DNA of 64,000 nt from a virus (lineage: Duplodnaviria > Caudoviricetes), in the IMG/VR virus record IMGVR_UViG_3300018089_000001, positions 96,001 to 160,000 of that record, one strand, 5' to 3'. A program made the position numbers and the translations under genes. The notes below the pieces were generated by a model. The model had not been told where the DNA came from. It searched no databases and saw only the letters and a program-made list of their open reading frames with translations. How positions within the stretch are numbered: the stretch's first letter is position 1; the number at the start of each line of letters is the position of its first letter. Below are positions 1 to 64,000 of this stretch, one piece after another.

Positions 1-531
1 GCGGTAGGCATACAGCGTGGCCTCACGGTCGTAATGGGAGGCCCCCGTGGCCTCGCCCGTCATGTACGAGACGAGGTGCTCCTCGATCCGGGCCAGCTCG
101 ATGCCCTCCTCGAGCCTCCCGCCGAGCCCCCGGGAGAGCAGGATGCCGATCGAGGCGTGGGCGGTGTAATCCGGGATGCGATAACGGTCGAAGACGTCCC
201 TCCCGAGCGTCCGGTTCATCTCGTGGATGAGCTCCGACTTGGCCCGCTCGATCAGGCTGCGTCGGGAGTGGCTCCTGATCCCAGCGGCCTTCAGCTCGTC
301 CACGATCCGACGGGCCAGCTCGCGGCTGACGCCCCTCGTCCCGATCACCTGGCGGTGGAGGGAGAGCTCCGGGTACAGCGGCCGGCCCTCGGAGAGGTGT
401 TCGGAGATGATCGCAAGGGCCGCGGCGCCCCGGGAGGAGTCCCGAGCCACGGCGGCCTCGGCCACCTCGCGTGTCAGGAACTCGTAGACGAGTCCCAAGT
501 TCCTCTTTTTATTATGAGACAGCTTCCGCAT
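1..531 (-). CDS. Conserved phage protein downstream of portal (3' end outside window)
   Basis: Read by hand, not in the ORF track: ATG at 531 gives MRKLSHNKKRNLGLVYEFLTREV..., open toward the window edge; the basic N-terminus resembles the protein that follows the portal in large T4-like phages. Confidence 0.75.
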   Translation of the reverse strand, partial: MRKLSHNKKRNLGLVYEFLTREVAEAAVARDSSRGAAALAIISEHLSEGRPLYPELSLHRQVIGTRGVSRELARRIVDELKAAGIRSHSRRSLIERAKSELIHEMNRTLGRDVFDRYRIPDYTAHASIGILLSRGLGGRLEEGIELARIEEHLVSYMTGEATGASHYDREATLYAYR

Positions 532-559
532 CCCAATTCCTCAACTCGTATCTATGAGC

Positions 560-2506
560 TCAATCGCTCAATCTGTTCGACTCACCCGGACCCGTTGCCC
601 TACCTTTGCTACTGAATGCAGACCCTCCGCGGATGGCCCTTGGCTCAAACCCGTCGGTGATCCAGGCCGCGACCCGCTCGAGCATCCTCTCGACCTCGTC
701 CACCTGGTCCATCCCCGGCATCTCCGGCTCCGAGTCCTCCGAGAAGGGCCTCGTGACGAGCCTCCGGGCGGCCCGGGAGTCGCTCGGGTCGGACGCCGTC
801 TGCTTCTCGGTGCCGAACGAGAGCCTGAACTGGTCCTCGCCGGTCGAGAACATGTCCTTGCCGCGGTTGACGCCGATGCCGGACCTCACCCCGGTGCTCC
901 CGGGGTTCCATCGCTCGCCCAGGATGGCGCCGGCGAGGCCCCTGGAGGCGTTCTGTGGAGGCGGAGGCGGGGCCCCGCCGGGGGGACCCCCGAGCGTGTC
1001 CGGAAGCTCCTCGGCCCCGGGCGCTGGCCCCTCGGGGACAGGACCGGCGCCGCCCTCGGGGGGAGGCTCCTGGCCAGGCGGGGGCTGCTCGATCGACATG
1101 AGGAGGGTGTCCTCCAGCTTGTCGATCCGCTTGCCCTCCTTGATCGCGGCGATCTGCTTGTCGTTCAGGCCGAAGATCTTGCGGTAGATGAAGCCGCGGT
1201 CGAAGACGCCCTCCTGGGCCATCCCGGCGACCTCGAGCTTCATCCGCCAGAGCTCCAGGCGCTGCTGGGCCGCGATCGTCGACGGGTTCGCCATCGAGAT
1301 CTCGAAGTTGACCAGGTCCTGGCCAGAATACCCGCAGAGGAAGAGGTGGATGATGGCGATCTTGTTCAGCTCAGCCACGAAGAGCGACTGGATGCGCTCG
1401 ATCGTCTTGGAGAACCGGACGTCCTCCTGGGCGAGGGTGGCCTTGGACCCGAGCTGGTCCTCATAGCCGAGGTACGCCCGCGGGATCTTGATGGCCGCGA
1501 ACATCTTCGACTGGATGTACTGGACGTCCTCGATGTCACCGGTGAACTGGCCGCCCGCGAGGGTGGAGATGTCGGACTTCTGCTCCCCGCGCTTCGGGAG
1601 GATGTAGTCCTCCTCGACGCTGAGCGGGTTGTAGCGGAGGTCCACGCGGCCCGTCTCCGGGTCCGTGATCGTGTTCCGCTTGAGCTGGGTCTTGACCTGC
1701 TCCATGAACGTGTCGATCTGCTCCGGCGGCGTGTTGCCGACCTCGATGTGGAACACCCGACGCTCCGGGGAGCGGACGATGCGGTAGACCAGCATCGCGT
1801 CCTCGATGAGGATGAGCTGGCGCCAGATCCGGCGGGCCGGCTCGAGGACCGAGGACCCGTAGGGCAGGTACGCGTCGTTCCCGAGCAGGCGGAAGTGGAC
1901 GACCTGCCAGTTCTCGAGGATCGTGTTGCCGCGGGTGAGCCAGCGGAACCGGACGGCCATCGGGTCGTTCGGGTCGTAGCCCTCCTCGCGCTCGATCTCG
2001 TTGATCGGGATGGGGTACAGGTTCAGGATGCCGTGCTCCTCGTCGGCATCGACGAAGAGGCAGAAGTCCCCGAACTTGCAGAAGTGGCGCATCCACGACC
2101 ACGCATTGAAGTTGAGGTTGATGACGTCGAAGAAGAGGGTCTCGAGGACCTCCTTGATCTCCGCGTTCCTCGACGTGATCTCCACGACGTTGCCGTCGTC
2201 GTTGCGGACGGTGGCCTCGTCGGCGTAGATGTCCAGAGCCCCATGCAGCTCGGGCGTGTACTCCATCTCGTTGTAATCGGAGTATCGGCTGAGGCGCTCG
2301 TAGTTGGCGTAGCTCGCCAGCGCACGGACATAGAGGGCCGAGAGCTCCTTCTTGAAGGCTTTCGCGGTCCCCTGCGGGCTCTGGAGCTTCTCGCCCGCGG
2401 CGATCTTGTGGCGGACGACGGGGCCGCTGCGGAAGAGGCGCGTGAGCCTCTTCCAGACGGTCTCCTGCGCCTGCCTCTGCTGCTCCAGGCGATCGGGCTC
2501 AGCCAT
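560..2506 (-). CDS. Portal protein, T4 gp20-like
   Basis: EDAMLVYRIVRSPERRVFHIEVGN, EEDYILPKRG, ISTLAGG and LAQEDVRFSKTIERIQ are gp20-family motifs; Pro/Gly-rich C-terminal tail; next to terminase. Confidence 0.93.
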   Translation of the reverse strand: MAEPDRLEQQRQAQETVWKRLTRLFRSGPVVRHKIAAGEKLQSPQGTAKAFKKELSALYVRALASYANYERLSRYSDYNEMEYTPELHGALDIYADEATVRNDDGNVVEITSRNAEIKEVLETLFFDVINLNFNAWSWMRHFCKFGDFCLFVDADEEHGILNLYPIPINEIEREEGYDPNDPMAVRFRWLTRGNTILENWQVVHFRLLGNDAYLPYGSSVLEPARRIWRQLILIEDAMLVYRIVRSPERRVFHIEVGNTPPEQIDTFMEQVKTQLKRNTITDPETGRVDLRYNPLSVEEDYILPKRGEQKSDISTLAGGQFTGDIEDVQYIQSKMFAAIKIPRAYLGYEDQLGSKATLAQEDVRFSKTIERIQSLFVAELNKIAIIHLFLCGYSGQDLVNFEISMANPSTIAAQQRLELWRMKLEVAGMAQEGVFDRGFIYRKIFGLNDKQIAAIKEGKRIDKLEDTLLMSIEQPPPGQEPPPEGGAGPVPEGPAPGAEELPDTLGGPPGGAPPPPPQNASRGLAGAILGERWNPGSTGVRSGIGVNRGKDMFSTGEDQFRLSFGTEKQTASDPSDSRAARRLVTRPFSEDSEPEMPGMDQVDEVERMLERVAAWITDGFEPRAIRGGSAFSSKGRATGPGESNRLSD

Positions 2507-2524
2507 TTTCGGACTCCAAGGCGA

Positions 2525-3313
2525 TCATCCGTAGTTCGCTCCCCACGACTTCTCCCCGCGGGCGATTCCGGTCCCGAGTTTCTGCGCCAACGCGTGTACG
2601 TATTGACGGTACCTGGGCTTCGGCGCCTGGTTACCGATGCCGACGATCTGGTCGAGTCCCCTCTCGTCTAGCGCGGCGGCGGCGTACGTCTTCCCGCCCT
2701 TCATGAGGACGAACATCTGCCCGCAGGACTCCCCGCAGTTCCGCAGCGGACCTCCGAACGAATGGAACTCATCGTCCGTGACAGACTTCCACTCGAACCC
2801 ATCAGGGAATTCCATGACCGTTTTGCCTAGGGAGCTGACATCCTGACGCGCATCGAGGTCGGCCTGGGCGTCATTGACCGCTAGCTTCAGCTGAGAAGCG
2901 TCGAACTTGGGGGACGAGAGGAGCTTAAGGAGCCGGGGCGAGGCCTCGAGGAGGGAGATCGACGCGAACGGCTGCCATGGATGCGGGGTCTCTCCCCCGT
3001 GGCCCGCGCTCAGCAGCATGGAGGTGATCAGGGCATCCTCCCGGGGCATCTGGGCAAGCGTCGCCTCGAGTCTCTCCCGGTCGTACGTCATGGCAGCGGG
3101 AAGCTGCGGCTCAGGTAGCTGCGATGGATCACTCCTGAGCATCCGTTCGACCCCTCCGATCTTCGCGGAGGCGCGGACCCAGTTCGCCATCGCAAAGGCG
3201 TACTTACCCGCCTTCTCGTGGAAGTACCGCGCCCAGGCCGGGCTCATCCCAAGCAGGCGAACGATGTTGCCGCGACTGTCCTCGTTCAACCGATATAGCG
3301 AAGCCAGCCTCAA
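2525..3313 (-). CDS. Hypothetical protein with PcfJ-like C-terminal domain
   Basis: Likely TTG start just after the terminase stop; C-terminal DGFEW...RNCG...QIVGIGNQAPKPRY resembles PcfJ-like domains. Confidence 0.55.
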   Translation of the reverse strand: MRLASLYRLNEDSRGNIVRLLGMSPAWARYFHEKAGKYAFAMANWVRASAKIGGVERMLRSDPSQLPEPQLPAAMTYDRERLEATLAQMPREDALITSMLLSAGHGGETPHPWQPFASISLLEASPRLLKLLSSPKFDASQLKLAVNDAQADLDARQDVSSLGKTVMEFPDGFEWKSVTDDEFHSFGGPLRNCGESCGQMFVLMKGGKTYAAAALDERGLDQIVGIGNQAPKPRYRQYVHALAQKLGTGIARGEKSWGANYG

Positions 3314-3315
3314 CT

Positions 3316-4992
3316 TCAGGCCTTCCTGGGGGCGTAGAGGCCCATCTCGGCCAGCAGGTCGACCCTCTTCCCGTTGGAGAGGGTGAGCCTGTAGGGGTTG
3401 TTGGCGGCCGTACCGAAGACGCCGAGGGCCCGGTACGGGACGTGCTCCGGGTTCTTCGAGGCGCCGGCGATGTGGGTGTTCTTGGTCTGTCGGAGCTGCA
3501 TCGCGCCCAGCATGGCCTTGACCAGGTCGGGCGAGTTGTAGACGCTCCCGTACAGGTTGTCCCTCACCCACACGGCGAAGGCGGCGGCCATGAGGCAGTC
3601 GTCGCGCCGGCCGGAGCGGGCCTCGGGCTTCCCGTTGTGCCAGATGAACGTCTCCATCTCGGCCTTGAACCGGGGGGACCGGACCGTCATGATCCTGGAC
3701 CGGATGAGCTCCTCCAGCTTGTTCAGCATGAAGGCGCGGTTACTTCCCTGCGTGGACACGCCGTGGAGGTAATCGGGCCCCAGCGAGCCCTCGGCGGAGT
3801 TTCCAGTGGTCCCCAGGTGGTCGCCGGCCTTGGCCCCCCGCTTGGTGTAGAAGAGGTTCGGGTAGTTGGCCTCCTTGAGGTGCTCGATGACGGCCAGGCC
3901 GACCGCGTTGTTCTCGATGACGATGAGCGCGGTGTTGTACCTGTACCCAAGGGCGATCAGCTGGGCGGCGTGCTCCTTCGGCTTGAGGAGCGAGTTCAGC
4001 TCAGCGACCTGGTCCATCGTGTCGATGTCCAGGACCTGGTCGCCGGAGCGGTCGAACGATGACCCCGTCGACGAGTCCGCGCCGATGATGTACTTGCGGC
4101 CCTGGACGGCCTCCTGATAGACCTGGAGGCCCTCGTCGAGCCCGTGTTCCGGACTGACAGTCTGGGCCACCCAGGAGATCAGGTCGGCGCCGAAGAACGT
4201 GTCGCCGGAGGCGAGGAACTCGCACTCGTACTCCTGGGCCACCTCACGCGGCGACATCCCCTTGGTCTCCTTGCGGAACCAGGAGGACGTCTGCTTGCCC
4301 GTCTTCGGGTCCACCGAGAGGTCTGAGACGTGCTCGGGGTGCTCCCACCAGTTGACGTAGATGGGGTTGAAGTCGTTGGCCCCGAGGGTGGCGTCGGTGT
4401 ACGTCTTGTGGAAGACGTTCCCGACGCCGAGCGGGGTGGAAAGCATGATGATGCGTCCGCCCGCCGAGACCGTCGGCCTGATGCCGGTCCAGATCTCGTC
4501 GAAGGCCTCGATGTGGGCCGCCTCGTCGACGATCAGGAGGGAGAGGGCCTCGGAGCGGCCGGCGTCCGCGGACTTGGAGATCGACTTGACCGACGACCCG
4601 TTCGCGAGCTCGATCGAGGTCTTGTTGTCCGTCGTGATGTCGGCGATCAGGAGCCAGCGGGGGAGGCTCTTCAGGCCAGTCCTGACGCGGCGGACGACCT
4701 GCTTGGCCGTCTCGGACTTAGTCGCGAGGCAGAGGACCGTCTGGTTCGGATGGAACAGCATCAGCCAGACGACGAACGCGGAGACCAGCTCCGTGAACCC
4801 CATCTGGCGTGGCTTCAGGATGACGTTGAACCGCTTCCTGAGGAAGCAGTCCAGGGTCATGTCCTGGTACTTGAATGTCTTGAAGGGGATCAGCCCGCGA
4901 GTCGGGTGCCTGATCCTGATGTACTCGTTGATGAAGTAGACAGGATCGTGGCCGCAGCGGATGATCTCCTCCTTGACGGAGGACTTCCGCAC
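3316..4992 (-). CDS. terL: Terminase large subunit, T4 gp17-like
   Basis: Walker A KPRQMGFT, Walker B LLIVDEAAHI, MLSTPLG, nuclease domain GADSSTG/ENNAVG/DDCLMA; GTG start at 4992 preferred over the track start. Confidence 0.95.
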   Translation of the reverse strand: MRKSSVKEEIIRCGHDPVYFINEYIRIRHPTRGLIPFKTFKYQDMTLDCFLRKRFNVILKPRQMGFTELVSAFVVWLMLFHPNQTVLCLATKSETAKQVVRRVRTGLKSLPRWLLIADITTDNKTSIELANGSSVKSISKSADAGRSEALSLLIVDEAAHIEAFDEIWTGIRPTVSAGGRIIMLSTPLGVGNVFHKTYTDATLGANDFNPIYVNWWEHPEHVSDLSVDPKTGKQTSSWFRKETKGMSPREVAQEYECEFLASGDTFFGADLISWVAQTVSPEHGLDEGLQVYQEAVQGRKYIIGADSSTGSSFDRSGDQVLDIDTMDQVAELNSLLKPKEHAAQLIALGYRYNTALIVIENNAVGLAVIEHLKEANYPNLFYTKRGAKAGDHLGTTGNSAEGSLGPDYLHGVSTQGSNRAFMLNKLEELIRSRIMTVRSPRFKAEMETFIWHNGKPEARSGRRDDCLMAAAFAVWVRDNLYGSVYNSPDLVKAMLGAMQLRQTKNTHIAGASKNPEHVPYRALGVFGTAANNPYRLTLSNGKRVDLLAEMGLYAPRKA

Positions 4993-4994
4993 GG

Positions 4995-5414
4995 TCAGTC
5001 CTTCGGCACCGAGACCAGCTCGACCTCGTAGGTCCGACGGACCACGAGCTCCCACCGGTCATTCAGCGAGGCCTTCTGGAGGTCGTAGCCGCGGGACCCC
5101 TTGACCTCCTTGAGGTCGAGCGTGCCCGCGCCGATCTCCCTGTGGCGCCTCTTGAGACCGGACACGAAGCGGTCCATGGCCTTATTCGCCGCGTCCACGT
5201 AGTTGGCCCGACGCTGCGGGTCACCGAGCGCCTGGTCGTGGCAGTGGCAATAGATCGTGACCGAGTTCCCGTTGGTCCGCTTCGTGAAGTTGCGGCTCGG
5301 GACGCGAGTCACGTAGTCACGAAAGCACTGCTCGAGGGCCGCGATAGCGTCCTCGTGCTGGAGATACTGCTTCCCGGCGACGTCGAAACCTTGCTGCAGC
5401 TTTGGCTTTGGCAT
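4995..5414 (-). CDS. Hypothetical protein
   Basis: 139 aa ORF coupled to terL; purine-rich AGGGA immediately upstream of the ATG. Confidence 0.7.
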   Translation of the reverse strand: MPKPKLQQGFDVAGKQYLQHEDAIAALEQCFRDYVTRVPSRNFTKRTNGNSVTIYCHCHDQALGDPQRRANYVDAANKAMDRFVSGLKRRHREIGAGTLDLKEVKGSRGYDLQKASLNDRWELVVRRTYEVELVSVPKD

Positions 5415-5454
5415 TCCCTATTCACCCCGTGGGGGGTAAGTAGGGGGCCCGGAG

Positions 5455-5673
5455 TCACCTGTTCATCTTACCGAGGAAACGCCGCATGTCGTCCTCGCTG
5501 GGCCTCCAGCCGGACTCCCACCGCTCCTCCCGGTGCTCGATGAACTCTATGAAGCACTGGAGGCAAACCTTCCATCGGTAATAGGACTTGGAGTCGTCCC
5601 GCATCACCAGGTCGCACTGCGGACACCACAGGGGTACGCGGAGCGATTCCCTCTCATTCTCATCCATCGTCAT
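5455..5673 (-). CDS. Small CxxC zinc-finger protein
   Basis: CPQC...CLQC...WESGWRP; ATGA overlap with the upstream gene. Confidence 0.7.
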   Translation of the reverse strand: MTMDENERESLRVPLWCPQCDLVMRDDSKSYYRWKVCLQCFIEFIEHREERWESGWRPSEDDMRRFLGKMNR

Positions 5674-5960
5674 TTCACCGTCCAAAAGCTGAAGCGCTCG
5701 CGGCGGGTCCAGTCAGACCGAAGCCTCCTGAGGGTCAGGTCGAGGACGCAGACCCCGTCCGGGGTCGCGGAGTCAGTCTTAAAGCCGACCGTCAGCTTCG
5801 TACCCCACCTCTTCAGACTAACGGGGACGGGGGCGCCGTCTGCGTCCCTGAGCTCGGCTGAGACGAGGTCGATAGATGGGGACTCGCTCGGATCGATCAG
5901 CAGCTTCACCGAGTGCTCCCCCGGATGGTGGTAGATCTCCCGGAGCGTCACCGGGGTCAC
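5670..5960 (-). CDS. Hypothetical protein
   Basis: GTG at 5960 preceded by GAGGGG; fills the gap between neighbouring genes. Confidence 0.6.
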   Translation of the reverse strand: MTPVTLREIYHHPGEHSVKLLIDPSESPSIDLVSAELRDADGAPVPVSLKRWGTKLTVGFKTDSATPDGVCVLDLTLRRLRSDWTRRERFSFWTVK

Positions 5961-5968
5961 GATTCCCC

Positions 5969-6748
5969 TCAAGGCGCTAGCCTGACCCCGAGGGCCACGC
6001 CGCACGCGTGCCCGTCGGACCAGATCTGACACTGCGGGCCCAGGGAGAACCTGTCGCCGCGGTATTCGAGGCCGACCGAGGCCGCCGTCCCCCCGAGCAC
6101 TCCGAGCCCACCCGTCATCCAGACACGCTGGTACCAACGGGGAAGGATGACCCCCGGATCGACGGCCCCGAGGGACACGTCGACCGCGACGTCCGGGTCA
6201 GACGACGAGACGTGGGAGAGCCACCTGCCAGTCGGATCACGTGACACGGCGAGGGTCAGGCTGAGGGGTCTGCCCTGGGAAACCGTGACGAAGCCCGCCG
6301 CGGGATCCGTGAGGGTGTACCCAGACACGAGGAACGGCCCGAAGTCATGCCTGAAGTCGACCCGCTTCCTCACGACAGGAGGACCCGTGGCCGGCGTTGG
6401 GAGGTCCGTCTGGGTCGCCTCCGTCGGGGCCTGCTTCGGCAGCCACTTCACGGTCACCCTCTCTGTCGTGAGCACCCGTGCCTTGGCGGCGTCAAGGGCC
6501 CTGAGCAGGTCGGCATTCTCCGACTCCCTGAGCTCGAGGAGCTTCCTGGCGTCGGTGGCCTGGACGAGGGTGGTCTGGTAGAGCCCGTCCTTCAGCCTGA
6601 CCGTCTTCTCGCTCTGGGTCAGGGACTGGGCCAGCTGCTCGACCTGTCCGTTCCGTGAACGCTGGCCGCAGCTATACCCCAGGGTCCCGACGAACACGGC
6701 GGCGGTACAGAGGACCAGGCCGACGACGATCCTTCGAAATTGCGTCAA
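5969..6748 (-). CDS. Membrane-anchored coiled-coil protein (possible spanin-like or lysis accessory)
   Basis: N-terminal hydrophobic helix, then coiled coil, then beta-rich C-terminus; function is inferred. Confidence 0.55.
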   Translation of the reverse strand: MTQFRRIVVGLVLCTAAVFVGTLGYSCGQRSRNGQVEQLAQSLTQSEKTVRLKDGLYQTTLVQATDARKLLELRESENADLLRALDAAKARVLTTERVTVKWLPKQAPTEATQTDLPTPATGPPVVRKRVDFRHDFGPFLVSGYTLTDPAAGFVTVSQGRPLSLTLAVSRDPTGRWLSHVSSSDPDVAVDVSLGAVDPGVILPRWYQRVWMTGGLGVLGGTAASVGLEYRGDRFSLGPQCQIWSDGHACGVALGVRLAP

Positions 6749-9700
6749 GAGGCCTCCACGTGGGCGTACCCGTCCCGTCCTGTGATCTCAATGCTATGGT
6801 CCACAATGTCCCTCATGAAGTCCACGTGCGATATGATGAAGACCGTCCCAAAGGCCCCCCTTAGGTATTCGAACATCCGCTGTAGAGACTCGAGGTGCTC
6901 CGGGTCGAGCTTCCCGAACCCCTCGTCCACGATGAGCATGTCGGTCTTCGGGAGCGAGGTCACGCTGAGCAGGGCGACCCGCACGGCCAGGGAGGCGATG
7001 AACTTCTCGGCCCCTGATCCCAGCGAGAGGGGACGGCTCCGGTAGTCGCCGTACCGGATGTAGAGGCTCACGGACTGCTCCTCGGGATCGTCCTCGAAGA
7101 ACACCCCGAAGCCGACCACACCGGCCAGGATCTTGGCGATCTCGGCGTTGATCAGCGGGAGGACCAGGCCGAGGATCCTGTACGGGAGGCCGTTCTTCCC
7201 ACACAGCTCGACGAGCTCCTCGAGCTCTCGGACGGAGTGCCTGACCTCGTCGTACTCCTTGAGCTCGCGTTCGGCCGCCTCGAGTTGCCCCCTGGCCGAG
7301 CCGAGTCGTATCAGGAGCGCCTCGAGCTCAGTCCGCAGGGAGGCCAGCCGCGCCTCGGCGGACCTCTTCCTGTCTGTGAGCGTCCTCAGCGTCCCGGAGC
7401 TCTTCGGGTCGACGCTGCGCTCGAGCGCCTCGACCGCGTCCCTCTCACGCTGCCATGAGCCGACGCACTCCCCGTGTTCCGACACGCATGCGAGGACACG
7501 CTCGCGGGCGAAGGCCAGCTGCTGGTGCGTCTCGGCCAGGGAGACCCGCCACGACTCGAATCCGTCCCTCATCCGCCGATTCTCATCGAGCTGCCTCTGC
7601 GCGGCCTCGTGGGAGGCCAACTCCGCCGCGAGGGCGGCGATGCTGCGGTCCAGCTCCGCGAGTCCCTGCTTGAACCGGTAGGCGCCCGTGATGAACTGGC
7701 AGTGAGGATACGAGTCACCGCAGGGGACCTGGTCGAGGATCGGCAGGGCCTTCGCCCCGGCCTTCCTCTCCCCCCGCAGCTGGTTCAGCGACTTCGCGGT
7801 GGAGGCGGCCGCGGTCCTCACGCTGGCCGCCCTCTCCGGCTCCTCCGGAGCCGGCTCGGGGGGCCTCTTGAGTTCGAGGCCGAGGACCTCCGCCTCGAGG
7901 TCCTCCACGCGGTCCTCGGCCTTGATCAGCTTGGCCTCGGCGGCGGACAAGGCGGTCTCACTCACGCGCAGCTTCCGCCGCGCGGCCTCCAGGCCGTCGA
8001 TCGCGTGCTGGGCCGCCTGCATACCTCCGATCTCCACGCGGACCTGCTCGAGGGCCAGATCGACGCCGGAGATCTCCGCGTCCTTCGCCGCGCGCTCGAG
8101 GGCTATCTGGGTAAGCCGGGCGATGGCGGCGTCGACAGCAGCGATGAGCTGGTCCCTGTCGCCCTTGAGGCGTGCCATGGCCTGTTTCAGGTCGTCACGG
8201 GCCAGGACGGCCACGCGCTCGTAGACGTCCAGATCAAGGATCCTGAAGAGGATCTTCCGCCTGTCGGTCTCCTTGCAGTTAATCAGGTCCGCGCCGCCAG
8301 GCAGGCCAAACACGGGATTCTGGGCCACCATCGCGGTGAGGGCGAAGTCCTCGAAGCTCCCGATGACAGCCCTCACCGCGCGTTCTGTCTCTGGGCGCGT
8401 CGTCCCGTTCAGGGACTCCCCCTCGCACGAGAAGTCCAGGGACGTCCGGCCCCACTGTCTCGTCTCGGCCAGCCTCCTCTGCCCGTATTGGATCCGCTCG
8501 ATGGACCGCTCGATGTGGAACTGTCGTCCGCCTGACTCGAACCAGATGCGCATCTCTCCCCGGTCCTTATTGTCGTTGACGAGATCGATGTTCCTGGGGA
8601 CGTCCTTCGTGATCCTATCGAAGAGCCCCTGCATCAGGACGTCGAAGATCGAGGACTTGCCGGAGGCGTTCGGAGCGAAGATGCCGACCAGCCCGCGGAG
8701 GTCGGTCATGTCGACGTGATTCCCGGGACCGTAGTTGAGCATGTCGTCCCACTCGAACCGAAGGAGACGCCAGGTGGTGCCGCGGGAGACCGCGTCGGGA
8801 TCGAGGGTGGACTCGTACCCGTGGAAAAGGGTGATCACCGACTCGGGATCCTGGACTCCCCGCTCCCGTAGATGCTCCAGCATCAGCTTGTCCCGTGAGC
8901 CGACCAGCGAGTCGACGTCGGGCGCCTCCATGCGCACCCTCTCCCCCGCTGAGTCCGGGATGATGACCTCGATGGGATCGTACTGCTCGCGGACGGCCCG
9001 CTCGATGCCGAGTCGCTGGGACGGGGAAAGCTCGCCAGGGACTAACGCCTTGATTCTAGAGCCGGAGGGGATGTCCCTGGGCAGGAGCGCGAATGTGTCT
9101 GACTGGGCCGCAATGGGGACATGGATCGTGTAGAACCTCCGTGGAGCCCGGACCTCATGGAACTCCACACGGAAGTCGTCCTTCCCCCGGATGTCCCAGA
9201 GCAGGAAGCCCTTGACGAGCTCCTCCCCGTAGTTCTGCTGGATCAGCGACCCGGGGTACTGGACCCGGCCGCCCCTGAACGACTGGCGCTTGTGGATGTC
9301 CCCGAGAAGGACGAAGTCCATGCCCTCGAACCTGTCGAGGTCGACCTCCCCCTCCTCCATCACGAAGCCCTGGTCCGTGACGCACCCGGAGATCGACCCG
9401 TGGAACAGCCCGATGTTGATCCGCTCGGGATCGATCCGGAACTGCGAGGGGTCCCGCTTGCCCCTGATGTCGTAGTGCCAGATGTCCTTGCTGGCCTCGT
9501 CGGAGCCCCTCTCCCACCAGTAGGAGCAATTCGGCCCCCACCCAGGTCCGTCGTCAAGCAACACGACCTCGTTCGCCGTCCTGCCGCGGATGGCCCGAAC
9601 GATCGGGGAGATCGCGTCGGTGCGGCCGGGGTTCCTGAGGTTCAGGTCATGGTTGCCCAGGATGACCCAGTAGGGAGCGATGCTCGACACCGCGAGCATG

Positions 9701-9888
9701 TGCTCCGCGACGTCGTCGAAGAGCTCGGGCGAGACCGCCAGCTTGCTGTGGACCGTGTCCCCGGTGTTGACCACCAGGTCAGGCTGGAGGTCGCGCAGCT
9801 GCCGGTACAGGTCCTCGAAGGCCGCCCGGTACTCGTCCCGGTACTTGAAGTTCCGGATGTGGATGTCGGAGACATGGGCGATCCTCAT
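6745..9888 (-). CDS. Fused SbcD(Mre11)-SbcC(Rad50) nuclease/ATPase
   Basis: Phosphoesterase motifs SDIH, TGD, GNHD, FHG, GDIH, YPGS; Walker A APNASGKS, coiled coils, signature LGSGAEK, Walker B IVDEGFGKLD, ISH. Confidence 0.92.
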   Translation of the reverse strand: MRIAHVSDIHIRNFKYRDEYRAAFEDLYRQLRDLQPDLVVNTGDTVHSKLAVSPELFDDVAEHMLAVSSIAPYWVILGNHDLNLRNPGRTDAISPIVRAIRGRTANEVVLLDDGPGWGPNCSYWWERGSDEASKDIWHYDIRGKRDPSQFRIDPERINIGLFHGSISGCVTDQGFVMEEGEVDLDRFEGMDFVLLGDIHKRQSFRGGRVQYPGSLIQQNYGEELVKGFLLWDIRGKDDFRVEFHEVRAPRRFYTIHVPIAAQSDTFALLPRDIPSGSRIKALVPGELSPSQRLGIERAVREQYDPIEVIIPDSAGERVRMEAPDVDSLVGSRDKLMLEHLRERGVQDPESVITLFHGYESTLDPDAVSRGTTWRLLRFEWDDMLNYGPGNHVDMTDLRGLVGIFAPNASGKSSIFDVLMQGLFDRITKDVPRNIDLVNDNKDRGEMRIWFESGGRQFHIERSIERIQYGQRRLAETRQWGRTSLDFSCEGESLNGTTRPETERAVRAVIGSFEDFALTAMVAQNPVFGLPGGADLINCKETDRRKILFRILDLDVYERVAVLARDDLKQAMARLKGDRDQLIAAVDAAIARLTQIALERAAKDAEISGVDLALEQVRVEIGGMQAAQHAIDGLEAARRKLRVSETALSAAEAKLIKAEDRVEDLEAEVLGLELKRPPEPAPEEPERAASVRTAAASTAKSLNQLRGERKAGAKALPILDQVPCGDSYPHCQFITGAYRFKQGLAELDRSIAALAAELASHEAAQRQLDENRRMRDGFESWRVSLAETHQQLAFARERVLACVSEHGECVGSWQRERDAVEALERSVDPKSSGTLRTLTDRKRSAEARLASLRTELEALLIRLGSARGQLEAAERELKEYDEVRHSVRELEELVELCGKNGLPYRILGLVLPLINAEIAKILAGVVGFGVFFEDDPEEQSVSLYIRYGDYRSRPLSLGSGAEKFIASLAVRVALLSVTSLPKTDMLIVDEGFGKLDPEHLESLQRMFEYLRGAFGTVFIISHVDFMRDIVDHSIEITGRDGYAHVEAS

Positions 9889-10376
9889 CCGCATCCCTTC
9901 GAGCACTCGATGGTCGTGAATCCGATGTACGCGGGGTCACCGCAGCGGGGGCAGGTGTGCGGGAACCTCGACAGGTCCAGCTGCGGGGATCCCCACGCGT
10001 CCAGCCACTCCTGCATCGTACGGGGCCGAGACACTGGGCTCTGCTCGGGAGCGCCGCCCAGGATCCTCGATCCACGCATGGCGTAGTCACCGCCAGCCAG
10101 CTTCTTCACCGCCATGAGGTGCAGTATTCCGGGCAGCCCAAGAAGCTCGACCATCCTCTCGTAGCTTTGGGTGATGACCGTCTTCCCGAGGATCGACACG
10201 GAGGAGACCGCGCCGCCATCATTGTAGAAGTGGAGGCCCGCTGGGAGGCTCATCGGAACGAACCTGAGCGGGGACCCACCCACCTCGATCGTCGTGAGGT
10301 CTATGAACGTGCCTTCCGGGGCTCGCCCCCGCAGGCAGGTCGCTCCGAACCTGTCAAATTCGACCCTCACCGACAC
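9885..10376 (-). CDS. Hypothetical protein with C-terminal zinc ribbon
   Basis: Ends in FPHTCPRCGDPAYIGFTTIECSKGCG. Confidence 0.7.
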   Translation of the reverse strand: MSVRVEFDRFGATCLRGRAPEGTFIDLTTIEVGGSPLRFVPMSLPAGLHFYNDGGAVSSVSILGKTVITQSYERMVELLGLPGILHLMAVKKLAGGDYAMRGSRILGGAPEQSPVSRPRTMQEWLDAWGSPQLDLSRFPHTCPRCGDPAYIGFTTIECSKGCG

Positions 10377-10561
10377 CCCGCGGAGCAGTCCACGTCGCTC
10401 AGGCCGACGTATGCCGGCTCCCCGCAGCGGGGACAGCTGTGGGGGTACCGCTGCCGATCCACCCGCTTCGGCAGGAAGTAATCATCCGGAGCCGAGAGGG
10501 CCTCACGCAGCAATTTCTGCATGTACCTGACGTCCTCCTGGTCGTCAGACAGGGGGCTCAC
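10367..10561 (-). CDS. Small zinc-ribbon protein, paralogous to its neighbour
   Basis: Ends in YPHSCPRCGEPAYVGLSDVDCSAGCR. Confidence 0.7.
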   Translation of the reverse strand: MSPLSDDQEDVRYMQKLLREALSAPDDYFLPKRVDRQRYPHSCPRCGEPAYVGLSDVDCSAGCR

Positions 10562-11493
10562 AGGCGCGCCCCCACCAGGCTCGCGGAGCCCGTCACGAGC
10601 AACGCGGACGCGGCGGCGTTGGCCACGGCGCTCGCTCCGGCAACGGCGGGGTCCTTCTCACCCAGCCTCACCATGGCACACGGTAGGTCGTACGACATCA
10701 GCCTTCCGATCAGGTCCCAGGCCTCGGCCTCCGCGTCGTCGTCCAGGCAGACGTTGACCCGCGGGGGCCTCCTCTCAACTAGCCGCAGCGCCAGCTGCGG
10801 CGACATGAACTTCCCATACAGGGCGATCCCCTGGGGACCCACGGCCACCTCGTCGAAGATCCCCTCCACGAGGTAGACCGGTCGGGTCCAGTCGACGAGG
10901 TGCTCGTTGGACACCACGTCCTTCGACGCGAGGGGCAGGCGATACCGCAGGCCCTCCCTCTCATCGACCGCCCGGGCCGACCAGAAGTTGACCAGGCCCG
11001 CCGCGTCGAAGGAGGGGACCACCACCCTTCCCCGCAGGGGACCATCGTCCACATAGCCCATCCTGTAGAGTTCCACGGAGTGATCGGTGACACCCCGCCG
11101 GCGAAGGTAGGTGAGGTATGGGGCCTCACCGACGTCACCTCTCAGACGAAAGGGACGGTAGCCCTCGGGGAGGGCGGTGCAACGGGGCCGGACGTCGACG
11201 ACGCAGCGGGGCCGCGGACCGGCCGGCCTCGACTCGAGGTACTCCCGCAGCTCCGCGGAGCCCGGGACCATGAGGGGAGCGAGCGAGCGCCCACCGAAGC
11301 CGCAGTGCCAGCAGTGGAACCGGTCCCCGTCCGGGCTCACCCAGAGTCGGACCTTGCCCTCGGGGGCGCTGCTACACCCACCCGACCCGGGCTTGCCGGG
11401 GCAGATGAAGCCGTACTCACCCTTCCGCTGGGCCTTCTGTCTTATCGCGCCGAGGCGGGCGGCCACGGCGCGCAGCTTTCTCTCCCTGTCCAA
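10558..11493 (-). CDS. DNA primase (zinc finger + TOPRIM)
   Basis: CP...C...FHCWHCG, RVVVPSFD...FWSAR, YLVEGIFD, CLDDDA, KDP. Confidence 0.88.
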   Translation of the reverse strand: MDRERKLRAVAARLGAIRQKAQRKGEYGFICPGKPGSGGCSSAPEGKVRLWVSPDGDRFHCWHCGFGGRSLAPLMVPGSAELREYLESRPAGPRPRCVVDVRPRCTALPEGYRPFRLRGDVGEAPYLTYLRRRGVTDHSVELYRMGYVDDGPLRGRVVVPSFDAAGLVNFWSARAVDEREGLRYRLPLASKDVVSNEHLVDWTRPVYLVEGIFDEVAVGPQGIALYGKFMSPQLALRLVERRPPRVNVCLDDDAEAEAWDLIGRLMSYDLPCAMVRLGEKDPAVAGASAVANAAASALLVTGSASLVGARL

Positions 11494-12025
11494 GAGTCGC
11501 CTCCCCCCGTAGGAGCTTCAGGCCCGCCTCGGCGAGGAGCCAGGCGTCGGCCATGTCATCGACACCCCTCACGGGATTTCCGGCTCTCGTCTCCGCGTAG
11601 GGAAACGTCGGCTCCGATGACCTGGCCAATCCTACCACAACCGCCTTCTTGTCACCGCCCTTGGGGACGCGGACACCGACGATGCGCTTGGCGCTGATGG
11701 GTGGGACGTGGGTCACCTCACCGTGTCCAAAGAGGACGAATGAGACGACGGCATTCATGGCCGCCAGGGACATCAGGGTCTGCCGTGTGGTCAGGCCGCC
11801 GGTGAAGCCACCGAGGCGGTCCTCGACGAAGTGCCGGATGTCGTATGCGACGTAAACCCGAGACATCCGCTTACAGAACTCGTCGACCTGCCGGGCCGCC
11901 GAGATCTGCTTGAGATGCTGCGTCGCCCCCTCCGGGTAGATGACCCCGAACTCCAGGGTCCTTCCGGCACCGTCCTTGACGCAGATCCCGATGGCGCTCG
12001 TCGAGACGTCCCACCCGATGATCAA
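11417..12025 (-). CDS. RuvC-like Holliday junction resolvase
   Basis: IIGWDVSTSAIG, FVEDR, DDMADAW; TTG start at 12025. Confidence 0.85.
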   Translation of the reverse strand: MIIGWDVSTSAIGICVKDGAGRTLEFGVIYPEGATQHLKQISAARQVDEFCKRMSRVYVAYDIRHFVEDRLGGFTGGLTTRQTLMSLAAMNAVVSFVLFGHGEVTHVPPISAKRIVGVRVPKGGDKKAVVVGLARSSEPTFPYAETRAGNPVRGVDDMADAWLLAEAGLKLLRGEATLGQGEKAARRGRPPRRDKTEGPAEG

Positions 12026-12219
12026 TTTGGTCTCCGCGCTATCGATTCCTCGATGGTTCCCACGATGGCTACCCACCTTGCTTCTGTGAAAAGGGGATCG
12101 TTAGTCATCTCAACGAAGCGAGAGCGGCACTCATCGTCGCAGAAGACGTACATGGGAACGTCTGGCGTAAGAACGGGTCGTGGGCAACCGCATGCGCCGC
12201 ATGATCCGGTGTAACGCAT
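12022..12219 (-). CDS. Small Cys-rich protein
   Basis: CGACGC...FCDDEC; coupled to genes on both sides. Confidence 0.55.
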   Translation of the reverse strand: MRYTGSCGACGCPRPVLTPDVPMYVFCDDECRSRFVEMTNDPLFTEARWVAIVGTIEESIARRPN

Positions 12220-14843
12220 TAGAAGTCCATCCTGATCCGGATGTTGATGCGGTCCCGGGCCCTGATCCTGATCGGGTCGGCCAGCCGGGCGACCGCGACG
12301 AGCTCACGGTCGGAGTTGTAGATGCCCACGGTCGTGGCCCGGATCGACCCACTCGGATGCCGGGCCAGCCTCTCGCCCGCGGAGCCGGTCGCGAAGAACG
12401 TCGGGTTGTTCGTGCAGTTGAACTCGCCCCGGTCGATCCTGCACATCAGGGTCTTGACCGGCACCCGGCTATCCCCCCTGAAGCGACAGACCAGCGTCGC
12501 GTTCGGGTCGAACGCGAGGCCGTCCGTCCGCCCGAAGTCCATCAGCGCCGGGTCCTTGATGACGACCAGGCCCTCGCCGTAGAACACGTTGCCGACCTTG
12601 GGCCACCCGACGCTGTCGTTCGGATCGAAGGCCGACGGGAGCCCGCCGGACGCCACGGAGCCGGAGACGTACAGGCCGCCGTGGCCGTCGTCAACCAGGG
12701 TCCTGACGATCCCGTAGCTGGGGTCCGACCAGGACTGGTCGGTGATCGACACGCTGCCCGGAGCGATCTGCCTCCCGTAGAAGGCCGACGGGACGTCCAG
12801 CACGAGCATCCGGGTGACGGGATCGCTGGACGACAGCGCGACGGGGGCGATCGTGCTGTTTCCCGAGACGAACGTGGGGGCGAACCGCTTGGGCACCGTG
12901 AAGAGGGCGTTATCACTCGGCTCCCAGACCGGTCCCGACCTGTCGTCGAACCCGAGGAGCCGTCCGAACTGGAACGACGCTCCCTGGGCCTGACGGGCCT
13001 GGTCCAGGGCCCCCGAGCCCATCGGATACGAGTAGACCCGCGAGAGGGGCCCATCGTTGAAGGCCAGACTGAGCTGCGGTGCCAGGAGATCGCTCCCCGT
13101 GATCCTCCTGTTGTACACGGAGAGCAGTTGGTCATACGTCATCGATCGGGTCCAGACCCGGCTCTCCCCGATGAATCCGTGGAAGGCCAGGCCGGACGTC
13201 CCGGTCATGGCGGCGCTCTCCGTGGCCACCGTCCCGGTGGTCACCGTCCCCGTGTCCAGCCTGTTCCCCACCGTGTGCAGCGTGGTCGGCGACGACGCCG
13301 TGAGGGGTGTCATCGTGAACCCCACACCCCGCAGGTTCAGGTAGAGGGTCCCGCTGTACGACGTCCCGTCGTAGGTGACCGCGACGTGGTTCCAACAACC
13401 TGAGTCCGCGGACAGCGACGACGTGACGAAGATGCCGTTCGATCCGCTGAAGAAGACGGTTCCGGCGGAGCCCGTCATCCCGAGCCAGATGAGGTTGTTG
13501 CGTGAATGGAGCGTGAAGGGCCGGGGCGCGTAGGTCGGAGCGAGGGGCTTGAACCAGCTCTCGATCGTGAAGGACGAGGTCAGCGACTGCGGCGCGTACT
13601 GACCGAGGTACCCGGAGAAGTTCTGCAGGGCCTGCTTGAGGTTGGGAATGACCCCCGTGGCCACCTGGGAACCCGTGCTCATGTACAGGGCGGCCAGGTC
13701 GAAGTGCCTCGTCCCCGAGACCTCCGGGTTGTGCCCCACGTAGAAGTTCTGGGACGAGGTGATCGCGACGTTCCCGGTGAGGAATGAGACCGATGAGCCT
13801 ATGGCCCTACCGGTGTTCATGGACCGCACGCCCCAGGAGATCGCCCCGTTCGACCGGTCGAGCGCCCCGATCGCGACGTGCCACTCCCCGAGGAACAGGT
13901 TCCGTGCGATCGACGCGATCTTGAACGTCGGCGTGCTCATGACCCGGAGCGTCGCGACGTTGTTCCCCCCGTCATCTAGGAACCATCCAACCTGGTTCGA
14001 GATCGGGTCAACCTTGCCGAACAGCGCCGACCCGGCGTTCAGGCCGCTCTCCCCACCCTGCGTGGAGTCCCGGAAGCGTCCCACATACGCGAAGAGCAGG
14101 TCCGATCCCGACTGGATGTCGAAGTTCTGTCCCCCATCGAACCTGACGTTGGGGGACGACGACGTGAAGCCGACGCACAGGTCCGTCCCCATGAGCGGTC
14201 CGGGGTTCCCATAGTTCACGGTCCCGTTGCGGCTGGTGTCGAACTGCAGCGGCAATGGGTTCCCCGTGGGGGTGAACGAGGCCGTGAGCGACCCGGTCCC
14301 CTCGTCAAGGAGCCAGCCGAACCCCCAGCTCCCCCACCCGACGGCGGCGGCCATCTGGGCCGACGAGCTCGGGTAGCCGAACGCCGGGGTGAGCGCCCCC
14401 GTCAGGACGACGACGTTCCGCGAGGTCCCCTTGAAGAAGAGGCAGTAGTTGTCGTAGGACGAGGTGACGTAGTCCGGGTCCATGACCCGGTAATCCTGGT
14501 AGAGCCGCTGGAGCACGTCCCAGTGCTCCTCGCCCCACCTGGTCGAGTTGACCTGGGAGAGGCCCAGGGCCTCGCTGGTCACGTACACGAAGTTGACGGA
14601 GGCCGTCAGCGGCTGGCCGAGTCGCGGGTTGCCCGTCTGGTTGACGTTGGGCGCGAACGACTGATACGTGATGGTCGAGAACGTCCCGGGACGGCGGCGG
14701 GCTCCCCCGTAGAGTGAGAGGGACGCCGAGCCCTCCGGCGAGCCGCTCCATCCCTGGGCCCCTGACACGAGCGTGTAGCTCGGCTCGAGGATCAGGACGT
14801 TGTCGAGTTGGTCCTCCGGACCGAATCTCTTGAAGGCCGGCAT
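12219..14843 (-). CDS. Virion structural protein with LamG/concanavalin-like domains
   Basis: FTIESWFKP, WNHVAVTYDG and FHGFIGESRVW are LamG motifs; C-terminal EFNCTNNPTF...TTVGIYNSDRELVAVARLADPI. Confidence 0.8.
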   Translation of the reverse strand: MPAFKRFGPEDQLDNVLILEPSYTLVSGAQGWSGSPEGSASLSLYGGARRRPGTFSTITYQSFAPNVNQTGNPRLGQPLTASVNFVYVTSEALGLSQVNSTRWGEEHWDVLQRLYQDYRVMDPDYVTSSYDNYCLFFKGTSRNVVVLTGALTPAFGYPSSSAQMAAAVGWGSWGFGWLLDEGTGSLTASFTPTGNPLPLQFDTSRNGTVNYGNPGPLMGTDLCVGFTSSSPNVRFDGGQNFDIQSGSDLLFAYVGRFRDSTQGGESGLNAGSALFGKVDPISNQVGWFLDDGGNNVATLRVMSTPTFKIASIARNLFLGEWHVAIGALDRSNGAISWGVRSMNTGRAIGSSVSFLTGNVAITSSQNFYVGHNPEVSGTRHFDLAALYMSTGSQVATGVIPNLKQALQNFSGYLGQYAPQSLTSSFTIESWFKPLAPTYAPRPFTLHSRNNLIWLGMTGSAGTVFFSGSNGIFVTSSLSADSGCWNHVAVTYDGTSYSGTLYLNLRGVGFTMTPLTASSPTTLHTVGNRLDTGTVTTGTVATESAAMTGTSGLAFHGFIGESRVWTRSMTYDQLLSVYNRRITGSDLLAPQLSLAFNDGPLSRVYSYPMGSGALDQARQAQGASFQFGRLLGFDDRSGPVWEPSDNALFTVPKRFAPTFVSGNSTIAPVALSSSDPVTRMLVLDVPSAFYGRQIAPGSVSITDQSWSDPSYGIVRTLVDDGHGGLYVSGSVASGGLPSAFDPNDSVGWPKVGNVFYGEGLVVIKDPALMDFGRTDGLAFDPNATLVCRFRGDSRVPVKTLMCRIDRGEFNCTNNPTFFATGSAGERLARHPSGSIRATTVGIYNSDRELVAVARLADPIRIRARDRINIRIRMDF

Positions 14844-14912
14844 CAGTCGATGGGGGCAGGTATGATCGATTTATTCTGCCGATCCAACCAATCTTCTAAG
14901 TGGTTGTAATCA

Positions 14913-15908
14913 TTAGTAATCGAGCCGCAGCCTGAAAATTGCCTCGGTCTCGGGGGACTTCAGCACCGGCCGGTTCGTCTTGCCGACGGCCAGCAGGTTG
15001 TCGTTCTCGTCGTAGAGCCCGATCGTCGTGACGTACGTGCGGGTCGTGAGGATGTTACTCCCCGAGGTGACCCGAATAAGGCCGGTGGAGTCGGTGAATG
15101 TCGGGTTCGACGAGTAGTTGAACTCGTTGTTGAAGGCCCGGCAGAAGTACAGCGACGACTGCAGGTTCGTCTGGTTGTTCAGGGCGATCAGCTCGATGTG
15201 GGTGCGGGCCCCGTCGACGACCTGGTTGATGCACCCGGAGAACTGGGTGTTGATCAGGCTCTTGGTCCCCGACCAGGTCGCGATCGCGCCCCAGGCCGTG
15301 TCCGGCTGGAGGATGACCACGCCGGCGTTGTACCAGACCTGCCCGACCTCCGAGCCTGTCCCGTTGTACTTGAGCGGCGCGTAGTCGCCGCCGAGCGACT
15401 GCTGGAAGTTCACGGCGGCGCCGGCGTCGGACGCCGTGTACTGCGTCGGCGTGGTCGAGTTGATGACGATGTTGACCGTGCCCTTCTTGATCTCGTCCTT
15501 GGAGATGTTCCTCCGGAACGAGAGGAAGAGGGCGTGCCTGGCGGCGGTCGAGTTGATGGTGAACGTCGAATCGGGGTTACCCAGGAGGACGGCGGCCCAC
15601 TGCCGATAGATCTTGATCTTCTCGGAGAGGGACGACGTGGAGGTGGCTAGGACGTTGTACTGGGAGCCGGTCGAGAACCCGTACGTCATGTCGAACAGCG
15701 GGCTCGACAGGGACGCGGTCGGCGAGGCGTCGTACGCGCTCTCCCAGTAGCCGCCGAGGTCGATCGCCGCGGACCCCGAGGCGACGTTCTTGAAGAACTT
15801 GACGTTGACGTTGTTCGCGAAGATCGACCCGGTGATCGAGATGGTCTCGTTGATCGCCGTGGAGAGCGGGGCGAAATCGTCCTGCAGGTTGAAGGCCTTG
15901 AAGGAAAT
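14913..15908 (-). CDS. Virion structural protein (probable ATT start)
   Basis: Frame extends 73 codons upstream of the ATG at 15689 to ATT-TCC-TTC-AAG (xSFKAFNLQDD, compare the paralog's MPAFKRFGPED); C-terminal EFNYSSNPTF...TTIGLYDENDNLLAVGK is paralogous to 12219..14843. Confidence 0.75.
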   Translation of the reverse strand: MSFKAFNLQDDFAPLSTAINETISITGSIFANNVNVKFFKNVASGSAAIDLGGYWESAYDASPTASLSSPLFDMTYGFSTGSQYNVLATSTSSLSEKIKIYRQWAAVLLGNPDSTFTINSTAARHALFLSFRRNISKDEIKKGTVNIVINSTTPTQYTASDAGAAVNFQQSLGGDYAPLKYNGTGSEVGQVWYNAGVVILQPDTAWGAIATWSGTKSLINTQFSGCINQVVDGARTHIELIALNNQTNLQSSLYFCRAFNNEFNYSSNPTFTDSTGLIRVTSGSNILTTRTYVTTIGLYDENDNLLAVGKTNRPVLKSPETEAIFRLRLDY

Positions 15909-15928
15909 TGTTAAATGATTCCCTAGGC

Positions 15929-16687
15929 TTAGACAGATTCCGTTGCTACGGTTGTGAGATGCGCCGGTGAGAGATCAAGCCCGAATACGCCCACCAGCGT
16001 CCTGTGATCAGCGTAGATCACATGGTAACCGAGCTTACGGGCCTCCCTCACCTTTTCAAGTGAGGGCCCGCGCTCGAACCCCTTCACCTCCACGAACACG
16101 CCGTCGTCGGCGATGTAGAAGTCAGGGATGTACTTCCTCCCGTCCGGGAGGTCTATGACCTTAGACTCATGCTCCCAATCGAAACCGCGCGGTTCGAGGT
16201 AGTCCTTGATGAAGGCGGCCTCCCACCGGGAGCGAACAGTGATCGAACTTCCGTCAGAAAGGGTGCAGGAGTAGTTCTTCGAGACCAGTTTTTCCTTCAT
16301 GCCATTCATGACATACAGGAATTGACTCCGGCACCGCCTACTGCAGAACTCCTTCTTCACGTCCGTCACCCGTCGGCGGATCGTCTTCCCACACCCCGGG
16401 TTCCGGCAGACAACATCCTCATGCGGGACGGTCTCGCTCCCAAGCTTCAGTCTCCGGTTGTTCTCACCCACGCAGGCCATGCCGCAGAACTTGGCGAGGT
16501 TCGGCTTTCCACCGCGGACGAGCCGAGGGACGCTAAATGTTTTTCCACAGGACACGCAGGCGCGATCCTCATAGCGCTCCGCCCTCTTCCGACGGGTCCG
16601 CTCGTCCCGACAGGCCATCGAACATGTAAAGAGTCCGGCCCTCGCCGGATACTCCGCTCCGCAGATCTCGCAGATTCTGACCAGCAC
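15929..16687 (-). CDS. Putative free-standing homing endonuclease (zinc-finger repeats + PD-(D/E)XK)
   Basis: Three CxxC...CSxxC-type repeats, then RSRWEAAF...YIPDFYI...FVEVKG; lower GC; inserted between structural genes. Confidence 0.75.
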   Translation of the reverse strand: MLVRICEICGAEYPARAGLFTCSMACRDERTRRKRAERYEDRACVSCGKTFSVPRLVRGGKPNLAKFCGMACVGENNRRLKLGSETVPHEDVVCRNPGCGKTIRRRVTDVKKEFCSRRCRSQFLYVMNGMKEKLVSKNYSCTLSDGSSITVRSRWEAAFIKDYLEPRGFDWEHESKVIDLPDGRKYIPDFYIADDGVFVEVKGFERGPSLEKVREARKLGYHVIYADHRTLVGVFGLDLSPAHLTTVATESV

Positions 16688-17401
16688 TCAGCCCACGAAC
16701 TCCAGGATGCTAACGGGGATCTGGACGCTGAGGCCGCTCTGCTGTCCCTGGACGTTCACGGTCGTCGTGATCGTCCTGGGCTTCGCGGCGGTGGCCCCCG
16801 CCAGGATGTCAAAGACGGTCGAGCTCAGCGTCTGGACGCGGAGCGTGAAGACACACTGGGACCCGTTGGCCGCCGTGGACCGCCCCGGCGCGGCGGGGAT
16901 GATGTACCGGGCGGCCCCGAAGGGGGTGATCGAGACGGGAGTCTCGTTCGGGACGTACAGGATGTCGTTGTCCACCTGCACGAGGTAGTTGAAGTCCACC
17001 AGCTCGGCGGGGATGACCGCCTGGGACTGGGTGGTCTGCTGGGAGACCGTCACGTCGACGCCGCCGCCGGTCGCGTCCGTGCGGTCCTTCAGGGACACGG
17101 CACTCGGGTTGGCGATCATGTCCGGAAGGAACTGGAGGGTGGCGTTCCTGATCGTCAGGAGCGGGTTCCGGAGGGCGATCGTCTCATTCGTGAACCCCTC
17201 CAGGATGGGGGTGTCCAGGATCTTCTGGTCCTTGTTGTCCGAGCCCGTCAGCTCGTTCCAGTTCCGGTAGTCGATCTCGTCGTCCCCGAGCCTGAAGCGG
17301 ACGACTGAGAAGCTCCCGTCGTTCCGGGCCATGAGTTGCCGCCCGTGGTCCGTCAGGGTCGCGTCGATGAAGAAGTCGGTCGAGTTGTCGTTGTATCCCA
17401 T
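16688..17401 (-). CDS. Virion structural protein (MGY..IDAxLTxxGR family)
   Basis: MGYNDNS...IDATLTDHGRQLMA...FRLGDDEIDY; paralog at 23975..24610. Confidence 0.75.
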   Translation of the reverse strand: MGYNDNSTDFFIDATLTDHGRQLMARNDGSFSVVRFRLGDDEIDYRNWNELTGSDNKDQKILDTPILEGFTNETIALRNPLLTIRNATLQFLPDMIANPSAVSLKDRTDATGGGVDVTVSQQTTQSQAVIPAELVDFNYLVQVDNDILYVPNETPVSITPFGAARYIIPAAPGRSTAANGSQCVFTLRVQTLSSTVFDILAGATAAKPRTITTTVNVQGQQSGLSVQIPVSILEFVG

Positions 17402-17404
17402 TGG

Positions 17405-17686
17405 TCACCCGTACTTCTGGGGCCGTCTGTTGTAATGAATCACGGTCGGCGCGTCCTTCGTACGCGCGCACCTGGTCAACTCAGCTGCGAGAGCCTCAGC
17501 GTGTTCAGGACTCAGGTGCAGGTATTCACCGCTGATCATGTCAGAATCGAAGTCCACCAGGTGGAGTATGACGTTCCCGTTGGACGCTGGAAAGCAGCAA
17601 GCCCCGTCTGTCCTGCCGTTGGCCCGACAGCCATACCCCTGGAGAACCAGGGTCTCGTAGACCACATCCTCTACCGCCTCAGGCAT
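17405..17686 (-). CDS. Hypothetical protein
   Basis: 93 aa ORF filling the gap. Confidence 0.5.
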   Translation of the reverse strand: MPEAVEDVVYETLVLQGYGCRANGRTDGACCFPASNGNVILHLVDFDSDMISGEYLHLSPEHAEALAAELTRCARTKDAPTVIHYNRRPQKYG

Positions 17687-17695
17687 GGTCTGTAC

Positions 17696-19444
17696 TTATG
17701 CGGGCCTGGCGGTGCCGCCGGGCGTCAGGCCCACATCGGTCGTGTCCACGGAGAGCTGCACCTCGGCCCGTTCCCCCGTGGCAAGGGACTGGACTTCGAC
17801 CACGTAGGAGCGGTCGAAGAGCGGGAGGTCGCTCTGGGCGGCCCGGATGTAGGTCACGATCCGGTCATAGGCCACGACCTCGGTCGGAGGCCTCTGCCTG
17901 GGTCCCACGGCGTGGTCCATCGGGTCGTCGCCGGCCGGACCAACTAGCCGCACAGGCTCCTCACCGAGGTACCGGCTCCTCTGGGTCAACACGGTGGCGA
18001 TCTTCTCCGAGAGGACGGACCTCTGCCCATGGAACGACGTCGAGTACATGGCGTACATGTACGAGGCGTGGGATGACTCGTGGGGACGGACGTCGGTGTC
18101 CACGAAGGCACCGTTGGCGGGGACGAACTCCCCGAGGACCCGCCAGTCGGAGTACCGCCCGGCGACGCCGACCGACCTGACCAGGGTGATCTTCGAGATG
18201 TCCCTCCGGGGGTCGTTTGGCATCTTCCAGACGATCCGGACCTGTCCCTTGGGCGAGATGGGCTGGACGATCAGCTCGTCCGGCGGGTCCGGGGGGACCT
18301 CATCGAGCACGGCCACCCGGGCCCAGTCCGACCAGTCGGCGGAGTAGAACGACGCGTCGCGCACCACCCGACCGGCCGACGTGTCCACCACGGGGCTCTG
18401 GTTAAGGCTCGATGTCCCGAAGAACCCCACGTTCGGACCGTGGGTCCACTGGACAAGCGTCCTGATGCGATAGGCGTAGCGACCCCCGTAGACCACCTCA
18501 CGATCGACGAAGCTCGACTGGCCGGGGTCATCGAGAACAACGGTCCTGGTCAGGTCCATCGAGCCGGAGGCCCCGAGGGTATACCGCTCAAGGACGTACC
18601 CGACGTACATGAGATCGGGGCTATTCGGCGCCGCGGGAAACTTCGGGACCGGGTTCGCCAGCGGAACGTCCTGGTTGAACTCCGAGATCACCTCGAGGCC
18701 CGAGACGAGCTTGGCCAGGGCCCCCAGGGACGCGAGGTGAACGTGGTCGGAGGCGATTGAGATCCGCCCGCGGTCCAGGGCACCCGCGATGGACGGATCG
18801 ACGAAGTTCACTCGCAGACGGGACGCGGAGGGCGGGATCGACTTGATCCTGAACTCGTCGCCGGCCAGACGCTCGACGGTCGCATGCGAGCCCGCGCCCG
18901 CGGGGGAAGAGAGGAAGAGGTCTTCGCTGAACGCGGGTGGCTCGGGAGTCGGCAACGGGTCCACGAGCAACGCCTGCACGGCGCCAGGAGCGACGTATCC
19001 GTTGGCGACGGCCCGCGTCGCGGTCGGCACGTCGATCGCGGCGGGAGCCGTCGGAGTCCTCGGGTCAAACGGACGCAGGCCCTTCCGACTAAGCAGGAAG
19101 TTCCTGGGGGCCGCGGCGGGCTGCCAATCGAGCGTGACATAGCGCGGCAGCGACTCAAGCGAAGCGGACGGGTCTGAGACGAAGGCCGACTGCTCGTCCG
19201 CGGTGTAGAAGTTATAGACCGCCACGGCCTCCAGCGCATAGTCCTCGAACAGCGTCCCATGGAAGGCAGCGGACGAGCTCAGCGAGGCGATGACCGTGGT
19301 CGGGTCGATCCGGGGAGGAGAGTTGATCACCGTCGGAGGCTGGGCGGGCGGCGGGGTGATCGGAATTCCACCGAAACCGACGTACGACCCGAGCAGGTTG
19401 ACGTCGAAATTTAGGGTCAGCTGGAAGTCACCGAGCAGAGACAT
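17696..19444 (-). CDS. Virion protein with FN3-like domains
   Basis: FVDREVVYGGRYAYRIR, PPDPPDEL, FVDTDV...YMYAM. Confidence 0.7.
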   Translation of the reverse strand: MSLLGDFQLTLNFDVNLLGSYVGFGGIPITPPPAQPPTVINSPPRIDPTTVIASLSSSAAFHGTLFEDYALEAVAVYNFYTADEQSAFVSDPSASLESLPRYVTLDWQPAAAPRNFLLSRKGLRPFDPRTPTAPAAIDVPTATRAVANGYVAPGAVQALLVDPLPTPEPPAFSEDLFLSSPAGAGSHATVERLAGDEFRIKSIPPSASRLRVNFVDPSIAGALDRGRISIASDHVHLASLGALAKLVSGLEVISEFNQDVPLANPVPKFPAAPNSPDLMYVGYVLERYTLGASGSMDLTRTVVLDDPGQSSFVDREVVYGGRYAYRIRTLVQWTHGPNVGFFGTSSLNQSPVVDTSAGRVVRDASFYSADWSDWARVAVLDEVPPDPPDELIVQPISPKGQVRIVWKMPNDPRRDISKITLVRSVGVAGRYSDWRVLGEFVPANGAFVDTDVRPHESSHASYMYAMYSTSFHGQRSVLSEKIATVLTQRSRYLGEEPVRLVGPAGDDPMDHAVGPRQRPPTEVVAYDRIVTYIRAAQSDLPLFDRSYVVEVQSLATGERAEVQLSVDTTDVGLTPGGTARPA

Positions 19445-21243
19445 CAGACCAGCGCTCCCGGGAAGAAATCGTAGACGGTCCGGACGATCTGCATCAGGCC
19501 TGAGATCCCCCCGTAGGTGGTCAAGTCAAGCACTGCGGTGCCGATGGCGTCCCTCAGGGTCACGGCGTCCACGGGAGCGGTGGACCCGCTCGCGGGGATG
19601 GACGTCGGCGAGTAACGCGACTGCGTGGAGGCATTGACTCGGGTGGTGAGGGACGTCGCGAGCAGGGTCGGATCCAGCAGCGCGCTCTCGGGATCGATCG
19701 CCGAGAGAATCCTCGCGAGGCCCGCAGAGACGCTCTCCAGCGACTGCTGGGTCGGTTGGAAGCCAAGGGGGTCGTCCTTCTGGGCAGCGAAGAGGGTCAC
19801 GCCGGTCCCGTCTAGGACGGAGAGGATCGTCTGGGCGATCCCGTACGACGCCACCGCCGCGTCGATCGCAACGTGCACCTGGTTGATGTCACTCGGGACA
19901 AACATCCTGCCCGCCGAGGCCTCGGCGAACATCGAGGACGCGCGGGAGCCGATGTACGAGAACGAGCGGGTCTCGTCAGGCCCGTCTCCACGGCGCCTCG
20001 ATCCGAGCATGTTGCAGCCCGCCAGGATCCACCCGTAACCGGGGTCCCCATAGATGACCCGCGAGAGAGCGGGGTACGGGCTGACGGAGTCAAGGGAGCT
20101 TCCGGAACCGAGAGCGGCAGCGTCGGAGGCCACGAATGACCGGACGGAGTCCGCCTGGGCGGGACTGAGGTACAGGGAGTTCAGCGGCACATCGAACAGC
20201 GAGGAGTTCGCGGGTGCCTTCCGCTGCACACCGGAGAGGGAGTATGAGTAAAGGGTGCCGGGCTGATTGGAGCTGTCGATGACCGCCACGACATCGTCCC
20301 GCCTCACCCAGTCGTAAAACGACATGACCTGGTTGAAGTGGGGGTCCGTGAGCAACGCTGCGGTCGACGCCTGCGCGTCCTGCGCGGTGAACGTCGATGG
20401 TATGAAGTTTATGCCCGTAAACACGTCACGCTTCGCCAGGGTGTACCCGGACGCGTCCCGCATTTTGATCCAACAGACGATGGTCCCGGACTGCCTCTTA
20501 CCGTCGGTCACGACGTCAGCGGTGAACAGGAGGTACGGCTTGCGTCTCGAGAAGTCGAGCCTCGCGAGCGAGTCCAGCGCCTGCTTTCTCTTCACGAAGT
20601 CGGCATCGGGTTGGTATCCCAGGATGTCGACCAGCGGGTCGCCGCTCTGCCTAGAGATCCCGTCCACCGAGACCTCGAACGAGGCCAGTTGGGCGGCGGG
20701 AAGGTGGTCCTCGAAGGTCACCGTGCCCTCGTCGAAGCGACGGGCCACCGTAATGAGCTCGATCGTGGACTGCAGCAGCGACCTGGCCTCGCCGTCCCCC
20801 ACCGGGATGGCGTCAAACAGGCGTCGGTCGGCGTTGATCTGGTCGAACCTGGGCTTCGGGTTATCTGGAAGCAGGAAGCCCCTGCTCGCGGCGATCGCAC
20901 CGACCTGCGCGGCCCGAGCGAAGGCATTCACGATCGCGGACCTGATGGCGGCGATGGTCTCCACGACGGTGGAGCCGTTCGAAACGGTCCACGGGATGCC
21001 CAGACCGGTCCCGACGCTCCTGCAGATGGCCAGGAGGGCCTGCACCGTGGCCTCCGTGGCGGTATCCATGTTGCCTCCCTTGAGGGCGTCAGCGATCCTC
21101 TGGGCGGTCAGCGGGAGGACGGGCTGGGCGGGCGCCGGCGGATTCGGTGGAGGCGGGTCGAGGGGGGACCCTCCCGGACCGCGGGGGCCACCGCCTCCGC
21201 CGCCTCCACCGGTGTCGATGATTGATGGATCGTTGACGATCAT
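19444..21243 (-). CDS. Putative virion protein
   Basis: 599 aa, Gly/Pro-rich N-terminus, coupled within the structural operon. Confidence 0.65.
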   Translation of the reverse strand: MIVNDPSIIDTGGGGGGGGPRGPGGSPLDPPPPNPPAPAQPVLPLTAQRIADALKGGNMDTATEATVQALLAICRSVGTGLGIPWTVSNGSTVVETIAAIRSAIVNAFARAAQVGAIAASRGFLLPDNPKPRFDQINADRRLFDAIPVGDGEARSLLQSTIELITVARRFDEGTVTFEDHLPAAQLASFEVSVDGISRQSGDPLVDILGYQPDADFVKRKQALDSLARLDFSRRKPYLLFTADVVTDGKRQSGTIVCWIKMRDASGYTLAKRDVFTGINFIPSTFTAQDAQASTAALLTDPHFNQVMSFYDWVRRDDVVAVIDSSNQPGTLYSYSLSGVQRKAPANSSLFDVPLNSLYLSPAQADSVRSFVASDAAALGSGSSLDSVSPYPALSRVIYGDPGYGWILAGCNMLGSRRRGDGPDETRSFSYIGSRASSMFAEASAGRMFVPSDINQVHVAIDAAVASYGIAQTILSVLDGTGVTLFAAQKDDPLGFQPTQQSLESVSAGLARILSAIDPESALLDPTLLATSLTTRVNASTQSRYSPTSIPASGSTAPVDAVTLRDAIGTAVLDLTTYGGISGLMQIVRTVYDFFPGALV

Positions 21244-23975
21244 TCGTCCTCCCAGCCCCTAAGGGGTCGCGGATCGGCCGCCAACGCCGCCCTTTCCGCA
21301 TCGGAGAGCGCCGACAGGAACTTGCGGTCGAACGGGGAGTCCGTCAGGGCGATGCCGCCGTACACCCAATCGGAGAGGTGGCCCGAGGAGTCGAAGGACC
21401 TGACCCGATAGAAATACGAGTTGGCCATGGAGACATCGACGTCCAGGAAGCCTCGGTTGCCGACGAACGCTCGACGATCGATGAACGACGGGTCGGCGGA
21501 GATCCCGAGGGCGCGGCTCGATTCACGGGTGACGCGAGCGACACCCACGTACTCAAGGGAACGAGCGACCGCCGAGTCCATCGACGGCACCTTAGACCCG
21601 AACACGCGGTTTGTCACGGCGCGCTGGACCTCCCAGCCGTCAACGAAGATTCCCTGGTAGTCCCAGGAGACGACCACCCTCAGCGGCCGAACGGCCGTGG
21701 AGCTCGCCCTTACGAAGAGGACGGACGGGGGGGAGATTCCAGGCACGATGCTGACCCTAACGGGCGGCGTGTGGGGACTGACGAACGCCCCGCTCTGCAT
21801 GGCGATCACCCTGTACTCATACTCGAGGTTAGGAGTCGCGAGCGAAGGACGGAAGAGCGGAACCTCGACGGTCCCCACGGGGTCCACGAAGTACGAGGAA
21901 GTCGTGGCGGGCATGCTCTGCCAAACGGACTTCCCGACCTGCCTCCGCTCGACCTGGAATAGGCTGCGTTGCGCGGTGGCGGCTAGCACGTCCTGGTCGT
22001 CAATGAGCTCGCTCGGAGAGAAATCAAGCGTTCCGGGCTTCCATGAGAGCAGCACGCCGGTCGGTGAGCCGAGGTCGTCCGTGACGACGGTCCCGGTGAG
22101 CGCCACGGGGGCATCGGAGACGGGCTTGACGGACACGAAAACGGGCTGCGCCGGGACCGTGGCAGTCTCATTGCCGCGGATGTCGATCCCGACGACCGAG
22201 TACTGGTACGTGCGGTCGAACTCCACGACCCTATCGACGAAGCTCCCGACTCCGGAAATCGCGGAGACGATGCCGTTCCAAGCCTTGGATGAGAACTGGT
22301 TCAGTGACGGACCGGAACGAGAGCGCGCTCGCTTCGGGTCAACGGACCCGACCCTGAAATAGTCCGGAAACGTAGGCTGCCTGAAACCGTTCTCTCCGAT
22401 GCCGAGGTCCCTTCTCCCGATGACGAAGGAGGTCACCCTCCGGTCGTCGCAGGCCACGATGACGTTCACGGAGTGTCCCCCCGGCATCTGCTCGGCCGTG
22501 ATGGACGGGACCCCTAGCGGGATGACCCTCCCGGGGTCAGGCAGGAGGACGGAACAAGAGAACGGAGTCTGGGACTTCAGGCCGAAGGAGTCGACGGTGT
22601 AGACGCGGTAGTCCAGCGAGACCCCGAGCGGGGCCCCCCGATCGACGAATATCGCGGACCGGTCGGGACCAGCGCCGACGTCGCCGATGTGATAGAACCC
22701 CGAGTCGAGAACGGTCGGGATGCCGCGATCAATCATGGACCTATCGGTGGAGACCAGTCCGACCTGGCGCGGTGGGTCTCCACCGCGTCGAAAGAGCTCG
22801 AAGTGGTCGACGAACGACCCCGAGGTCCTGATCACGAAGCGTGGGACCGACGAGACCCCGTACAGGACATCGGGTGAGAGCGGCGGCGTCGAGCGCGTCA
22901 CCTCCACGATCACCAGCCTGGACCTCGTCCCGGAGACTCCGGAGGAGACTACCGCCACGACGTAATACACGTACCCACCGCCGTACACCACCGAGGGGTC
23001 GTGGAACTCGAACTCCGCGACGTCGCCGACCTTTCGTGCGGGGACCGCGGACACCCGAGCAACCTCAGAGAACCCCATCGAGTTTCCGGACGCCACGATG
23101 GCCGTGCTGGACCCCACAGACCTACCGCGCAGCACGTTCAACCCCTGCCTCTGCGCCGCCTGGAGGGGGAGGGAGACCTCCTCCCCGGGGCTCATGCTGC
23201 GGCGGTTCACGTAGAACCCCACGTTCTCGAGGACGCTCCGGTCCGCGTTGGCGACGGAGACAAGCGACGCGGGGCTCCCGCGTCTGTTCGTGTTCACAGG
23301 CGCGGGAAGGGGGCGCAGCGTCGGATTAGAGAGGACGTTACGCTGGTTGGCGAAGTGATCGTCAGCCACGAAGTCTGAGAGCTTGTTCGTGACTCCCACT
23401 CCGGCCACCCTAAGGGCCTGGTTGGAGATCACCTCAGTCGACTTGGTGCGCGACGAGAGTGGAATGGAGTCGGCGAGGGCCGAGAAGGACGGCTTCGGGG
23501 CGCTGACGGGCCCCGTCGATGCCCGCATGACCCGGAAGTAGGAGACCCTCGGAAGGTCACTCAGAAGCACCGAGAAGACCACGCGGGCGAAGAAGCTGTC
23601 GAGGACCCCGCGGGCGCGGTCGACGCCGACCTGGACGAAGTCAAGTTCGGGACGAGGCGGCGGCGGAGGAGCGACGACGACGGAGGTGGTAAGCCCGAAC
23701 TGGGCCGTCGAGACCGCGATGGCCGACCCGACAACGGTGGCCCCACCGAAACGGGTGATGAAGTCCGCCTTCGACCCCGAGGACACCGTCTGGAGAGGAG
23801 CGAGGCCCGAGATGAAGGCGCTCCTGACGGCGGTAACCTCCTGGGCGCCCTTGGCGGCCAGGTCAGCCACCGCGCTTCGCAGCGCGGTCAGCGACGCCGG
23901 CGCCTGGACGGACGCCGGAAGCGTGGTCGGAGAGAGGACGGCCGGTGACAGGGCGGCCGCAGAGAACACCGGCAT
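21240..23975 (-). CDS. Virion protein with multiple FN3-like repeats
   Basis: Repeated F.D..V..G..Y.Y.V pattern (FHDPSVVYGGGYVYYV, FVDRVVEFDRTYQYSV, FLDVDVSMANSYFYRV). Confidence 0.72.
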   Translation of the reverse strand: MPVFSAAALSPAVLSPTTLPASVQAPASLTALRSAVADLAAKGAQEVTAVRSAFISGLAPLQTVSSGSKADFITRFGGATVVGSAIAVSTAQFGLTTSVVVAPPPPPRPELDFVQVGVDRARGVLDSFFARVVFSVLLSDLPRVSYFRVMRASTGPVSAPKPSFSALADSIPLSSRTKSTEVISNQALRVAGVGVTNKLSDFVADDHFANQRNVLSNPTLRPLPAPVNTNRRGSPASLVSVANADRSVLENVGFYVNRRSMSPGEEVSLPLQAAQRQGLNVLRGRSVGSSTAIVASGNSMGFSEVARVSAVPARKVGDVAEFEFHDPSVVYGGGYVYYVVAVVSSGVSGTRSRLVIVEVTRSTPPLSPDVLYGVSSVPRFVIRTSGSFVDHFELFRRGGDPPRQVGLVSTDRSMIDRGIPTVLDSGFYHIGDVGAGPDRSAIFVDRGAPLGVSLDYRVYTVDSFGLKSQTPFSCSVLLPDPGRVIPLGVPSITAEQMPGGHSVNVIVACDDRRVTSFVIGRRDLGIGENGFRQPTFPDYFRVGSVDPKRARSRSGPSLNQFSSKAWNGIVSAISGVGSFVDRVVEFDRTYQYSVVGIDIRGNETATVPAQPVFVSVKPVSDAPVALTGTVVTDDLGSPTGVLLSWKPGTLDFSPSELIDDQDVLAATAQRSLFQVERRQVGKSVWQSMPATTSSYFVDPVGTVEVPLFRPSLATPNLEYEYRVIAMQSGAFVSPHTPPVRVSIVPGISPPSVLFVRASSTAVRPLRVVVSWDYQGIFVDGWEVQRAVTNRVFGSKVPSMDSAVARSLEYVGVARVTRESSRALGISADPSFIDRRAFVGNRGFLDVDVSMANSYFYRVRSFDSSGHLSDWVYGGIALTDSPFDRKFLSALSDAERAALAADPRPLRGWEDE

Positions 23976-24610
23976 CAGCGCTTCCTCGGGTTCGACCTGT
24001 TCGCCACCCTCATGCTGTCTGGCCCGGTGACACGTGGCTGGTCGTGCAGCAGCTCGTCGTCAACCGCGACTGCGACGAACGGGTCAGCCGCCCGCCGCGT
24101 GTTGAGGTCACGTCGAAACTCCAGCGGCTGCAACCCATTGGATCCGCTTGAGAAGACGCGCACGACGAAGCCCGGGTTCCCCCGTTCGACGTCTCCGGTG
24201 ACCCTGGGATCGATGGCGACGTAACCAGTCCCGGTCCGCCGATACACCCCGTTGGAGTCGACTCGCTGGTCGGCCATGAGGACAGCGGAGTCCCCGTCGG
24301 TCGGGGAGAGCATCTGGGGCAGCTCAACGTATCCGGGCGCGGCGGTGAAGATGTGATCGAGGGGCTCGAGCGGCGCGGTGGCGCCCCGGACGTCACGGAC
24401 GAACGGGGCCTCCATGATCGGGGTGGCCTCGATCTGGGTCTCCCTGTCCTCGTCGGAAAAGGAGCCGCTCGGCGCCGCCGGGTCGTAGTCCAAGCAGTCG
24501 TCGAACAGGCCGAAGAAGGCGAAGTCCAAGCGGCCAACGGCGAAGAGTTTGCGGCCGCGCTCCGTCAGGACCACGTCGATGACCCTACTCTGTTTGTCCA
24601 AGTAGCCCAC
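23975..24610 (-). CDS. Virion structural protein (paralog of 16688..17401)
   Basis: MGYLDKQSRVIDVVLTERGRKLFA...FGLFDDCLDY. Confidence 0.75.
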   Translation of the reverse strand: MGYLDKQSRVIDVVLTERGRKLFAVGRLDFAFFGLFDDCLDYDPAAPSGSFSDEDRETQIEATPIMEAPFVRDVRGATAPLEPLDHIFTAAPGYVELPQMLSPTDGDSAVLMADQRVDSNGVYRRTGTGYVAIDPRVTGDVERGNPGFVVRVFSSGSNGLQPLEFRRDLNTRRAADPFVAVAVDDELLHDQPRVTGPDSMRVANRSNPRKR

Positions 24611-24619
24611 GGGGATGGG

Positions 24620-27600
24620 TTAGGTAGACGAGGCGGACACAAACCGTTCGGCCAGTTGCCGCAGGTTCAGGGCGGGGTTCTGGTCAGACGCGATGTCTTG
24701 GAGCCGCTGCGGCAGGTCCAGCGTCCGCCGCGGCTGGAGGAAGTCCGAGGGTGAGAGGGACGCCACCGGCTCAGGAACCAACGGCACGAGGGTGGCCGAC
24801 GACTCCGGGATGGCGGGCATGCCACCCTGTCCGCTAAGCAACCAGCTCGGGGTTGATCCGACGATGTTCGCGAGGGCCCCAGAGAGCCTGTAGACGAGGG
24901 CGGTGTCCGCGGGGACGGTCCCGGTGTGGAGGCCCAACCCGAACGAGCGACCGACCTCCCCGGCCTGATCCGTCACGACATACGCGTCGGTCAGCCAGAA
25001 GTCCCACCCGGCCACGGCGGCGGATAGGAGCGGAGGAAACAGCGCCGCGTCGCTCCCCGAGATGGTGCTCACCAGTCGCGGCACGCCGGATTTCCGCGGT
25101 TGCCTCCTCCTGACATACCTCCCGGGCCTCGTGTGGTTCGGGGTCTCGAAAGTCAGCTCGAGCCTGACCTGACGGAAATACCAATTGGGAACCGGATTGT
25201 CGATGAACGACCCGCCAGCGACCAGCATGAGCTCCCAGGAGCCGCTGATCTCGACCCCGCGCAGCCCGGGACGAAAACCGGCCCAGAGGTCGGGTCGGTA
25301 GCTGTCGGGGACCGTCGAGTTCGACGTCCCGCTCGCGGGAGCGGCCTCGTTACCGACACGCTTCTTACAGATGACCGAGTCGAGCAGCGGGTAGATCGGC
25401 CGCAGTGAGTTGGTCCCGTAATTGACCCCGGTGGTAGGCCACTCGTTCACGTCGTTGGTTCCGCCGGCGCCGTTCAGCCAGCCCTTCGGCGGGGAGCCGG
25501 CCGAGGCGAACGTCTGGGAGCCCCTGATCCCTGACTCGGAGGTCCAGGGGACGTCTGATCCGAATGCGCTGTTCCTGGGGGTCGAGACTCCGGCATTAGG
25601 AGAGCCGGCGAAGTTCCCGCTGGGGGATCCGAAGAGATGCCGCGGGTTCGGAGTGGAGGCGCCGTCGCTGAACACGGTCCGCATCCCACGGTCCTTCTGC
25701 CAGACGGCGTAGTTCCGCATGAACTGGCCGCCGTCCAGGCCTCCACCCGAGGCGGGGTCGTTCCCATCGGTCGTGCTATCGAAGATCGCGGGCCCCTCCC
25801 AGAGCAGGAAGCTATCGCGATAGAACCGGTTCACGTTCGACCCGGTCCCCGCGTACATGCGACGGAACCCCTCGTGGATCCCGGCGAGGAAGGAGAACGT
25901 GTCGCCGGGCGAAGTGTACACGCGGACCAAACGGGGGTCGTTCCGGATGGGATGGGCATTCCCCCAGGTCAGGTTCGGACACCTGATGGCCACGCCGAGG
26001 TTTCCGAGCGGGTACGGGTCACCGGAGGACGACCCCTGGATCAGCTCCACCCAGACCTTGACGTCCACGAGCCTCCCCGACGCGCTCACTGGGATGAGGA
26101 TCGAGGCCGGCGCCCAGGCGGATGACTGCTTGGACGACCCCTCTCCGGGGACCAGGGCGTCCTCGGCGACTCCGGTGACGGTGCTGAACAGGGAGCCGCT
26201 GGCGGCGACGAACGACTGCGGGACCCAGGAACCGGACCTGATGACGGTGTCAGAGGCGGAGGCGGACTTCCGGACCATGATGGTCTGCAGCCTCGCCTCC
26301 TTGCTGAAGTGCAGCGTCGCCGAGGCGGGGACCGGGGAAGACTCCAGCGGAGCAGTTCCGCTGGTGAATGTGTTGAAATACCTGTTCTCGACGTCACTCG
26401 ACGAGAGAGACACCGCGACGTATGCCTGATTGAAACCGATCGACGCATGGGTCCAGGAAGGACTCTCGAACGTCCCCGTCAACCCCGCATCGATCACGGT
26501 GACCGAGGGGAATGGAATCCTCTCGATGTTGCTCACCGGTTGGGCCAGCAGCGTCGCGGCGAGCTTGCTCTTCTCGTATCCCCTGCCAAGGGTCACCGAT
26601 CCCTGAATCAGCAGGGATGACGATCCGATGACCGGCGAGTACGGCTCGTATGAGACGTTTGGACTGATTAGCGACGACATCACGCTGCCGCTGACCCTGA
26701 GGGAGTCGATGTCTGGGGCGTGCTGGACCTGGGCCCTCACAGAGCTGTTGAACTGCGGTGAGCCCGTGACGACCCCTCCCAACTGACGGGCGAAGTTCTC
26801 AAGCGCCTGCGTCATGTTCACGAGCACGCCGGAGGCAACGGCGGAGCCCGTGCTCATGTAAAGCGCCGCCATATCGAACGTTTCGTTGGCTCCGACCCAC
26901 CCGGTCTGCCCGTAATAGAAGTTCGCTGACGCGGTGATGAAGCCCCCGGGGACCGGGGAAGTGTTGGCGATCAGGGTCACACCCGTGTCAAGGGACCTTA
27001 TTCCGAAGCTTGCGACCCTTTGTGAGTAATCGATCCCACCCAGGGCGACGTGCCACTCACCCACCCTGAATCCCGCCGTACCGCCAGGCACGTCGCACTC
27101 GAGGAAACCGAAAGTTCCGGACCCGATGAACTGGTACGTCGTGCCGTCCCGTCCCGCAACGACCCAACCCTGCCTGAAACCCCCGTCGATCTTCCCGAAG
27201 ACGTTACCGAACGACCCGGTGAACGACCGCCACCGCCCCACATACCCGAAGAGCAGGTCGGAACCAGTCAGGATGTTGAAGTTAGCCCCACCATCGAAAC
27301 GAGATCCCCGGGAGCTTCCAGTGAACGTGACCGCGAGGTCGCTGCCGCTCAGCCACCCAAGGGTTCCGTAGACCGCGTTCCCACCGGTGCTTGTATCGAA
27401 CTGGAGGGCCAGCGGGGTTGACGGAGTGAACGAGGCCGTGAGGGACCCGGTGGTCTCATCCATGAGCCATCCGTAGTCCCAGCGTCCGAACCCGATGGCC
27501 GCAGCCATCTGGACGGATGAGCTCGGGTACACTCCCGCGGGGATGTTCGGCGTGACCATCACCGACCCCGGTCGGGTCCGGGTAACCGAGGGACCGGGAA

Positions 27601-27685
27601 CGAATCCCGCGGCCGGTGAGACGCCACGGCGGCCGTTCGTGAACCGCATCCCGCGACGGGGCCTGTAAACCTTGGTCTTCTTCAC
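24620..27685 (-). CDS. Large virion/tail protein (lectin-like module)
   Basis: 1021 aa, Ser/Gly/Thr-rich; shares a ~250 aa module with 12219..14843. Confidence 0.72.
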   Translation of the reverse strand: MKKTKVYRPRRGMRFTNGRRGVSPAAGFVPGPSVTRTRPGSVMVTPNIPAGVYPSSSVQMAAAIGFGRWDYGWLMDETTGSLTASFTPSTPLALQFDTSTGGNAVYGTLGWLSGSDLAVTFTGSSRGSRFDGGANFNILTGSDLLFGYVGRWRSFTGSFGNVFGKIDGGFRQGWVVAGRDGTTYQFIGSGTFGFLECDVPGGTAGFRVGEWHVALGGIDYSQRVASFGIRSLDTGVTLIANTSPVPGGFITASANFYYGQTGWVGANETFDMAALYMSTGSAVASGVLVNMTQALENFARQLGGVVTGSPQFNSSVRAQVQHAPDIDSLRVSGSVMSSLISPNVSYEPYSPVIGSSSLLIQGSVTLGRGYEKSKLAATLLAQPVSNIERIPFPSVTVIDAGLTGTFESPSWTHASIGFNQAYVAVSLSSSDVENRYFNTFTSGTAPLESSPVPASATLHFSKEARLQTIMVRKSASASDTVIRSGSWVPQSFVAASGSLFSTVTGVAEDALVPGEGSSKQSSAWAPASILIPVSASGRLVDVKVWVELIQGSSSGDPYPLGNLGVAIRCPNLTWGNAHPIRNDPRLVRVYTSPGDTFSFLAGIHEGFRRMYAGTGSNVNRFYRDSFLLWEGPAIFDSTTDGNDPASGGGLDGGQFMRNYAVWQKDRGMRTVFSDGASTPNPRHLFGSPSGNFAGSPNAGVSTPRNSAFGSDVPWTSESGIRGSQTFASAGSPPKGWLNGAGGTNDVNEWPTTGVNYGTNSLRPIYPLLDSVICKKRVGNEAAPASGTSNSTVPDSYRPDLWAGFRPGLRGVEISGSWELMLVAGGSFIDNPVPNWYFRQVRLELTFETPNHTRPGRYVRRRQPRKSGVPRLVSTISGSDAALFPPLLSAAVAGWDFWLTDAYVVTDQAGEVGRSFGLGLHTGTVPADTALVYRLSGALANIVGSTPSWLLSGQGGMPAIPESSATLVPLVPEPVASLSPSDFLQPRRTLDLPQRLQDIASDQNPALNLRQLAERFVSASST

Positions 27686-30591
27686 TCGTCATCCCCGCGG
27701 TCAACGATCGTAATCGAGCCGCTCACCTCGATGCGACCCTCGACGATCGGCCTGAGTTGGTACTGGTATTTCGGCCGCTCAAGCATGTGGCTCTCGACGA
27801 TCAGCTCGTCACCCTTGAACTGGGCCCGCGCGGGCAACAGGCGCTCGACGAGCGTGGCGAAGCTGGAATCAAAGAAGTCCAGCATGTCGACGAACACCCT
27901 GAAGTTCAGGCGACCCTGGAGCCTCTTGAAGTAGGTCTCCCTCATCTGCCTGATTCCCTCGTAGTCCTCGCGGTACTTGTTCACAGGCAGTCCGATCACC
28001 CGGGTGAGCTCATCGTACGAGGTCATGATGTGGGAGATGTCCTCGTTCAGGGCGTCGTACATGTTGAGCTCAAGGGAGACGAATCGCTCGTCTCGATACG
28101 CGTCGAACGGGTCGATGCGGGAACCGCTAAACACCCGGACCTTCTCCTGGTTCCAGCCGTAGTCGATCCCGGGGATGTACGCGTAGTCCTCGAGGAACTT
28201 GGTGAAGTTCACCTGGCTCGGACGGAAGCCACCGGCGGTCCCCGTCACAGAGTTCAGGGTGGAGTCCATCAGCGAGAACGACCCGTTCGCGTCGGCCGTG
28301 GAGGCGTCCGCCATCCGCCAGTGAACAATCAAGTCGGAGTTTCCGATCGAGACGTCGCGTCCATAGCTCTCGAAGTGGGCCGCGTGCGCGAACAGCTCAG
28401 ACGCTGACAGGTCGGTGTCCCAGAGGCGTAGCTCCTGGGCCCAGAACTGACCGCTAGATGGGACCAGTACCGAGCTACCGACCTCCATGAGTCTGTATCC
28501 GCTCGCGGCGTCGGATGCCGTCAGCAGGCTGGACGTCGAATAGGCGAGGTCGCCGGCGTCGTAGCGGATCGCCCGGAGCGAGTTCAGGCCCGTTTGGGTG
28601 TTCCGAGTGAATGAGATGTTGTAGAAGTTGTCGTCGAACAGCGAGGCCGAGGTCAACTGGACCCTCCCGAAGGAGGAGGTGACGTAGACGTTCCCTGTCT
28701 CACTGGAGGCCCCGGCCTTCTCGTACCAGGCGGCCACATACGTCGTGCCGCTCGAGAGAGTCCAGAGGGCTCCGGAGAGTTCGGTCGGGACGAGCGTCGC
28801 ATCCGTCGAGAGAGGGAACCTCACCCGCAGTTCGACGGAGAAGCTCGACCCGCTTGGGATCAGCGCGCTCGTTGCCTGAACGGTCGATCCGCTCAGGAAC
28901 GTCAGCGCGTAGACGCTCTTCTCGGCGGTGACCCTAGTGAGGGGTAGCGTCGACTCGTCCTTCCGCGCATACTCCTTCAGGCGGATGAAACCGTTGTCTG
29001 CCCCATACGAACGCAGGAGCGCCCGCACCGACTCCGCGGTGCCCTTAGTCTTGTAAATGTACGGGAGGTTCTGGAGGACGCGGCGCCAGAGCTGGGACTT
29101 CACCTCAGACAGCCTCGTCTCGAGCGAAGCGTTGGCGTCCGGACCGACACGCACGTTCCTCCCGACGAAGTACCGAAGCGCGTCGGTGTTGGCGAAGCTC
29201 CCCTGAAGCTTCCACCCCAGGAAGTCGCCGACCCCCTCGAGGAGCCCGTCGGGCGCCTGATCGAAGTCACCGAAACTAACGCGATGCAGGTTCGGCAACT
29301 GGTTCACGTACAGCTTGATCCTGTCGAAGTGCCTGGCCAGGGTCAGCGCGAAGCTCGAGAACACCGCCTGCGAGGTCGGGTCGGGACCGGAGAAAGCCTC
29401 GGGAAAGAGGGTGAAGATCAGGCTGGGATTGCTGCGGTCGTAAAGCACCCCTGACTGCTGGGCGTCCACGATGTACGAGACGACGTTTGGATCGTCAAGG
29501 CTCAGTATCGGGTCCGCGACGTCATTGACGTACGATCCCGACCCGAGGACGCCGGAGAAGAAGGACTGAATCCTTCCGTCAAGCGAGTGGCCCGACCTGT
29601 CCCTGACGACGCTGGCGTATGTCGACGGGGTCTGCGGACTCGCGTCGTTGAACTGCCACGACGCGAGGAGGTCCGACTGGGCGTAAACCTTCCTGTTGTA
29701 AGTTCCGCTGAGCTGCTGGGAGGTGCGGGCAGCGGACCAGACGCTGACCGAGTCGAGGCTGCCCGTGAATGGCCGGACCACCTTCCCCGAGACGGACCCG
29801 GAGCCCATGTAGAATGACCCGGATGCGAGGTCAAACCTGGACTGTAGAAGCAAGCTGGCGCTCGACACGAGGACCGGAAATGTACCGGTGGTCCCCACGT
29901 AGAGGGAGACGCTGCCTGTCGCTGTCGTATGGTCAATGACGGCGGCGAAGAACGACGGCATCGCCGCGAGCGCCCCCGTGACGGTGACGCTAGTCGACCC
30001 CGAGACCACCTGGAACCCTATCGCCGAACCGGTGGTGAACACGGTGTAACCGTTTGAGGTCCCCTGCCGGAGCTTCTGGAACACCACGAGCACGTCGTTT
30101 GACCCCGTCATGGGGGGCACGTGGACCCATCCTTGTACGGAGAGCGACCCCGTCCCGGGGCTCATGAATGACGTCCGGGAGGAGCCGTCCTGCGTGCCCA
30201 CGTCATCGACCCTGACGTATGACGCGGAGACCGACGGGTCGAACCTAAGGTGACCGGACCAGCTCGGCCACCCGCTGAGAAAGAACCGCTGGAAGCCGTC
30301 GAGTGAGTTCAGGAACTGCTGGGCGTCGTCCGCCGTTCCGCCGACAGGGTACGAGTTCAACACGTCATCCGCCGTGAGGGTCACGTACGACTCCGCGGAG
30401 TTGAACGTGACGAAATTGGCGAAGTCAGAGTAGTCGACGAGCAGGTCGACGCTGTCGCTTCCGGAAGACAGCGTCGAGACGAGGGCGTTCTCGGAGTCGA
30501 CGTCGGAGAACGATGACGCGTGCTGGTCCTGCACCGCGGCCGAGCCGCCGGCCCCGATGGTCCCATCGAATAGCTGGAAGATGTCCGGCAT
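27682..30591 (-). CDS. Baseplate/tail protein with LamG domains
   Basis: FTGSLDSVSVW, AQELRLW, and the wedge/tail motif NLPYIYKTKGTAESVRALLRSYG. Confidence 0.78.
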   Translation of the reverse strand: MPDIFQLFDGTIGAGGSAAVQDQHASSFSDVDSENALVSTLSSGSDSVDLLVDYSDFANFVTFNSAESYVTLTADDVLNSYPVGGTADDAQQFLNSLDGFQRFFLSGWPSWSGHLRFDPSVSASYVRVDDVGTQDGSSRTSFMSPGTGSLSVQGWVHVPPMTGSNDVLVVFQKLRQGTSNGYTVFTTGSAIGFQVVSGSTSVTVTGALAAMPSFFAAVIDHTTATGSVSLYVGTTGTFPVLVSSASLLLQSRFDLASGSFYMGSGSVSGKVVRPFTGSLDSVSVWSAARTSQQLSGTYNRKVYAQSDLLASWQFNDASPQTPSTYASVVRDRSGHSLDGRIQSFFSGVLGSGSYVNDVADPILSLDDPNVVSYIVDAQQSGVLYDRSNPSLIFTLFPEAFSGPDPTSQAVFSSFALTLARHFDRIKLYVNQLPNLHRVSFGDFDQAPDGLLEGVGDFLGWKLQGSFANTDALRYFVGRNVRVGPDANASLETRLSEVKSQLWRRVLQNLPYIYKTKGTAESVRALLRSYGADNGFIRLKEYARKDESTLPLTRVTAEKSVYALTFLSGSTVQATSALIPSGSSFSVELRVRFPLSTDATLVPTELSGALWTLSSGTTYVAAWYEKAGASSETGNVYVTSSFGRVQLTSASLFDDNFYNISFTRNTQTGLNSLRAIRYDAGDLAYSTSSLLTASDAASGYRLMEVGSSVLVPSSGQFWAQELRLWDTDLSASELFAHAAHFESYGRDVSIGNSDLIVHWRMADASTADANGSFSLMDSTLNSVTGTAGGFRPSQVNFTKFLEDYAYIPGIDYGWNQEKVRVFSGSRIDPFDAYRDERFVSLELNMYDALNEDISHIMTSYDELTRVIGLPVNKYREDYEGIRQMRETYFKRLQGRLNFRVFVDMLDFFDSSFATLVERLLPARAQFKGDELIVESHMLERPKYQYQLRPIVEGRIEVSGSITIVDRGDDE

Positions 30592-31952
30592 CAGGCGACC
30601 TTGAACCGGACGCCGCCGTCGATCACCTGCTGCCGTCCCTGATCGAAGACCAGGAAGACGATCCTGTACGAGTTACCCGAGTGCAGGTTCCGCATGAAGA
30701 AGCGGAAAGAGTTGCCGTTGGCCCCGTAGGACAGGCGCGTGTGCTGCAGGCTACCGGTTCCGAAGGGAACGACCCTCTCACGTGTCGAGTCATTCTCGAT
30801 CGCGTAGTAGGCCTGCTCGACGATGTACGGCACGGACCCCAACGAGGCGGTCTGGAACACAGGCAACGCGTGGGCCCGTCTCCTGAACATGACCTCGAAG
30901 GTCACCAGCTCATCGGGCATGTACTCGTCCTGTAGGTTCCTAACGCGAGCGGTGAGCGGCTGCTGGGCCACCGAGGCCGCAGGACCCGCGGGGACGAACG
31001 AGAAGTTTCCGGTGAGGAAGGCGTATGACCCCGATCCCCACGAGTCGAAGAACACGGAGCCGCTGTACGAACCGGTGGCGAGGGAGAACGACGCACTGTA
31101 CAGGCCCGTTCCGACATGCGACGCAGTGAGCACCCGAAGGGCCCCGCTTGCGTCTGAGATGCCCACCGTGACGAAGTTACCGGGGAGGTCCTGGTACGTC
31201 CCACCGACGATATTGTAGAGCCAGAGGGACCCCGTCCGACCCCATTGCATGTTGGACCGGTCGTCCCTGACGTAATCGGCCGCGCGGACCTCGATGTACG
31301 GCGCTCGGTCGGAGAACGACGTCTGGCGCGAGTAGAACTTCTTTTGGAAGTAGTCGGTGTACAGCGAGTCTGCCTCGATCGAGGCCGGCAGCGTCACCCC
31401 GACGCCGTTGTTCGCTAGGGTGGAGCTGATCCAGGCCTGCACGATGGGAGTGACGTCGACCTCGAGGTCCTCGAAGCCGGTATCGAAGTGGACGGAGGCA
31501 GTGGGGGACGTGGCGAAGTCCCCGCCGGGGACCGTCCAAAAGGACGTCGAGGTTCGCTTCGTCCAGTTGGCGAAGCCCAAGTCGCCCAGGCGGATGACGT
31601 CCTGGCCGGTGCCCTCGTCCCATCCCGAGGCCACGGGCCGGACGAGGAGGTCGAAGCTCGACGGCTGCGTGCACCCCGCGGTCTTGTGGTTCATCCGCAG
31701 GACGAACGACTGCCCGACCGGTATGTCCCCCGAGGCGGTCAGGGCCGAGAACTCCGAGAGATCGAACTGGAGGAGGGCCCGTCCGAGGCTCGAGGAGGCG
31801 ATGTCCGTCGTTGCTCCGGAGACCCCGGCCAGCTTGAACACATCCAGCTCCTCCGAGGCCCCCAGGTTCGATCCGGTAGCCCGCACCGCCGACCGCGGCG
31901 GGTAGGCATTCGTGATGAACGTGTCCCGGACGGGATAGATCCGAAAGATCAC
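30591..31952 (-). CDS. Virion protein (DNRLRE-like N-terminal domain)
   Basis: DTFIT...NLGASEELDV...RALLQFDLS...WDEGTG...VDVTPIVQAW...NNGV. Confidence 0.7.
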   Translation of the reverse strand: MIFRIYPVRDTFITNAYPPRSAVRATGSNLGASEELDVFKLAGVSGATTDIASSSLGRALLQFDLSEFSALTASGDIPVGQSFVLRMNHKTAGCTQPSSFDLLVRPVASGWDEGTGQDVIRLGDLGFANWTKRTSTSFWTVPGGDFATSPTASVHFDTGFEDLEVDVTPIVQAWISSTLANNGVGVTLPASIEADSLYTDYFQKKFYSRQTSFSDRAPYIEVRAADYVRDDRSNMQWGRTGSLWLYNIVGGTYQDLPGNFVTVGISDASGALRVLTASHVGTGLYSASFSLATGSYSGSVFFDSWGSGSYAFLTGNFSFVPAGPAASVAQQPLTARVRNLQDEYMPDELVTFEVMFRRRAHALPVFQTASLGSVPYIVEQAYYAIENDSTRERVVPFGTGSLQHTRLSYGANGNSFRFFMRNLHSGNSYRIVFLVFDQGRQQVIDGGVRFKVA

Positions 31953-33775
31953 TTCGCGCTCCCAACGATGTCACGGGTCGGATACTTCACCTGAAAGACG
32001 GCCTCGGGTGGACAGACCAGCATTCCGTCCTGGAGGTTATCGGCGACGTTGAACCGGTCGTCGGAGTACGTGACGCCGTCCGAGGACCCGAAGACATTCC
32101 TGAAGGAGAGCTCGTACACGGAGACGACCCCCGCGGTCCCGTTGAGCACGGCGATCACGTCGGAGACGATGATCGGCTGCCCGATCTGCATCCTGTCCTG
32201 GGCGAAGTAGTCGGCCAGCCTGTCGGTGCACGAGAGGAGCACCTCGGACCGGTTCCTTCCCGGGGAGACCGTGATCCCAAAGTGCACCCTGATGTCAAGG
32301 ATGTCGCCGTCGAGGATGTTGATCCCGTCGGTGAGGAGCTTGAACTGGCGCAGGTATGTGGCCAGGTTTGACTTCAGGGTAGGCGTGGCCTTCGCGAGTA
32401 CGCCGTCAACGTCAAGCGCGAGGACGTGGATGTCATACGCGAATCTCCCGACCGCGGAGGGCTTCACGAAGACCTTCTCCGGTCTCCCGAACTTCGCTGG
32501 GATCGAGAGGCACCTCGCCACGACGTCCTCGCGGGTGACGACGCGCTGCTGGGCGGCGAAGAAGGCCGCGGCGTTGGCCTTGATCTCCCTGATCGTCTCG
32601 GCTCCTCCCCCTCCCGTCATGGCCACCTGGTTCAGGCATCCGATCGACCCCTCCACGCGGCCCTTCGTCACCGGATCGAGGTTCGTGGAGGCGAAGCTGA
32701 GGATCGCGTTGGAGACCTGCCGGACCGTCCGGGCCGGCACGTTTGTCTCAGCGCCTCCACCCACCCGGTAGGTCACCGTCAGTGTCGTGTTGTGCGGCGA
32801 CAGGCCGAGGCTGCGGGTGCGCAGGAAGTTCTGGGGATCTATCGCGAAGCTGTTGAACGTCCTCCGCCCGGCCAGCGGGAGGGAATAGGAGGCCACGTTC
32901 GGAACAAGCTCGTCGTCGAAGCTCACCCCGTCTCCTGAACCGAAGACCAGGGTGGAGACCCCCGTCTCGATGTCGCGGTCGACGACGAACCTATACGGGG
33001 CAGACTGGAGCCTGAGCACGTATGGCACGGTATCGACGTCGCTATTGGTGTTCGTCTCTGGGACGAAGACCCAGTCCTGGGCGAGATAGTCCACCTCGAA
33101 CCACTCGTTCCCCTGGGAGTCGACAACGCTGATCACCTCGATCACGTCGACCTGGCCCAGGTCGATCCTCCGAAAGGCCTGGAAATCGGTGACGCTGAAG
33201 TTCTCCGTGACGGTCCGGCCGGCCACCACGTCGACTGTCCTCTGGATAGCGAACGACGTCGGAACGCCCGTCGTGGCGTCGAACGATGAGCCCGTGACCG
33301 CCCTTCCGATCGACGCGGAGAACGGGACGTCGTCCAATGTCTCGAATGGAGTCCCGTTCTTGGCGATCCCCTGCGAGCCTTTCATGAGAACGGGGGTGTA
33401 TGAGTCGTCGGGGACCACGTTTCCGAATTGGTTGACAGTCGCTGGCACCACGAGGGCCCATGAGAGCTGCCCGACCGACGGGCGCTTGCCCTGCGGCCGA
33501 TAGCCGCGGGACTTGGCGTTCGCGATGACGTTTCGTAGCTGGGTCGCCGAGTCCCCGCCCTCGTTGTAGGCCTGGTCGATGTAATAGTTCAGGCCGTCGC
33601 CCACGTACGCCGCGAACTCCAGGAGGGCCATGCCCGCTGAGGACTCGTTGAAGTCCGTGAATGAGCCCGTGGCATACGCGTTCGCATACGTGATGAGGTC
33701 CCGCTTCAGCGACTTGAAGTCGCGGTTCAGCAGGCTGACGATCCTCTGCTTCCTAACGTCGAGTGCCATCGGCAA
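31949..33775 (-). CDS. Baseplate wedge subunit (T4 gp6 / baseplate J-like)
   Basis: RDFKSLK...FTDFNESSAGMALLE, FGSGDG, YRVGGG, AQQRVVTRED. Confidence 0.88.
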   Translation of the reverse strand: MPMALDVRKQRIVSLLNRDFKSLKRDLITYANAYATGSFTDFNESSAGMALLEFAAYVGDGLNYYIDQAYNEGGDSATQLRNVIANAKSRGYRPQGKRPSVGQLSWALVVPATVNQFGNVVPDDSYTPVLMKGSQGIAKNGTPFETLDDVPFSASIGRAVTGSSFDATTGVPTSFAIQRTVDVVAGRTVTENFSVTDFQAFRRIDLGQVDVIEVISVVDSQGNEWFEVDYLAQDWVFVPETNTNSDVDTVPYVLRLQSAPYRFVVDRDIETGVSTLVFGSGDGVSFDDELVPNVASYSLPLAGRRTFNSFAIDPQNFLRTRSLGLSPHNTTLTVTYRVGGGAETNVPARTVRQVSNAILSFASTNLDPVTKGRVEGSIGCLNQVAMTGGGGAETIREIKANAAAFFAAQQRVVTREDVVARCLSIPAKFGRPEKVFVKPSAVGRFAYDIHVLALDVDGVLAKATPTLKSNLATYLRQFKLLTDGINILDGDILDIRVHFGITVSPGRNRSEVLLSCTDRLADYFAQDRMQIGQPIIVSDVIAVLNGTAGVVSVYELSFRNVFGSSDGVTYSDDRFNVADNLQDGMLVCPPEAVFQVKYPTRDIVGSAK

Positions 33776-33781
33776 TCTACC

Positions 33782-34168
33782 TCACACCGCGGGGAAGTTC
33801 ACGACCAGGTTGATCGGGACGTTCCCGTAGACGATCTCCAGCCTGATCCTGAAACCAGGGTCAGGGACAGACGGATCCTCGCTCGAGAAGGCCACGAAGA
33901 CCCCCTGGAGCCTCAGGAAGGGCATCCACTTGGCCAGTTGGGACTGCACCCGCGAGGCGATCGAGACCTTCAGGGAGCTGGTCATCGGCTCAAACAGGAA
34001 CTCCCGAAGGTTACATCCGAAATCGAAGTGCATCACCCGTTCGCCCCAGTTAGTGACGAGCAGCGAACGGACGTTCGACTTGATGGCCTCGACGATGCTG
34101 TCGCTCGACTCGAGGTACCCGATGGAACCGGTGGAGAGCGCGAAGGGAAAGCTGACTGAGATCGACAT
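33782..34168 (-). CDS. Baseplate wedge protein, gp25-like
   Basis: IKSNVRSLLVTNWGERVMHFDFGCNLREFLFEP. Confidence 0.9.
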   Translation of the reverse strand: MSISVSFPFALSTGSIGYLESSDSIVEAIKSNVRSLLVTNWGERVMHFDFGCNLREFLFEPMTSSLKVSIASRVQSQLAKWMPFLRLQGVFVAFSSEDPSVPDPGFRIRLEIVYGNVPINLVVNFPAV

Positions 34169-34169
34169 C

Positions 34170-34610
34170 CTACGTGACCGGGACCACGGAAGGCACTCCC
34201 GCGGGAGTCACAACCGTGACCGCGATGCCCAGCGTGTAGGTATGGAGTGCATCCGCAATCGCAGACAGGGCCCTCTCTGGGTCCGTGTTCCGCAGCTGGG
34301 ACTGCCCGACCGCTCGCAGGGCGGGTGAGAGCAGCGGCACGAGCGTGGTCGTGCCGGCCAACCCGGGTCCCGCCCATGCGACGGCGGTCCACATGGCCCG
34401 GAGGGTCTGGTCGAGGGCGTCGAAGAACGGACCGGCGGTCGGAATGGGAGCCAGTGCCGTCGGGACGGTGCCTCCCGCGACCGCGGACTTGGCGTACGAG
34501 GCGTACGCTTGGGCCCAGAGTCGCACGGCCTCAGCAGACGACCGTGGCATCCCCTCCTTCCTGAAGAGGGGTCGGAGGGCCGAGCGCAGGGCATCCGCCG
34601 AGACGCTCAC
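34170..34610 (-). CDS. Hypothetical baseplate-region protein
   Basis: Coupled ORF upstream of gp25. Confidence 0.6.
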   Translation of the reverse strand: MSVSADALRSALRPLFRKEGMPRSSAEAVRLWAQAYASYAKSAVAGGTVPTALAPIPTAGPFFDALDQTLRAMWTAVAWAGPGLAGTTTLVPLLSPALRAVGQSQLRNTDPERALSAIADALHTYTLGIAVTVVTPAGVPSVVPVT

Positions 34611-35194
34611 CGCGCCCTGCTTCGCTGGGAGAAGACGGCCGGCGGGAGGGGCGGAGGCGGCCCGGAGGGCCCCGCGGGAGTCGGAATGACCACGGAGTCC
34701 CAGAAGGTCGAGAACTGGTCCGCGAGGATCAGCCGCTCGCTCGCACCCTCTCCCAGGAAGACGTCTCCCTCGATCACCACCCGGCCGGATGACTCAATCA
34801 GGAGGTACGCCTTGCCGACCGAGACCTTCAGGTCAGTCCGAGGCGTGATGCGGATGCAGTCAGCCCGGAGCATCGCGGCGGAGACCGCCCGCGACTCCCG
34901 GCCGATCGCGGAGGTCCCGGCGACTGCGTCCGGATCGGTCTTGGCGGACAGGTAGAGGGTCGACCGGTCCCGATCGAACGACGGGTCCCCGGCGTCCCTG
35001 CCGACGACCAGGAGGGCCGCGCCCGCGGCCCTTCCAGCCCCGGGGGAGTCGACTGAGCCGTATCCGCTGTCGACGGACCCCGCCCTGTCCCTTCCCAGGA
35101 GGAGGGTGGCGTTGTTGGCTCCTGCCAGGAAAGCGTCACCGGTCCTCCGGGAAAGCGAGGGGACGTCCTCGAACACCATGTCGCGCGACATCAC
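34607..35194 (-). CDS. Putative baseplate spike/hub protein, C-terminal part
   Basis: Beta-strand pattern ending IPTPAGPSGPP, typical of spike tips; position upstream of gp25. Confidence 0.55.
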   Translation of the reverse strand: MMSRDMVFEDVPSLSRRTGDAFLAGANNATLLLGRDRAGSVDSGYGSVDSPGAGRAAGAALLVVGRDAGDPSFDRDRSTLYLSAKTDPDAVAGTSAIGRESRAVSAAMLRADCIRITPRTDLKVSVGKAYLLIESSGRVVIEGDVFLGEGASERLILADQFSTFWDSVVIPTPAGPSGPPPPLPPAVFSQRSRAR

Positions 35195-35787
35195 CCGTCC
35201 TTAAAGAAGTCCATGCCGTTGGGCATGGGGGCGAGCGAGGCATGCTCGTCGCTCGTGTCGTACTCCGGTCCGTTCGGCTCGAAGAAGTCCATGCCGGTCC
35301 TCGGCGAGGACGGCGCGGTGTACGAGTCGGTCCCCTTGAAGCTGTTGGCCGAGTCCTGGCCGGGCACGCGGGACACCCAGACGCCGTGGTCCATCCCGGT
35401 CCCCTCGAAGACCACGTAGACGTGCTCCCCCGGCGAGACCGGGATGGACAGCTGGTCAGCGGACAACAGCGGCCAGAACACCCGCGTGTCCGCGTCGTCA
35501 AGGAGCCTGTCGAGGCCGTCCGTGAGGATGCGACCCTTGATCGATCCCCGGGGATTATCCGGACCCACGGTGGCACCGTAGTGTCTCGACCGACCGCTCC
35601 GGTCCGTCACGTCGATCCCACCGGAGCCGTCCTTGTTCTGGAGCAGGCCTCCCTCGAGGTCCACGGCGAGGACGACTGCCCGATGGTAGTGCCGGGACGG
35701 CCCGTGCTCACCCCGAGCAGCGCGGACGAGCAGGTCCCCAAGGATCAGCTCAGGCCGACGGTACCAGTCATTCCCCCGCCCGTTCAT
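35191..35787 (-). CDS. Putative baseplate spike OB-fold protein
   Basis: FWPLL...IPVSPGEHVYVVF...GVWVSR resembles gp5/VgrG OB folds. Confidence 0.55.
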   Translation of the reverse strand: MNGRGNDWYRRPELILGDLLVRAARGEHGPSRHYHRAVVLAVDLEGGLLQNKDGSGGIDVTDRSGRSRHYGATVGPDNPRGSIKGRILTDGLDRLLDDADTRVFWPLLSADQLSIPVSPGEHVYVVFEGTGMDHGVWVSRVPGQDSANSFKGTDSYTAPSSPRTGMDFFEPNGPEYDTSDEHASLAPMPNGMDFFKDG

Positions 35788-35938
35788 GCTCGCTCAGCTC
35801 CCCCCGGATGACCCTGGCCTCCTCCCGGAGATGAGCGAGGCGGATCCACTTCGGGCCGATCTCGCGGACGATGGAGTCCATCTCCGAGGCGATGGCCAGC
35901 AGCCGGCGTCCCCGCTCGATCGCCTCAGTTCGATCCAT
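35768..35938 (-). CDS. Hypothetical protein
   Basis: MDRTEAIERG..., GGAGG/GAGG RBS-like sequence upstream. Confidence 0.5.
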   Translation of the reverse strand: MDRTEAIERGRRLLAIASEMDSIVREIGPKWIRLAHLREEARVIRGELSEHERAGE

Positions 35939-36239
35939 CCTCGGCCTCCTTGAACGGCATCCCGATCTCCTTGGCGATCTCGTCGGAGTCCGACGAGTCG
36001 TCCTCGGAACTCGGACGCCGGGCAAGCGCCTTGACGAGGGTGGCCTTCACCTGATGCTGTCGGGTCGCAGCGTCCATGAGCTTCGCCACGTACTCAGCGA
36101 TGCCGACCCGACCGTCCGAGTACTCCTCGATCAGACGGTCGAGGAAATCGGTCAGACGACCGCGGTCGTCCCCGATGTCCCGGACCAGGTCCTCGACGAT
36201 CTCCGAGAGCTTCCGCTCCTCGTCATCCCTCTTCTCCAT
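35925..36239 (-). CDS. Hypothetical helical protein
   Basis: 104 aa coupled ORF. Confidence 0.65.
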   Translation of the reverse strand: MEKRDDEERKLSEIVEDLVRDIGDDRGRLTDFLDRLIEEYSDGRVGIAEYVAKLMDAATRQHQVKATLVKALARRPSSEDDSSDSDEIAKEIGMPFKEAEDGSN

Positions 36240-36897
36240 TGTCGAACCTTCCCCGGAAGGCCTGGTACAACTCCTTCATCTGGTTGATGTTGTGGGTGAC
36301 CTGCTTGGTGGTCAGACCCGTCATCTCCTTGATGTAGAGGAACACGGCCTTCCGGTTGTAAATACTGACCAGATGGGGATTCTGGAGAAGGAAGACGATG
36401 GCGTCCAGGACCTGGACCTCCTGCGGCTTCTTCAGGACGGTCCGCCACCTGTCCATGTTTCTGAACAGGGACACCCAGAACTCCCGCTCCACGATCCTGT
36501 CCTCGTGGGAGGCCAGCACCAGGGACGGGTCGTTCCGGACCACATCGTGGTCGATCCCGTAGAAGTTCTCCGTCTGCTGCTTGAGCCTCTTGTTCTTGTC
36601 CCTGATCCGACCCACGAACCAGTGCTTGACCACCACGTTGAAGTACGAGAAGGCCTTCTTCCCCTTCATCGGATCGAACTTCGGGAGGGTCTCGAAGACC
36701 GTCGAGAGGCACTCGTCCTTGAGGGTGTCGGGGTCGTCGATCTTGTAGAACCCGTAGAGGTACATCTGGCTCTCGATGAGCTTCGTCAGGGCCGGCCTGA
36801 TCCCCTCATCAAAGATGCGGTTCTTCGTGGCCGGGTCCTTCTCCGCCACGAACTCCGCGATCTTCGCGTCCACCTCTGGTCCGAAGTACATCGGCAT
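36223..36897 (-). CDS. Putative phage sigma-like (late) transcription factor
   Basis: LPKFDPMKGKKAFSYFNVV resembles sigma region 2; C-terminal HTH-like YIKEMTGLTTKQV. Confidence 0.65.
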   Translation of the reverse strand: MPMYFGPEVDAKIAEFVAEKDPATKNRIFDEGIRPALTKLIESQMYLYGFYKIDDPDTLKDECLSTVFETLPKFDPMKGKKAFSYFNVVVKHWFVGRIRDKNKRLKQQTENFYGIDHDVVRNDPSLVLASHEDRIVEREFWVSLFRNMDRWRTVLKKPQEVQVLDAIVFLLQNPHLVSIYNRKAVFLYIKEMTGLTTKQVTHNINQMKELYQAFRGRFDNGEEG

Positions 36898-36900
36898 CCT

Positions 36901-37215
36901 TCACTCCACGTCGGGCCTGGGAAGGGGCCTGTCGTCCCTCGGCGGAGCCGCGGACCGCACCGCCCTCGTGATCTGGTCAATCTCCTCCAGGGCCCGCACG
37001 TTCCTGTTGTGGAACGAGACGACCTCCGGGTTGTCGGTGAGCAGGTCCAGGGACAGCATCCTCCTGAGATCCTCGGCGTAGCCGAAGAGCACGGGCATGA
37101 TCTGCTGCCAGATCGAGTCGAACTCAAGCAGCCGCTTGGCAGCCCGAAACAACAACACCCCCAACGCCCCGTTGGCGATGAGGGAGAGGACTAGGAATAC
37201 CACAACCCAGATCAA
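36901..37215 (-). CDS. Membrane-anchored hypothetical protein
   Basis: N-terminal transmembrane helix. Confidence 0.6.
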   Translation of the reverse strand: MIWVVVFLVLSLIANGALGVLLFRAAKRLLEFDSIWQQIMPVLFGYAEDLRRMLSLDLLTDNPEVVSFHNRNVRALEEIDQITRAVRSAAPPRDDRPLPRPDVE

Positions 37216-37412
37216 GCGGACCCCTTTGAGTACCCGTCGGTGGCCCAGCCACCGCCCTTGAGGTGAAACGCGGGAGCCGATATCAGCATCCGCATGGCCA
37301 CCTGTCCGTCACACCCCTCCTCGCAACAGAGGGGATCCGACTCGTCGTGGACCGACCTCTCGAGCTCCACGGTGACCCCACACTTTGGGCACCTGAAGTC
37401 GTATCGGGCCAC
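37212..37412 (-). CDS. FmdB-family zinc-ribbon protein
   Basis: YDFRCPKCG...ISAPAFHLKGGGWATDGY. Confidence 0.85.
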   Translation of the reverse strand: MARYDFRCPKCGVTVELERSVHDESDPLCCEEGCDGQVAMRMLISAPAFHLKGGGWATDGYSKGSA

Positions 37413-37414
37413 AC

Positions 37415-37606
37415 TCAGCTCCAGAACGAGGGCCCGACGGACTCCCGCCAGGGATCAGAATTAGGACTCAGCGAGAGCTTCCCGTCCCTCTCGACGAGGT
37501 CCATGTCACGCAGCAGCTGGGAGATGTCGACCCCCTCAGCCAGGCCCTTTCGCAGGCACGCCATGATGCCCAGGAGGGCGTCGTCAGCAAGCTTCACAGG
37601 TTCCAT
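37415..37606 (-). CDS. Hypothetical protein
   Basis: 63 aa coupled ORF. Confidence 0.55.
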   Translation of the reverse strand: MEPVKLADDALLGIMACLRKGLAEGVDISQLLRDMDLVERDGKLSLSPNSDPWRESVGPSFWS

Positions 37607-38511
37607 CCCAACAGTCCAATGGTTGCACCCAGGTCAGCGATGGCCGTCCTGGGCTTCGTAACTACGGTCGCGGCGGCCGCATTCGCGAACTGCGTCGCGG
37701 TATAGATGTCGCGTCCCTCGACCATCATCGCAGCCAGGCCTGCAAGGAATGTGTCCCCGCACCCACACACGTCGATCTCATCGACGACATGGGCCCTCAT
37801 CCGCACGGTGTGGCAGACGAACGTGCCCGGCTGCTCCGTCTCCCTCCGAGTGGTGACGCGGACCCCGCCGGGGCCGTCCGTGACCACGAGGAAGCTGAAG
37901 AAGTCCTCGGGGGAGTGGTGCCTCTCGAGGGCGGCCTCCCACTCCATTCGGTTCAGCTTGGCGAGGAGCGTGCGTACGCCGCCCGAAGCGAAGGACGTGA
38001 GGTCGGTCATCTTGGTGTCGACCAGCAGCTTGCTCCGGTGCTCCATGAGCAGGGGTAGGGAGGCGCCGACCGTCCCCGAGCCGTAGTCAGACATCACGAT
38101 CAACTCGGGATCGCTTCCCGCGAGGTACTCCTCAAGCGAGCGACGGACGGCCTTCGACTGGAAGTCGTAATAGTCCGACCCGTCCACACGAAGCAGCGTC
38201 TCGCCACCCATGATCACCCGCTCCTTGCAGAGCGGCTCGTCGAAGATGCAGCGCTCGACGTCAACCCTGCTCCCAGAGAGGAACTTGATCAGGCGCGCGA
38301 GCGGCGCGTCAAGGACCCCGATCAGGTCGACCTGGATCTTCGGTGCTAGGGCCGCGAGATTCAGGGCCACGTTCGCGGCCCCACCGGGCCGCACGTTACG
38401 CCCGATCTCGACCACGGCTCGAACCGACGGGGCGTCCGGACACATCTTCTTGAAGACGCACTCCCGGTACACGTCCGCGATGATGTCACCGATTACTAGG
38501 ACCCTCTTCAC
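37594..38511 (-). CDS. Heptose-7-phosphate kinase (HldE/RfaE domain I, PfkB family)
   Basis: VLVIGDIIAD, PGGAANVALNL, MSDYG, LVDTK, DVCGCGDTF, ANAAA. Confidence 0.85.
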   Translation of the reverse strand: MKRVLVIGDIIADVYRECVFKKMCPDAPSVRAVVEIGRNVRPGGAANVALNLAALAPKIQVDLIGVLDAPLARLIKFLSGSRVDVERCIFDEPLCKERVIMGGETLLRVDGSDYYDFQSKAVRRSLEEYLAGSDPELIVMSDYGSGTVGASLPLLMEHRSKLLVDTKMTDLTSFASGGVRTLLAKLNRMEWEAALERHHSPEDFFSFLVVTDGPGGVRVTTRRETEQPGTFVCHTVRMRAHVVDEIDVCGCGDTFLAGLAAMMVEGRDIYTATQFANAAAATVVTKPRTAIADLGATIGLLGWNL

Positions 38512-38514
38512 TCC

Positions 38515-38979
38515 TCACGCTCCCAATAAGGAGGTGGTGGACCAACCGGGAAGCAAATCCACAGTCCTCACCTCGCTACCCGACCATCGTATCACTGTAC
38601 TCGGATCGTAGTCTGAGCCCTTGACGACGAGAGGCGGCTTGAGCATGTCCATGAGCCGCTGGGGCGTCCGCTCATCGAAGATGACCACGGTGAACGGCCA
38701 GAAGAGATGACTGAGCAGGTCCGCTCGGCTGGAGTGGGGAACGACTGGCCTCCCAGGCCCCTTCAATCCCCTCACCGATTCGTCGGAGTTCAGGGCGACG
38801 ACGGCCTGCAGGCCCTGCATGTGACACAGCACAGACAGGTGCCGGAGGAGGTGGATGTGCCCGGAATGAAGCACGTCAAAACATCCGTTGGCCACCCCAC
38901 ACCTTCCTTCAAGGAGGCGCAGGAGTGTGCTCTCCTCGAGGGCATCGAGATGGATGACCCTCCGCGAGACCTCATTCAT
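38515..38979 (-). CDS. Heptose-1-phosphate adenylyltransferase (HldE/RfaE domain II)
   Basis: NGCFDVLHSGH, ALNSDESVRGLKGPGRP, VKGSDY, GWSTTS. Confidence 0.9.
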   Translation of the reverse strand: MNEVSRRVIHLDALEESTLLRLLEGRCGVANGCFDVLHSGHIHLLRHLSVLCHMQGLQAVVALNSDESVRGLKGPGRPVVPHSSRADLLSHLFWPFTVVIFDERTPQRLMDMLKPPLVVKGSDYDPSTVIRWSGSEVRTVDLLPGWSTTSLLGA

Positions 38980-39979
38980 CGGTGACGGCGCGGCCCTTCT
39001 GGGACTCCCAGTTGCGGTCCTGACGGATTCCCAAGTTGCGACGATGCAGCGCCTTGAAGAGATTTCCCTTCAACCCATCGTCTGCCATGTTGCCGACCAT
39101 GTCCCTAGAGCAACCGAGCTGTTCCGAGATGAACGCGAGGCTCTGGGTGTCCTTGACGAAGCAGTGGCCACCGTAGCCGAGGTTCCCATCGGGCCCCGGG
39201 ACGCCCATGTGACTCGTCCCGATCCTCCGGTCGAGCTGCGTGAGGAGCTTGACCGTTTCATAGTCGACCCCCAGCCTCTGGCAGATCAGGTACAACTCGT
39301 TCGAGATCATGACTCGCGCCGTCAGGTGGACATTCGTGGACAACTTGGTCATCTCGGCCTCCTCAGGGGAGCAGTGGACGATCGCCACCGGTCCATCGGG
39401 ATGACCCGCGTAGGTCTCCGCCTGTCTGTCGGGCCAGACCCCCTCGAAGTACTTGAAGACCACCCGGGCGTCCTCCAGGTCACCGCCGAGAAGGACCCGG
39501 TTCGTGGTCTTGAAGTCCCGGACCGCGTTGGCCTCCGTCAGAAACTCGGGCGAGAAGAGGAGCCTGAGCGCGTACCTGTCCTGCATCTTCCGAGTGAAAC
39601 CGGGCGGGACGGTGCTCTTGAGGACGACGACGAAGTCGTCGAGGGACCTCCCGAGCTTGATGGTGGCGTTCTGGATGTCCTGGAGGACGCTCTCCACGAT
39701 GCCTGTGTGGCACTCTCCCGACGGTCTCATGGGCGTCGGGACGGCCACGAAGATCACCTCGGCGTGGGCGACCACGCCGAGGATTTCTGGAGAGAGCAGC
39801 ACCTTGTTCAGTTCCTCGCGTCCCTCGTAACCGGCCTTGTCATAGACAATGACCCCACCGACGTGCGGCCTGAACAGCTCGACGACCGCGTTACCGATGA
39901 AGCCGTACCCGACCTGTCCGACAGTCGCCTTGGAGATGTCGAAGTCCTCGATGAAGGTCGGGGAGTTGATGTCGATCAC
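38972..39979 (-). CDS. ugd: UDP-glucose/GDP-mannose dehydrogenase family protein
   Basis: GYGFIG, VAVPTP, KSTVPPG, FSPEFL, GYGGHCFVKD; GTG start at 39979. Confidence 0.85.
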   Translation of the reverse strand: MIDINSPTFIEDFDISKATVGQVGYGFIGNAVVELFRPHVGGVIVYDKAGYEGREELNKVLLSPEILGVVAHAEVIFVAVPTPMRPSGECHTGIVESVLQDIQNATIKLGRSLDDFVVVLKSTVPPGFTRKMQDRYALRLLFSPEFLTEANAVRDFKTTNRVLLGGDLEDARVVFKYFEGVWPDRQAETYAGHPDGPVAIVHCSPEEAEMTKLSTNVHLTARVMISNELYLICQRLGVDYETVKLLTQLDRRIGTSHMGVPGPDGNLGYGGHCFVKDTQSLAFISEQLGCSRDMVGNMADDGLKGNLFKALHRRNLGIRQDRNWESQKGRAVTDE

Positions 39980-41022
39980 TTCTTGCCCTCGCTGAAGAAA
40001 CGGTGGAATCGCTGGGCCTGGACCGCCCAGCTCTCGGTCAGGGCGAAGCTCCTGGCGTTGTGCCCGAAGTCCTCCCACTGCCCGGATGAGACCAGCCTAG
40101 ATATCGCCTCTGGCCACACCGAGGGGTCCGCGACGATGCCCGTGAGGCCGTCCTCGATCAGACGGGACGGGGACCCCATGCTCGGGGGGTACAGCACGAG
40201 GCTCCCGGCCGCCATCGCCTGCCGGTGGCACCGGGAGGACGGCTCCAGAAACGTCGAGGAGTACGGCAGGACCCCCGCCCCGTTGAAGAGGTCCCAGAGC
40301 AACGGGCCGTTCCGTAGCCCCGGCATGTGTCGGACCCCGGGATGGCTGAAGAACGGCTGGAAGCGCGTCACTGACTCGGGCCTGACGTAGTCCGGGTAGG
40401 TCACCGTAAGGTGAAACCGCTGATCCATCCGCCATAGGCGGAGGAAGGGGTTAATGAGTGCCTCGAGCCCCCTGCCTGGGTCGGAGGCCCACAGGAGGTG
40501 ATGGGGGTCCTTGGCCTTGGGGTGATACACCTCGGTGTCCACGCCGAGCGTGAGGCCCTCGTAGAGGCGTGACTCCGGTATGACTCCTCGCATCTCGCGG
40601 CCCAACTGCTCCCTGTGCCACGTCGGAAAGACGAGTATCCCGTCGAGCTGGCCGTCGAGGAAGGCCCTCGAGACGGGTCGCTTCCAATCATCGCCGTACG
40701 AGTGGTCCTGGGACAGGAGGACGTTCCTAGAGAGCGGATCGTAGAGCTCGTCAAACCACCGGCGCCAGTGGACGACAACGTCGTAGGAGTCCTTCACGAC
40801 GTCACGGTAACTCGCCTCCGTGATGCAGCGGATCGAACCACCTCCAAGCGCCGAAAAGTCCTCGGAGTACGCGATCGGCTCGGGATGGACAAGGTCCACG
40901 TCGATCCGAGCGTGACGGGCGTAGTACCAGGGAAGCTCGAGGTGGTACCGCACGAAGGTCGGCCAGTACCCTGCGGGCATGTCGGACGGGGAGCGCTTGA
41001 CTCCGACAAAGGCGACCCTCAT
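39976..41022 (-). CDS. Glycosyltransferase, GT-B fold (GT4-like)
   Basis: ASDPGRGL, YSSTFLEPS...QAMAAG. Confidence 0.8.
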   Translation of the reverse strand: MRVAFVGVKRSPSDMPAGYWPTFVRYHLELPWYYARHARIDVDLVHPEPIAYSEDFSALGGGSIRCITEASYRDVVKDSYDVVVHWRRWFDELYDPLSRNVLLSQDHSYGDDWKRPVSRAFLDGQLDGILVFPTWHREQLGREMRGVIPESRLYEGLTLGVDTEVYHPKAKDPHHLLWASDPGRGLEALINPFLRLWRMDQRFHLTVTYPDYVRPESVTRFQPFFSHPGVRHMPGLRNGPLLWDLFNGAGVLPYSSTFLEPSSRCHRQAMAAGSLVLYPPSMGSPSRLIEDGLTGIVADPSVWPEAISRLVSSGQWEDFGHNARSFALTESWAVQAQRFHRFFSEGKK

Positions 41023-41618
41023 CCCCAGAGGTCCCCCTTCTCAAACCTGCACTTCAGGCTCCAGTTTGCGGCCTGGTGCTCCTGCTCCTCGATGATGTCG
41101 AAGCGGAGGCCACAGGCAGCGGCCTGCTCGATCAGACTGGAGAACGTGAAGCAGACGTGGTGAAAGTTCCCCGGGTAGTCCTGCCCACCGAACATGCGCC
41201 GGACGGCGGCCTCGAGGACCTCCTCGTACGCCTGGCCGCAGTTACTGCACTGAGCGCTAGGCCTTCGATCGGAACCGTGGTCATCGATATATCCCTGCAT
41301 CCATTCCCCGCAGCGATTGCATTGGAACCTGCCGCGTCGGCAGATCACCGCCCCGAGAATCTCCGCGTCAGGGACCTGGATGACCAACTGGCCGCCGGGC
41401 CTAAGGATCCGGTAACACTCCATGAGGATAGCCGCGGTAGAGCCGTACGGAAAGTGCTCGAGGAAGTCCAACATCAGGACTTCCTCGACGCTCTCTGAAT
41501 CGAACGGCCACGGGAACTTCGACAGGTCAGTCACTCTGTCGACTCCAGGCAACTCTCGGGAGTCCACGTTGACGTATCCCGGCCTGACGTCGGTTCCGCA
41601 TCCAAGGTTGATCCTCAT
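41019..41618 (-). CDS. SAM-dependent methyltransferase with inserted zinc ribbon
   Basis: INLGCG, FLEH, RILRPGG; CNRCG...CSNCG insertion. Confidence 0.85.
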   Translation of the reverse strand: MRINLGCGTDVRPGYVNVDSRELPGVDRVTDLSKFPWPFDSESVEEVLMLDFLEHFPYGSTAAILMECYRILRPGGQLVIQVPDAEILGAVICRRGRFQCNRCGEWMQGYIDDHGSDRRPSAQCSNCGQAYEEVLEAAVRRMFGGQDYPGNFHHVCFTFSSLIEQAAACGLRFDIIEEQEHQAANWSLKCRFEKGDLWG

Positions 41619-41869
41619 TCCTCCGCCTCCTGCTTGAGGATCTCGGCCTTTCTCTCGGGACCACCGCGGTTATAGTTCCCGACGGAACCGTCGGAGCGCA
41701 CGACCCGGTGACAGGGGACCGTGGGATCGTAGTTGCGAGCCATAATCGATCCCACGGCCCGGACGGCGCCTTTCGAGACGCCAGTGGCCAGGGCGACCTG
41801 CGTGTAGGTCATGGTCTGCCCCCGGGGGATCTTCCGGACGACCTCGAGCACCCGTTCCTTGAATGTCAT
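41615..41869 (-). CDS. Minimal O6-alkylguanine-DNA alkyltransferase (MGMT/Ogt domain)
   Basis: IPRGQTMTY, RAVG and the active-site motif PCHRVV. Confidence 0.9.
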   Translation of the reverse strand: MTFKERVLEVVRKIPRGQTMTYTQVALATGVSKGAVRAVGSIMARNYDPTVPCHRVVRSDGSVGNYNRGGPERKAEILKQEAEE

Positions 41870-42783
41870 CGGTTCCTCTCGATGAAGTCGACAAGTTGCA
41901 CCGCCCGGTTATTGGGTCGATGTTTGTCCATGACGGCGTCGTACATCCACTTGCCGAGTTGCTCATGACGGGCCAGTGCGAACTCGATGCTCGGAACGAG
42001 CGTGTCCTCGGAGTGGAACGGAATGAACGGAATGTCCGTCCGGTCGCCTCCGTAGATGGAGTTCGAGACGAGGGCGGTGCGGGTCATCGCCACCTCGAAG
42101 TGACGGCACTGGAGCCCGTAGCCGCTCCCGAAGGGTTGGCCGACGTCGGTGGCATGGTTCAGGACGACCTTCGAGCGCTGGTAGATTTCGACCGTGTCGC
42201 CGTACAGCCCGTCCCTGCGCGCGTCGCCAGGGTAAATGCCGCCTGAATAGACGAACATCCACCCCCTCTGCCTGGCGGCCTCGGAGACGATCTCACACAT
42301 CCTTCGTCGCGAGGAGTGGGCCACCGGATCACCCACGCTCCCTATGAAAGACACGTCGATGTCCCGCGTGATCGGCTCGGGGGAGGGGCAGTAGAGCTCG
42401 TCGTCCGCGGTGAGCAGCAACGTCTCCGCCGCGCGGTAGCCCATTGACCTGGCGACGCCGGCACCGTGGTCATCGAAACTGAGCAGCAGGTCGGCGTACC
42501 TCCGCATGTCCAGCATCATCTGCCGGATGTGGGGGAAGCGGGCGTCGTCGGGCTGATAGACCACGACGGGTCCCTTGAGGCCTCCCAGGTGGTGCTCGCC
42601 TCCCACGCAACTCTTAAAGACGACGGTCACGTCCGCGTCAACTTCAAGGGCCGACCATTGGGCCGGGTGGTTGGGGTCGATCGTGTTGACCGAGTGGCCC
42701 ATCCGCTTCAACCCCTTCGCGAAGGCGATCTCCGTGCCGAAGGGGGCGTTGACGACGAACGGCCCGATGAGGTTCAGTTCCAT
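41866..42783 (-). CDS. Glycosyltransferase (CgeB/Glyco_trans_1_2-like)
   Basis: DVSFIGS, YQRSKVVLN, RHFEV. Confidence 0.8.
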   Translation of the reverse strand: MELNLIGPFVVNAPFGTEIAFAKGLKRMGHSVNTIDPNHPAQWSALEVDADVTVVFKSCVGGEHHLGGLKGPVVVYQPDDARFPHIRQMMLDMRRYADLLLSFDDHGAGVARSMGYRAAETLLLTADDELYCPSPEPITRDIDVSFIGSVGDPVAHSSRRRMCEIVSEAARQRGWMFVYSGGIYPGDARRDGLYGDTVEIYQRSKVVLNHATDVGQPFGSGYGLQCRHFEVAMTRTALVSNSIYGGDRTDIPFIPFHSEDTLVPSIEFALARHEQLGKWMYDAVMDKHRPNNRAVQLVDFIERNR

Positions 42784-42899
42784 AGGAAGCTCCCGGGGTC
42801 ATACCCCAAGGCGATCGCCGCCCATTTCGGAGGCAGGCGGCAGGTTATCGCGGCAAAGTGCGCCGCCCCTACCCAAGCCCACATCTCAAGCCACGTCAC
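42774..42899 (-). CDS. Small hydrophobic ORF (41 aa)
   Basis: Read by hand: MTWLEMWAWVGAAHFAAITCRLPPKWAAIALGYDPGSFLWN; overlaps both neighbours. Confidence 0.35.
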   Translation of the reverse strand: MTWLEMWAWVGAAHFAAITCRLPPKWAAIALGYDPGSFLWN

Positions 42900-43261
42900 G
42901 GCTCGATCCGATAGCTATCGGAGTCCTCGTGGTGGCTGCTGAACTCCACGAGCACCGCTGGTACGGTGAGCGCCGTAATGCGATGCGGGGTATTCGGAGG
43001 AATCACGATGGAGTCCCCCTGGTCAAGCACGTGAGTGAGGGAGGCCGCGTTGCCGGTGTCGACGATGGTGATGCCGAAGCGACCGGACTCGACGTACATC
43101 GTCTCATGCTTGACGGCGTGGAAGTGCAGGGACGTGGATCCGTTCAGAACCTCGAAATGCAACCGCTTGCCGCAGTAGAGGTGATTGTTGACGATCCACT
43201 CCTCCCAACCCCAGCGCTTGCTCGGACTGTGCCTGTCGAGCAGGGTCTCAACGCTTGCCAT
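42896..43261 (-). CDS. Cupin sugar isomerase-like protein
   Basis: KRWGWEEW...YCGK...SLHFHAVKHET...IPPNTPH...EFSS...DSYR. Confidence 0.8.
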   Translation of the reverse strand: MASVETLLDRHSPSKRWGWEEWIVNNHLYCGKRLHFEVLNGSTSLHFHAVKHETMYVESGRFGITIVDTGNAASLTHVLDQGDSIVIPPNTPHRITALTVPAVLVEFSSHHEDSDSYRIEP

Positions 43262-44180
43262 AGATCTCCTCGATCCCTTCGCGGGTCGACGGGGAGCCGA
43301 GTCCGCAGTTCCTCGCCTTGATCCCGGCGCAGGTGTAGTCCTGGTACCTCCCGACGACGCTCGGGGGGATCTGCACCTCGAGCACGTGGGTCCGCAGGTT
43401 ATTCGTCGCCTGCATGATGTAGTTGTCGAGGTCCCTGAAGGTCGTGGCGAAACCGGTCCCGAGGTCCTCGATCTCCCGGTGCGTCGGCTCGTCGTGGTCC
43501 CTCGTGAGCATCTCGGCGTAGGCCACGACCTTCTCGGCCACCGTCGTCACGGGGACGAAGTCGCGGGCCGCGTCGAGGCTGTGGACGTCGATCAGGGTCC
43601 CCTTCCGGTACGCCTGCGCGATCTTGAAGGGCATGGAGGCCATGGCCCCCTTGTGGTCCTCGTTGGCCCCGAATACGTTGAAGAAGCGCAGGATCGCGAG
43701 CTCCCCCCGGGACTCCATCAGCGCCCGCTCGGCGAGCGCCTTCGACAGTCCGTACGGGTTGTTCGGGAACCCGCGCGCCCCGTACACCGCGGCGCTCGAG
43801 GCGAAGACAATGCCAGGAACGAGTGAAGTCGGGTTGCGGTTGCAGGCCTCGACGAGGCGCCGCGTGTAGTCCACGTTCCGGTAGAACAGGTCGCCGCTCT
43901 GGCCCATGTCAGTCGTATCGACCACCGCGCCGAGGTGCACGATCGCGTCGGGCCGGTAACCCTCCCCCAGCCACTTGAGGAACTCCTCGGGACGCAGGAC
44001 GCGCTCAGCCCGCGAGAACGTCCTGTAGACTGAGGGGAGGATCGAGGCGTGCATCTCCTCGAACCTCGACACCTGCGCGTCCCAGAAGTCCACGAGAACG
44101 GGCGCGTGCCCCCGATCGATCAGCCGGGAGGCGACCTCCTGCCCGATGAAACCGGCAGCTCCAGTCACGACGATCACCAT
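43248..44180 (-). CDS. hldD: ADP-L-glycero-D-manno-heptose 6-epimerase
   Basis: VVTGAAGFIG, HLGA..DTT, ASSAAVYG, YGLSK, RFFNVFG.NEDHKGAMAS, RDFV, YQDYTCA. Confidence 0.85.
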   Translation of the reverse strand: MVIVVTGAAGFIGQEVASRLIDRGHAPVLVDFWDAQVSRFEEMHASILPSVYRTFSRAERVLRPEEFLKWLGEGYRPDAIVHLGAVVDTTDMGQSGDLFYRNVDYTRRLVEACNRNPTSLVPGIVFASSAAVYGARGFPNNPYGLSKALAERALMESRGELAILRFFNVFGANEDHKGAMASMPFKIAQAYRKGTLIDVHSLDAARDFVPVTTVAEKVVAYAEMLTRDHDEPTHREIEDLGTGFATTFRDLDNYIMQATNNLRTHVLEVQIPPSVVGRYQDYTCAGIKARNCGLGSPSTREGIEEIYGKR

Positions 44181-44183
44181 GCC

Positions 44184-45071
44184 TCACCCCCACACGAACT
44201 TCGCGAAGTCATCCGCCACCGCCTCGGGCTCACGCTGGTCCCTGAAGAACTCATGGACCATCCACCTGGAACACCACGGGCGGTTCTTCGTGGCGACGTT
44301 CTCGTAGGCCATCAGGCCGAAAGTCGGTCGATCGAGCGAGGCCGCGACGTGCATCATGCCGGTGTCGTTCCCGAAGTACGACCCGCAGCGGGCGACCTCC
44401 AGGAAGGCCGATGAGATGTTCGCCGTCACCGGTCCCAGGTCACCCACCTCACGGGAGATGGGGATGATGGTCTGGGCCAGGTCGGCGGCGTTGCCGGTGG
44501 CTCGAAACCGAGCGGTCGGCCGCAACTCACGACACCGCCTGATGAAGCGAACGTACCGATCGTTACCCCAATGCTTCGTGCTCCAGAAGCTGGCCGCGTC
44601 GCGCTTGAAGCCCAGTCCGAGGTACACCAGGTCGGGATCGACGTCGGGCCTCGTCGAGATGAACGACAGCGCGGGAGTCTCGCCCGAGAACCCGAGCTGC
44701 CTGGCATCGTCCATCTGGTACTCCACCTCGTGCTTCAGCCACGAGGAGAAGCCGAGGACCGGCGAGAAATCGGGACGCGGACGACAGTCGATGACCGCGT
44801 CCGCGTCGAAATGGGTGCCGTTGGTCCAGCGGCCATCGAAGGGGATGGCCATGACCGCGACGTCGTACCGCTGCCCGCCCGCGTTAGCGAGGTGCAGCTT
44901 CTCGATGAAGCCCCCGCGCTGCAGCTCGAGGAACACGTCGATGGCCCCGGCGTCGTCCGGGCCGTGCCCGGCGAGGACGTCCACGGTGCCAAGCGTCCCG
45001 AGGGCCTTGATCATCGGGACGCTCATCACGGCATTGCCGATCCCGAAGGTCTTTCCGACGAGGACGCGCAT
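44184..45071 (-). CDS. GT9 glycosyltransferase (heptosyltransferase-like)
   Basis: GIGNAVMSVP, KHW, GNDTGMMHVAASL. Confidence 0.85.
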   Translation of the reverse strand: MRVLVGKTFGIGNAVMSVPMIKALGTLGTVDVLAGHGPDDAGAIDVFLELQRGGFIEKLHLANAGGQRYDVAVMAIPFDGRWTNGTHFDADAVIDCRPRPDFSPVLGFSSWLKHEVEYQMDDARQLGFSGETPALSFISTRPDVDPDLVYLGLGFKRDAASFWSTKHWGNDRYVRFIRRCRELRPTARFRATGNAADLAQTIIPISREVGDLGPVTANISSAFLEVARCGSYFGNDTGMMHVAASLDRPTFGLMAYENVATKNRPWCSRWMVHEFFRDQREPEAVADDFAKFVWG

Positions 45072-45784
45072 CAGGGCTTCTGGCAGCTGAAGACGAGGTC
45101 CGGGACCGACATCTGCACCGCGGGGACCAGCGACACTCCGATCCACAGAGGAGGCGGCGGGTCGAACCGCAGTCCGTCGGTGTGCATCCGCATGTCCGCG
45201 AAGCCCGCGTTGGCGAAGATCTGCCGCATGTCGTGGAGGTTGTAGAACGCCACGTGCCCCCCGTGGTACACCTCGGTGTCACCCGAGGTGTGCGGGAAGA
45301 CGCCGTTGACCACGAGGCTCTGGAGGTGCCGCCAGTACTGAATGTTCGGTGTGTTAATCAACACCCGACCACCGGGTCTGAGGACCCGATGACACTCCCT
45401 CGCGAATTTCTCCGGATCAAGGACATGCTCGATGAAGTCGAGCGCCGTGATGAGGTCCGCCGAGCCCTGTTCGAACATGGAGAGGCCGATGGCGTCGACG
45501 TTAGCCAGGACGAAGCCACTGCCTTTTGCCAAAGCGGGAGCCCGACAGGCCTCAGCGATCTCAACAACGTATCGATGCGGAAACAGGTCGCGCAGGGAGT
45601 ATCCGAGGTTTCCAGTGGCGCCGCCCACATCGACCAACACCCCCGATGTAGGAAAGCCTCCAGCGCGGATCAAAGCGGCAGCCCGATCGATGCGGCCGTT
45701 CCCTCCGGAGTACGGAGCAGTCGCTGACTCCTCACCTTTCCGCGCAGCGAGATCGTCGTAGAGTTTCTTGAACGCATCAGGCAT
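45071..45784 (-). CDS. SAM-dependent methyltransferase
   Basis: VDVGGATG, DFIEHV, RVLRPGG, TPN. Confidence 0.85.
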   Translation of the reverse strand: MPDAFKKLYDDLAARKGEESATAPYSGGNGRIDRAAALIRAGGFPTSGVLVDVGGATGNLGYSLRDLFPHRYVVEIAEACRAPALAKGSGFVLANVDAIGLSMFEQGSADLITALDFIEHVLDPEKFARECHRVLRPGGRVLINTPNIQYWRHLQSLVVNGVFPHTSGDTEVYHGGHVAFYNLHDMRQIFANAGFADMRMHTDGLRFDPPPPLWIGVSLVPAVQMSVPDLVFSCQKP

Positions 45785-46838
45785 CTTTTAGCCATTCTAC
45801 CACATCACGCCAGCGGGCCTTCACGGAGAGGTCGTCCAAGGCACGGCGGTGGCCCTGTTCAGCGATCTTTTCCCTATGAACGGGGCCGCTGTGCCTCGTG
45901 TCATAGGGAGAGATTCCGAGGAACCAGCGTATCTGGTTCTCCAACTGGTTCTCAGAACTGAAGTATGCGCAGTGAACGAGGCCCTGAAAGTCCTCACGCA
46001 TGCCCGGATCGTCGATCTCCTGCGAGAGCATGAATGAGCCGACGTAGGGGATCTCGTAGGCCCGCATCGTCTTGCCACGGTCGGCTGCACCACGGAGGTT
46101 CAGGGCGATCCGCGACCTCTGGATGACGTCGAAGTACTGGGCCTTCGGGACGAAGTTCCCGAACGAGTCCGGCTCAGTCTCGAGAACCAGATGCAGGCGT
46201 AGATCCGGGAAGGCGCGTCGAATGAACTCGACGTACCGCTGCCTGTCCGGATGGCTGTTGTACCCGATGAAGGACACGTCGATGTCCTTCGCGGGGGGCT
46301 CCGCGGGCCTCGTCCAGTAGTGATCGAAATTGCACGACCACCCGATCCGGCGGGCCTTGAAGGGTAGGGTCGCGTAGCCGGGATACCAGTTGTCGAGCAG
46401 CATCGCCTGCAGCCTGTCCCCGTACAGGGAGGCCACGAACTCCGGGGAGTGGTTCCAGAAGCGGTCGTGGCCCGCCACGACGACGACGCGGGCGTCCGTC
46501 GTATGGAGGCCGAGTATCCGGTACCTCTGGAAGCTCTCCATCCGCTCGTCGAGCCAGATGCGGGTGATGGGAGCGACATCGATCGGGCGCACCCTCTTTC
46601 CACCGACCGTCAGGCCGCGATCGTCGGGGATCGACCGCACGAAGCCGAGGGTCCTCCGTTCGAGGCCCCAGTCGGGTTGCCTCGTCCCGTTCAGGACGTC
46701 CCACCACTCCCGGTGCTTCTCCTTGTACGGCACGTCGACCAGGTTGACGCCGTTGGCGAGCAGCCCAGCGCGGCACAGGTCGAGTGACCAGTCTCCCCCG
46801 TCACGCAGGTCGATCAGGAACTCCAACCCGTCAGGCAT
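45777..46838 (-). CDS. Glycosyltransferase (CgeB-like)
   Basis: DIDVSFIG, RSRIALN, RAYEI. Confidence 0.78.
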   Translation of the reverse strand: MPDGLEFLIDLRDGGDWSLDLCRAGLLANGVNLVDVPYKEKHREWWDVLNGTRQPDWGLERRTLGFVRSIPDDRGLTVGGKRVRPIDVAPITRIWLDERMESFQRYRILGLHTTDARVVVVAGHDRFWNHSPEFVASLYGDRLQAMLLDNWYPGYATLPFKARRIGWSCNFDHYWTRPAEPPAKDIDVSFIGYNSHPDRQRYVEFIRRAFPDLRLHLVLETEPDSFGNFVPKAQYFDVIQRSRIALNLRGAADRGKTMRAYEIPYVGSFMLSQEIDDPGMREDFQGLVHCAYFSSENQLENQIRWFLGISPYDTRHSGPVHREKIAEQGHRRALDDLSVKARWRDVVEWLKDA

Positions 46839-47505
46839 CGAAGTCCTCGAAGTACCGCGACGGGATCTGGGACAGGAACGTCCGCATGTGGTGTAGGCCG
46901 ATGTTCGTCTCCCACGTCCAGTGGAGGGTCAGGACGACGTCGTGGCCCCGGTCGCTCTTCTCCATCATCCGGAGGTGCGACTCGCGCGTGAGCAGCTCGT
47001 CGCAGCGGCCGTACTCGTGCGGGGCGACGCTGTGGACACACATGCCGCCGAAGAAGTCCCGGACGTCCGTGTCCGTCTCCGGGCCCGAGGTGAACCACCG
47101 GAAGCCGACCTCGTCGAGAAGACTCGCGGTCCGCCAGTCGATGACGTTCCGCGGGGGCATGTAGATCCTGACGGGCCTGTTGACCACGGCCTCCAGAGCG
47201 AGGCGATGGTCCTCGAGCTGGCCGGCGACCTGCCTCGTCGAGAGGTACGGCTCGAACTGGTTCCCGCCGCTCCTGTCCAGCCGCGCCTCGTCGTGGTCCG
47301 TGCCGTGCATGCCGATGACACAGTCAGTCTCCCTCTGCAGGGCCAGCAGGTCCTCCGCCGTGCACCTTCCGGGGATGACCCCAAGGAGATACCTCTTCCC
47401 GCCGATGAGCGCGCTCAGCTCACGGTGGAACTCACGGAAGGCCGCCAGCGTGTGCTGCGGCTCCCCCCTCGTCTGGGGAAAGTCGTCCACTCGTACTCTG
47501 ATCAT
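46831..47505 (-). CDS. Polysaccharide deacetylase-like protein
   Basis: RVDD, GVIP, MHGTDH, YMPPRN, LTLH. Confidence 0.75.
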   Translation of the reverse strand: MIRVRVDDFPQTRGEPQHTLAAFREFHRELSALIGGKRYLLGVIPGRCTAEDLLALQRETDCVIGMHGTDHDEARLDRSGGNQFEPYLSTRQVAGQLEDHRLALEAVVNRPVRIYMPPRNVIDWRTASLLDEVGFRWFTSGPETDTDVRDFFGGMCVHSVAPHEYGRCDELLTRESHLRMMEKSDRGHDVVLTLHWTWETNIGLHHMRTFLSQIPSRYFEDFDA

Positions 47506-48118
47506 GCGGTTTCCTCAGGATGATCTCGATGGCGTACTCCCCCACGGGATGCACGTCCTCGGGAAGGGTGTAGTCGTAGCCGGCGTCGATGACCCGGAAG
47601 TCCATCACGTCGACGTTCCCCAGGGCGTTGGCGCACTCGCCGACCAACGAGAGCGTGTGGGGATCCTCGTACCTGTCGGGCAGCCAGAAGCTGAGGTGCC
47701 CGCCGCCTCCCTCGCGGTCATGGGGGTTCCAGCGACTGGGATGGGTCCTCCTCTTCTCGTAGAGGTCCCGATGGGGGACCGCGACGATGAGGTTGCCGCC
47801 GGGCTGGAGCACCCTCCACCAGTTGCGAAGAGCCGCCCGAGGATCGGGGAGGTGTTCGAGGATGTGGGAGGCGTAGACGGTGGCGAAGGAGCCGTCGGGG
47901 ATTCCCGCAAGGGTCTGGGCGTCCCGCGGTCCCGGGCTATTCACGCAGGTCAATTGACTCTCACTCTCGACGTAGGTCCACTGGTAATCCCAGTGGACCG
48001 TCCCCAACAGCGGAAGCGGGTCGACGCCGGATCCGATGTCCAACACCGGTAGTCGGACGAACCGCTGATACCACTGTTCCTGCATCCTTCGCGGATGCGC
48101 CTTGCTGGTCTCAGCCAT
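47432..48118 (-). CDS. SAM-dependent methyltransferase
   Basis: LDIGSG, ASHILEH, RVLQPGG. Confidence 0.82.
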   Translation of the reverse strand: MAETSKAHPRRMQEQWYQRFVRLPVLDIGSGVDPLPLLGTVHWDYQWTYVESESQLTCVNSPGPRDAQTLAGIPDGSFATVYASHILEHLPDPRAALRNWWRVLQPGGNLIVAVPHRDLYEKRRTHPSRWNPHDREGGGGHLSFWLPDRYEDPHTLSLVGECANALGNVDVMDFRVIDAGYDYTLPEDVHPVGEYAIEIILRKPHDQSTSGRLSPDEGGAAAHAGGLP

Positions 48119-48779
48119 TGAGGACCCTCTCCATCGCGGGCAGGACGACCTCCCCGTAGATCGCCTCGGGGCGCAGGTGGACGCCGTCATCGGAGACGAA
48201 CCGCGCGGCGTCGGGCGGGCAGATCACATGGACCCTACTCGATCCCACGATGAGCATCTCGGGCAAGACGGCCGTCAGGAACCTCCTGAGCGTCTCCATG
48301 CGACCGAAGGCCAGGTTCCCGCAAGGGGCGTTGAAGTGCGCCGGCGTCTCCCCACCGAGGGGATAGTGGAAGCCGAAGTACACGAAGACGTTCCCCTTGA
48401 CCCTTCCGGTGGCGAGCAGGTCCTCGTCTATGAACGACCGGTATCGCGTCACCAGCTCGAACGCCTTGGCCGCCATGAGCGTGTTATCGGGACGGAAGTA
48501 CCGACGGTTATGGTACCGCATGTCGACCTCTCCGAAGACGAGGCCGACGTTCTGGACGCCGCCCTTGTCATCCAGGGTCGCAAGGACGTGCTTCCGGGCA
48601 CCCCTCTCCGAGTCTTCATGCAGGAGACCCCACATGGTGGCTCCCGAGAGCTCGCTGCCGGTCGTGTCCAGGGTCACGATCCCACGCTCCTCATGGAACA
48701 CGCCGGGCTCCCCGGTGTTCAGGAACGGAAAGAAGACCCGCCAGTGTGAGTCCCCGAAGACATACACCTCATGCGACAC
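48111..48779 (-). CDS. SGNH hydrolase/acyltransferase-like protein
   Basis: VFGDSH, GAT, FGEVD, DGVH. Confidence 0.75.
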   Translation of the reverse strand: MSHEVYVFGDSHWRVFFPFLNTGEPGVFHEERGIVTLDTTGSELSGATMWGLLHEDSERGARKHVLATLDDKGGVQNVGLVFGEVDMRYHNRRYFRPDNTLMAAKAFELVTRYRSFIDEDLLATGRVKGNVFVYFGFHYPLGGETPAHFNAPCGNLAFGRMETLRRFLTAVLPEMLIVGSSRVHVICPPDAARFVSDDGVHLRPEAIYGEVVLPAMERVLNG

Positions 48780-49800
48780 GCTCGATCTCCTCGACGTAGG
48801 AGCGCCACTCAGAGCAAAATCGTTCCGATGATAGATCACGCTCAACAAGCATCCGGGAGTTCGACGAAAACCTATCATGAAGAAATTCGTCAGCGAGACA
48901 TGCGCGAACTTTCTCTAGGGTGACCCCCGGCTTCCTTTCCTTCCGATCAATGACTGTTCCTAGCCATGGAACAGACCAAAGATAGCCCACGTCGTATCCA
49001 ACAACTGGAACTCCGCAAGCCAATCCCTCAGCCACAAACATGCTGTTGCCCTCAAATGCTGAGGGATGGACAATGAGGTTCGCCTGGGATAGGACTTCCG
49101 GTTTCGTCCAGAGTCGATCGGAGAAAAGTTGGAACATCCCATAGGCTTCGTCGAGGCTCAGCACGTCGGCGTCGAGTTCCCTCTGGAGGAGCTCAATGTG
49201 GTCCCACCCCTTGTTCAGGTTCGATCGGTCGTTGACCCCATGGAGGATGAGCGGGCGGTGTAGATACGAACACACATACTCACGCGGTCGATAGAGCGTC
49301 GTGTCCACGCCGTTGTTGATCACGCGATTGACCGCGAAGCCCCACTGCAGACGCATCTGCTCGGCGATGAAGTCTGAGACTGCCGTGATCCGCTTCCCGA
49401 GTTTAGTCCACCGCCGCCTGAACGACACCTGGGCCGCGTGGTGCAACGGCATGTCGGGTTCCCTACCCGCCAGGACGTCCTCATGAGTCAAATGCGACCA
49501 GATGCCGTGGCTGTGACTGATCGCGAACGGGAGGGCGTCGAGGCCGTCGGCCCAGAACCCGTCGGCCACGACCACGTCGTCCAGGCGGACCTTCCGCGAC
49601 GCGAGCAGGTACTGGTTCAGGACCCGCGCCTTCTGCCATTCGGACAGCAGGGCGTCCGAGCCCGCGTCGTGTGGGCAGTCGTCCCAGCAGAAGTGCCGGC
49701 ACTCGCGCTCGGGAAACGAGGCATGGAGGTCCCGATTGAACTTCGGGACCCCGCCGCCGGCGTCGAGACCGGTGTATGAGACCGTGACGAGGCGACGCAT
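48769..49800 (-). CDS. Glycosyltransferase GT4
   Basis: GGV, AVSDF, NGVD, KGWD, PSAFEG...EGLACGVPVV. Confidence 0.88.
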   Translation of the reverse strand: MRRLVTVSYTGLDAGGGVPKFNRDLHASFPERECRHFCWDDCPHDAGSDALLSEWQKARVLNQYLLASRKVRLDDVVVADGFWADGLDALPFAISHSHGIWSHLTHEDVLAGREPDMPLHHAAQVSFRRRWTKLGKRITAVSDFIAEQMRLQWGFAVNRVINNGVDTTLYRPREYVCSYLHRPLILHGVNDRSNLNKGWDHIELLQRELDADVLSLDEAYGMFQLFSDRLWTKPEVLSQANLIVHPSAFEGNSMFVAEGLACGVPVVGYDVGYLWSVPWLGTVIDRKERKPGVTLEKVRACLADEFLHDRFSSNSRMLVERDLSSERFCSEWRSYVEEIERVA

Positions 49801-50222
49801 CAGAAGGAGCCGCTGAGGACGGTGACCCGTCCGACGTCCTCGAGCGACCCGCTCCAGTTGAGCGGCACCTTCACGAGGTGAACCTCATCGGTGAGACCCC
49901 GCCCAACATACACCGGGAAGTTACACACGTATAGACGGCCGATGTATGCGCCACGCGCATGCACCTGCTCCGAGGTCACCGTCACGGGCTTGAAGAGCGC
50001 CGAAGACTGGAGGACGCTTCCCACGTTTTCAGAGGTGACGATGCGGTACTGGTCATCAAACTCGACGCCGCTGTCAGACACGGCCTGGGCCATGTCGCTC
50101 ACGGTGAGCGCCAATGTCTGGAACCAATCGCGCGCCGTGCCTGCGAATGTCCCTGAGACGGGTGTGCCCGTCGTCTCATCGACAAAACTGCCCGGGACGC
50201 GACACCAGAAATACTCAACCAT
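49800..50222 (-). CDS. Stand-alone fragment resembling the gp23-type major capsid protein central region
   Basis: YFWCRVPGSFVDETTG...FAGTARDWFQTL...RIVTSENVGSVL...IGRL...PVYV parallels the W.R.PG.FV...F.GT..EW..TL...IV.S..VA.IL segment of gp23-like capsids (recalled pattern, not searched). Confidence 0.6.
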   Translation of the reverse strand: MVEYFWCRVPGSFVDETTGTPVSGTFAGTARDWFQTLALTVSDMAQAVSDSGVEFDDQYRIVTSENVGSVLQSSALFKPVTVTSEQVHARGAYIGRLYVCNFPVYVGRGLTDEVHLVKVPLNWSGSLEDVGRVTVLSGSF

Positions 50223-51054
50223 TGCGGATCCTCTCCTTGTCGGCCTCGCTCTCCGGCAGCTCACGCTTGAGCCACGTACTCCGATCGTAGCCTGCGTGTT
50301 GGACAAGACCGGGGACGACCAGGCAGGTGCGACCGGTCCGACAGACGGAGTTCTCGTGGTTCCTAATGAGCCACCAGTCGACCCCGCTGCCAATCCCGTC
50401 GTTCGGCTTCGCGCGGACCCGACCGGTCTCCGGATCGAGACGGGGGATCGGCATCATGCTCTCCCAGTACTGACGGGTCCCCAGCATCTGGGCGGCCCTG
50501 ATCCAGTCCTTGAGGAGCATGCCACCCGTCAGGTTGTACTTGATCGGATGCTCCACGCACTCCAGACCGGTGGCGAAGCCGACGTTGTAGAGCCTCTCGT
50601 AGGCCCTGAAGCGGGAGGCGAGCAGCGGCAGCCAGTTCGGGGTGTATAGGAGGTCGTCCTGACACATCACGACATACGGCGCCACCCTCTCGGGGTCTCC
50701 GTGGGTGGGATGGGCGTACCAGTCGTTCACTGACTTGATGTGCGCGATCGCCCGGTTGATGGTCGGACCGAGGCCCTCGTTCTCGTTGGACCGCAGGATG
50801 TAGTCGGCGTTCATCTGCAGTTGCCGCAGGTACTTCGTCTGGACGGACATCTGATAGGCGGACATGTCCTCCGGAGAGACCCCCTCCGTGTGTCCGTCGA
50901 AGCATAGCGTCAGGCGAAACTGGCTCCTCTCCGTGTTCTTTAGAAGGGAAGCCAGAGACGACACGGTGAGCGGGATACGCTCAGCGGTCGGTTTGATCGT
51001 GACGAAGATGTCAGCTATCAGCGCCATCGGTGGGTCCTTGCTTACTCGGATCAC
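50215..51054 (-). CDS. Glycosyltransferase, GT-A fold (GT2-like)
   Basis: NEGLG..IN, CQDDLLY, GVDW, VQHAG. Confidence 0.75.
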   Translation of the reverse strand: MIRVSKDPPMALIADIFVTIKPTAERIPLTVSSLASLLKNTERSQFRLTLCFDGHTEGVSPEDMSAYQMSVQTKYLRQLQMNADYILRSNENEGLGPTINRAIAHIKSVNDWYAHPTHGDPERVAPYVVMCQDDLLYTPNWLPLLASRFRAYERLYNVGFATGLECVEHPIKYNLTGGMLLKDWIRAAQMLGTRQYWESMMPIPRLDPETGRVRAKPNDGIGSGVDWWLIRNHENSVCRTGRTCLVVPGLVQHAGYDRSTWLKRELPESEADKERIRNG

Positions 51055-51346
51055 CCGGGATGTAATCGCAGATGTACCCGACCTTCTGGGCCCTCATCAT
51101 CGTCTCATAGAGGTTGGGCTTCCCGATTCCAGCGATCTCCTGCATCCGGCGATATCCCCTCTTGACTCGCCAGCGGTAGTACAGATACCACGCCGCGAAC
51201 CGGAAGGCCCTCTTCGCGTAGTGCTTGGCCCTTCGGACAGCGCGGCTGAACCGCGAGTTCCCCGGCCTCCGGGGCTTGAGGGGTCCGTAGCTCATCTGGA
51301 CCGCGAGCATCTCGAGCGGCCGATCGTCCCTCACTTCCCAGCCCAT
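51011..51346 (-). CDS. Basic hypothetical protein
   Basis: TGATG coupling to the upstream GT gene. Confidence 0.45.
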   Translation of the reverse strand: MGWEVRDDRPLEMLAVQMSYGPLKPRRPGNSRFSRAVRRAKHYAKRAFRFAAWYLYYRWRVKRGYRRMQEIAGIGKPNLYETMMRAQKVGYICDYIPGDPSKQGPTDGADS

Positions 51347-54300
51347 CAGACCCATCCCTTCATCGAGGCCGGCGCCTCGATCTCCAGTTCGAACGTCGCG
51401 GCGGGCCCGTGCTCCCCGCCTCTCTTCCTGAGTTCCTCGGCCTTCCGCGCGACGTCGTCGTCGGTCGTCACGTCCGGAAACCTCGGCTCCGGTGGGGTCT
51501 GATACAACACAGACCACTGCTTGTCCCAGAAATCCCGGAAGTTCCGGACCTTCCGCGGGAGGTCGGCCCAGCTGTAGTGCCAGACTGACGGCAGCGAGGC
51601 GAACAGGGCGTTCATCTGCCGCCCGTATTCCGCCGGGTCCCGCTGGCGCAGCCCGTCGAGCTCCTTGGTATAGAACCCGCGGTGCTTGACATGGTCACCG
51701 GTGACCATGTCGATCAGTTCGCACCCGTCGGACATGCCGCGCTTGGCATAGATCCTGCCGGTCTTCGGATCGATGACCCGCGCCTGCGCGTTGATCCCGT
51801 GGGTGATGCGCAGGTTATTCCGACTGAGCCGCCACTTCCAGGAGTGGCGGTCGGTGCGGACATGCCTATCGTCCCCCCAGAGCTCGACCACTGGGAGATG
51901 CACGACGTCGACGTCGGCGGGGAACCTCTTGCAGAGCTCGCGAATCTTCCCGTAGTCCCGCTCGTGGACCACCTCGTCCGCGTCCTGCTGCCAGAGGAAC
52001 TCCGTCTCGGGGGAGACCATGGCCCGGCCGAAGGCCTTCTGCATGCCGTCCATGCCGGGCTCCTCGGGGTCCCACTCACGCGTGATGAGCTTCAGCTTCC
52101 CGACGGCCAGGGGATGCAGCATCGCCAATTCCTGGACTTTCTCCCGGCTGCCGTCCGTCGACCCACCGTCCACGACGATCACCTCGTCGCAGAAGCCGAG
52201 CATACTGACGATGCTCTGGACATACGGATAGCCGTGCGTCAGCGGATTGAGGATGTGGGTGTAACCCGCGATCCGCGGCCTGTACGGCTTGAACCTGACC
52301 TCCTGACCGGGCCTGAGGCAGTCCATCGCCTCGAGGAAGACCCGCTCGACCGGGATGCCGTTGATGCACGGGTCATCGGTGTCGACGGCGCAGGTGTCCT
52401 TGTAGCAGGCCCGCTCGCAGCCCTTCCGGTCAGTCGTCTCGATGAGACGCAGGCGCCGCGAGGCGTCATACACGAGGGTCCCGCACGCGATGCCCTCACG
52501 CTCCATCTCCGCGAGCTGGAAGTCCTTCGGACCGGTGCTCCGGGGGTATGAGCTGCCAAAGATCGCGATGACCTTGCAGCCGACCGCGTTCGCCACGTGC
52601 ATCGGGTAGGAGTCGATGCAGGCGATCGCGCCGACGTCGTCCAGGACGGAGACCAGCTCGATGTGGGACCGGCCCCTCGCGTCGAAATCCACGGGACCCA
52701 CGGGGACGTCGTCGGAGGCCCCGACCTGGACCACCTTGATCCCATTGTCCCGCAGGTTGCGCACTAGCTCAGACCAACCGGCCCACCGGCGGGCCGTCTT
52801 CTGGCCACCGGCGTGGACCGCGATCCAGGCGCCCACGTTCAGTCCCGGAAACTGTACCCGGGAGAGCTCGCTTCCCCTGGGAAAGACGGGCGGCTGGGCC
52901 TCGACGCCGCAGTGGTTCGCGAACTCGTCGATGAGGTTCCTGCCCCGTCCGCGGTGGACCCAGTTCGACCAGGCCATCTGGACCGCCAGGTTCGGGGTGT
53001 AGACCTCGTCGAAGATGTCCTCGAGGATCGAGACGTCCTGCATCCAGGGCTGCCACTCGAGCAGCTCATCCACCAACAGGGAGCCGTCCCCGAGTCGAAG
53101 GTCCCTCACGATGTCGAAGTACCTGGGGGAGGTGGCGAAGTAGACCCGATGTCCCGGGTGCTTGTCCCTCAGGGCCCGCACGACGCCAGTGCTGAGGAAG
53201 ATGTCCCCGGCTGACATCGGCATGGTGTAGACGAGCGCGGGACCCTTCTCCCGGACCCTGCGCCTGTTCTCGCGGACGAAGTCCCTCCGGGACTTCGGGG
53301 ACGCCTGGGCCAGCTGGTCGACGCCCCGCGCCAGCAGGTCGCAGAAGGCCGCTCCGGCGGAGGCAAGCGAGTACCGCTGGGCGATGTGCTGGGCCAGTTC
53401 GGCGGCCCACTGGCGCGGGGTGTCTGAGTTCAGGGCCATCTTCTGGAGCTTGACGCAGACGTCGGTCTCCCTGGGCACGGCCCAGTTCGTCCCGGCCTCC
53501 ATCACTCCCTCCCAGGCGCACTCCTGGGGGATGGGCTGCATGTCACACTCGAAGGGGACGAAGAGGCGCTTCCCGTCCTTGTGCAGGAAGTCGAGGTGCC
53601 CGGACCAGTTGGTGGCCATGACGGGCAGGCCGCACGCGGCCGCCTCGATCATTGGCAGGCCGAAGCCCTCGCCGTGGGTCAGGCTGACGGCGGCGACCAC
53701 GCGCGGGTCGTTATACAGCGCGGCCATCTCCGCCTCGGAGAGCCTGCCGTGGATGACCCGGATCGTCGGGAACTCCCCGCAGCCGGTCGAGGCCTTGATC
53801 TCCGCCACCCGCCGCTTGACGAGCTCGAAGTCCACCGTGGAGTAGTTCACGATGGAGGTCTTCAGGACCAGGCCGACGGACCTGCTCCCGGCGAAGGTCT
53901 TGCAGAAGTACTCGACCAGCCGCGTGACGTTCTTCCGGTCCTTGCCGTGTGGCTTGTCGAGGCCCAGGCCGACGAAGACGAAGCTCCGCTGCGGGAGGTC
54001 GTACTCGGTCAGCGTCGCCTCGGCCGGACGGTACACCGAGGTGTCGACGCCCTCCGGGATGACCATGATCGGCTTCTCGAGGTGGAGCTTCGACCCGTCG
54101 GACCCCTGGTACTCGACCATGAACGACGTGCGGGAGTGCTCCGAGGGGACGACGACGACGTCGACCTCCTGGTTGCACTTCATGATCCACTGCGGCGAGA
54201 CCCGGTCGACCTCGATCCCCGCGGTGACCCCGATCGTCAGCGGGGCCCGTCGCTTGAACTCGTTCGGAATCGTGACCTGCACGGCGACCTCGGGGTCGGC

Positions 54301-54498
54301 GTGGGTGCCCTGCAGAGCCATGATCCAGACGAACTCCGTCCCATTCAAGATCGGCGTGTCCCCCCATTTGATCGACTCGACGCGTACGTCGTACAGTCCG
54401 GTGTCGACGACGGACCTGAGCAGCTGACGGGCATGGACGCCGTAGCCGGAAGCAGTCAGAACGGGACCGGTGAACTGGAGCCTCGTCTTCGCCATCAT
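51346..54498 (-). CDS. Tri-domain glycosyltransferase (GT4 + GT9 + GT2-like)
   Basis: SGYG...GEGFGLPMIEAAACGLPV; AGDIFL...W...DSYPMHVA; DEVIVVDGGSTD...QDADEV. Confidence 0.85.
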   Translation of the reverse strand: MMAKTRLQFTGPVLTASGYGVHARQLLRSVVDTGLYDVRVESIKWGDTPILNGTEFVWIMALQGTHADPEVAVQVTIPNEFKRRAPLTIGVTAGIEVDRVSPQWIMKCNQEVDVVVVPSEHSRTSFMVEYQGSDGSKLHLEKPIMVIPEGVDTSVYRPAEATLTEYDLPQRSFVFVGLGLDKPHGKDRKNVTRLVEYFCKTFAGSRSVGLVLKTSIVNYSTVDFELVKRRVAEIKASTGCGEFPTIRVIHGRLSEAEMAALYNDPRVVAAVSLTHGEGFGLPMIEAAACGLPVMATNWSGHLDFLHKDGKRLFVPFECDMQPIPQECAWEGVMEAGTNWAVPRETDVCVKLQKMALNSDTPRQWAAELAQHIAQRYSLASAGAAFCDLLARGVDQLAQASPKSRRDFVRENRRRVREKGPALVYTMPMSAGDIFLSTGVVRALRDKHPGHRVYFATSPRYFDIVRDLRLGDGSLLVDELLEWQPWMQDVSILEDIFDEVYTPNLAVQMAWSNWVHRGRGRNLIDEFANHCGVEAQPPVFPRGSELSRVQFPGLNVGAWIAVHAGGQKTARRWAGWSELVRNLRDNGIKVVQVGASDDVPVGPVDFDARGRSHIELVSVLDDVGAIACIDSYPMHVANAVGCKVIAIFGSSYPRSTGPKDFQLAEMEREGIACGTLVYDASRRLRLIETTDRKGCERACYKDTCAVDTDDPCINGIPVERVFLEAMDCLRPGQEVRFKPYRPRIAGYTHILNPLTHGYPYVQSIVSMLGFCDEVIVVDGGSTDGSREKVQELAMLHPLAVGKLKLITREWDPEEPGMDGMQKAFGRAMVSPETEFLWQQDADEVVHERDYGKIRELCKRFPADVDVVHLPVVELWGDDRHVRTDRHSWKWRLSRNNLRITHGINAQARVIDPKTGRIYAKRGMSDGCELIDMVTGDHVKHRGFYTKELDGLRQRDPAEYGRQMNALFASLPSVWHYSWADLPRKVRNFRDFWDKQWSVLYQTPPEPRFPDVTTDDDVARKAEELRKRGGEHGPAATFELEIEAPASMKGWV

Positions 54499-55559
54499 CC
54501 CCTCGCGATGATCAGGCCGGAGCTGCCGGCCCCCATCTTCCGCTCGTATGCGTCCAGGACCTCGAGGCCCTGGAACAGATCGATCATCGGCTCCCAGCCG
54601 AGGACGTCCCGGGCCTTGGTGACGTCGGCGAGCGTCACGTTCGCTTCACCGGGCCTGGGTGGGACGTACTCGACGTTGACCGCGCTACTGATCATCGCGT
54701 TCGCAAAGTGCCGCGCCTCGATGATCGAGGCCAGCTCCGCGATGCTGTAGTTGCGGCCCGCCCCGATGTTGAAGACCCCCGTGGCCTCGTGGTTCATCAT
54801 GGCGAGCATGTTCGCCCGCACGACGTCCCCCACGAACGTGAAGTCCCGCCGCTGCGTGCCGTCACCGACGATCGTCATCCTCTGCCCGAGCCTGAGCTGG
54901 CGGCGGAAGATCGCGATGACAGTGGCGTACCGGCCCTCCTCCTGATGACGGGGTCCGTAGACGTTGAAGTACCGGAGGCTGACGGTGGAGATCCCGTACA
55001 GCCGGTGGTATACGTCCATGACGTCCTCGCCCGCCTTCTTGCTCACGCTGTACGGGTTGAGGCAGTCAGTGGGAAGGTCCTCGTGTAGACCCTTCACGTG
55101 GGGACCCGGCTTGGGCCCATCAGGAGAATCAACGCACCAATGATGCCCATCGTAGTTTGGGTCAAAAACCCAATCATTCCTTCGACCGTACGCCGACGAG
55201 CTCGCGGAGTAGACGATCCGGGCCACGCCCATCTGCCGGGCCGCCTCGGCCACGTTCACCGTGCCAACGACGTTGGTCTCGACGGAGTGCCGCGGGTCGG
55301 CGATGCCCGTCTGGATGCGGGAGTCGGCGGCGAGGTGGAACACGCACGATGCGTGGTCGCACGCCCGCCTGACCAGGTCGAAGTCCAGGATCGAGCCCCG
55401 GATGACCTGCAGCTTGGGATGCCGCCGCCACCGCTCGAGGTTGGCGTCCCGACCCTCGGAGAAGTCGTCCAGGACCCGGACCTCCATCCCCTGCGTGAGG
55501 AGCTCGTCAACGAGGTTCGAGCCGATGAAGCCGGCCCCGCCCGTCACGAGGACCGGCAT
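54495..55559 (-). CDS. NAD-dependent sugar epimerase/dehydratase
   Basis: VTGGAGFIGS, YSVSK, RYFNVYGP, GDGTQRRDF. Confidence 0.92.
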   Translation of the reverse strand: MPVLVTGGAGFIGSNLVDELLTQGMEVRVLDDFSEGRDANLERWRRHPKLQVIRGSILDFDLVRRACDHASCVFHLAADSRIQTGIADPRHSVETNVVGTVNVAEAARQMGVARIVYSASSSAYGRRNDWVFDPNYDGHHWCVDSPDGPKPGPHVKGLHEDLPTDCLNPYSVSKKAGEDVMDVYHRLYGISTVSLRYFNVYGPRHQEEGRYATVIAIFRRQLRLGQRMTIVGDGTQRRDFTFVGDVVRANMLAMMNHEATGVFNIGAGRNYSIAELASIIEARHFANAMISSAVNVEYVPPRPGEANVTLADVTKARDVLGWEPMIDLFQGLEVLDAYERKMGAGSSGLIIARG

Positions 55560-55873
55560 CAGAACTCTCCCTTGAACGAGGGGGGCTCGGTAGCCTCGGC
55601 CTTCTGGACCACGGTCCCGAGGAAGTTCTTGATCAGGCAGGTCTGGATCGTCTGGTTACCGATCCTGTGGGACGTCACTCCGATCATGTCACAAAGGACG
55701 ACGTCCCCCGCCTTGAACCCGTCGGCCTCAGGAGCGTTCTCGTCGAGTGCGACGATGCTCGCCAGGCGGTACTGGTTCGTAACGTTGCCGGGAACGTACA
55801 GGCTCCCGACCTTGTCCGCCTCGTCGATCGTCTTGATCCAGGCGTACCTGTTGCGTGGCTTCAGTTCGAACAT
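55559..55873 (-). CDS. GroES-like co-chaperonin
   Basis: LKPRNRY..., GSLYVP mobile loop, KAGDVVL, C-terminal FLGTV. Confidence 0.72.
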   Translation of the reverse strand: MFELKPRNRYAWIKTIDEADKVGSLYVPGNVTNQYRLASIVALDENAPEADGFKAGDVVLCDMIGVTSHRIGNQTIQTCLIKNFLGTVVQKAEATEPPSFKGEF

Positions 55874-55881
55874 GGTCTCCT

Positions 55882-57207
55882 TCAGATGCTGGCCGTCCTC
55901 AGTCCGATCTTACCACGGCGGGAGGCGTGTTGTTCCATGGCCTTGGTCAGGCCGGCGTCCCAGCCATCGAGCATGGTCTGCATGCCAAAGGTCCTGGTCG
56001 CCCACTCCCGGGCCTCCAGTCCGATCTTCCGGCGGGCCGTGCGGGGGATCCGATAGACCTTCTCCAGGGCGTCGGCGACCTGGTCGTCGTTGACCCGGTC
56101 GTCGTAGATGTACGGGACCTGCTGCGATCCCACGAGATTGCGGGCCGCTGGAAAGACCGGCACGCCCCACCACCTGTGGGTGTTCCTCCGGGACTTCGCG
56201 ACCTTCGTGAGTCTCTCCTGGTCAGAGAAGTCCCGCTGGTCCTGCCACCAGTCACCGACCTGAAACTGCAGGCCGCCGGTCATGTTCACCACGATCGGGG
56301 TACCCGCGTAGAGTGCCTCGAGGGTGCCCAACCCGAAGCCCTCGTTGTTACTGATGTTGATCACGCAGTCAGCACAGTTGTACATCACGTTCAGCTGCGA
56401 GGCGTCCACCCGTCCCTCCGAGAGGAGGAGGAGGTCCTGCACATCGAGCCTCCTCGCGACCGCGTTCACGTCCTGGCCCTCGGGGTCACCCGGGGCCGTG
56501 TGCATGAGCAACGCGACGCGGTCCCTCCCGACTCGCTTGGCAAGCCGAGCGAACGACTCGAGCACGTCGCCCGTCATCTTCCGCCTGGCGTTGCGGTTGT
56601 TCCACATCAGGATGAACTCGCGGGAGGCGAAGGGTCCGTAGTGGCGCCGACGGGCCTCGAGGACCTCGCTCTCCGGGAGGGGCCTGAACAGGTCGGCCGG
56701 CTCCGCGTGGGGGACATAGCTGTACCGCTCCTCGGGATACCCGAGTCCCTGGAGGATCCCGAAGGTCTTCAGGGACAGGGTCATGATGTAGTCCGTGGCC
56801 TCGTAGATGGGCCGGTTGAACTCGGGAGTCGGGTCGTTGTCCCACACGTGCCAATAGACGAGGGGGCAGACCGCCCGCACCTCGTCCTCCATCTCCCAGA
56901 CCCAGTAGAAGAACCTCGGGTCCGTGAAGAGGACCACCGCGTCCGGCTTCAACTCCGCGAGCATCCGCCGAAGCTTGTCCTTGTCCCCGTGCCCGTCGAC
57001 CGGATGGATCACCCAGTTGCCCTCCCCGAACTCGTCAGGGGACACCTGTTGGGGTGTGTAATCCGGGTGTTTGATCGCCCCGCCGAGGCAGGTGAAGCTG
57101 TACTTCCCTGTCTTGAGCAGGCCGCTGATTGTATATTTCGCTTGAATGCCGACGCCTGACGGAACAAGCGGGTGGTCACTGAGCCAGAGTATCTTCTTGC
57201 GGGTCAC
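55882..57207 (-). CDS. Glycosyltransferase GT4
   Basis: SDHP..PSGVG, NRNARRK, NEGFGLGTLEA. Confidence 0.88.
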   Translation of the reverse strand: MTRKKILWLSDHPLVPSGVGIQAKYTISGLLKTGKYSFTCLGGAIKHPDYTPQQVSPDEFGEGNWVIHPVDGHGDKDKLRRMLAELKPDAVVLFTDPRFFYWVWEMEDEVRAVCPLVYWHVWDNDPTPEFNRPIYEATDYIMTLSLKTFGILQGLGYPEERYSYVPHAEPADLFRPLPESEVLEARRRHYGPFASREFILMWNNRNARRKMTGDVLESFARLAKRVGRDRVALLMHTAPGDPEGQDVNAVARRLDVQDLLLLSEGRVDASQLNVMYNCADCVINISNNEGFGLGTLEALYAGTPIVVNMTGGLQFQVGDWWQDQRDFSDQERLTKVAKSRRNTHRWWGVPVFPAARNLVGSQQVPYIYDDRVNDDQVADALEKVYRIPRTARRKIGLEAREWATRTFGMQTMLDGWDAGLTKAMEQHASRRGKIGLRTASI

Positions 57208-57228
57208 CCCGTAAGTGGCCTCGGCGTG

Positions 57229-58113
57229 TTACTCAGACCGCGGGCAGTGCTCGGTTCCGAGGAAGGGGCACGCGGCGCGTCTCTCCTGCTTGGTCCGCCG
57301 GTCTATCCAGACCCTCTCGCACGCCTCGGGGTTCTTCTCGTATGCGTACGAGTGCATGCCCGAGATGGACCTCTGCATGTACTCCAGGGCCTGCTCCGTG
57401 GCCCTCGGTCCCGCGGAGACCTTCCGGACGTCCACCGTCAGCTCGTCCGCCGTCCGGGGGTCCTTCTTGAGGAGGATGAAGGCCACCGAGACGTTCCTCG
57501 GGTCGGCGCCCATCGTCTTACAGAAGAAGTGCTTGTACAGGAGGAGCTGGGAGATCACCTCCATGTCCTGGAACTTCTGGGCCGGCCAGCCCCAGGAGCA
57601 TGTCTTGAAGTCAGCGATGTAGATCACCGTCTTCCGCTTCAGACGCTTCACGAAGGTGATGTCGATGAAGCCCTTGAACATCATCTCCAGCCCGTCGGTG
57701 CGGGAGATCGGCTGCATCAGCCGCATCTCAGACACGAGGCTCCTGATGCCCTGCAGCTCGGGATGCCTGAGGCAGTCCCGATAGAACCGCTCGATGAAGG
57801 GCCGGACCCGATAGGCCTCCTCCACGTCGGAGGAATGGGTCAGGTTCAGCTCGAGGAGTGAGCGGTCGTACATCTCCAGGGCGTGCGCGGTGGCCTTGGC
57901 CACGTCACCCGGGGAATCAGGATCGTACAGGATCTCCAGGCCGGCGTGGACGGCCTTGCCGAACTCTATCTGGAACGATCGGTCGTCTGGGGCCAGCCCG
58001 TAGACCTTCGTCAGGAGCCAGCGCCACTGGCACTCGTTGAAGAGCCTGAGCTCGCTGAAGGAGACGTGCTCCCGGAGCTGTCCGCAGAGCGGCAGGTGGA
58101 CCCTTCTTGACAC
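57229..58113 (-). CDS. PD-(D/E)XK exonuclease (Cas4/AddB-like)
   Basis: SFSEL...C, FGKAVH, GFID, ADFKT, QLLLY, C-terminal Cys cluster; GTG start at 58113. Confidence 0.85.
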   Translation of the reverse strand: MSRRVHLPLCGQLREHVSFSELRLFNECQWRWLLTKVYGLAPDDRSFQIEFGKAVHAGLEILYDPDSPGDVAKATAHALEMYDRSLLELNLTHSSDVEEAYRVRPFIERFYRDCLRHPELQGIRSLVSEMRLMQPISRTDGLEMMFKGFIDITFVKRLKRKTVIYIADFKTCSWGWPAQKFQDMEVISQLLLYKHFFCKTMGADPRNVSVAFILLKKDPRTADELTVDVRKVSAGPRATEQALEYMQRSISGMHSYAYEKNPEACERVWIDRRTKQERRAACPFLGTEHCPRSE

Positions 58114-58262
58114 GGCCTCTCCTCTCCCAGGTACTGGGCGTTCATACCGCAACACTCGTCTCCGCAGAATGTGAGCCCGCAGTGCGGACACTCAGAGGGT
58201 GACGCGCCCTTGAAAATCGCACCGCATCCGTAGACCGGATCGCACCCATACCACCAGGTCAT
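58011..58262 (-). CDS. Small Cys-rich protein
   Basis: MTWWYGCDPVYGCG...CPHCG...CGDECCG; overlaps the nuclease start, so uncertain. Confidence 0.4.
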   Translation of the reverse strand: MTWWYGCDPVYGCGAIFKGASPSECPHCGLTFCGDECCGMNAQYLGEERPCQEGSTCRSADSSGSTSPSASSGSSTSASGAGS

Positions 58263-58405
58263 CAGGGGAACCTCGCGGCCCGCTGCAGGGTCCGCCAGTC
58301 CCGCATGACGATCCGCGGGCCGGGCCAGTCGCTCCGGAGATCGATCGGAACGAACCCGGAGCGGGTCAGGCGGAACCACCCGATGCCGCGGAACGTCAGC
58401 ATCGG

Positions 58406-58768
58406 TCAGTGCGTCTTATCGATCGCGACCAGGGTCACGCCCTCCGGGCAGTGCCCCCTCTTCACCTCGACGAACGTGCTGTCCGCCCGGAACGCTCCGA
58501 TGATCCTGTGCTCCTGTCCGTCCAGGACCACGCGGTCGGAGGCAGTCGCCTCCGCCTCCGCGGCGCGGGCGGTCTCGTACTTCCTCACCGCGGCCGCGGC
58601 GACCTTCAGCCTCTTCTCGAGGTCGTCGGCCCGCTTGGTCTGGTACGAGTGCTTGTCCGTCTGCTCCTTGAGCAGGGCCTCCAGCTCCGCGATGCGCGTG
58701 TCTCTCTGCTGGACCTGCACGGCAAACTGGTCGATCACCGGTACGTCCACGGGAACATTCTCTGGCAT
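58406..58768 (-). CDS. Coiled-coil hypothetical protein
   Basis: 120 aa with heptad pattern. Confidence 0.7.
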   Translation of the reverse strand: MPENVPVDVPVIDQFAVQVQQRDTRIAELEALLKEQTDKHSYQTKRADDLEKRLKVAAAAVRKYETARAAEAEATASDRVVLDGQEHRIIGAFRADSTFVEVKRGHCPEGVTLVAIDKTH

Positions 58769-58774
58769 ACCAGT

Positions 58775-58783
58775 ACCTTACCA
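58775..58783 (-). promoter_or_regulatory. Putative extended -10 element (leaderless mRNA)
   Basis: TGGTAAGGT 6 nt upstream of the ATG at 58768; no SD sequence. Confidence 0.4.
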
Positions 58784-58806
58784 CGCGGACGAATTGTTTG
58801 ACGCGG

Positions 58807-58839
58807 AAACAAATCGGGCCCGACGTCTCCGTCGGGCCC
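58807..58839 (-). terminator. Intrinsic terminator after the tRNA cluster
   Basis: Perfect 10-bp stem GGGCCCGACG-GAGA-CGTCGGGCCC followed by GATTTGTTT. Confidence 0.75.
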
Positions 58840-58864
58840 ATCGAACACCGCATCACGTGCAACC

Positions 58865-58952
58865 TGGCGGATGGCAGAGGATTCGAACCCCCGGCTTTCG
58901 CTGACCCGCGGCTAGCAACCGCGGTCCCGGACCGACTCCGGGTTTGCCATCC
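58865..58952 (-). tRNA. tRNA-Ser(GCT)
   Basis: Acceptor GGATGGC/GCCATCC, loop TTGCTAG, long variable arm, TTCGAAT, encoded CCA. Confidence 0.88.
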
Positions 58953-58954
58953 AA

Positions 58955-59131
58955 TTACAATCCGAGTTCCTTTCGAGCCTGGCCCATCGTCACATGGTAA
59001 GTGACCGTGGCCTGATGCCACCCCTTATCAGGGATGACGACAGAATCCTGGAACCAGCGAAACACCGCGTCGTCTGGAAGATGCGACATCGCGGCCACCA
59101 GCTCCTTAAGGGTCGTGGTCTTCGTTTCCAT
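58955..59131 (-). CDS. Small hypothetical protein between tRNAs (58 aa)
   Basis: Read by hand: METKTTTLKELVAAMSHLPDD...RKELGL; exactly fills the inter-tRNA space. Confidence 0.55.
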   Translation of the reverse strand: METKTTTLKELVAAMSHLPDDAVFRWFQDSVVIPDKGWHQATVTYHVTMGQARKELGL

Positions 59132-59133
59132 CG

Positions 59134-59202
59134 TCGCGGCGGGGAGACTCGAACCCCCGGAGATCGCCTTATGAGAGCGTCCCGGCCCCTGGCCTCGCCG
59201 CG
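59134..59202 (-). tRNA. tRNA with CAT anticodon (Met or Ile2), reduced D arm
   Basis: Acceptor CGCGGCG/CGCCGCG, loop CTCATAA, T arm GGGGG-TTCGAGT-CTCCC. Confidence 0.7.
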
Positions 59203-59263
59203 ATGTCTAGCGGGCCCCAGCGGGCCCGCGGAGTGACTCAAACTTGACAGGCCACCTTCCCCA

Positions 59264-59713
59264 TCACTTAGAGATGGCGATGGCGTAGAAGGCCTCCGAC
59301 TCATTCCGACAGCGCCACCGCCTGATCAGGGCGGGCCGCGAGAGGGAGTGGACGCCGTTCTCCGCGAGGTTGCGTCGCGTCCGGGCGGAGTCCGCCACGA
59401 TGACCCGGCCACCAACGCTCGCCACGACGGCGACCCAGTGCCTCCACTGGTCGATGCAGACCAGACAGGGCCGGCCCTCGGCCACGTTGGAGCGGACGAA
59501 GGCCCAGGCGGCCGGTCCGTCCATGCCGCCCCAGGGGGTGGCCTTCAGACCGAGCCCGCGGATCGCGCGGATGAGCTGCGACTCGTCCGTCCCGTCGGGA
59601 CCGGACTCCGCCAGCCGCCTCACCCGCGACTCGGAGACGCGGACGCCGAGGGCCTGACAGGCGTTGACGACCGCAGCCGAACCGCAGCTCCACTCCGTGG
59701 CCTGATACCTAAT
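59264..59713 (-). CDS. C39-like cysteine peptidase (probable ATT start)
   Basis: In-frame extension RYQATEWSCGSAA supplies the Q-x5-C motif; HWVAV and VADS complete the triad; an in-frame TAG lies 5 codons upstream of the ATT. Confidence 0.78.
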   Translation of the reverse strand: MRYQATEWSCGSAAVVNACQALGVRVSESRVRRLAESGPDGTDESQLIRAIRGLGLKATPWGGMDGPAAWAFVRSNVAEGRPCLVCIDQWRHWVAVVASVGGRVIVADSARTRRNLAENGVHSLSRPALIRRWRCRNESEAFYAIAISK

Positions 59714-59740
59714 CTCGAGTCCCTGCTATATCTGGGGAGC

Positions 59741-60463
59741 ATGGCTGGAATATACTCGCTGATCGATCCACGGACAGGAATCGTAAGGTACGTGGGGAAA
59801 ACTACACACTCTCTTAGTAAGAGGTTGAAATCTCACCTTGGAGACCGCAGCCAAACCGCAAAGACTCGCTGGATCCATGAACTGCTCTCAGAGAGCATGT
59901 CTCCATTGATCCAATGGCTCGAAGAAGGAGACCTCAATCTCAACGAGAGGGAGATCTGGTGGATCAACCAACTACGATCAGAAGGTGTGGACCTGACGAA
60001 TAGCACCGACGGAGGCGACGGCGGAAGGATCGAACTGGATGTACAATCGAAGCAACGCTGGATCGAAAAACTCTCTCTTCGTAGACGAGAATGGTGGCAA
60101 CGTGCCAGCATTGATGCAAAGCAGAAACAGGCAGCGTCTGTCTCGCAACACTGGCAAAACCTCTCCAACGAAGAGAGGAGCATCAGATCTGAATCGATCC
60201 GAAGCGGACTCAAGGGGATGCCCTCCCCGCTTAGGGGGCGCAAGCAGTCTGAACAGCAGAGAGAGCGCCTGAGGAGCGCTCTCTCTGACCCATCTGTCAG
60301 ATCAAAAATGTCAGAGGCGCGGAGAGAATGGTGGAAGAAAAACAAGGATAGGCCAAGACCACCTGTCGCTGACTCAACTCGAGAGAAACTACGAAAGGCT
60401 GCCCTCAAAAGGGAGGAGCGAAAGAGGTCCCAGAGGGATTCGAACCCACGACCATCCCGTTAG
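59741..60463 (+). CDS. GIY-YIG homing endonuclease with NUMOD3-like repeats
   Basis: MAGIYSLIDP...RYVGKT...RLKSH...EIWWI...LTNSTDGGDG; GRKQSEQQRERL, STREKLR; low GC; opposite strand. Confidence 0.88.
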   Translation: MAGIYSLIDPRTGIVRYVGKTTHSLSKRLKSHLGDRSQTAKTRWIHELLSESMSPLIQWLEEGDLNLNEREIWWINQLRSEGVDLTNSTDGGDGGRIELDVQSKQRWIEKLSLRRREWWQRASIDAKQKQAASVSQHWQNLSNEERSIRSESIRSGLKGMPSPLRGRKQSEQQRERLRSALSDPSVRSKMSEARREWWKKNKDRPRPPVADSTREKLRKAALKREERKRSQRDSNPRPSR

Positions 60464-60499
60464 AACCGGGAAGCTCTTGTCCACTGAGCTTATGGGACC
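60425..60499 (-). tRNA. tRNA-Arg(TCT)
   Basis: GGTCCCA/TGGGACC, D arm AGCTC/GAGCT, TCCCG-GTTCTAA-CGGGA, TTCGAAT. Confidence 0.85.
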
Positions 60500-60500
60500 C

Positions 60501-60577
60501 TGGAGTGCGACCTCGGGATCGAACCGAGCAACAGGCGGGTTGCAGCCGCCGCCCTTCATCCAGCCGGGACGTCGCAC
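60501..60577 (-). tRNA. tRNA-Cys(GCA)
   Basis: GTGCGAC/GTCGCAC, GGCGG-CTGCAAC-CCGCC, U73, encoded CCA. Confidence 0.88.
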
Positions 60578-60587
60578 AGAACTTCGT

Positions 60588-60857
60588 TCAGAGGATGCGT
60601 CTCAGGAAGTTGAGGAGCGCGTCCGCGTGGTCGTGGGAGAGGGAGAGCAGGCCGCGGAGGCCGCCGTGCGTCGGACTGGCCGTCCGGTCCCTGTCCAGGA
60701 CCTCCCAGAGGGCAGCCCTCTCCAGGGGGGAGAGGACGACCGCCTTCGGATCGAGGTAGCCGCCGAGGGCCTCCGTGACCGCCACGAGGCCCGCCAGCGG
60801 GTCCTCGTCGGGAAACGGCCCACCCGGGAAGATGGGTTCGTCAGTGGTCTCACTCAT
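60588..60857 (-). CDS. Hypothetical protein
   Basis: MSETTDEP..., GAGGA RBS; lies between tRNAs. Confidence 0.55.
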   Translation of the reverse strand: MSETTDEPIFPGGPFPDEDPLAGLVAVTEALGGYLDPKAVVLSPLERAALWEVLDRDRTASPTHGGLRGLLSLSHDHADALLNFLRRIL

Positions 60858-60872
60858 CTCTGGATTCCTCCG

Positions 60873-60943
60873 TAGCCCTGTGGAGAATCGAACTCCATCC
60901 CGATGATTGAAAATCATCTCGACTGCCGTTATCTGACAGGGCC
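60873..60943 (-). tRNA. tRNA-Glu(TTC)
   Basis: GGCCCTG/CAGGGCT, GATGA-TTTTCAA-TCATC, TGGAG-TTCGATT-CTCCA. Confidence 0.8.
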
Positions 60944-61429
60944 TCTTGCTTTCCGCAGTGCCTTCGCTCTCGTCGAGAGAGGGAATTTCCCCACATTTCG
61001 ACCGCTGTAGGTCGATGTAAGGGCATGACACATCGCACAAAGCAACCTTAGGTTGCTTCGATCGTTGTTGTCTGGGTTTCCGTCAATGCGATCCATCTGG
61101 ATTGGAGCGGGCTGGCCCAACCACTCCATGATTCCACAGTTCTCGCAGCGACGTCCCATTTCACGTAGCAGATGAAGTTTACGAGCGCCGTCTGATTTCA
61201 GAGCACCCCAGCTGCGATCCATCACCGGAATCACACGGATCTTACAAAGATTGCAGTGGACCTTTGTGCCAAACTCGCGATTGTACACAGCACCACATTG
61301 CGTGCAAGTTCTAAACTTTCGGAGGCGCTCACCGACATCGCGCTGTGAACACTTCCTTGAGCAAAACCGTTTACGCGATGATGGCTTGACTTGAAATGAA
61401 ATTCCGCACTTACAAGTGCGATCTTCCAT
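60929..61429 (-). CDS. HNH homing endonuclease with zinc fingers
   Basis: CENCG...MDRIDGNPDNNDRSNLRLLCAMCH; N-terminal CSRKC/CTQC; low GC; ATG at 61429. Confidence 0.85.
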   Translation of the reverse strand: MEDRTCKCGISFQVKPSSRKRFCSRKCSQRDVGERLRKFRTCTQCGAVYNREFGTKVHCNLCKIRVIPVMDRSWGALKSDGARKLHLLREMGRRCENCGIMEWLGQPAPIQMDRIDGNPDNNDRSNLRLLCAMCHALTSTYSGRNVGKFPLSTRAKALRKARGPVR

Positions 61430-61430
61430 A

Positions 61431-61456
61431 CGTCCTTCCGTTAGACTGACGGGGCC
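61431..61456 (-). pseudogene. Orphan tRNA-Glu 5' fragment (acceptor strand + D arm)
   Basis: GGCCCCGTCAGTCTAACGGAAGGACG resembles the 5' end GGCCCTGTCAGATAACGGCAGTCG of the tRNA-Glu at 60873..60943. Confidence 0.65.
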
Positions 61457-61465
61457 AAGCTGCCA

Positions 61466-61478
61466 TAGAATTATGCCA
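61466..61478. promoter_or_regulatory. Overlapping divergent -10 elements
   Basis: Minus strand TGGCATAAT (61478-61470); plus strand TAGAAT (61466-61471), 6 nt before the ATG at 61478. Confidence 0.45.
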
Positions 61479-61705
61479 TGAGGGCATGCATCTACGTTCC
61501 GTTCGTCTCCTGTCGAGGCGTGGAGTACGAGCTGGAGATCGAGCCGTCCGACGACGGACGGATACACGCGGTGGGACGCTTCGTCGAGGACGAGCGGGGG
61601 ACCGTCACGGCCGAGCCGCTCGGACTGAGCTGGGACGGCCTGATCCCCATGTCGCAGGACCTGCGGGTCGCGATCGTCAGCTGGCGATCCGATCCGGGAA
61701 ACTAG
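61478..61705 (+). CDS. Hypothetical protein (possibly leaderless)
   Basis: 75 aa, GC-rich third positions, fits exactly between the HNH cassette and tRNA-Gly. Confidence 0.55.
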   Translation: MRACIYVPFVSCRGVEYELEIEPSDDGRIHAVGRFVEDERGTVTAEPLGLSWDGLIPMSQDLRVAIVSWRSDPGN

Positions 61706-61707
61706 GG

Positions 61708-61780
61708 TGCGGACGATGGGATTCGAACCCACCACCCCCTGATTGGCAACCAGGCGCTCTACCGAATGAGCTACGTCCGC
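61708..61780 (-). tRNA. tRNA-Gly(GCC)
   Basis: GCGGACG/CGTCCGC, canonical D arm, CCTGG-TTGCCAA-TCAGG, TTCGAAT. Confidence 0.92.
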
Positions 61781-61820
61781 GTGTCAGCAGGCTACTACCC
61801 GGCCTGCCAGCGGTATCAGT

Positions 61821-63437
61821 TCACTTCACGAAGCCGGCCATCTCGGCCGCGAACCTCAGGATCCCCTCGCCCCAGCCGCCGAGGACGTACGTCCGCCGGT
61901 AGAACTCGGGCATGATGGTGTCCTGGTAGCCGGCGACCTGCACCAGGAAGACGTTCACGTCGGGGTTGACCTCAGCGCGGTACTTCCTGACCAGCTTGGC
62001 GACGTCGATGTGGCGACCGTCCCAGGCGTAGTCGCGGTACTCACCGGGCTTGATCCCGTACAGGCCGCCGTGGCCCGCCTGCATGTCCGAGAACACGAAG
62101 ACGTTGTCCCACCTGACCTTGCCCGCGATCGCGTCCCGCCAGAACATCCAGATCCCGTTCTCGGTGGACTGCCCGATGTCCCGGGCCAGCGACTCCGCGC
62201 GGGCGAGCTGGTCGAACGCCGAGGCGAGCTTGCGCACCGGAAAGACCTTGAGGTCGTCGCCGAAGACTCCGAGGCTGCCCTCGTCGGACGCCATGGCCGC
62301 GATGATGCCGGTCAGGTTCGCGATCGTGGACACCCGCATGCTTCCCATCGAGGAGGTGGTGGCCCCCTGCGCCGAGCCGCTGTTGTCACACAGCGAGATC
62401 GTCCTGCCCGGGAGACGCGGGACGTTGTCCAGCGAGGTACGCAGGCATCGCTCGATCGCATCGAGCACGGTGGCCGGGGCGATGTCCTGGACGGCCAGGT
62501 ACGCCGAGTAGTATCGGAACGGCAGCTGCTTGCCCGCGGCCGCGCCCTCGACGAGCTTGTCCACGAAGACCGACGGGTCGATCCCCTTCTGGAGGACGTT
62601 CCGCACGTTCCTGAGGAGAGCCATGTGGCCCATCACGTCGATCGCCTTCCGCCAGTTCTCCGGGGTGGAGCCGCCGGTCGAGATGATCGACTCCCAGGTC
62701 TGGTCCGTGGAGACCAGCTTTCCCTTCATCAGGGCGTCGAGCGCCGCGGTCCGCTTGGGATGGACGAGGTTCACGACGTCGAGCGTCTTGACCGTCCGGT
62801 TCTCCATGCGGTACTTGGCGAGCTGATACTCCGTCAACCGCGTCAGCTTGTCCGCCCACGCCTTCTTCAGCGAGTTCGGGATGGGCGCGTCCTTGCCGAA
62901 GCGCCAGACGTGATAGGCCAGCCCCACCGCCGGCTCGTCGGCGCGCTGGATGATGTCCGGCGCGTACTGCCGCACCAGGCCGGTCCCGCGAACCTTGGGG
63001 TGACGCGCGGCCCGCACGAGGATGACCTGCGGGGTCGTCCTGATGTGCTCGGCCTGCCGCAGCCGCACGGCCTCCTTGAGAGTGCGGACCGGATCGTGGT
63101 CGAGGGCCCGGTCGATGGCCGACTCGATCGCCTCGGCCGGCGTCTTCCCACGCCACTCCTGGGGATCGATCGCGTCGAGCGTCTTCCGCAGCTCGACGCG
63201 CTGGGCGTCGGTCAGGAAGGACGGGACCGATGTGTGGTGAGGCACCGGTCGCTTGACACGCCTGTCCTCCGGATCGGCCTCGTAGTACTTCGGCTCACCG
63301 AAGAAGCACGAGCTCGCGGCGATCCTGAGGGCCTTGACGGGATCGTTGATGTCATATGACTCGCCGCCCATCCAGTTCAGGTGAGGCGTCGGCGCCTCGG
63401 GCGCCTGCTTGGTCTCGTGGAACCGGGACATCGTCAC
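61821..63437 (-). CDS. Ro60/Rsr-family TROVE + vWA RNA-binding protein
   Basis: FFGEPKYY, EYQLAKY, TWES, MALLRN, LPFRYYSAY, MIDAS motif CDNSGS and FSDMQ. Confidence 0.92.
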   Translation of the reverse strand: MTMSRFHETKQAPEAPTPHLNWMGGESYDINDPVKALRIAASSCFFGEPKYYEADPEDRRVKRPVPHHTSVPSFLTDAQRVELRKTLDAIDPQEWRGKTPAEAIESAIDRALDHDPVRTLKEAVRLRQAEHIRTTPQVILVRAARHPKVRGTGLVRQYAPDIIQRADEPAVGLAYHVWRFGKDAPIPNSLKKAWADKLTRLTEYQLAKYRMENRTVKTLDVVNLVHPKRTAALDALMKGKLVSTDQTWESIISTGGSTPENWRKAIDVMGHMALLRNVRNVLQKGIDPSVFVDKLVEGAAAGKQLPFRYYSAYLAVQDIAPATVLDAIERCLRTSLDNVPRLPGRTISLCDNSGSAQGATTSSMGSMRVSTIANLTGIIAAMASDEGSLGVFGDDLKVFPVRKLASAFDQLARAESLARDIGQSTENGIWMFWRDAIAGKVRWDNVFVFSDMQAGHGGLYGIKPGEYRDYAWDGRHIDVAKLVRKYRAEVNPDVNVFLVQVAGYQDTIMPEFYRRTYVLGGWGEGILRFAAEMAGFVK

Positions 63438-63466
63438 TGCCTTTCTCTCGGAGGAGTGGAGGAGTT

Positions 63467-63533
63467 GGCGGAGGAAGGGCGGGCGCGGTGTTTTTCACCC
63501 AATAGAAGTAACCGCTCCCAAGTCACTGCCGCC
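63467..63533 (-). ncRNA. Y-like RNA copy A (candidate Ro60 ligand)
   Basis: GGCGG-CAGUGAC-..GGGAGCGG-UUACUUC-loop-CCGCGCCC..-CCUUCCU-CCGCC. Confidence 0.75.
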
Positions 63534-63536
63534 TAG

Positions 63537-63604
63537 CGCATCCGGATCGAATTGAACGACCATCTCCCGATGTTGAGTCAGGGCTCTGCTTGAGCTACGA
63601 ACGC
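63537..63604 (-). tRNA. Atypical tRNA-like element (CAA anticodon, short variable loop, D loop lacks GG)
   Basis: GCGTTCG/CGGATGC, GCTC-AAGCA-GAGC, CCTGA-CTCAACA-TCGGG, GGTCG-TTCAATT-CGATC. Confidence 0.6.
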
Positions 63605-63611
63605 AAGTCGC

Positions 63612-63746
63612 ACGTCGGAGAATACCGCCCACGGTGTGTTAGCGTGCTACCGTTACACCAAGGACCCATGGAGTGGGCCCCCCAGGACTTGAACCTGGAC
63701 CTCTCTCTTACAAGGAGAAGTAACCGCAGGACATCACTGCCGACGT
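63612..63746 (-). ncRNA. YrlA-like Y RNA copy B containing a circularly permuted tRNA
   Basis: ACGUCGG/CCGACGU outer stem and the same CAGUGA/UUACUUC motifs, enclosing anticodon, T, closed acceptor and D arms in permuted order. Confidence 0.85.
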
Positions 63747-63761
63747 ACGGAAAGTGTCGCA

Positions 63762-63845
63762 ATGCGAAGGAAGTCGACGACGGGTTTTTCGTTTTCGGTT
63801 GAAAACCGAATGATGTTGAAGTAACCGTCACCATCACTGTCGCAT
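63762..63845 (-). ncRNA. Y-like RNA copy C
   Basis: AUGCGA-CAGUGAU-GGUGACGG-UUACUUC-...UUCGGUU/AACCGAA hairpin...-CCGUCGUC-GACUUCCU-UCGCAU. Confidence 0.78.
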
Positions 63846-63852
63846 CGCGTCG

Positions 63853-63921
63853 TGCTCCCGGACCGAGTCGAACGGCCGGCCTCCCAGACCAGCTGGGCGC
63901 TCTACACTGAGCTACGGGAGC
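63853..63921 (-). tRNA. Atypical tRNA-Thr-like element with 5-nt anticodon loop
   Basis: GCTCCCG/CGGGAGC, GCTC-AGTGTA-GAGC, CCCAG-CTGGT-CTGGG, GGCCG-TTCGACT-CGGTC. Confidence 0.65.
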
Positions 63922-63925
63922 TAAA

Positions 63926-63989
63926 GGGGAAGGAAGCTCGGAGCGGGGTTGTTCTTGGCATGAAGTAACCGCTTACCGTCACTGTCCCC
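63926..63989 (-). ncRNA. Y-like RNA copy D
   Basis: GGGGA-CAGUGAC-GGUAAGCGG-UUACUUC-loop-CCGCUCCG-AGCUUCCU-UCCCC. Confidence 0.75.
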
Positions 63990-64000
63990 AAGCCATTATG

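What the first reader, a model, noticed from the sequence alone, without database searches (positions are those of the whole stretch)
63612..63746. Complete circularly permuted tRNA-Thr(UGU) nested inside a Y-like RNA
Seen, 5' to 3' on the minus strand: anticodon arm UUCUC-CUUGUAA-GAGAG, variable AGGU, T arm CCAGG-UUCAAGU-CCUGG, acceptor 3' strand GGGGCCC, linker ACUCCAU, acceptor 5' strand GGGUCCU, UG, D arm GUGU-AACGGUA-GCAC. All four tRNA arms are present, opened between the D and anticodon arms. Established: YrlA RNAs are permuted tRNA mimics (T arm before D arm, closed acceptor) in which the Ro-binding stem takes the place of the anticodon arm. Here a canonical 7-nt anticodon loop is also retained. 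Inference: it could be a decoy for anticodon nucleases, a precursor cut and ligated into a real tRNA, or an intermediate in tRNA-to-Y RNA evolution.
Basis: partly seen in the sequence, partly recalled or inferred. Interest (0 to 1): 0.85.

Follow-up and report, generated by a model that had tools for sequence, protein, structure and literature searches.

The report
Phage Y RNA mimicking a whole tRNA
Beside a phage's Ro60 gene lies a YrlA-type Y RNA whose tRNA-like part includes a hairpin shaped like an anticodon arm; that hairpin sits where published YrlA models draw the 'V' stem-loop, and it looks like a tRNA mimic, not a working tRNA-Thr.

Summary
The element is a Y RNA of the YrlA type. It has a closing stem, a Ro60 handle, a T arm, a closed 7-bp acceptor stem and a D arm. 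It lies 175 nt upstream of a TROVE/Ro60 gene, inside a 41-tRNA array of a 185-kb phage.

What I did not find stated in the papers I could read is how anticodon-like it is:
- Of 56 distinct homologous Y RNAs, 23 have a 5-bp (at least 4 paired) stem, a 7-nt loop with U33 and R37, and a 3-7-nt linker to the T arm. Shuffles give 0.8.
- The two loop-proximal pairs covary.
- In 38 aligned loops U33 is 37/38 and A38 is 34/38.

The triplet is not conserved. The phage has its own tRNA-Thr(UGU). Many homologs close the acceptor stem with tetraloops. In this copy, energy models prefer another register.

Verdict: a new member of a known kind, a full-tRNA mimic and not a decoding tRNA. Other windows of this scan had already reported related phage Ro60/Y-RNA sets.

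The parts
63740..63749 (-). P1, 5' strand of the closing stem (core 7 bp 63746-63740)
   Evidence: Pairs with 63609-63618. The equivalent stem covaries in homologs.
63734..63739 (-). CAGUGA, 5' side of the conserved internal loop (presumed Ro60 handle)
   Evidence: The motif CAGTGA..GGTTAC occurs 4 times in the window against 0.01 expected, all just upstream of the Ro60 gene. The same motif is found in IMG/VR, Polyangia and Deinococcus loci.
63725..63730 (-). P2, 5' strand (published 'anticodon-stem' equivalent)
   Evidence: CCUGCG pairs with CGUGGG at 63628-63633. In L006 the same position reads GAGACGG/CCGUCUC, a compensatory change seen by inspection.
63720..63725 (-). GGUUAC, containing the conserved YUAY (UUAC)
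   Evidence: Nearly invariant in 38 aligned homologs. Chen 2014 says YUAY begins the V region.
63703..63719 (-). Anticodon-arm-like hairpin at the published 'V' position: 5-bp stem and 7-nt loop CUUGUAA
   Evidence: The alternative register is shown.
63699..63702 (-). AGGU, a 4-nt variable-loop-like linker; its U can make a Levitt-type pair with A15 of the D loop
   Evidence: Homologs have (A/U)GGUC with a nearly invariant GG.
63682..63698 (-). T arm (5 bp, loop UUCAAGU)
   Evidence: Cells are 100% paired, with covariation, in 38 homologs.
63661..63681 (-). Closed acceptor-like stem: 7 bp and a 7-nt loop ACUCCAU
   Evidence: M. smegmatis YrlA, which also has a 7-bp stem, is cut by RNase P.
63644..63660 (-). 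UG (positions 8-9 equivalent) plus D arm (4 bp, loop AACGGUA)
   Evidence: This region gave the 83% identical blastn match to the Y RNA of Mycobacterium phage ScoobyDoobyDoo.
63628..63643 (-). Linker GCUAACACAC and the P2 3' strand
   Evidence: CUAA after the D arm is shared with homologs.
63609..63627 (-). Pyrimidine-rich 3' side of the internal loop (..UAUUCU) and the P1 3' strand
   Evidence: UUCUC(C) precedes the 3' closing strand in nearly all homologs.
61821..63437 (-). Ro60/TROVE protein gene (538 aa), the presumed protein partner
   Evidence: Pfam TROVE E 4.9e-12. It is 60-65% identical to Ro60 genes of Polyangia and 36-38% to those of Bacillus phage G and phage SRB7757.
63467..63533 (-). 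Sister Y module without a tRNA-like domain
   Evidence: Same handle.
63762..63845 (-). Sister Y module without a tRNA-like domain
63926..63989 (-). Sister Y module without a tRNA-like domain

Best explanation
The element is a phage-encoded Y RNA of the YrlA type.

Shown: its ends pair (P1); a conserved internal loop (CAGUGA opposite UAUUCU) and a second stem (P2) lead into a five-way junction. That junction carries an anticodon-arm-like hairpin, a 4-nt variable-like linker, a T arm, a closed 7-bp acceptor stem and a D arm. In other words, it is a complete tRNA body in circularly permuted order. The gene lies inside a tRNA array, 175 nt upstream of the phage Ro60 gene on the same strand.

Inferred:
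- It is transcribed with the tRNAs and released by tRNA-processing enzymes.
- The P1/internal-loop handle binds the phage Ro60.
- The tRNA-shaped domain recruits a host tRNA-binding factor to Ro60, as Y RNAs tether Ro60 to PNPase in Deinococcus.

The hairpin occupies the position of the published 'V' stem-loop. Across the family it is kept in anticodon-loop form (5 bp, 7 nt, U33, purine 37, A38) while the triplet drifts. So I read it as part of the mimicry of a whole tRNA, recognised by shape and not by codon identity. It is not a decoding tRNA-Thr. Because this copy has a 7-bp acceptor stem with an open 7-nt loop, it may also be cut by RNase P and receive CCA, as M. smegmatis YrlA does. That step is inference only.
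For: Anatomy at the stated coordinates.

Context:
- The Ro60 gene is next door on the same strand.
- Four handle motifs occur against 0.01 expected.
- A covariance model that left the hairpin region unstructured hits just upstream of Ro60 genes in many phage and bacterial loci.

The hairpin is real:
- RNAalifold predicts it without constraint, with 12/12 sequences paired.
- In 38 homologs chosen without regard to pairing, the two inner pairs show 7 and 22 double changes, the covariation score is 0.50 against 0.13 in shuffles (0/500 reach it), and slid partners give at most 0.10.

It is anticodon-like:
- 23 of 56 distinct homologs (16 with 5 perfect pairs) meet the arm definition, against 0.76 (0.28) in shuffles.
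- Loop columns: U33 37/38, R37 34/38, A38 34/38, no G32. A37 follows U36 in 24/26 loops and G37 follows G36 in 7/8.
- The signature goes with the tRNA-like modules: 15 of 16 hairpins in modules with a T arm, against 6 of 15 in modules without.

Literature:
- L-shaped crystal structure and the dimeric-tRNA origin model (10.1101/312249).
- A phage Ro60 binds phage Y RNA-like RNAs and host PNPase (PMC12135203).
Against: - No expression, end-mapping or binding data exist for this RNA.
- Rfam YrlA (RF02553) does not hit the element at all, and the published GNCGAAN0-1G Ro-binding motif is absent.
- For this copy the nearest-neighbour model prefers a different register of the hairpin, with a UGUA loop that pairs the linker.
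- About 60% of homologs do not meet the arm definition. L006, L007 and the Sorangium copies have other loops or weaker stems.
- The crystal structure of S. Typhimurium YrlA shows the 5'/3' stem, not a hairpin, in the anticodon-stem position. The hairpin may therefore project like a class II variable arm.
- The homologs are related by descent, so the counts are not independent events.
Confidence: 0.8

Rival explanations
1. The hairpin is only the variable-arm-like 'V' stem-loop of the published model. P2 takes the anticodon-stem position on the D stem, the hairpin projects sideways as in class II tRNAs, and its anticodon-like loop is an inherited relic of the tRNA ancestor with no present role.
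For: Chen 2014 models V as the variable arm. The S. Typhimurium YrlA crystal structure places the 5'/3' stem as a kinked anticodon stem. P2 shows a compensatory change between the window and L006. A 4-bp GUUA/UAAC extension next to the D stem is possible and costs nothing in energy. Many homologs have degenerate or short V regions.
Against: A neutral relic should lose U33, R37 and A38 while the triplet drifts, yet these stay at 89-97% across 38 loops with at least 16 different triplets. The linker to the T stem is 4-5 nt, (A/U)GGUC, the length and look of a class I variable loop; class II arms usually leave fewer unpaired bases there (own knowledge). S. Typhimurium YrlA has no V hairpin, so its structure does not settle the stacking.
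Confidence: 0.3
2. The RNA is a decoy or competitive inhibitor for enzymes that read anticodon stem-loops (host anticodon nucleases, or loop-modifying enzymes), held or delivered by Ro60.
For: The loop frame is conserved while the triplet varies. The gene sits in a large phage tRNA array, a feature proposed to counter tRNA-targeting defences (own knowledge). Hughes et al. 2020 raise the possibility that the YrlA tRNA-like domain competitively inhibits an SOS-induced anticodon nuclease (PMC7790460).
Against: There is no direct evidence. No nuclease is known for the presumed host. One RNA copy with one triplet would cover one target at most, and the triplet is not conserved among close relatives. 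S. Typhimurium YrlA, the source of the idea, lacks the hairpin.
Confidence: 0.12
3. In this particular copy the 7-nt loop does not form. The region folds into the longer alternative hairpin (up to 9 pairs, UGUA loop) that abuts the T stem.
For: The MFE, the centroid and the pair probabilities favour it: about 0.9-1.0 for most of its pairs (0.65-0.82 at the ends) against 0.0. The local hairpins score -4.3 against -2.8 kcal/mol.
Against: The alternative uses up the linker U needed for the Levitt-type pair and the A and C of the conserved YUAY. Most homologs fold this region on its own into the 5-bp/7-nt hairpin. Their linker positions 44 and 47 vary without compensation in the invariant ACUUC. 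Energy models ignore tertiary contacts and often misfold real tRNAs; the D arm is misfolded in the same MFE.
Confidence: 0.25
4. It is a precursor that is cut, and possibly ligated, into a working tRNA-Thr(UGU).
For: All arms are present. The permuted sequence is called tRNA-Thr by ARAGORN. It has a 7-bp acceptor stem and A at the discriminator position. M. smegmatis YrlA is cut by RNase P and gains CCA. Wang et al. note the resemblance to permuted pre-tRNAs.
Against: The phage already encodes tRNA-Thr(UGU), Thr(CGU) and Thr(GGU). The triplet is not conserved among homologs. Many homologs close the acceptor stem with UUCG or GNRA tetraloops. No RtcB or Rnl2-type ligase is found in the 91%-complete record. 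[quoted passage not shown] The ARAGORN call survives shuffling of the hairpin in 28% of trials.
Confidence: 0.03

Closest known systems
YrlA (Y RNA-like A) of bacteria and phages: Chen et al. 2014, PMC4201824; structure in Wang et al. 2018, 10.1101/312249; Rfam RF02553
   Same: Encoded just upstream of Ro60 on the same strand. The 5' and 3' ends pair. The T arm comes before the D arm, with a closed acceptor-like stem between them. YUAY is followed by a stem-loop upstream of T. The conserved tRNA tertiary-contact bases are present (U8, A14, G18 G19, the T-loop, an A15:U48-type Levitt pair).
   Different: The GNCGAAN0-1G motif is replaced by CAGUGA opposite UUCU(C). RF02553 gives no hit. The V stem-loop has exact anticodon-arm dimensions and loop frame, whereas the literature calls it a variable arm and states that S. 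Typhimurium YrlA lacks the anticodon loop.
M. smegmatis YrlA and mycobacteriophage YrlA (ET08 in Chen 2014; ScoobyDoobyDoo here)
   Same: 7-bp acceptor-like stem with an open loop. The T-arm-to-D-arm core is 83% identical to ScoobyDoobyDoo over 62 nt. ScoobyDoobyDoo also has a 4-bp stem and 7-nt loop (AUGCGGA) before the T arm.
   Different: ScoobyDoobyDoo keeps the CGAA-type handle and encodes ACCA in the acceptor loop. The window has ACUCCAU. [quoted passage not shown]
Y RNAs beside Ro60 in Caulobacter phage CcrColossus, Gordonia phage Neville and Bacillus phage G
   Same: Matched by my model R1 upstream of their Ro60 genes. Two CcrColossus copies have arms of the same 5-bp/7-nt form, with loops CUGUUAA and AUCUGGA followed by AGGUC.
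   Different: Different hosts. Ro60 is only 25-36% identical.
Circularly permuted tRNA genes of Cyanidioschyzon merolae and some archaea (cited in 10.1101/312249)
   Same: The 3' half precedes the 5' half, the acceptor stem is initially closed, and the ends pair.
   Different: Those are opened in the anticodon loop or elsewhere and are processed by a splicing endonuclease and a ligase into decoding tRNAs. Here the break lies between the D stem and the hairpin. I saw no 3-4-3 bulge-helix-bulge by eye, and the triplet is not conserved.
Class II tRNA long variable arm (Leu, Ser, bacterial Tyr)
   Same: A hairpin between the anticodon-stem position and the T stem, which is the published reading of V.
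   Different: Class II arms usually have 3-5-nt loops and fewer unpaired bases before the T stem (own knowledge). Here the loop is 7 nt with U33 and R37, and the linker is 4-5 nt.

Membership tests
YrlA-type Y RNA | Encoded within about 4 kb of a Ro60/TROVE gene, on the same strand | tested here: met
   The element ends at 63612. The TROVE ORF is at 63437-61821 on the same strand.
YrlA-type Y RNA | Conserved T-like and D-like stem-loops, T before D, with tRNA-invariant bases | tested here: met
   R1 scores 93 bits on this element, which is one of its six seed sequences, and hits upstream of many other Ro60 genes. The T helix is 100% paired with covariation.
YrlA-type Y RNA | Closed acceptor-like stem-loop between T and D | tested here: met
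   7 bp and a 7-nt loop. The stem covaries in 12 homologs.
YrlA-type Y RNA | YUAY followed by a 'V' stem-loop upstream of T | tested here: met
   UUAC at 63723-63720 is followed directly by the hairpin.
YrlA-type Y RNA | Paired 5' and 3' ends forming the Ro60-binding stem | tested here: met
   P1 has 7-10 bp. Seven of seven flank pairs are found in most homologs, with different sequences. Binding itself was not tested.
YrlA-type Y RNA | GNCGAAN0-1G motif near the 5' end | tested here: not met
   The 5' region reads GGCAGUGAUG and the element contains no CGAA. ScoobyDoobyDoo does have GCCGAACG.
YrlA-type Y RNA | Score at or above the Rfam RF02553 gathering threshold (69 bits) | tested here: not met
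   No RF02553 match to the element at E up to 10. Homologs reach only 31-44 bits.
YrlA-type Y RNA | Physical association with Ro60/Rsr | not testable with these tools
   Needs co-immunoprecipitation or EMSA.
Decoding tRNA-Thr(UGU) | Cloverleaf in standard order with free acceptor ends | tested here: not met
   ARAGORN and the Rfam tRNA model find nothing at 63612-63746 in the native order.
Decoding tRNA-Thr(UGU) | Anticodon conserved among orthologs | tested here: not met
   At least 16 different triplets occur at the equivalent position.
Decoding tRNA-Thr(UGU) | Fills a gap in the genome's tRNA set | tested here: not met
   A standard tRNA-Thr(tgt) lies at G000 163782-163855, with Thr(cgt) and Thr(ggt) as well. 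The permuted element is not close to any of them.
Processed circularly permuted tRNA gene | Bulge-helix-bulge junction, plus a splicing endonuclease and a ligase to rejoin the halves | tested here: inconclusive
   By eye I saw no 3-4-3 bulge-helix-bulge around the GUUA/UAAC helix. No RtcB or Rnl2-type ligase is in the phage record. Host enzymes are unknown.

The most novel reading that the evidence does not exclude
YrlA-type Y RNAs of this handle family are complete permuted tRNAs, and their 'V' arm is a true anticodon stem-loop kept under selection for authentic loop architecture (U33, R37, A38, coupling between positions 36 and 37). It sits in the anticodon-arm position of the L shape, with the Ro60 handle leaving from the D/anticodon junction. 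Ro60 would then present a full tRNA look-alike as bait, decoy or substrate for enzymes that read anticodon loops, such as anticodon nucleases or position-37 modification enzymes. In the phage that could protect or monitor its own tRNA supply.
Probability: 0.15. Interest if true: 0.8.

Novelty: new member of a known kind. Interest (0 to 1): 0.5.

Why it matters
[quoted passage not shown] If the mimic includes a faithful anticodon arm, the candidate list widens from elbow-binding factors to proteins that read the anticodon loop. The observation also gives concrete mutants to test: the loop frame against the triplet. It fits the published idea that YrlA arose from tandem tRNAs, because the stretch from the anticodon arm of one copy to the D arm of the next is a permuted tRNA. 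It also cautions that Rfam RF02553 and the CGAA motif miss a widespread handle variant found in phages, Polyangia and Deinococcus.

Tried and rejected
- Rfam scans found no Y RNA or YrlA match: gathering threshold on the whole window, E up to 10 on 6 kb and on 201 nt, and RF02553 on the whole record.
- blastn against 50,697 phage records gave a single 62-nt hit.
- ARAGORN on permuted sequences was dropped as a test after the shuffle control still gave 0-77% calls, 28% for the window copy.
- My first descriptor scan missed true cases because of a greedy regular expression; I rewrote it.
- A local CAGUGA..UUACU hairpin was considered and rejected, because the bases between the two motifs pair with the 3' part instead.
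- A recent origin from the phage's own tRNA-Thr was rejected. The best global matches are tRNA-Lys, and they are weak.
- 'Just a tRNA-tRNA junction' was rejected. No tRNA halves flank the element, and ARAGORN finds none overlapping it.
- AGUGA before the ro start codon in other loci is mostly an extended Shine-Dalgarno sequence, not a handle.
- Supplements of Chen 2014 and the reviews PMC10870794 and PMC6047535 are not held. I therefore cannot exclude that the anticodon-like look of V is already mentioned there.
- No protein fold or complex prediction was run.

Full report
**Observation.** In order it contains:
- a 5-bp stem with a 7-nt loop CUUGUAA (63719-63703);
- AGGU;
- a T arm (63698-63682);
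- a 7-bp acceptor-like stem closed by ACUCCAU (63681-63661);
- UG;
- a D arm (63658-63644).

The usual tRNA contact bases are in place: U8, A14, G18 G19, UUC in the T loop, and an A15/U48-type pair. ARAGORN and Rfam see no tRNA there in the native order.

**Context.** The window is part of a 185,486-bp IMG/VR virus record with 66% G+C. The element lies 175 nt upstream of a 538-aa TROVE/Ro60 gene on the same strand. That protein is 60-65% identical to Ro60 of Polyangia such as Sorangium, so the host is probably a myxobacterium.

Four modules share one handle: a closing stem, CAGUGA, an inner stem ending in GG, UUACUUC, a payload, a UUC(C)U strand, and the closing stem again. That is 4 matches against 0.01 expected. 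The modules are interleaved with tRNA-Pro and tRNA-Leu calls at the end of a 41-tRNA array. Only the module under study carries T, acceptor and D arms.

**What is already published.**
- Chen et al. [quoted passage not shown] They equate V with the tRNA variable arm, and a conserved YUAY begins it.
- M. smegmatis YrlA, which has a 7-bp acceptor stem, is cut by RNase P and gains CCA.
- The crystal structure of S. Typhimurium YrlA, which has no V hairpin, puts the 5'/3' stem in the anticodon-stem position. The authors state that this YrlA lacks the anticodon loop. They also discuss an origin from dimeric tRNAs and a likeness to permuted pre-tRNAs.

The hairpin as such is not new.

**Homologs.** I built a covariance model from six relatives and deliberately left the hairpin region unstructured. 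It hits just upstream of Ro60 genes in many IMG/VR phages, Polyangia, Deinococcus, Bacillota and Chloroflexota, and in CcrColossus, Gordonia phage Neville and Bacillus phage G. A pattern scan that specified only the handle and the T loop added 33 viral loci.

Among 56 distinct Y RNAs selected in this way:
- 23 have an arm with at least 4 of 5 pairs, a 7-nt loop with U33 and R37, and 3-7 nt before the T stem;
- 16 of those have 5 perfect pairs;
- shuffles give 0.76 and 0.28 respectively.

In an alignment of 38 sequences chosen by length only, the two loop-proximal pairs take four pair types each (7 and 22 double changes). The covariation score is 0.50 against 0.13 in shuffles (0/500 reach it), and slid controls give at most 0.10. 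RNAalifold, run without constraints on 12 full-length RNAs, returns P1, this hairpin (12/12 paired), and the T, acceptor and D helices.

**The loop.** Over the 38 loops:
- U33 is 37/38, position 37 is a purine in 34/38, A38 is 34/38, and G never occurs at position 32.
- A37 follows U36 in 24 of 26 loops, and G37 follows G36 in 7 of 8.
- The triplet itself varies widely (GUU, UUU, UGU, GCU, GAU, GUG, CAG and others).
- The following linker is (A/U)GGUC with a nearly invariant GG, like a class I variable loop.

The signature belongs to the tRNA-like modules. It occurs in 15 of 16 hairpins that start at UUC in modules with a T arm, against 6 of 15 in modules without one.

**Evidence that limits the claim.**
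- For this copy, ViennaRNA prefers another register made possible by the GAGAGAG run. It is a longer stem with a UGUA loop that pairs the linker, with pair probabilities of about 0.9-1.0 for most pairs (0.65-0.82 at the ends) against 0.0. Energy models ignore tertiary contacts and misfold the D arm in the same run, so this is a caveat, not a refutation.
- About 60% of homologs do not meet the arm definition.
- The sequences are related by descent, so the counts overstate independent support.
- ARAGORN's tRNA-Thr call on the permuted sequence is weak, because 28% of versions with a shuffled hairpin are also called.
- Which helix stacks on the D stem, P2 or the hairpin, cannot be settled with these tools.

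**Why it is not a working tRNA-Thr.**
- The phage encodes tRNA-Thr(UGU), Thr(CGU) and Thr(GGU), and the element is not close to them.
- The triplet is not conserved.
- Many homologs seal the acceptor stem with UUCG or GNRA tetraloops.
- No RtcB or Rnl2-type ligase is found in the record.

**Mechanism I commit to (confidence 0.8).** This is a Y RNA partner of the phage Ro60. It is made from the tRNA operon. Its handle binds Ro60, and its tRNA-shaped domain, hairpin included, mimics a whole tRNA to engage a tRNA-binding factor.
- Shown: the anatomy, the genomic context, and conservation with covariation.
- Inferred by analogy: Ro60 binding, tethering of an effector, and possible RNase P/CCA processing (PMC4201824; PMC12135203).

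A decoy role against anticodon nucleases is possible. It has a precedent as a suggestion for YrlA in Hughes et al. 2020, but it is untested.

**Membership.** The element meets the architectural and contextual features of YrlA. It fails two tests: it lacks the GNCGAAN0-1G motif and has no RF02553 hit, and its relatives reach only 31-44 bits. I therefore file it as a YrlA-type RNA with a variant handle. The same handle and arm occur in CcrColossus, a phage reported to encode Y RNA-like RNAs (PMC12135203).

**Novelty.** It is a new member of a known kind. The part I could not find in the papers available to me is the family-wide anticodon-loop signature of the V arm. Earlier notes of this scan had already reported phage Ro60 genes with sets of handle-bearing RNAs, and un-permuted tRNA-in-handle variants, on other DNA. 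I saw one such variant myself in L085.

Noticed in passing
window 63425-63450 (-): A fifth copy of the handle's 5' half (GGCAGUGA..CGGUUCC) overlaps the Ro60 start codon (GTG 63437 or ATG 63431). It could let Ro60 bind its own mRNA. In other loci, AGUGA before the start looks mostly like an extended Shine-Dalgarno sequence.
   Followed up: partly
window 63536-63604 and 63852-63921 (-): The tRNA-Leu(CAA) and tRNA-Pro(UGG) calls that flank the Y RNAs are only 69-70 nt long. The 'Leu' has no long variable arm, has a pyrimidine at position 37, and scores 37.9 bits. They may be processing spacers and not decoding tRNAs.
   Followed up: no
G000 154865-165554 (window 58865 onward, running past its end): 41 tRNA calls lie in one minus-strand array, including three tRNA-Thr. 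The Y RNAs and the Ro60 gene sit inside it.
   Followed up: partly
L085 about 4042-4110 (IMGVR_UViG_3300035312_000476): The same handle is followed directly by a D arm and an anticodon arm with loop CUUGUAA. This is an un-permuted tRNA-in-handle variant, as earlier notes of this scan described on other DNA.
   Followed up: no
L028-L041 about 2760-2910 (Sorangium loci): Tandem Y modules in which the 3' closing strand of one module is complementary to the 5' closing strand of the next. The tRNA-like part is reduced to a hairpin plus a T arm, without acceptor and D arms.
   Followed up: no
window 63467-63533, 63762-63845, 63926-63989 (-): The short sister modules often form a 3-5-bp stem starting at the conserved UUC with a 7-nt loop: 15 of 48 across loci against 3.2 in shuffles. 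Only 6 carry the U33/R37 frame.
   Followed up: partly
window 55882-57207 (-) and 57229-58191 (-): A GT4-type glycosyltransferase, which also matches the 'GT4-conflict' family, and a PD-(D/E)XK nuclease lie downstream of the tRNA array.
   Followed up: no
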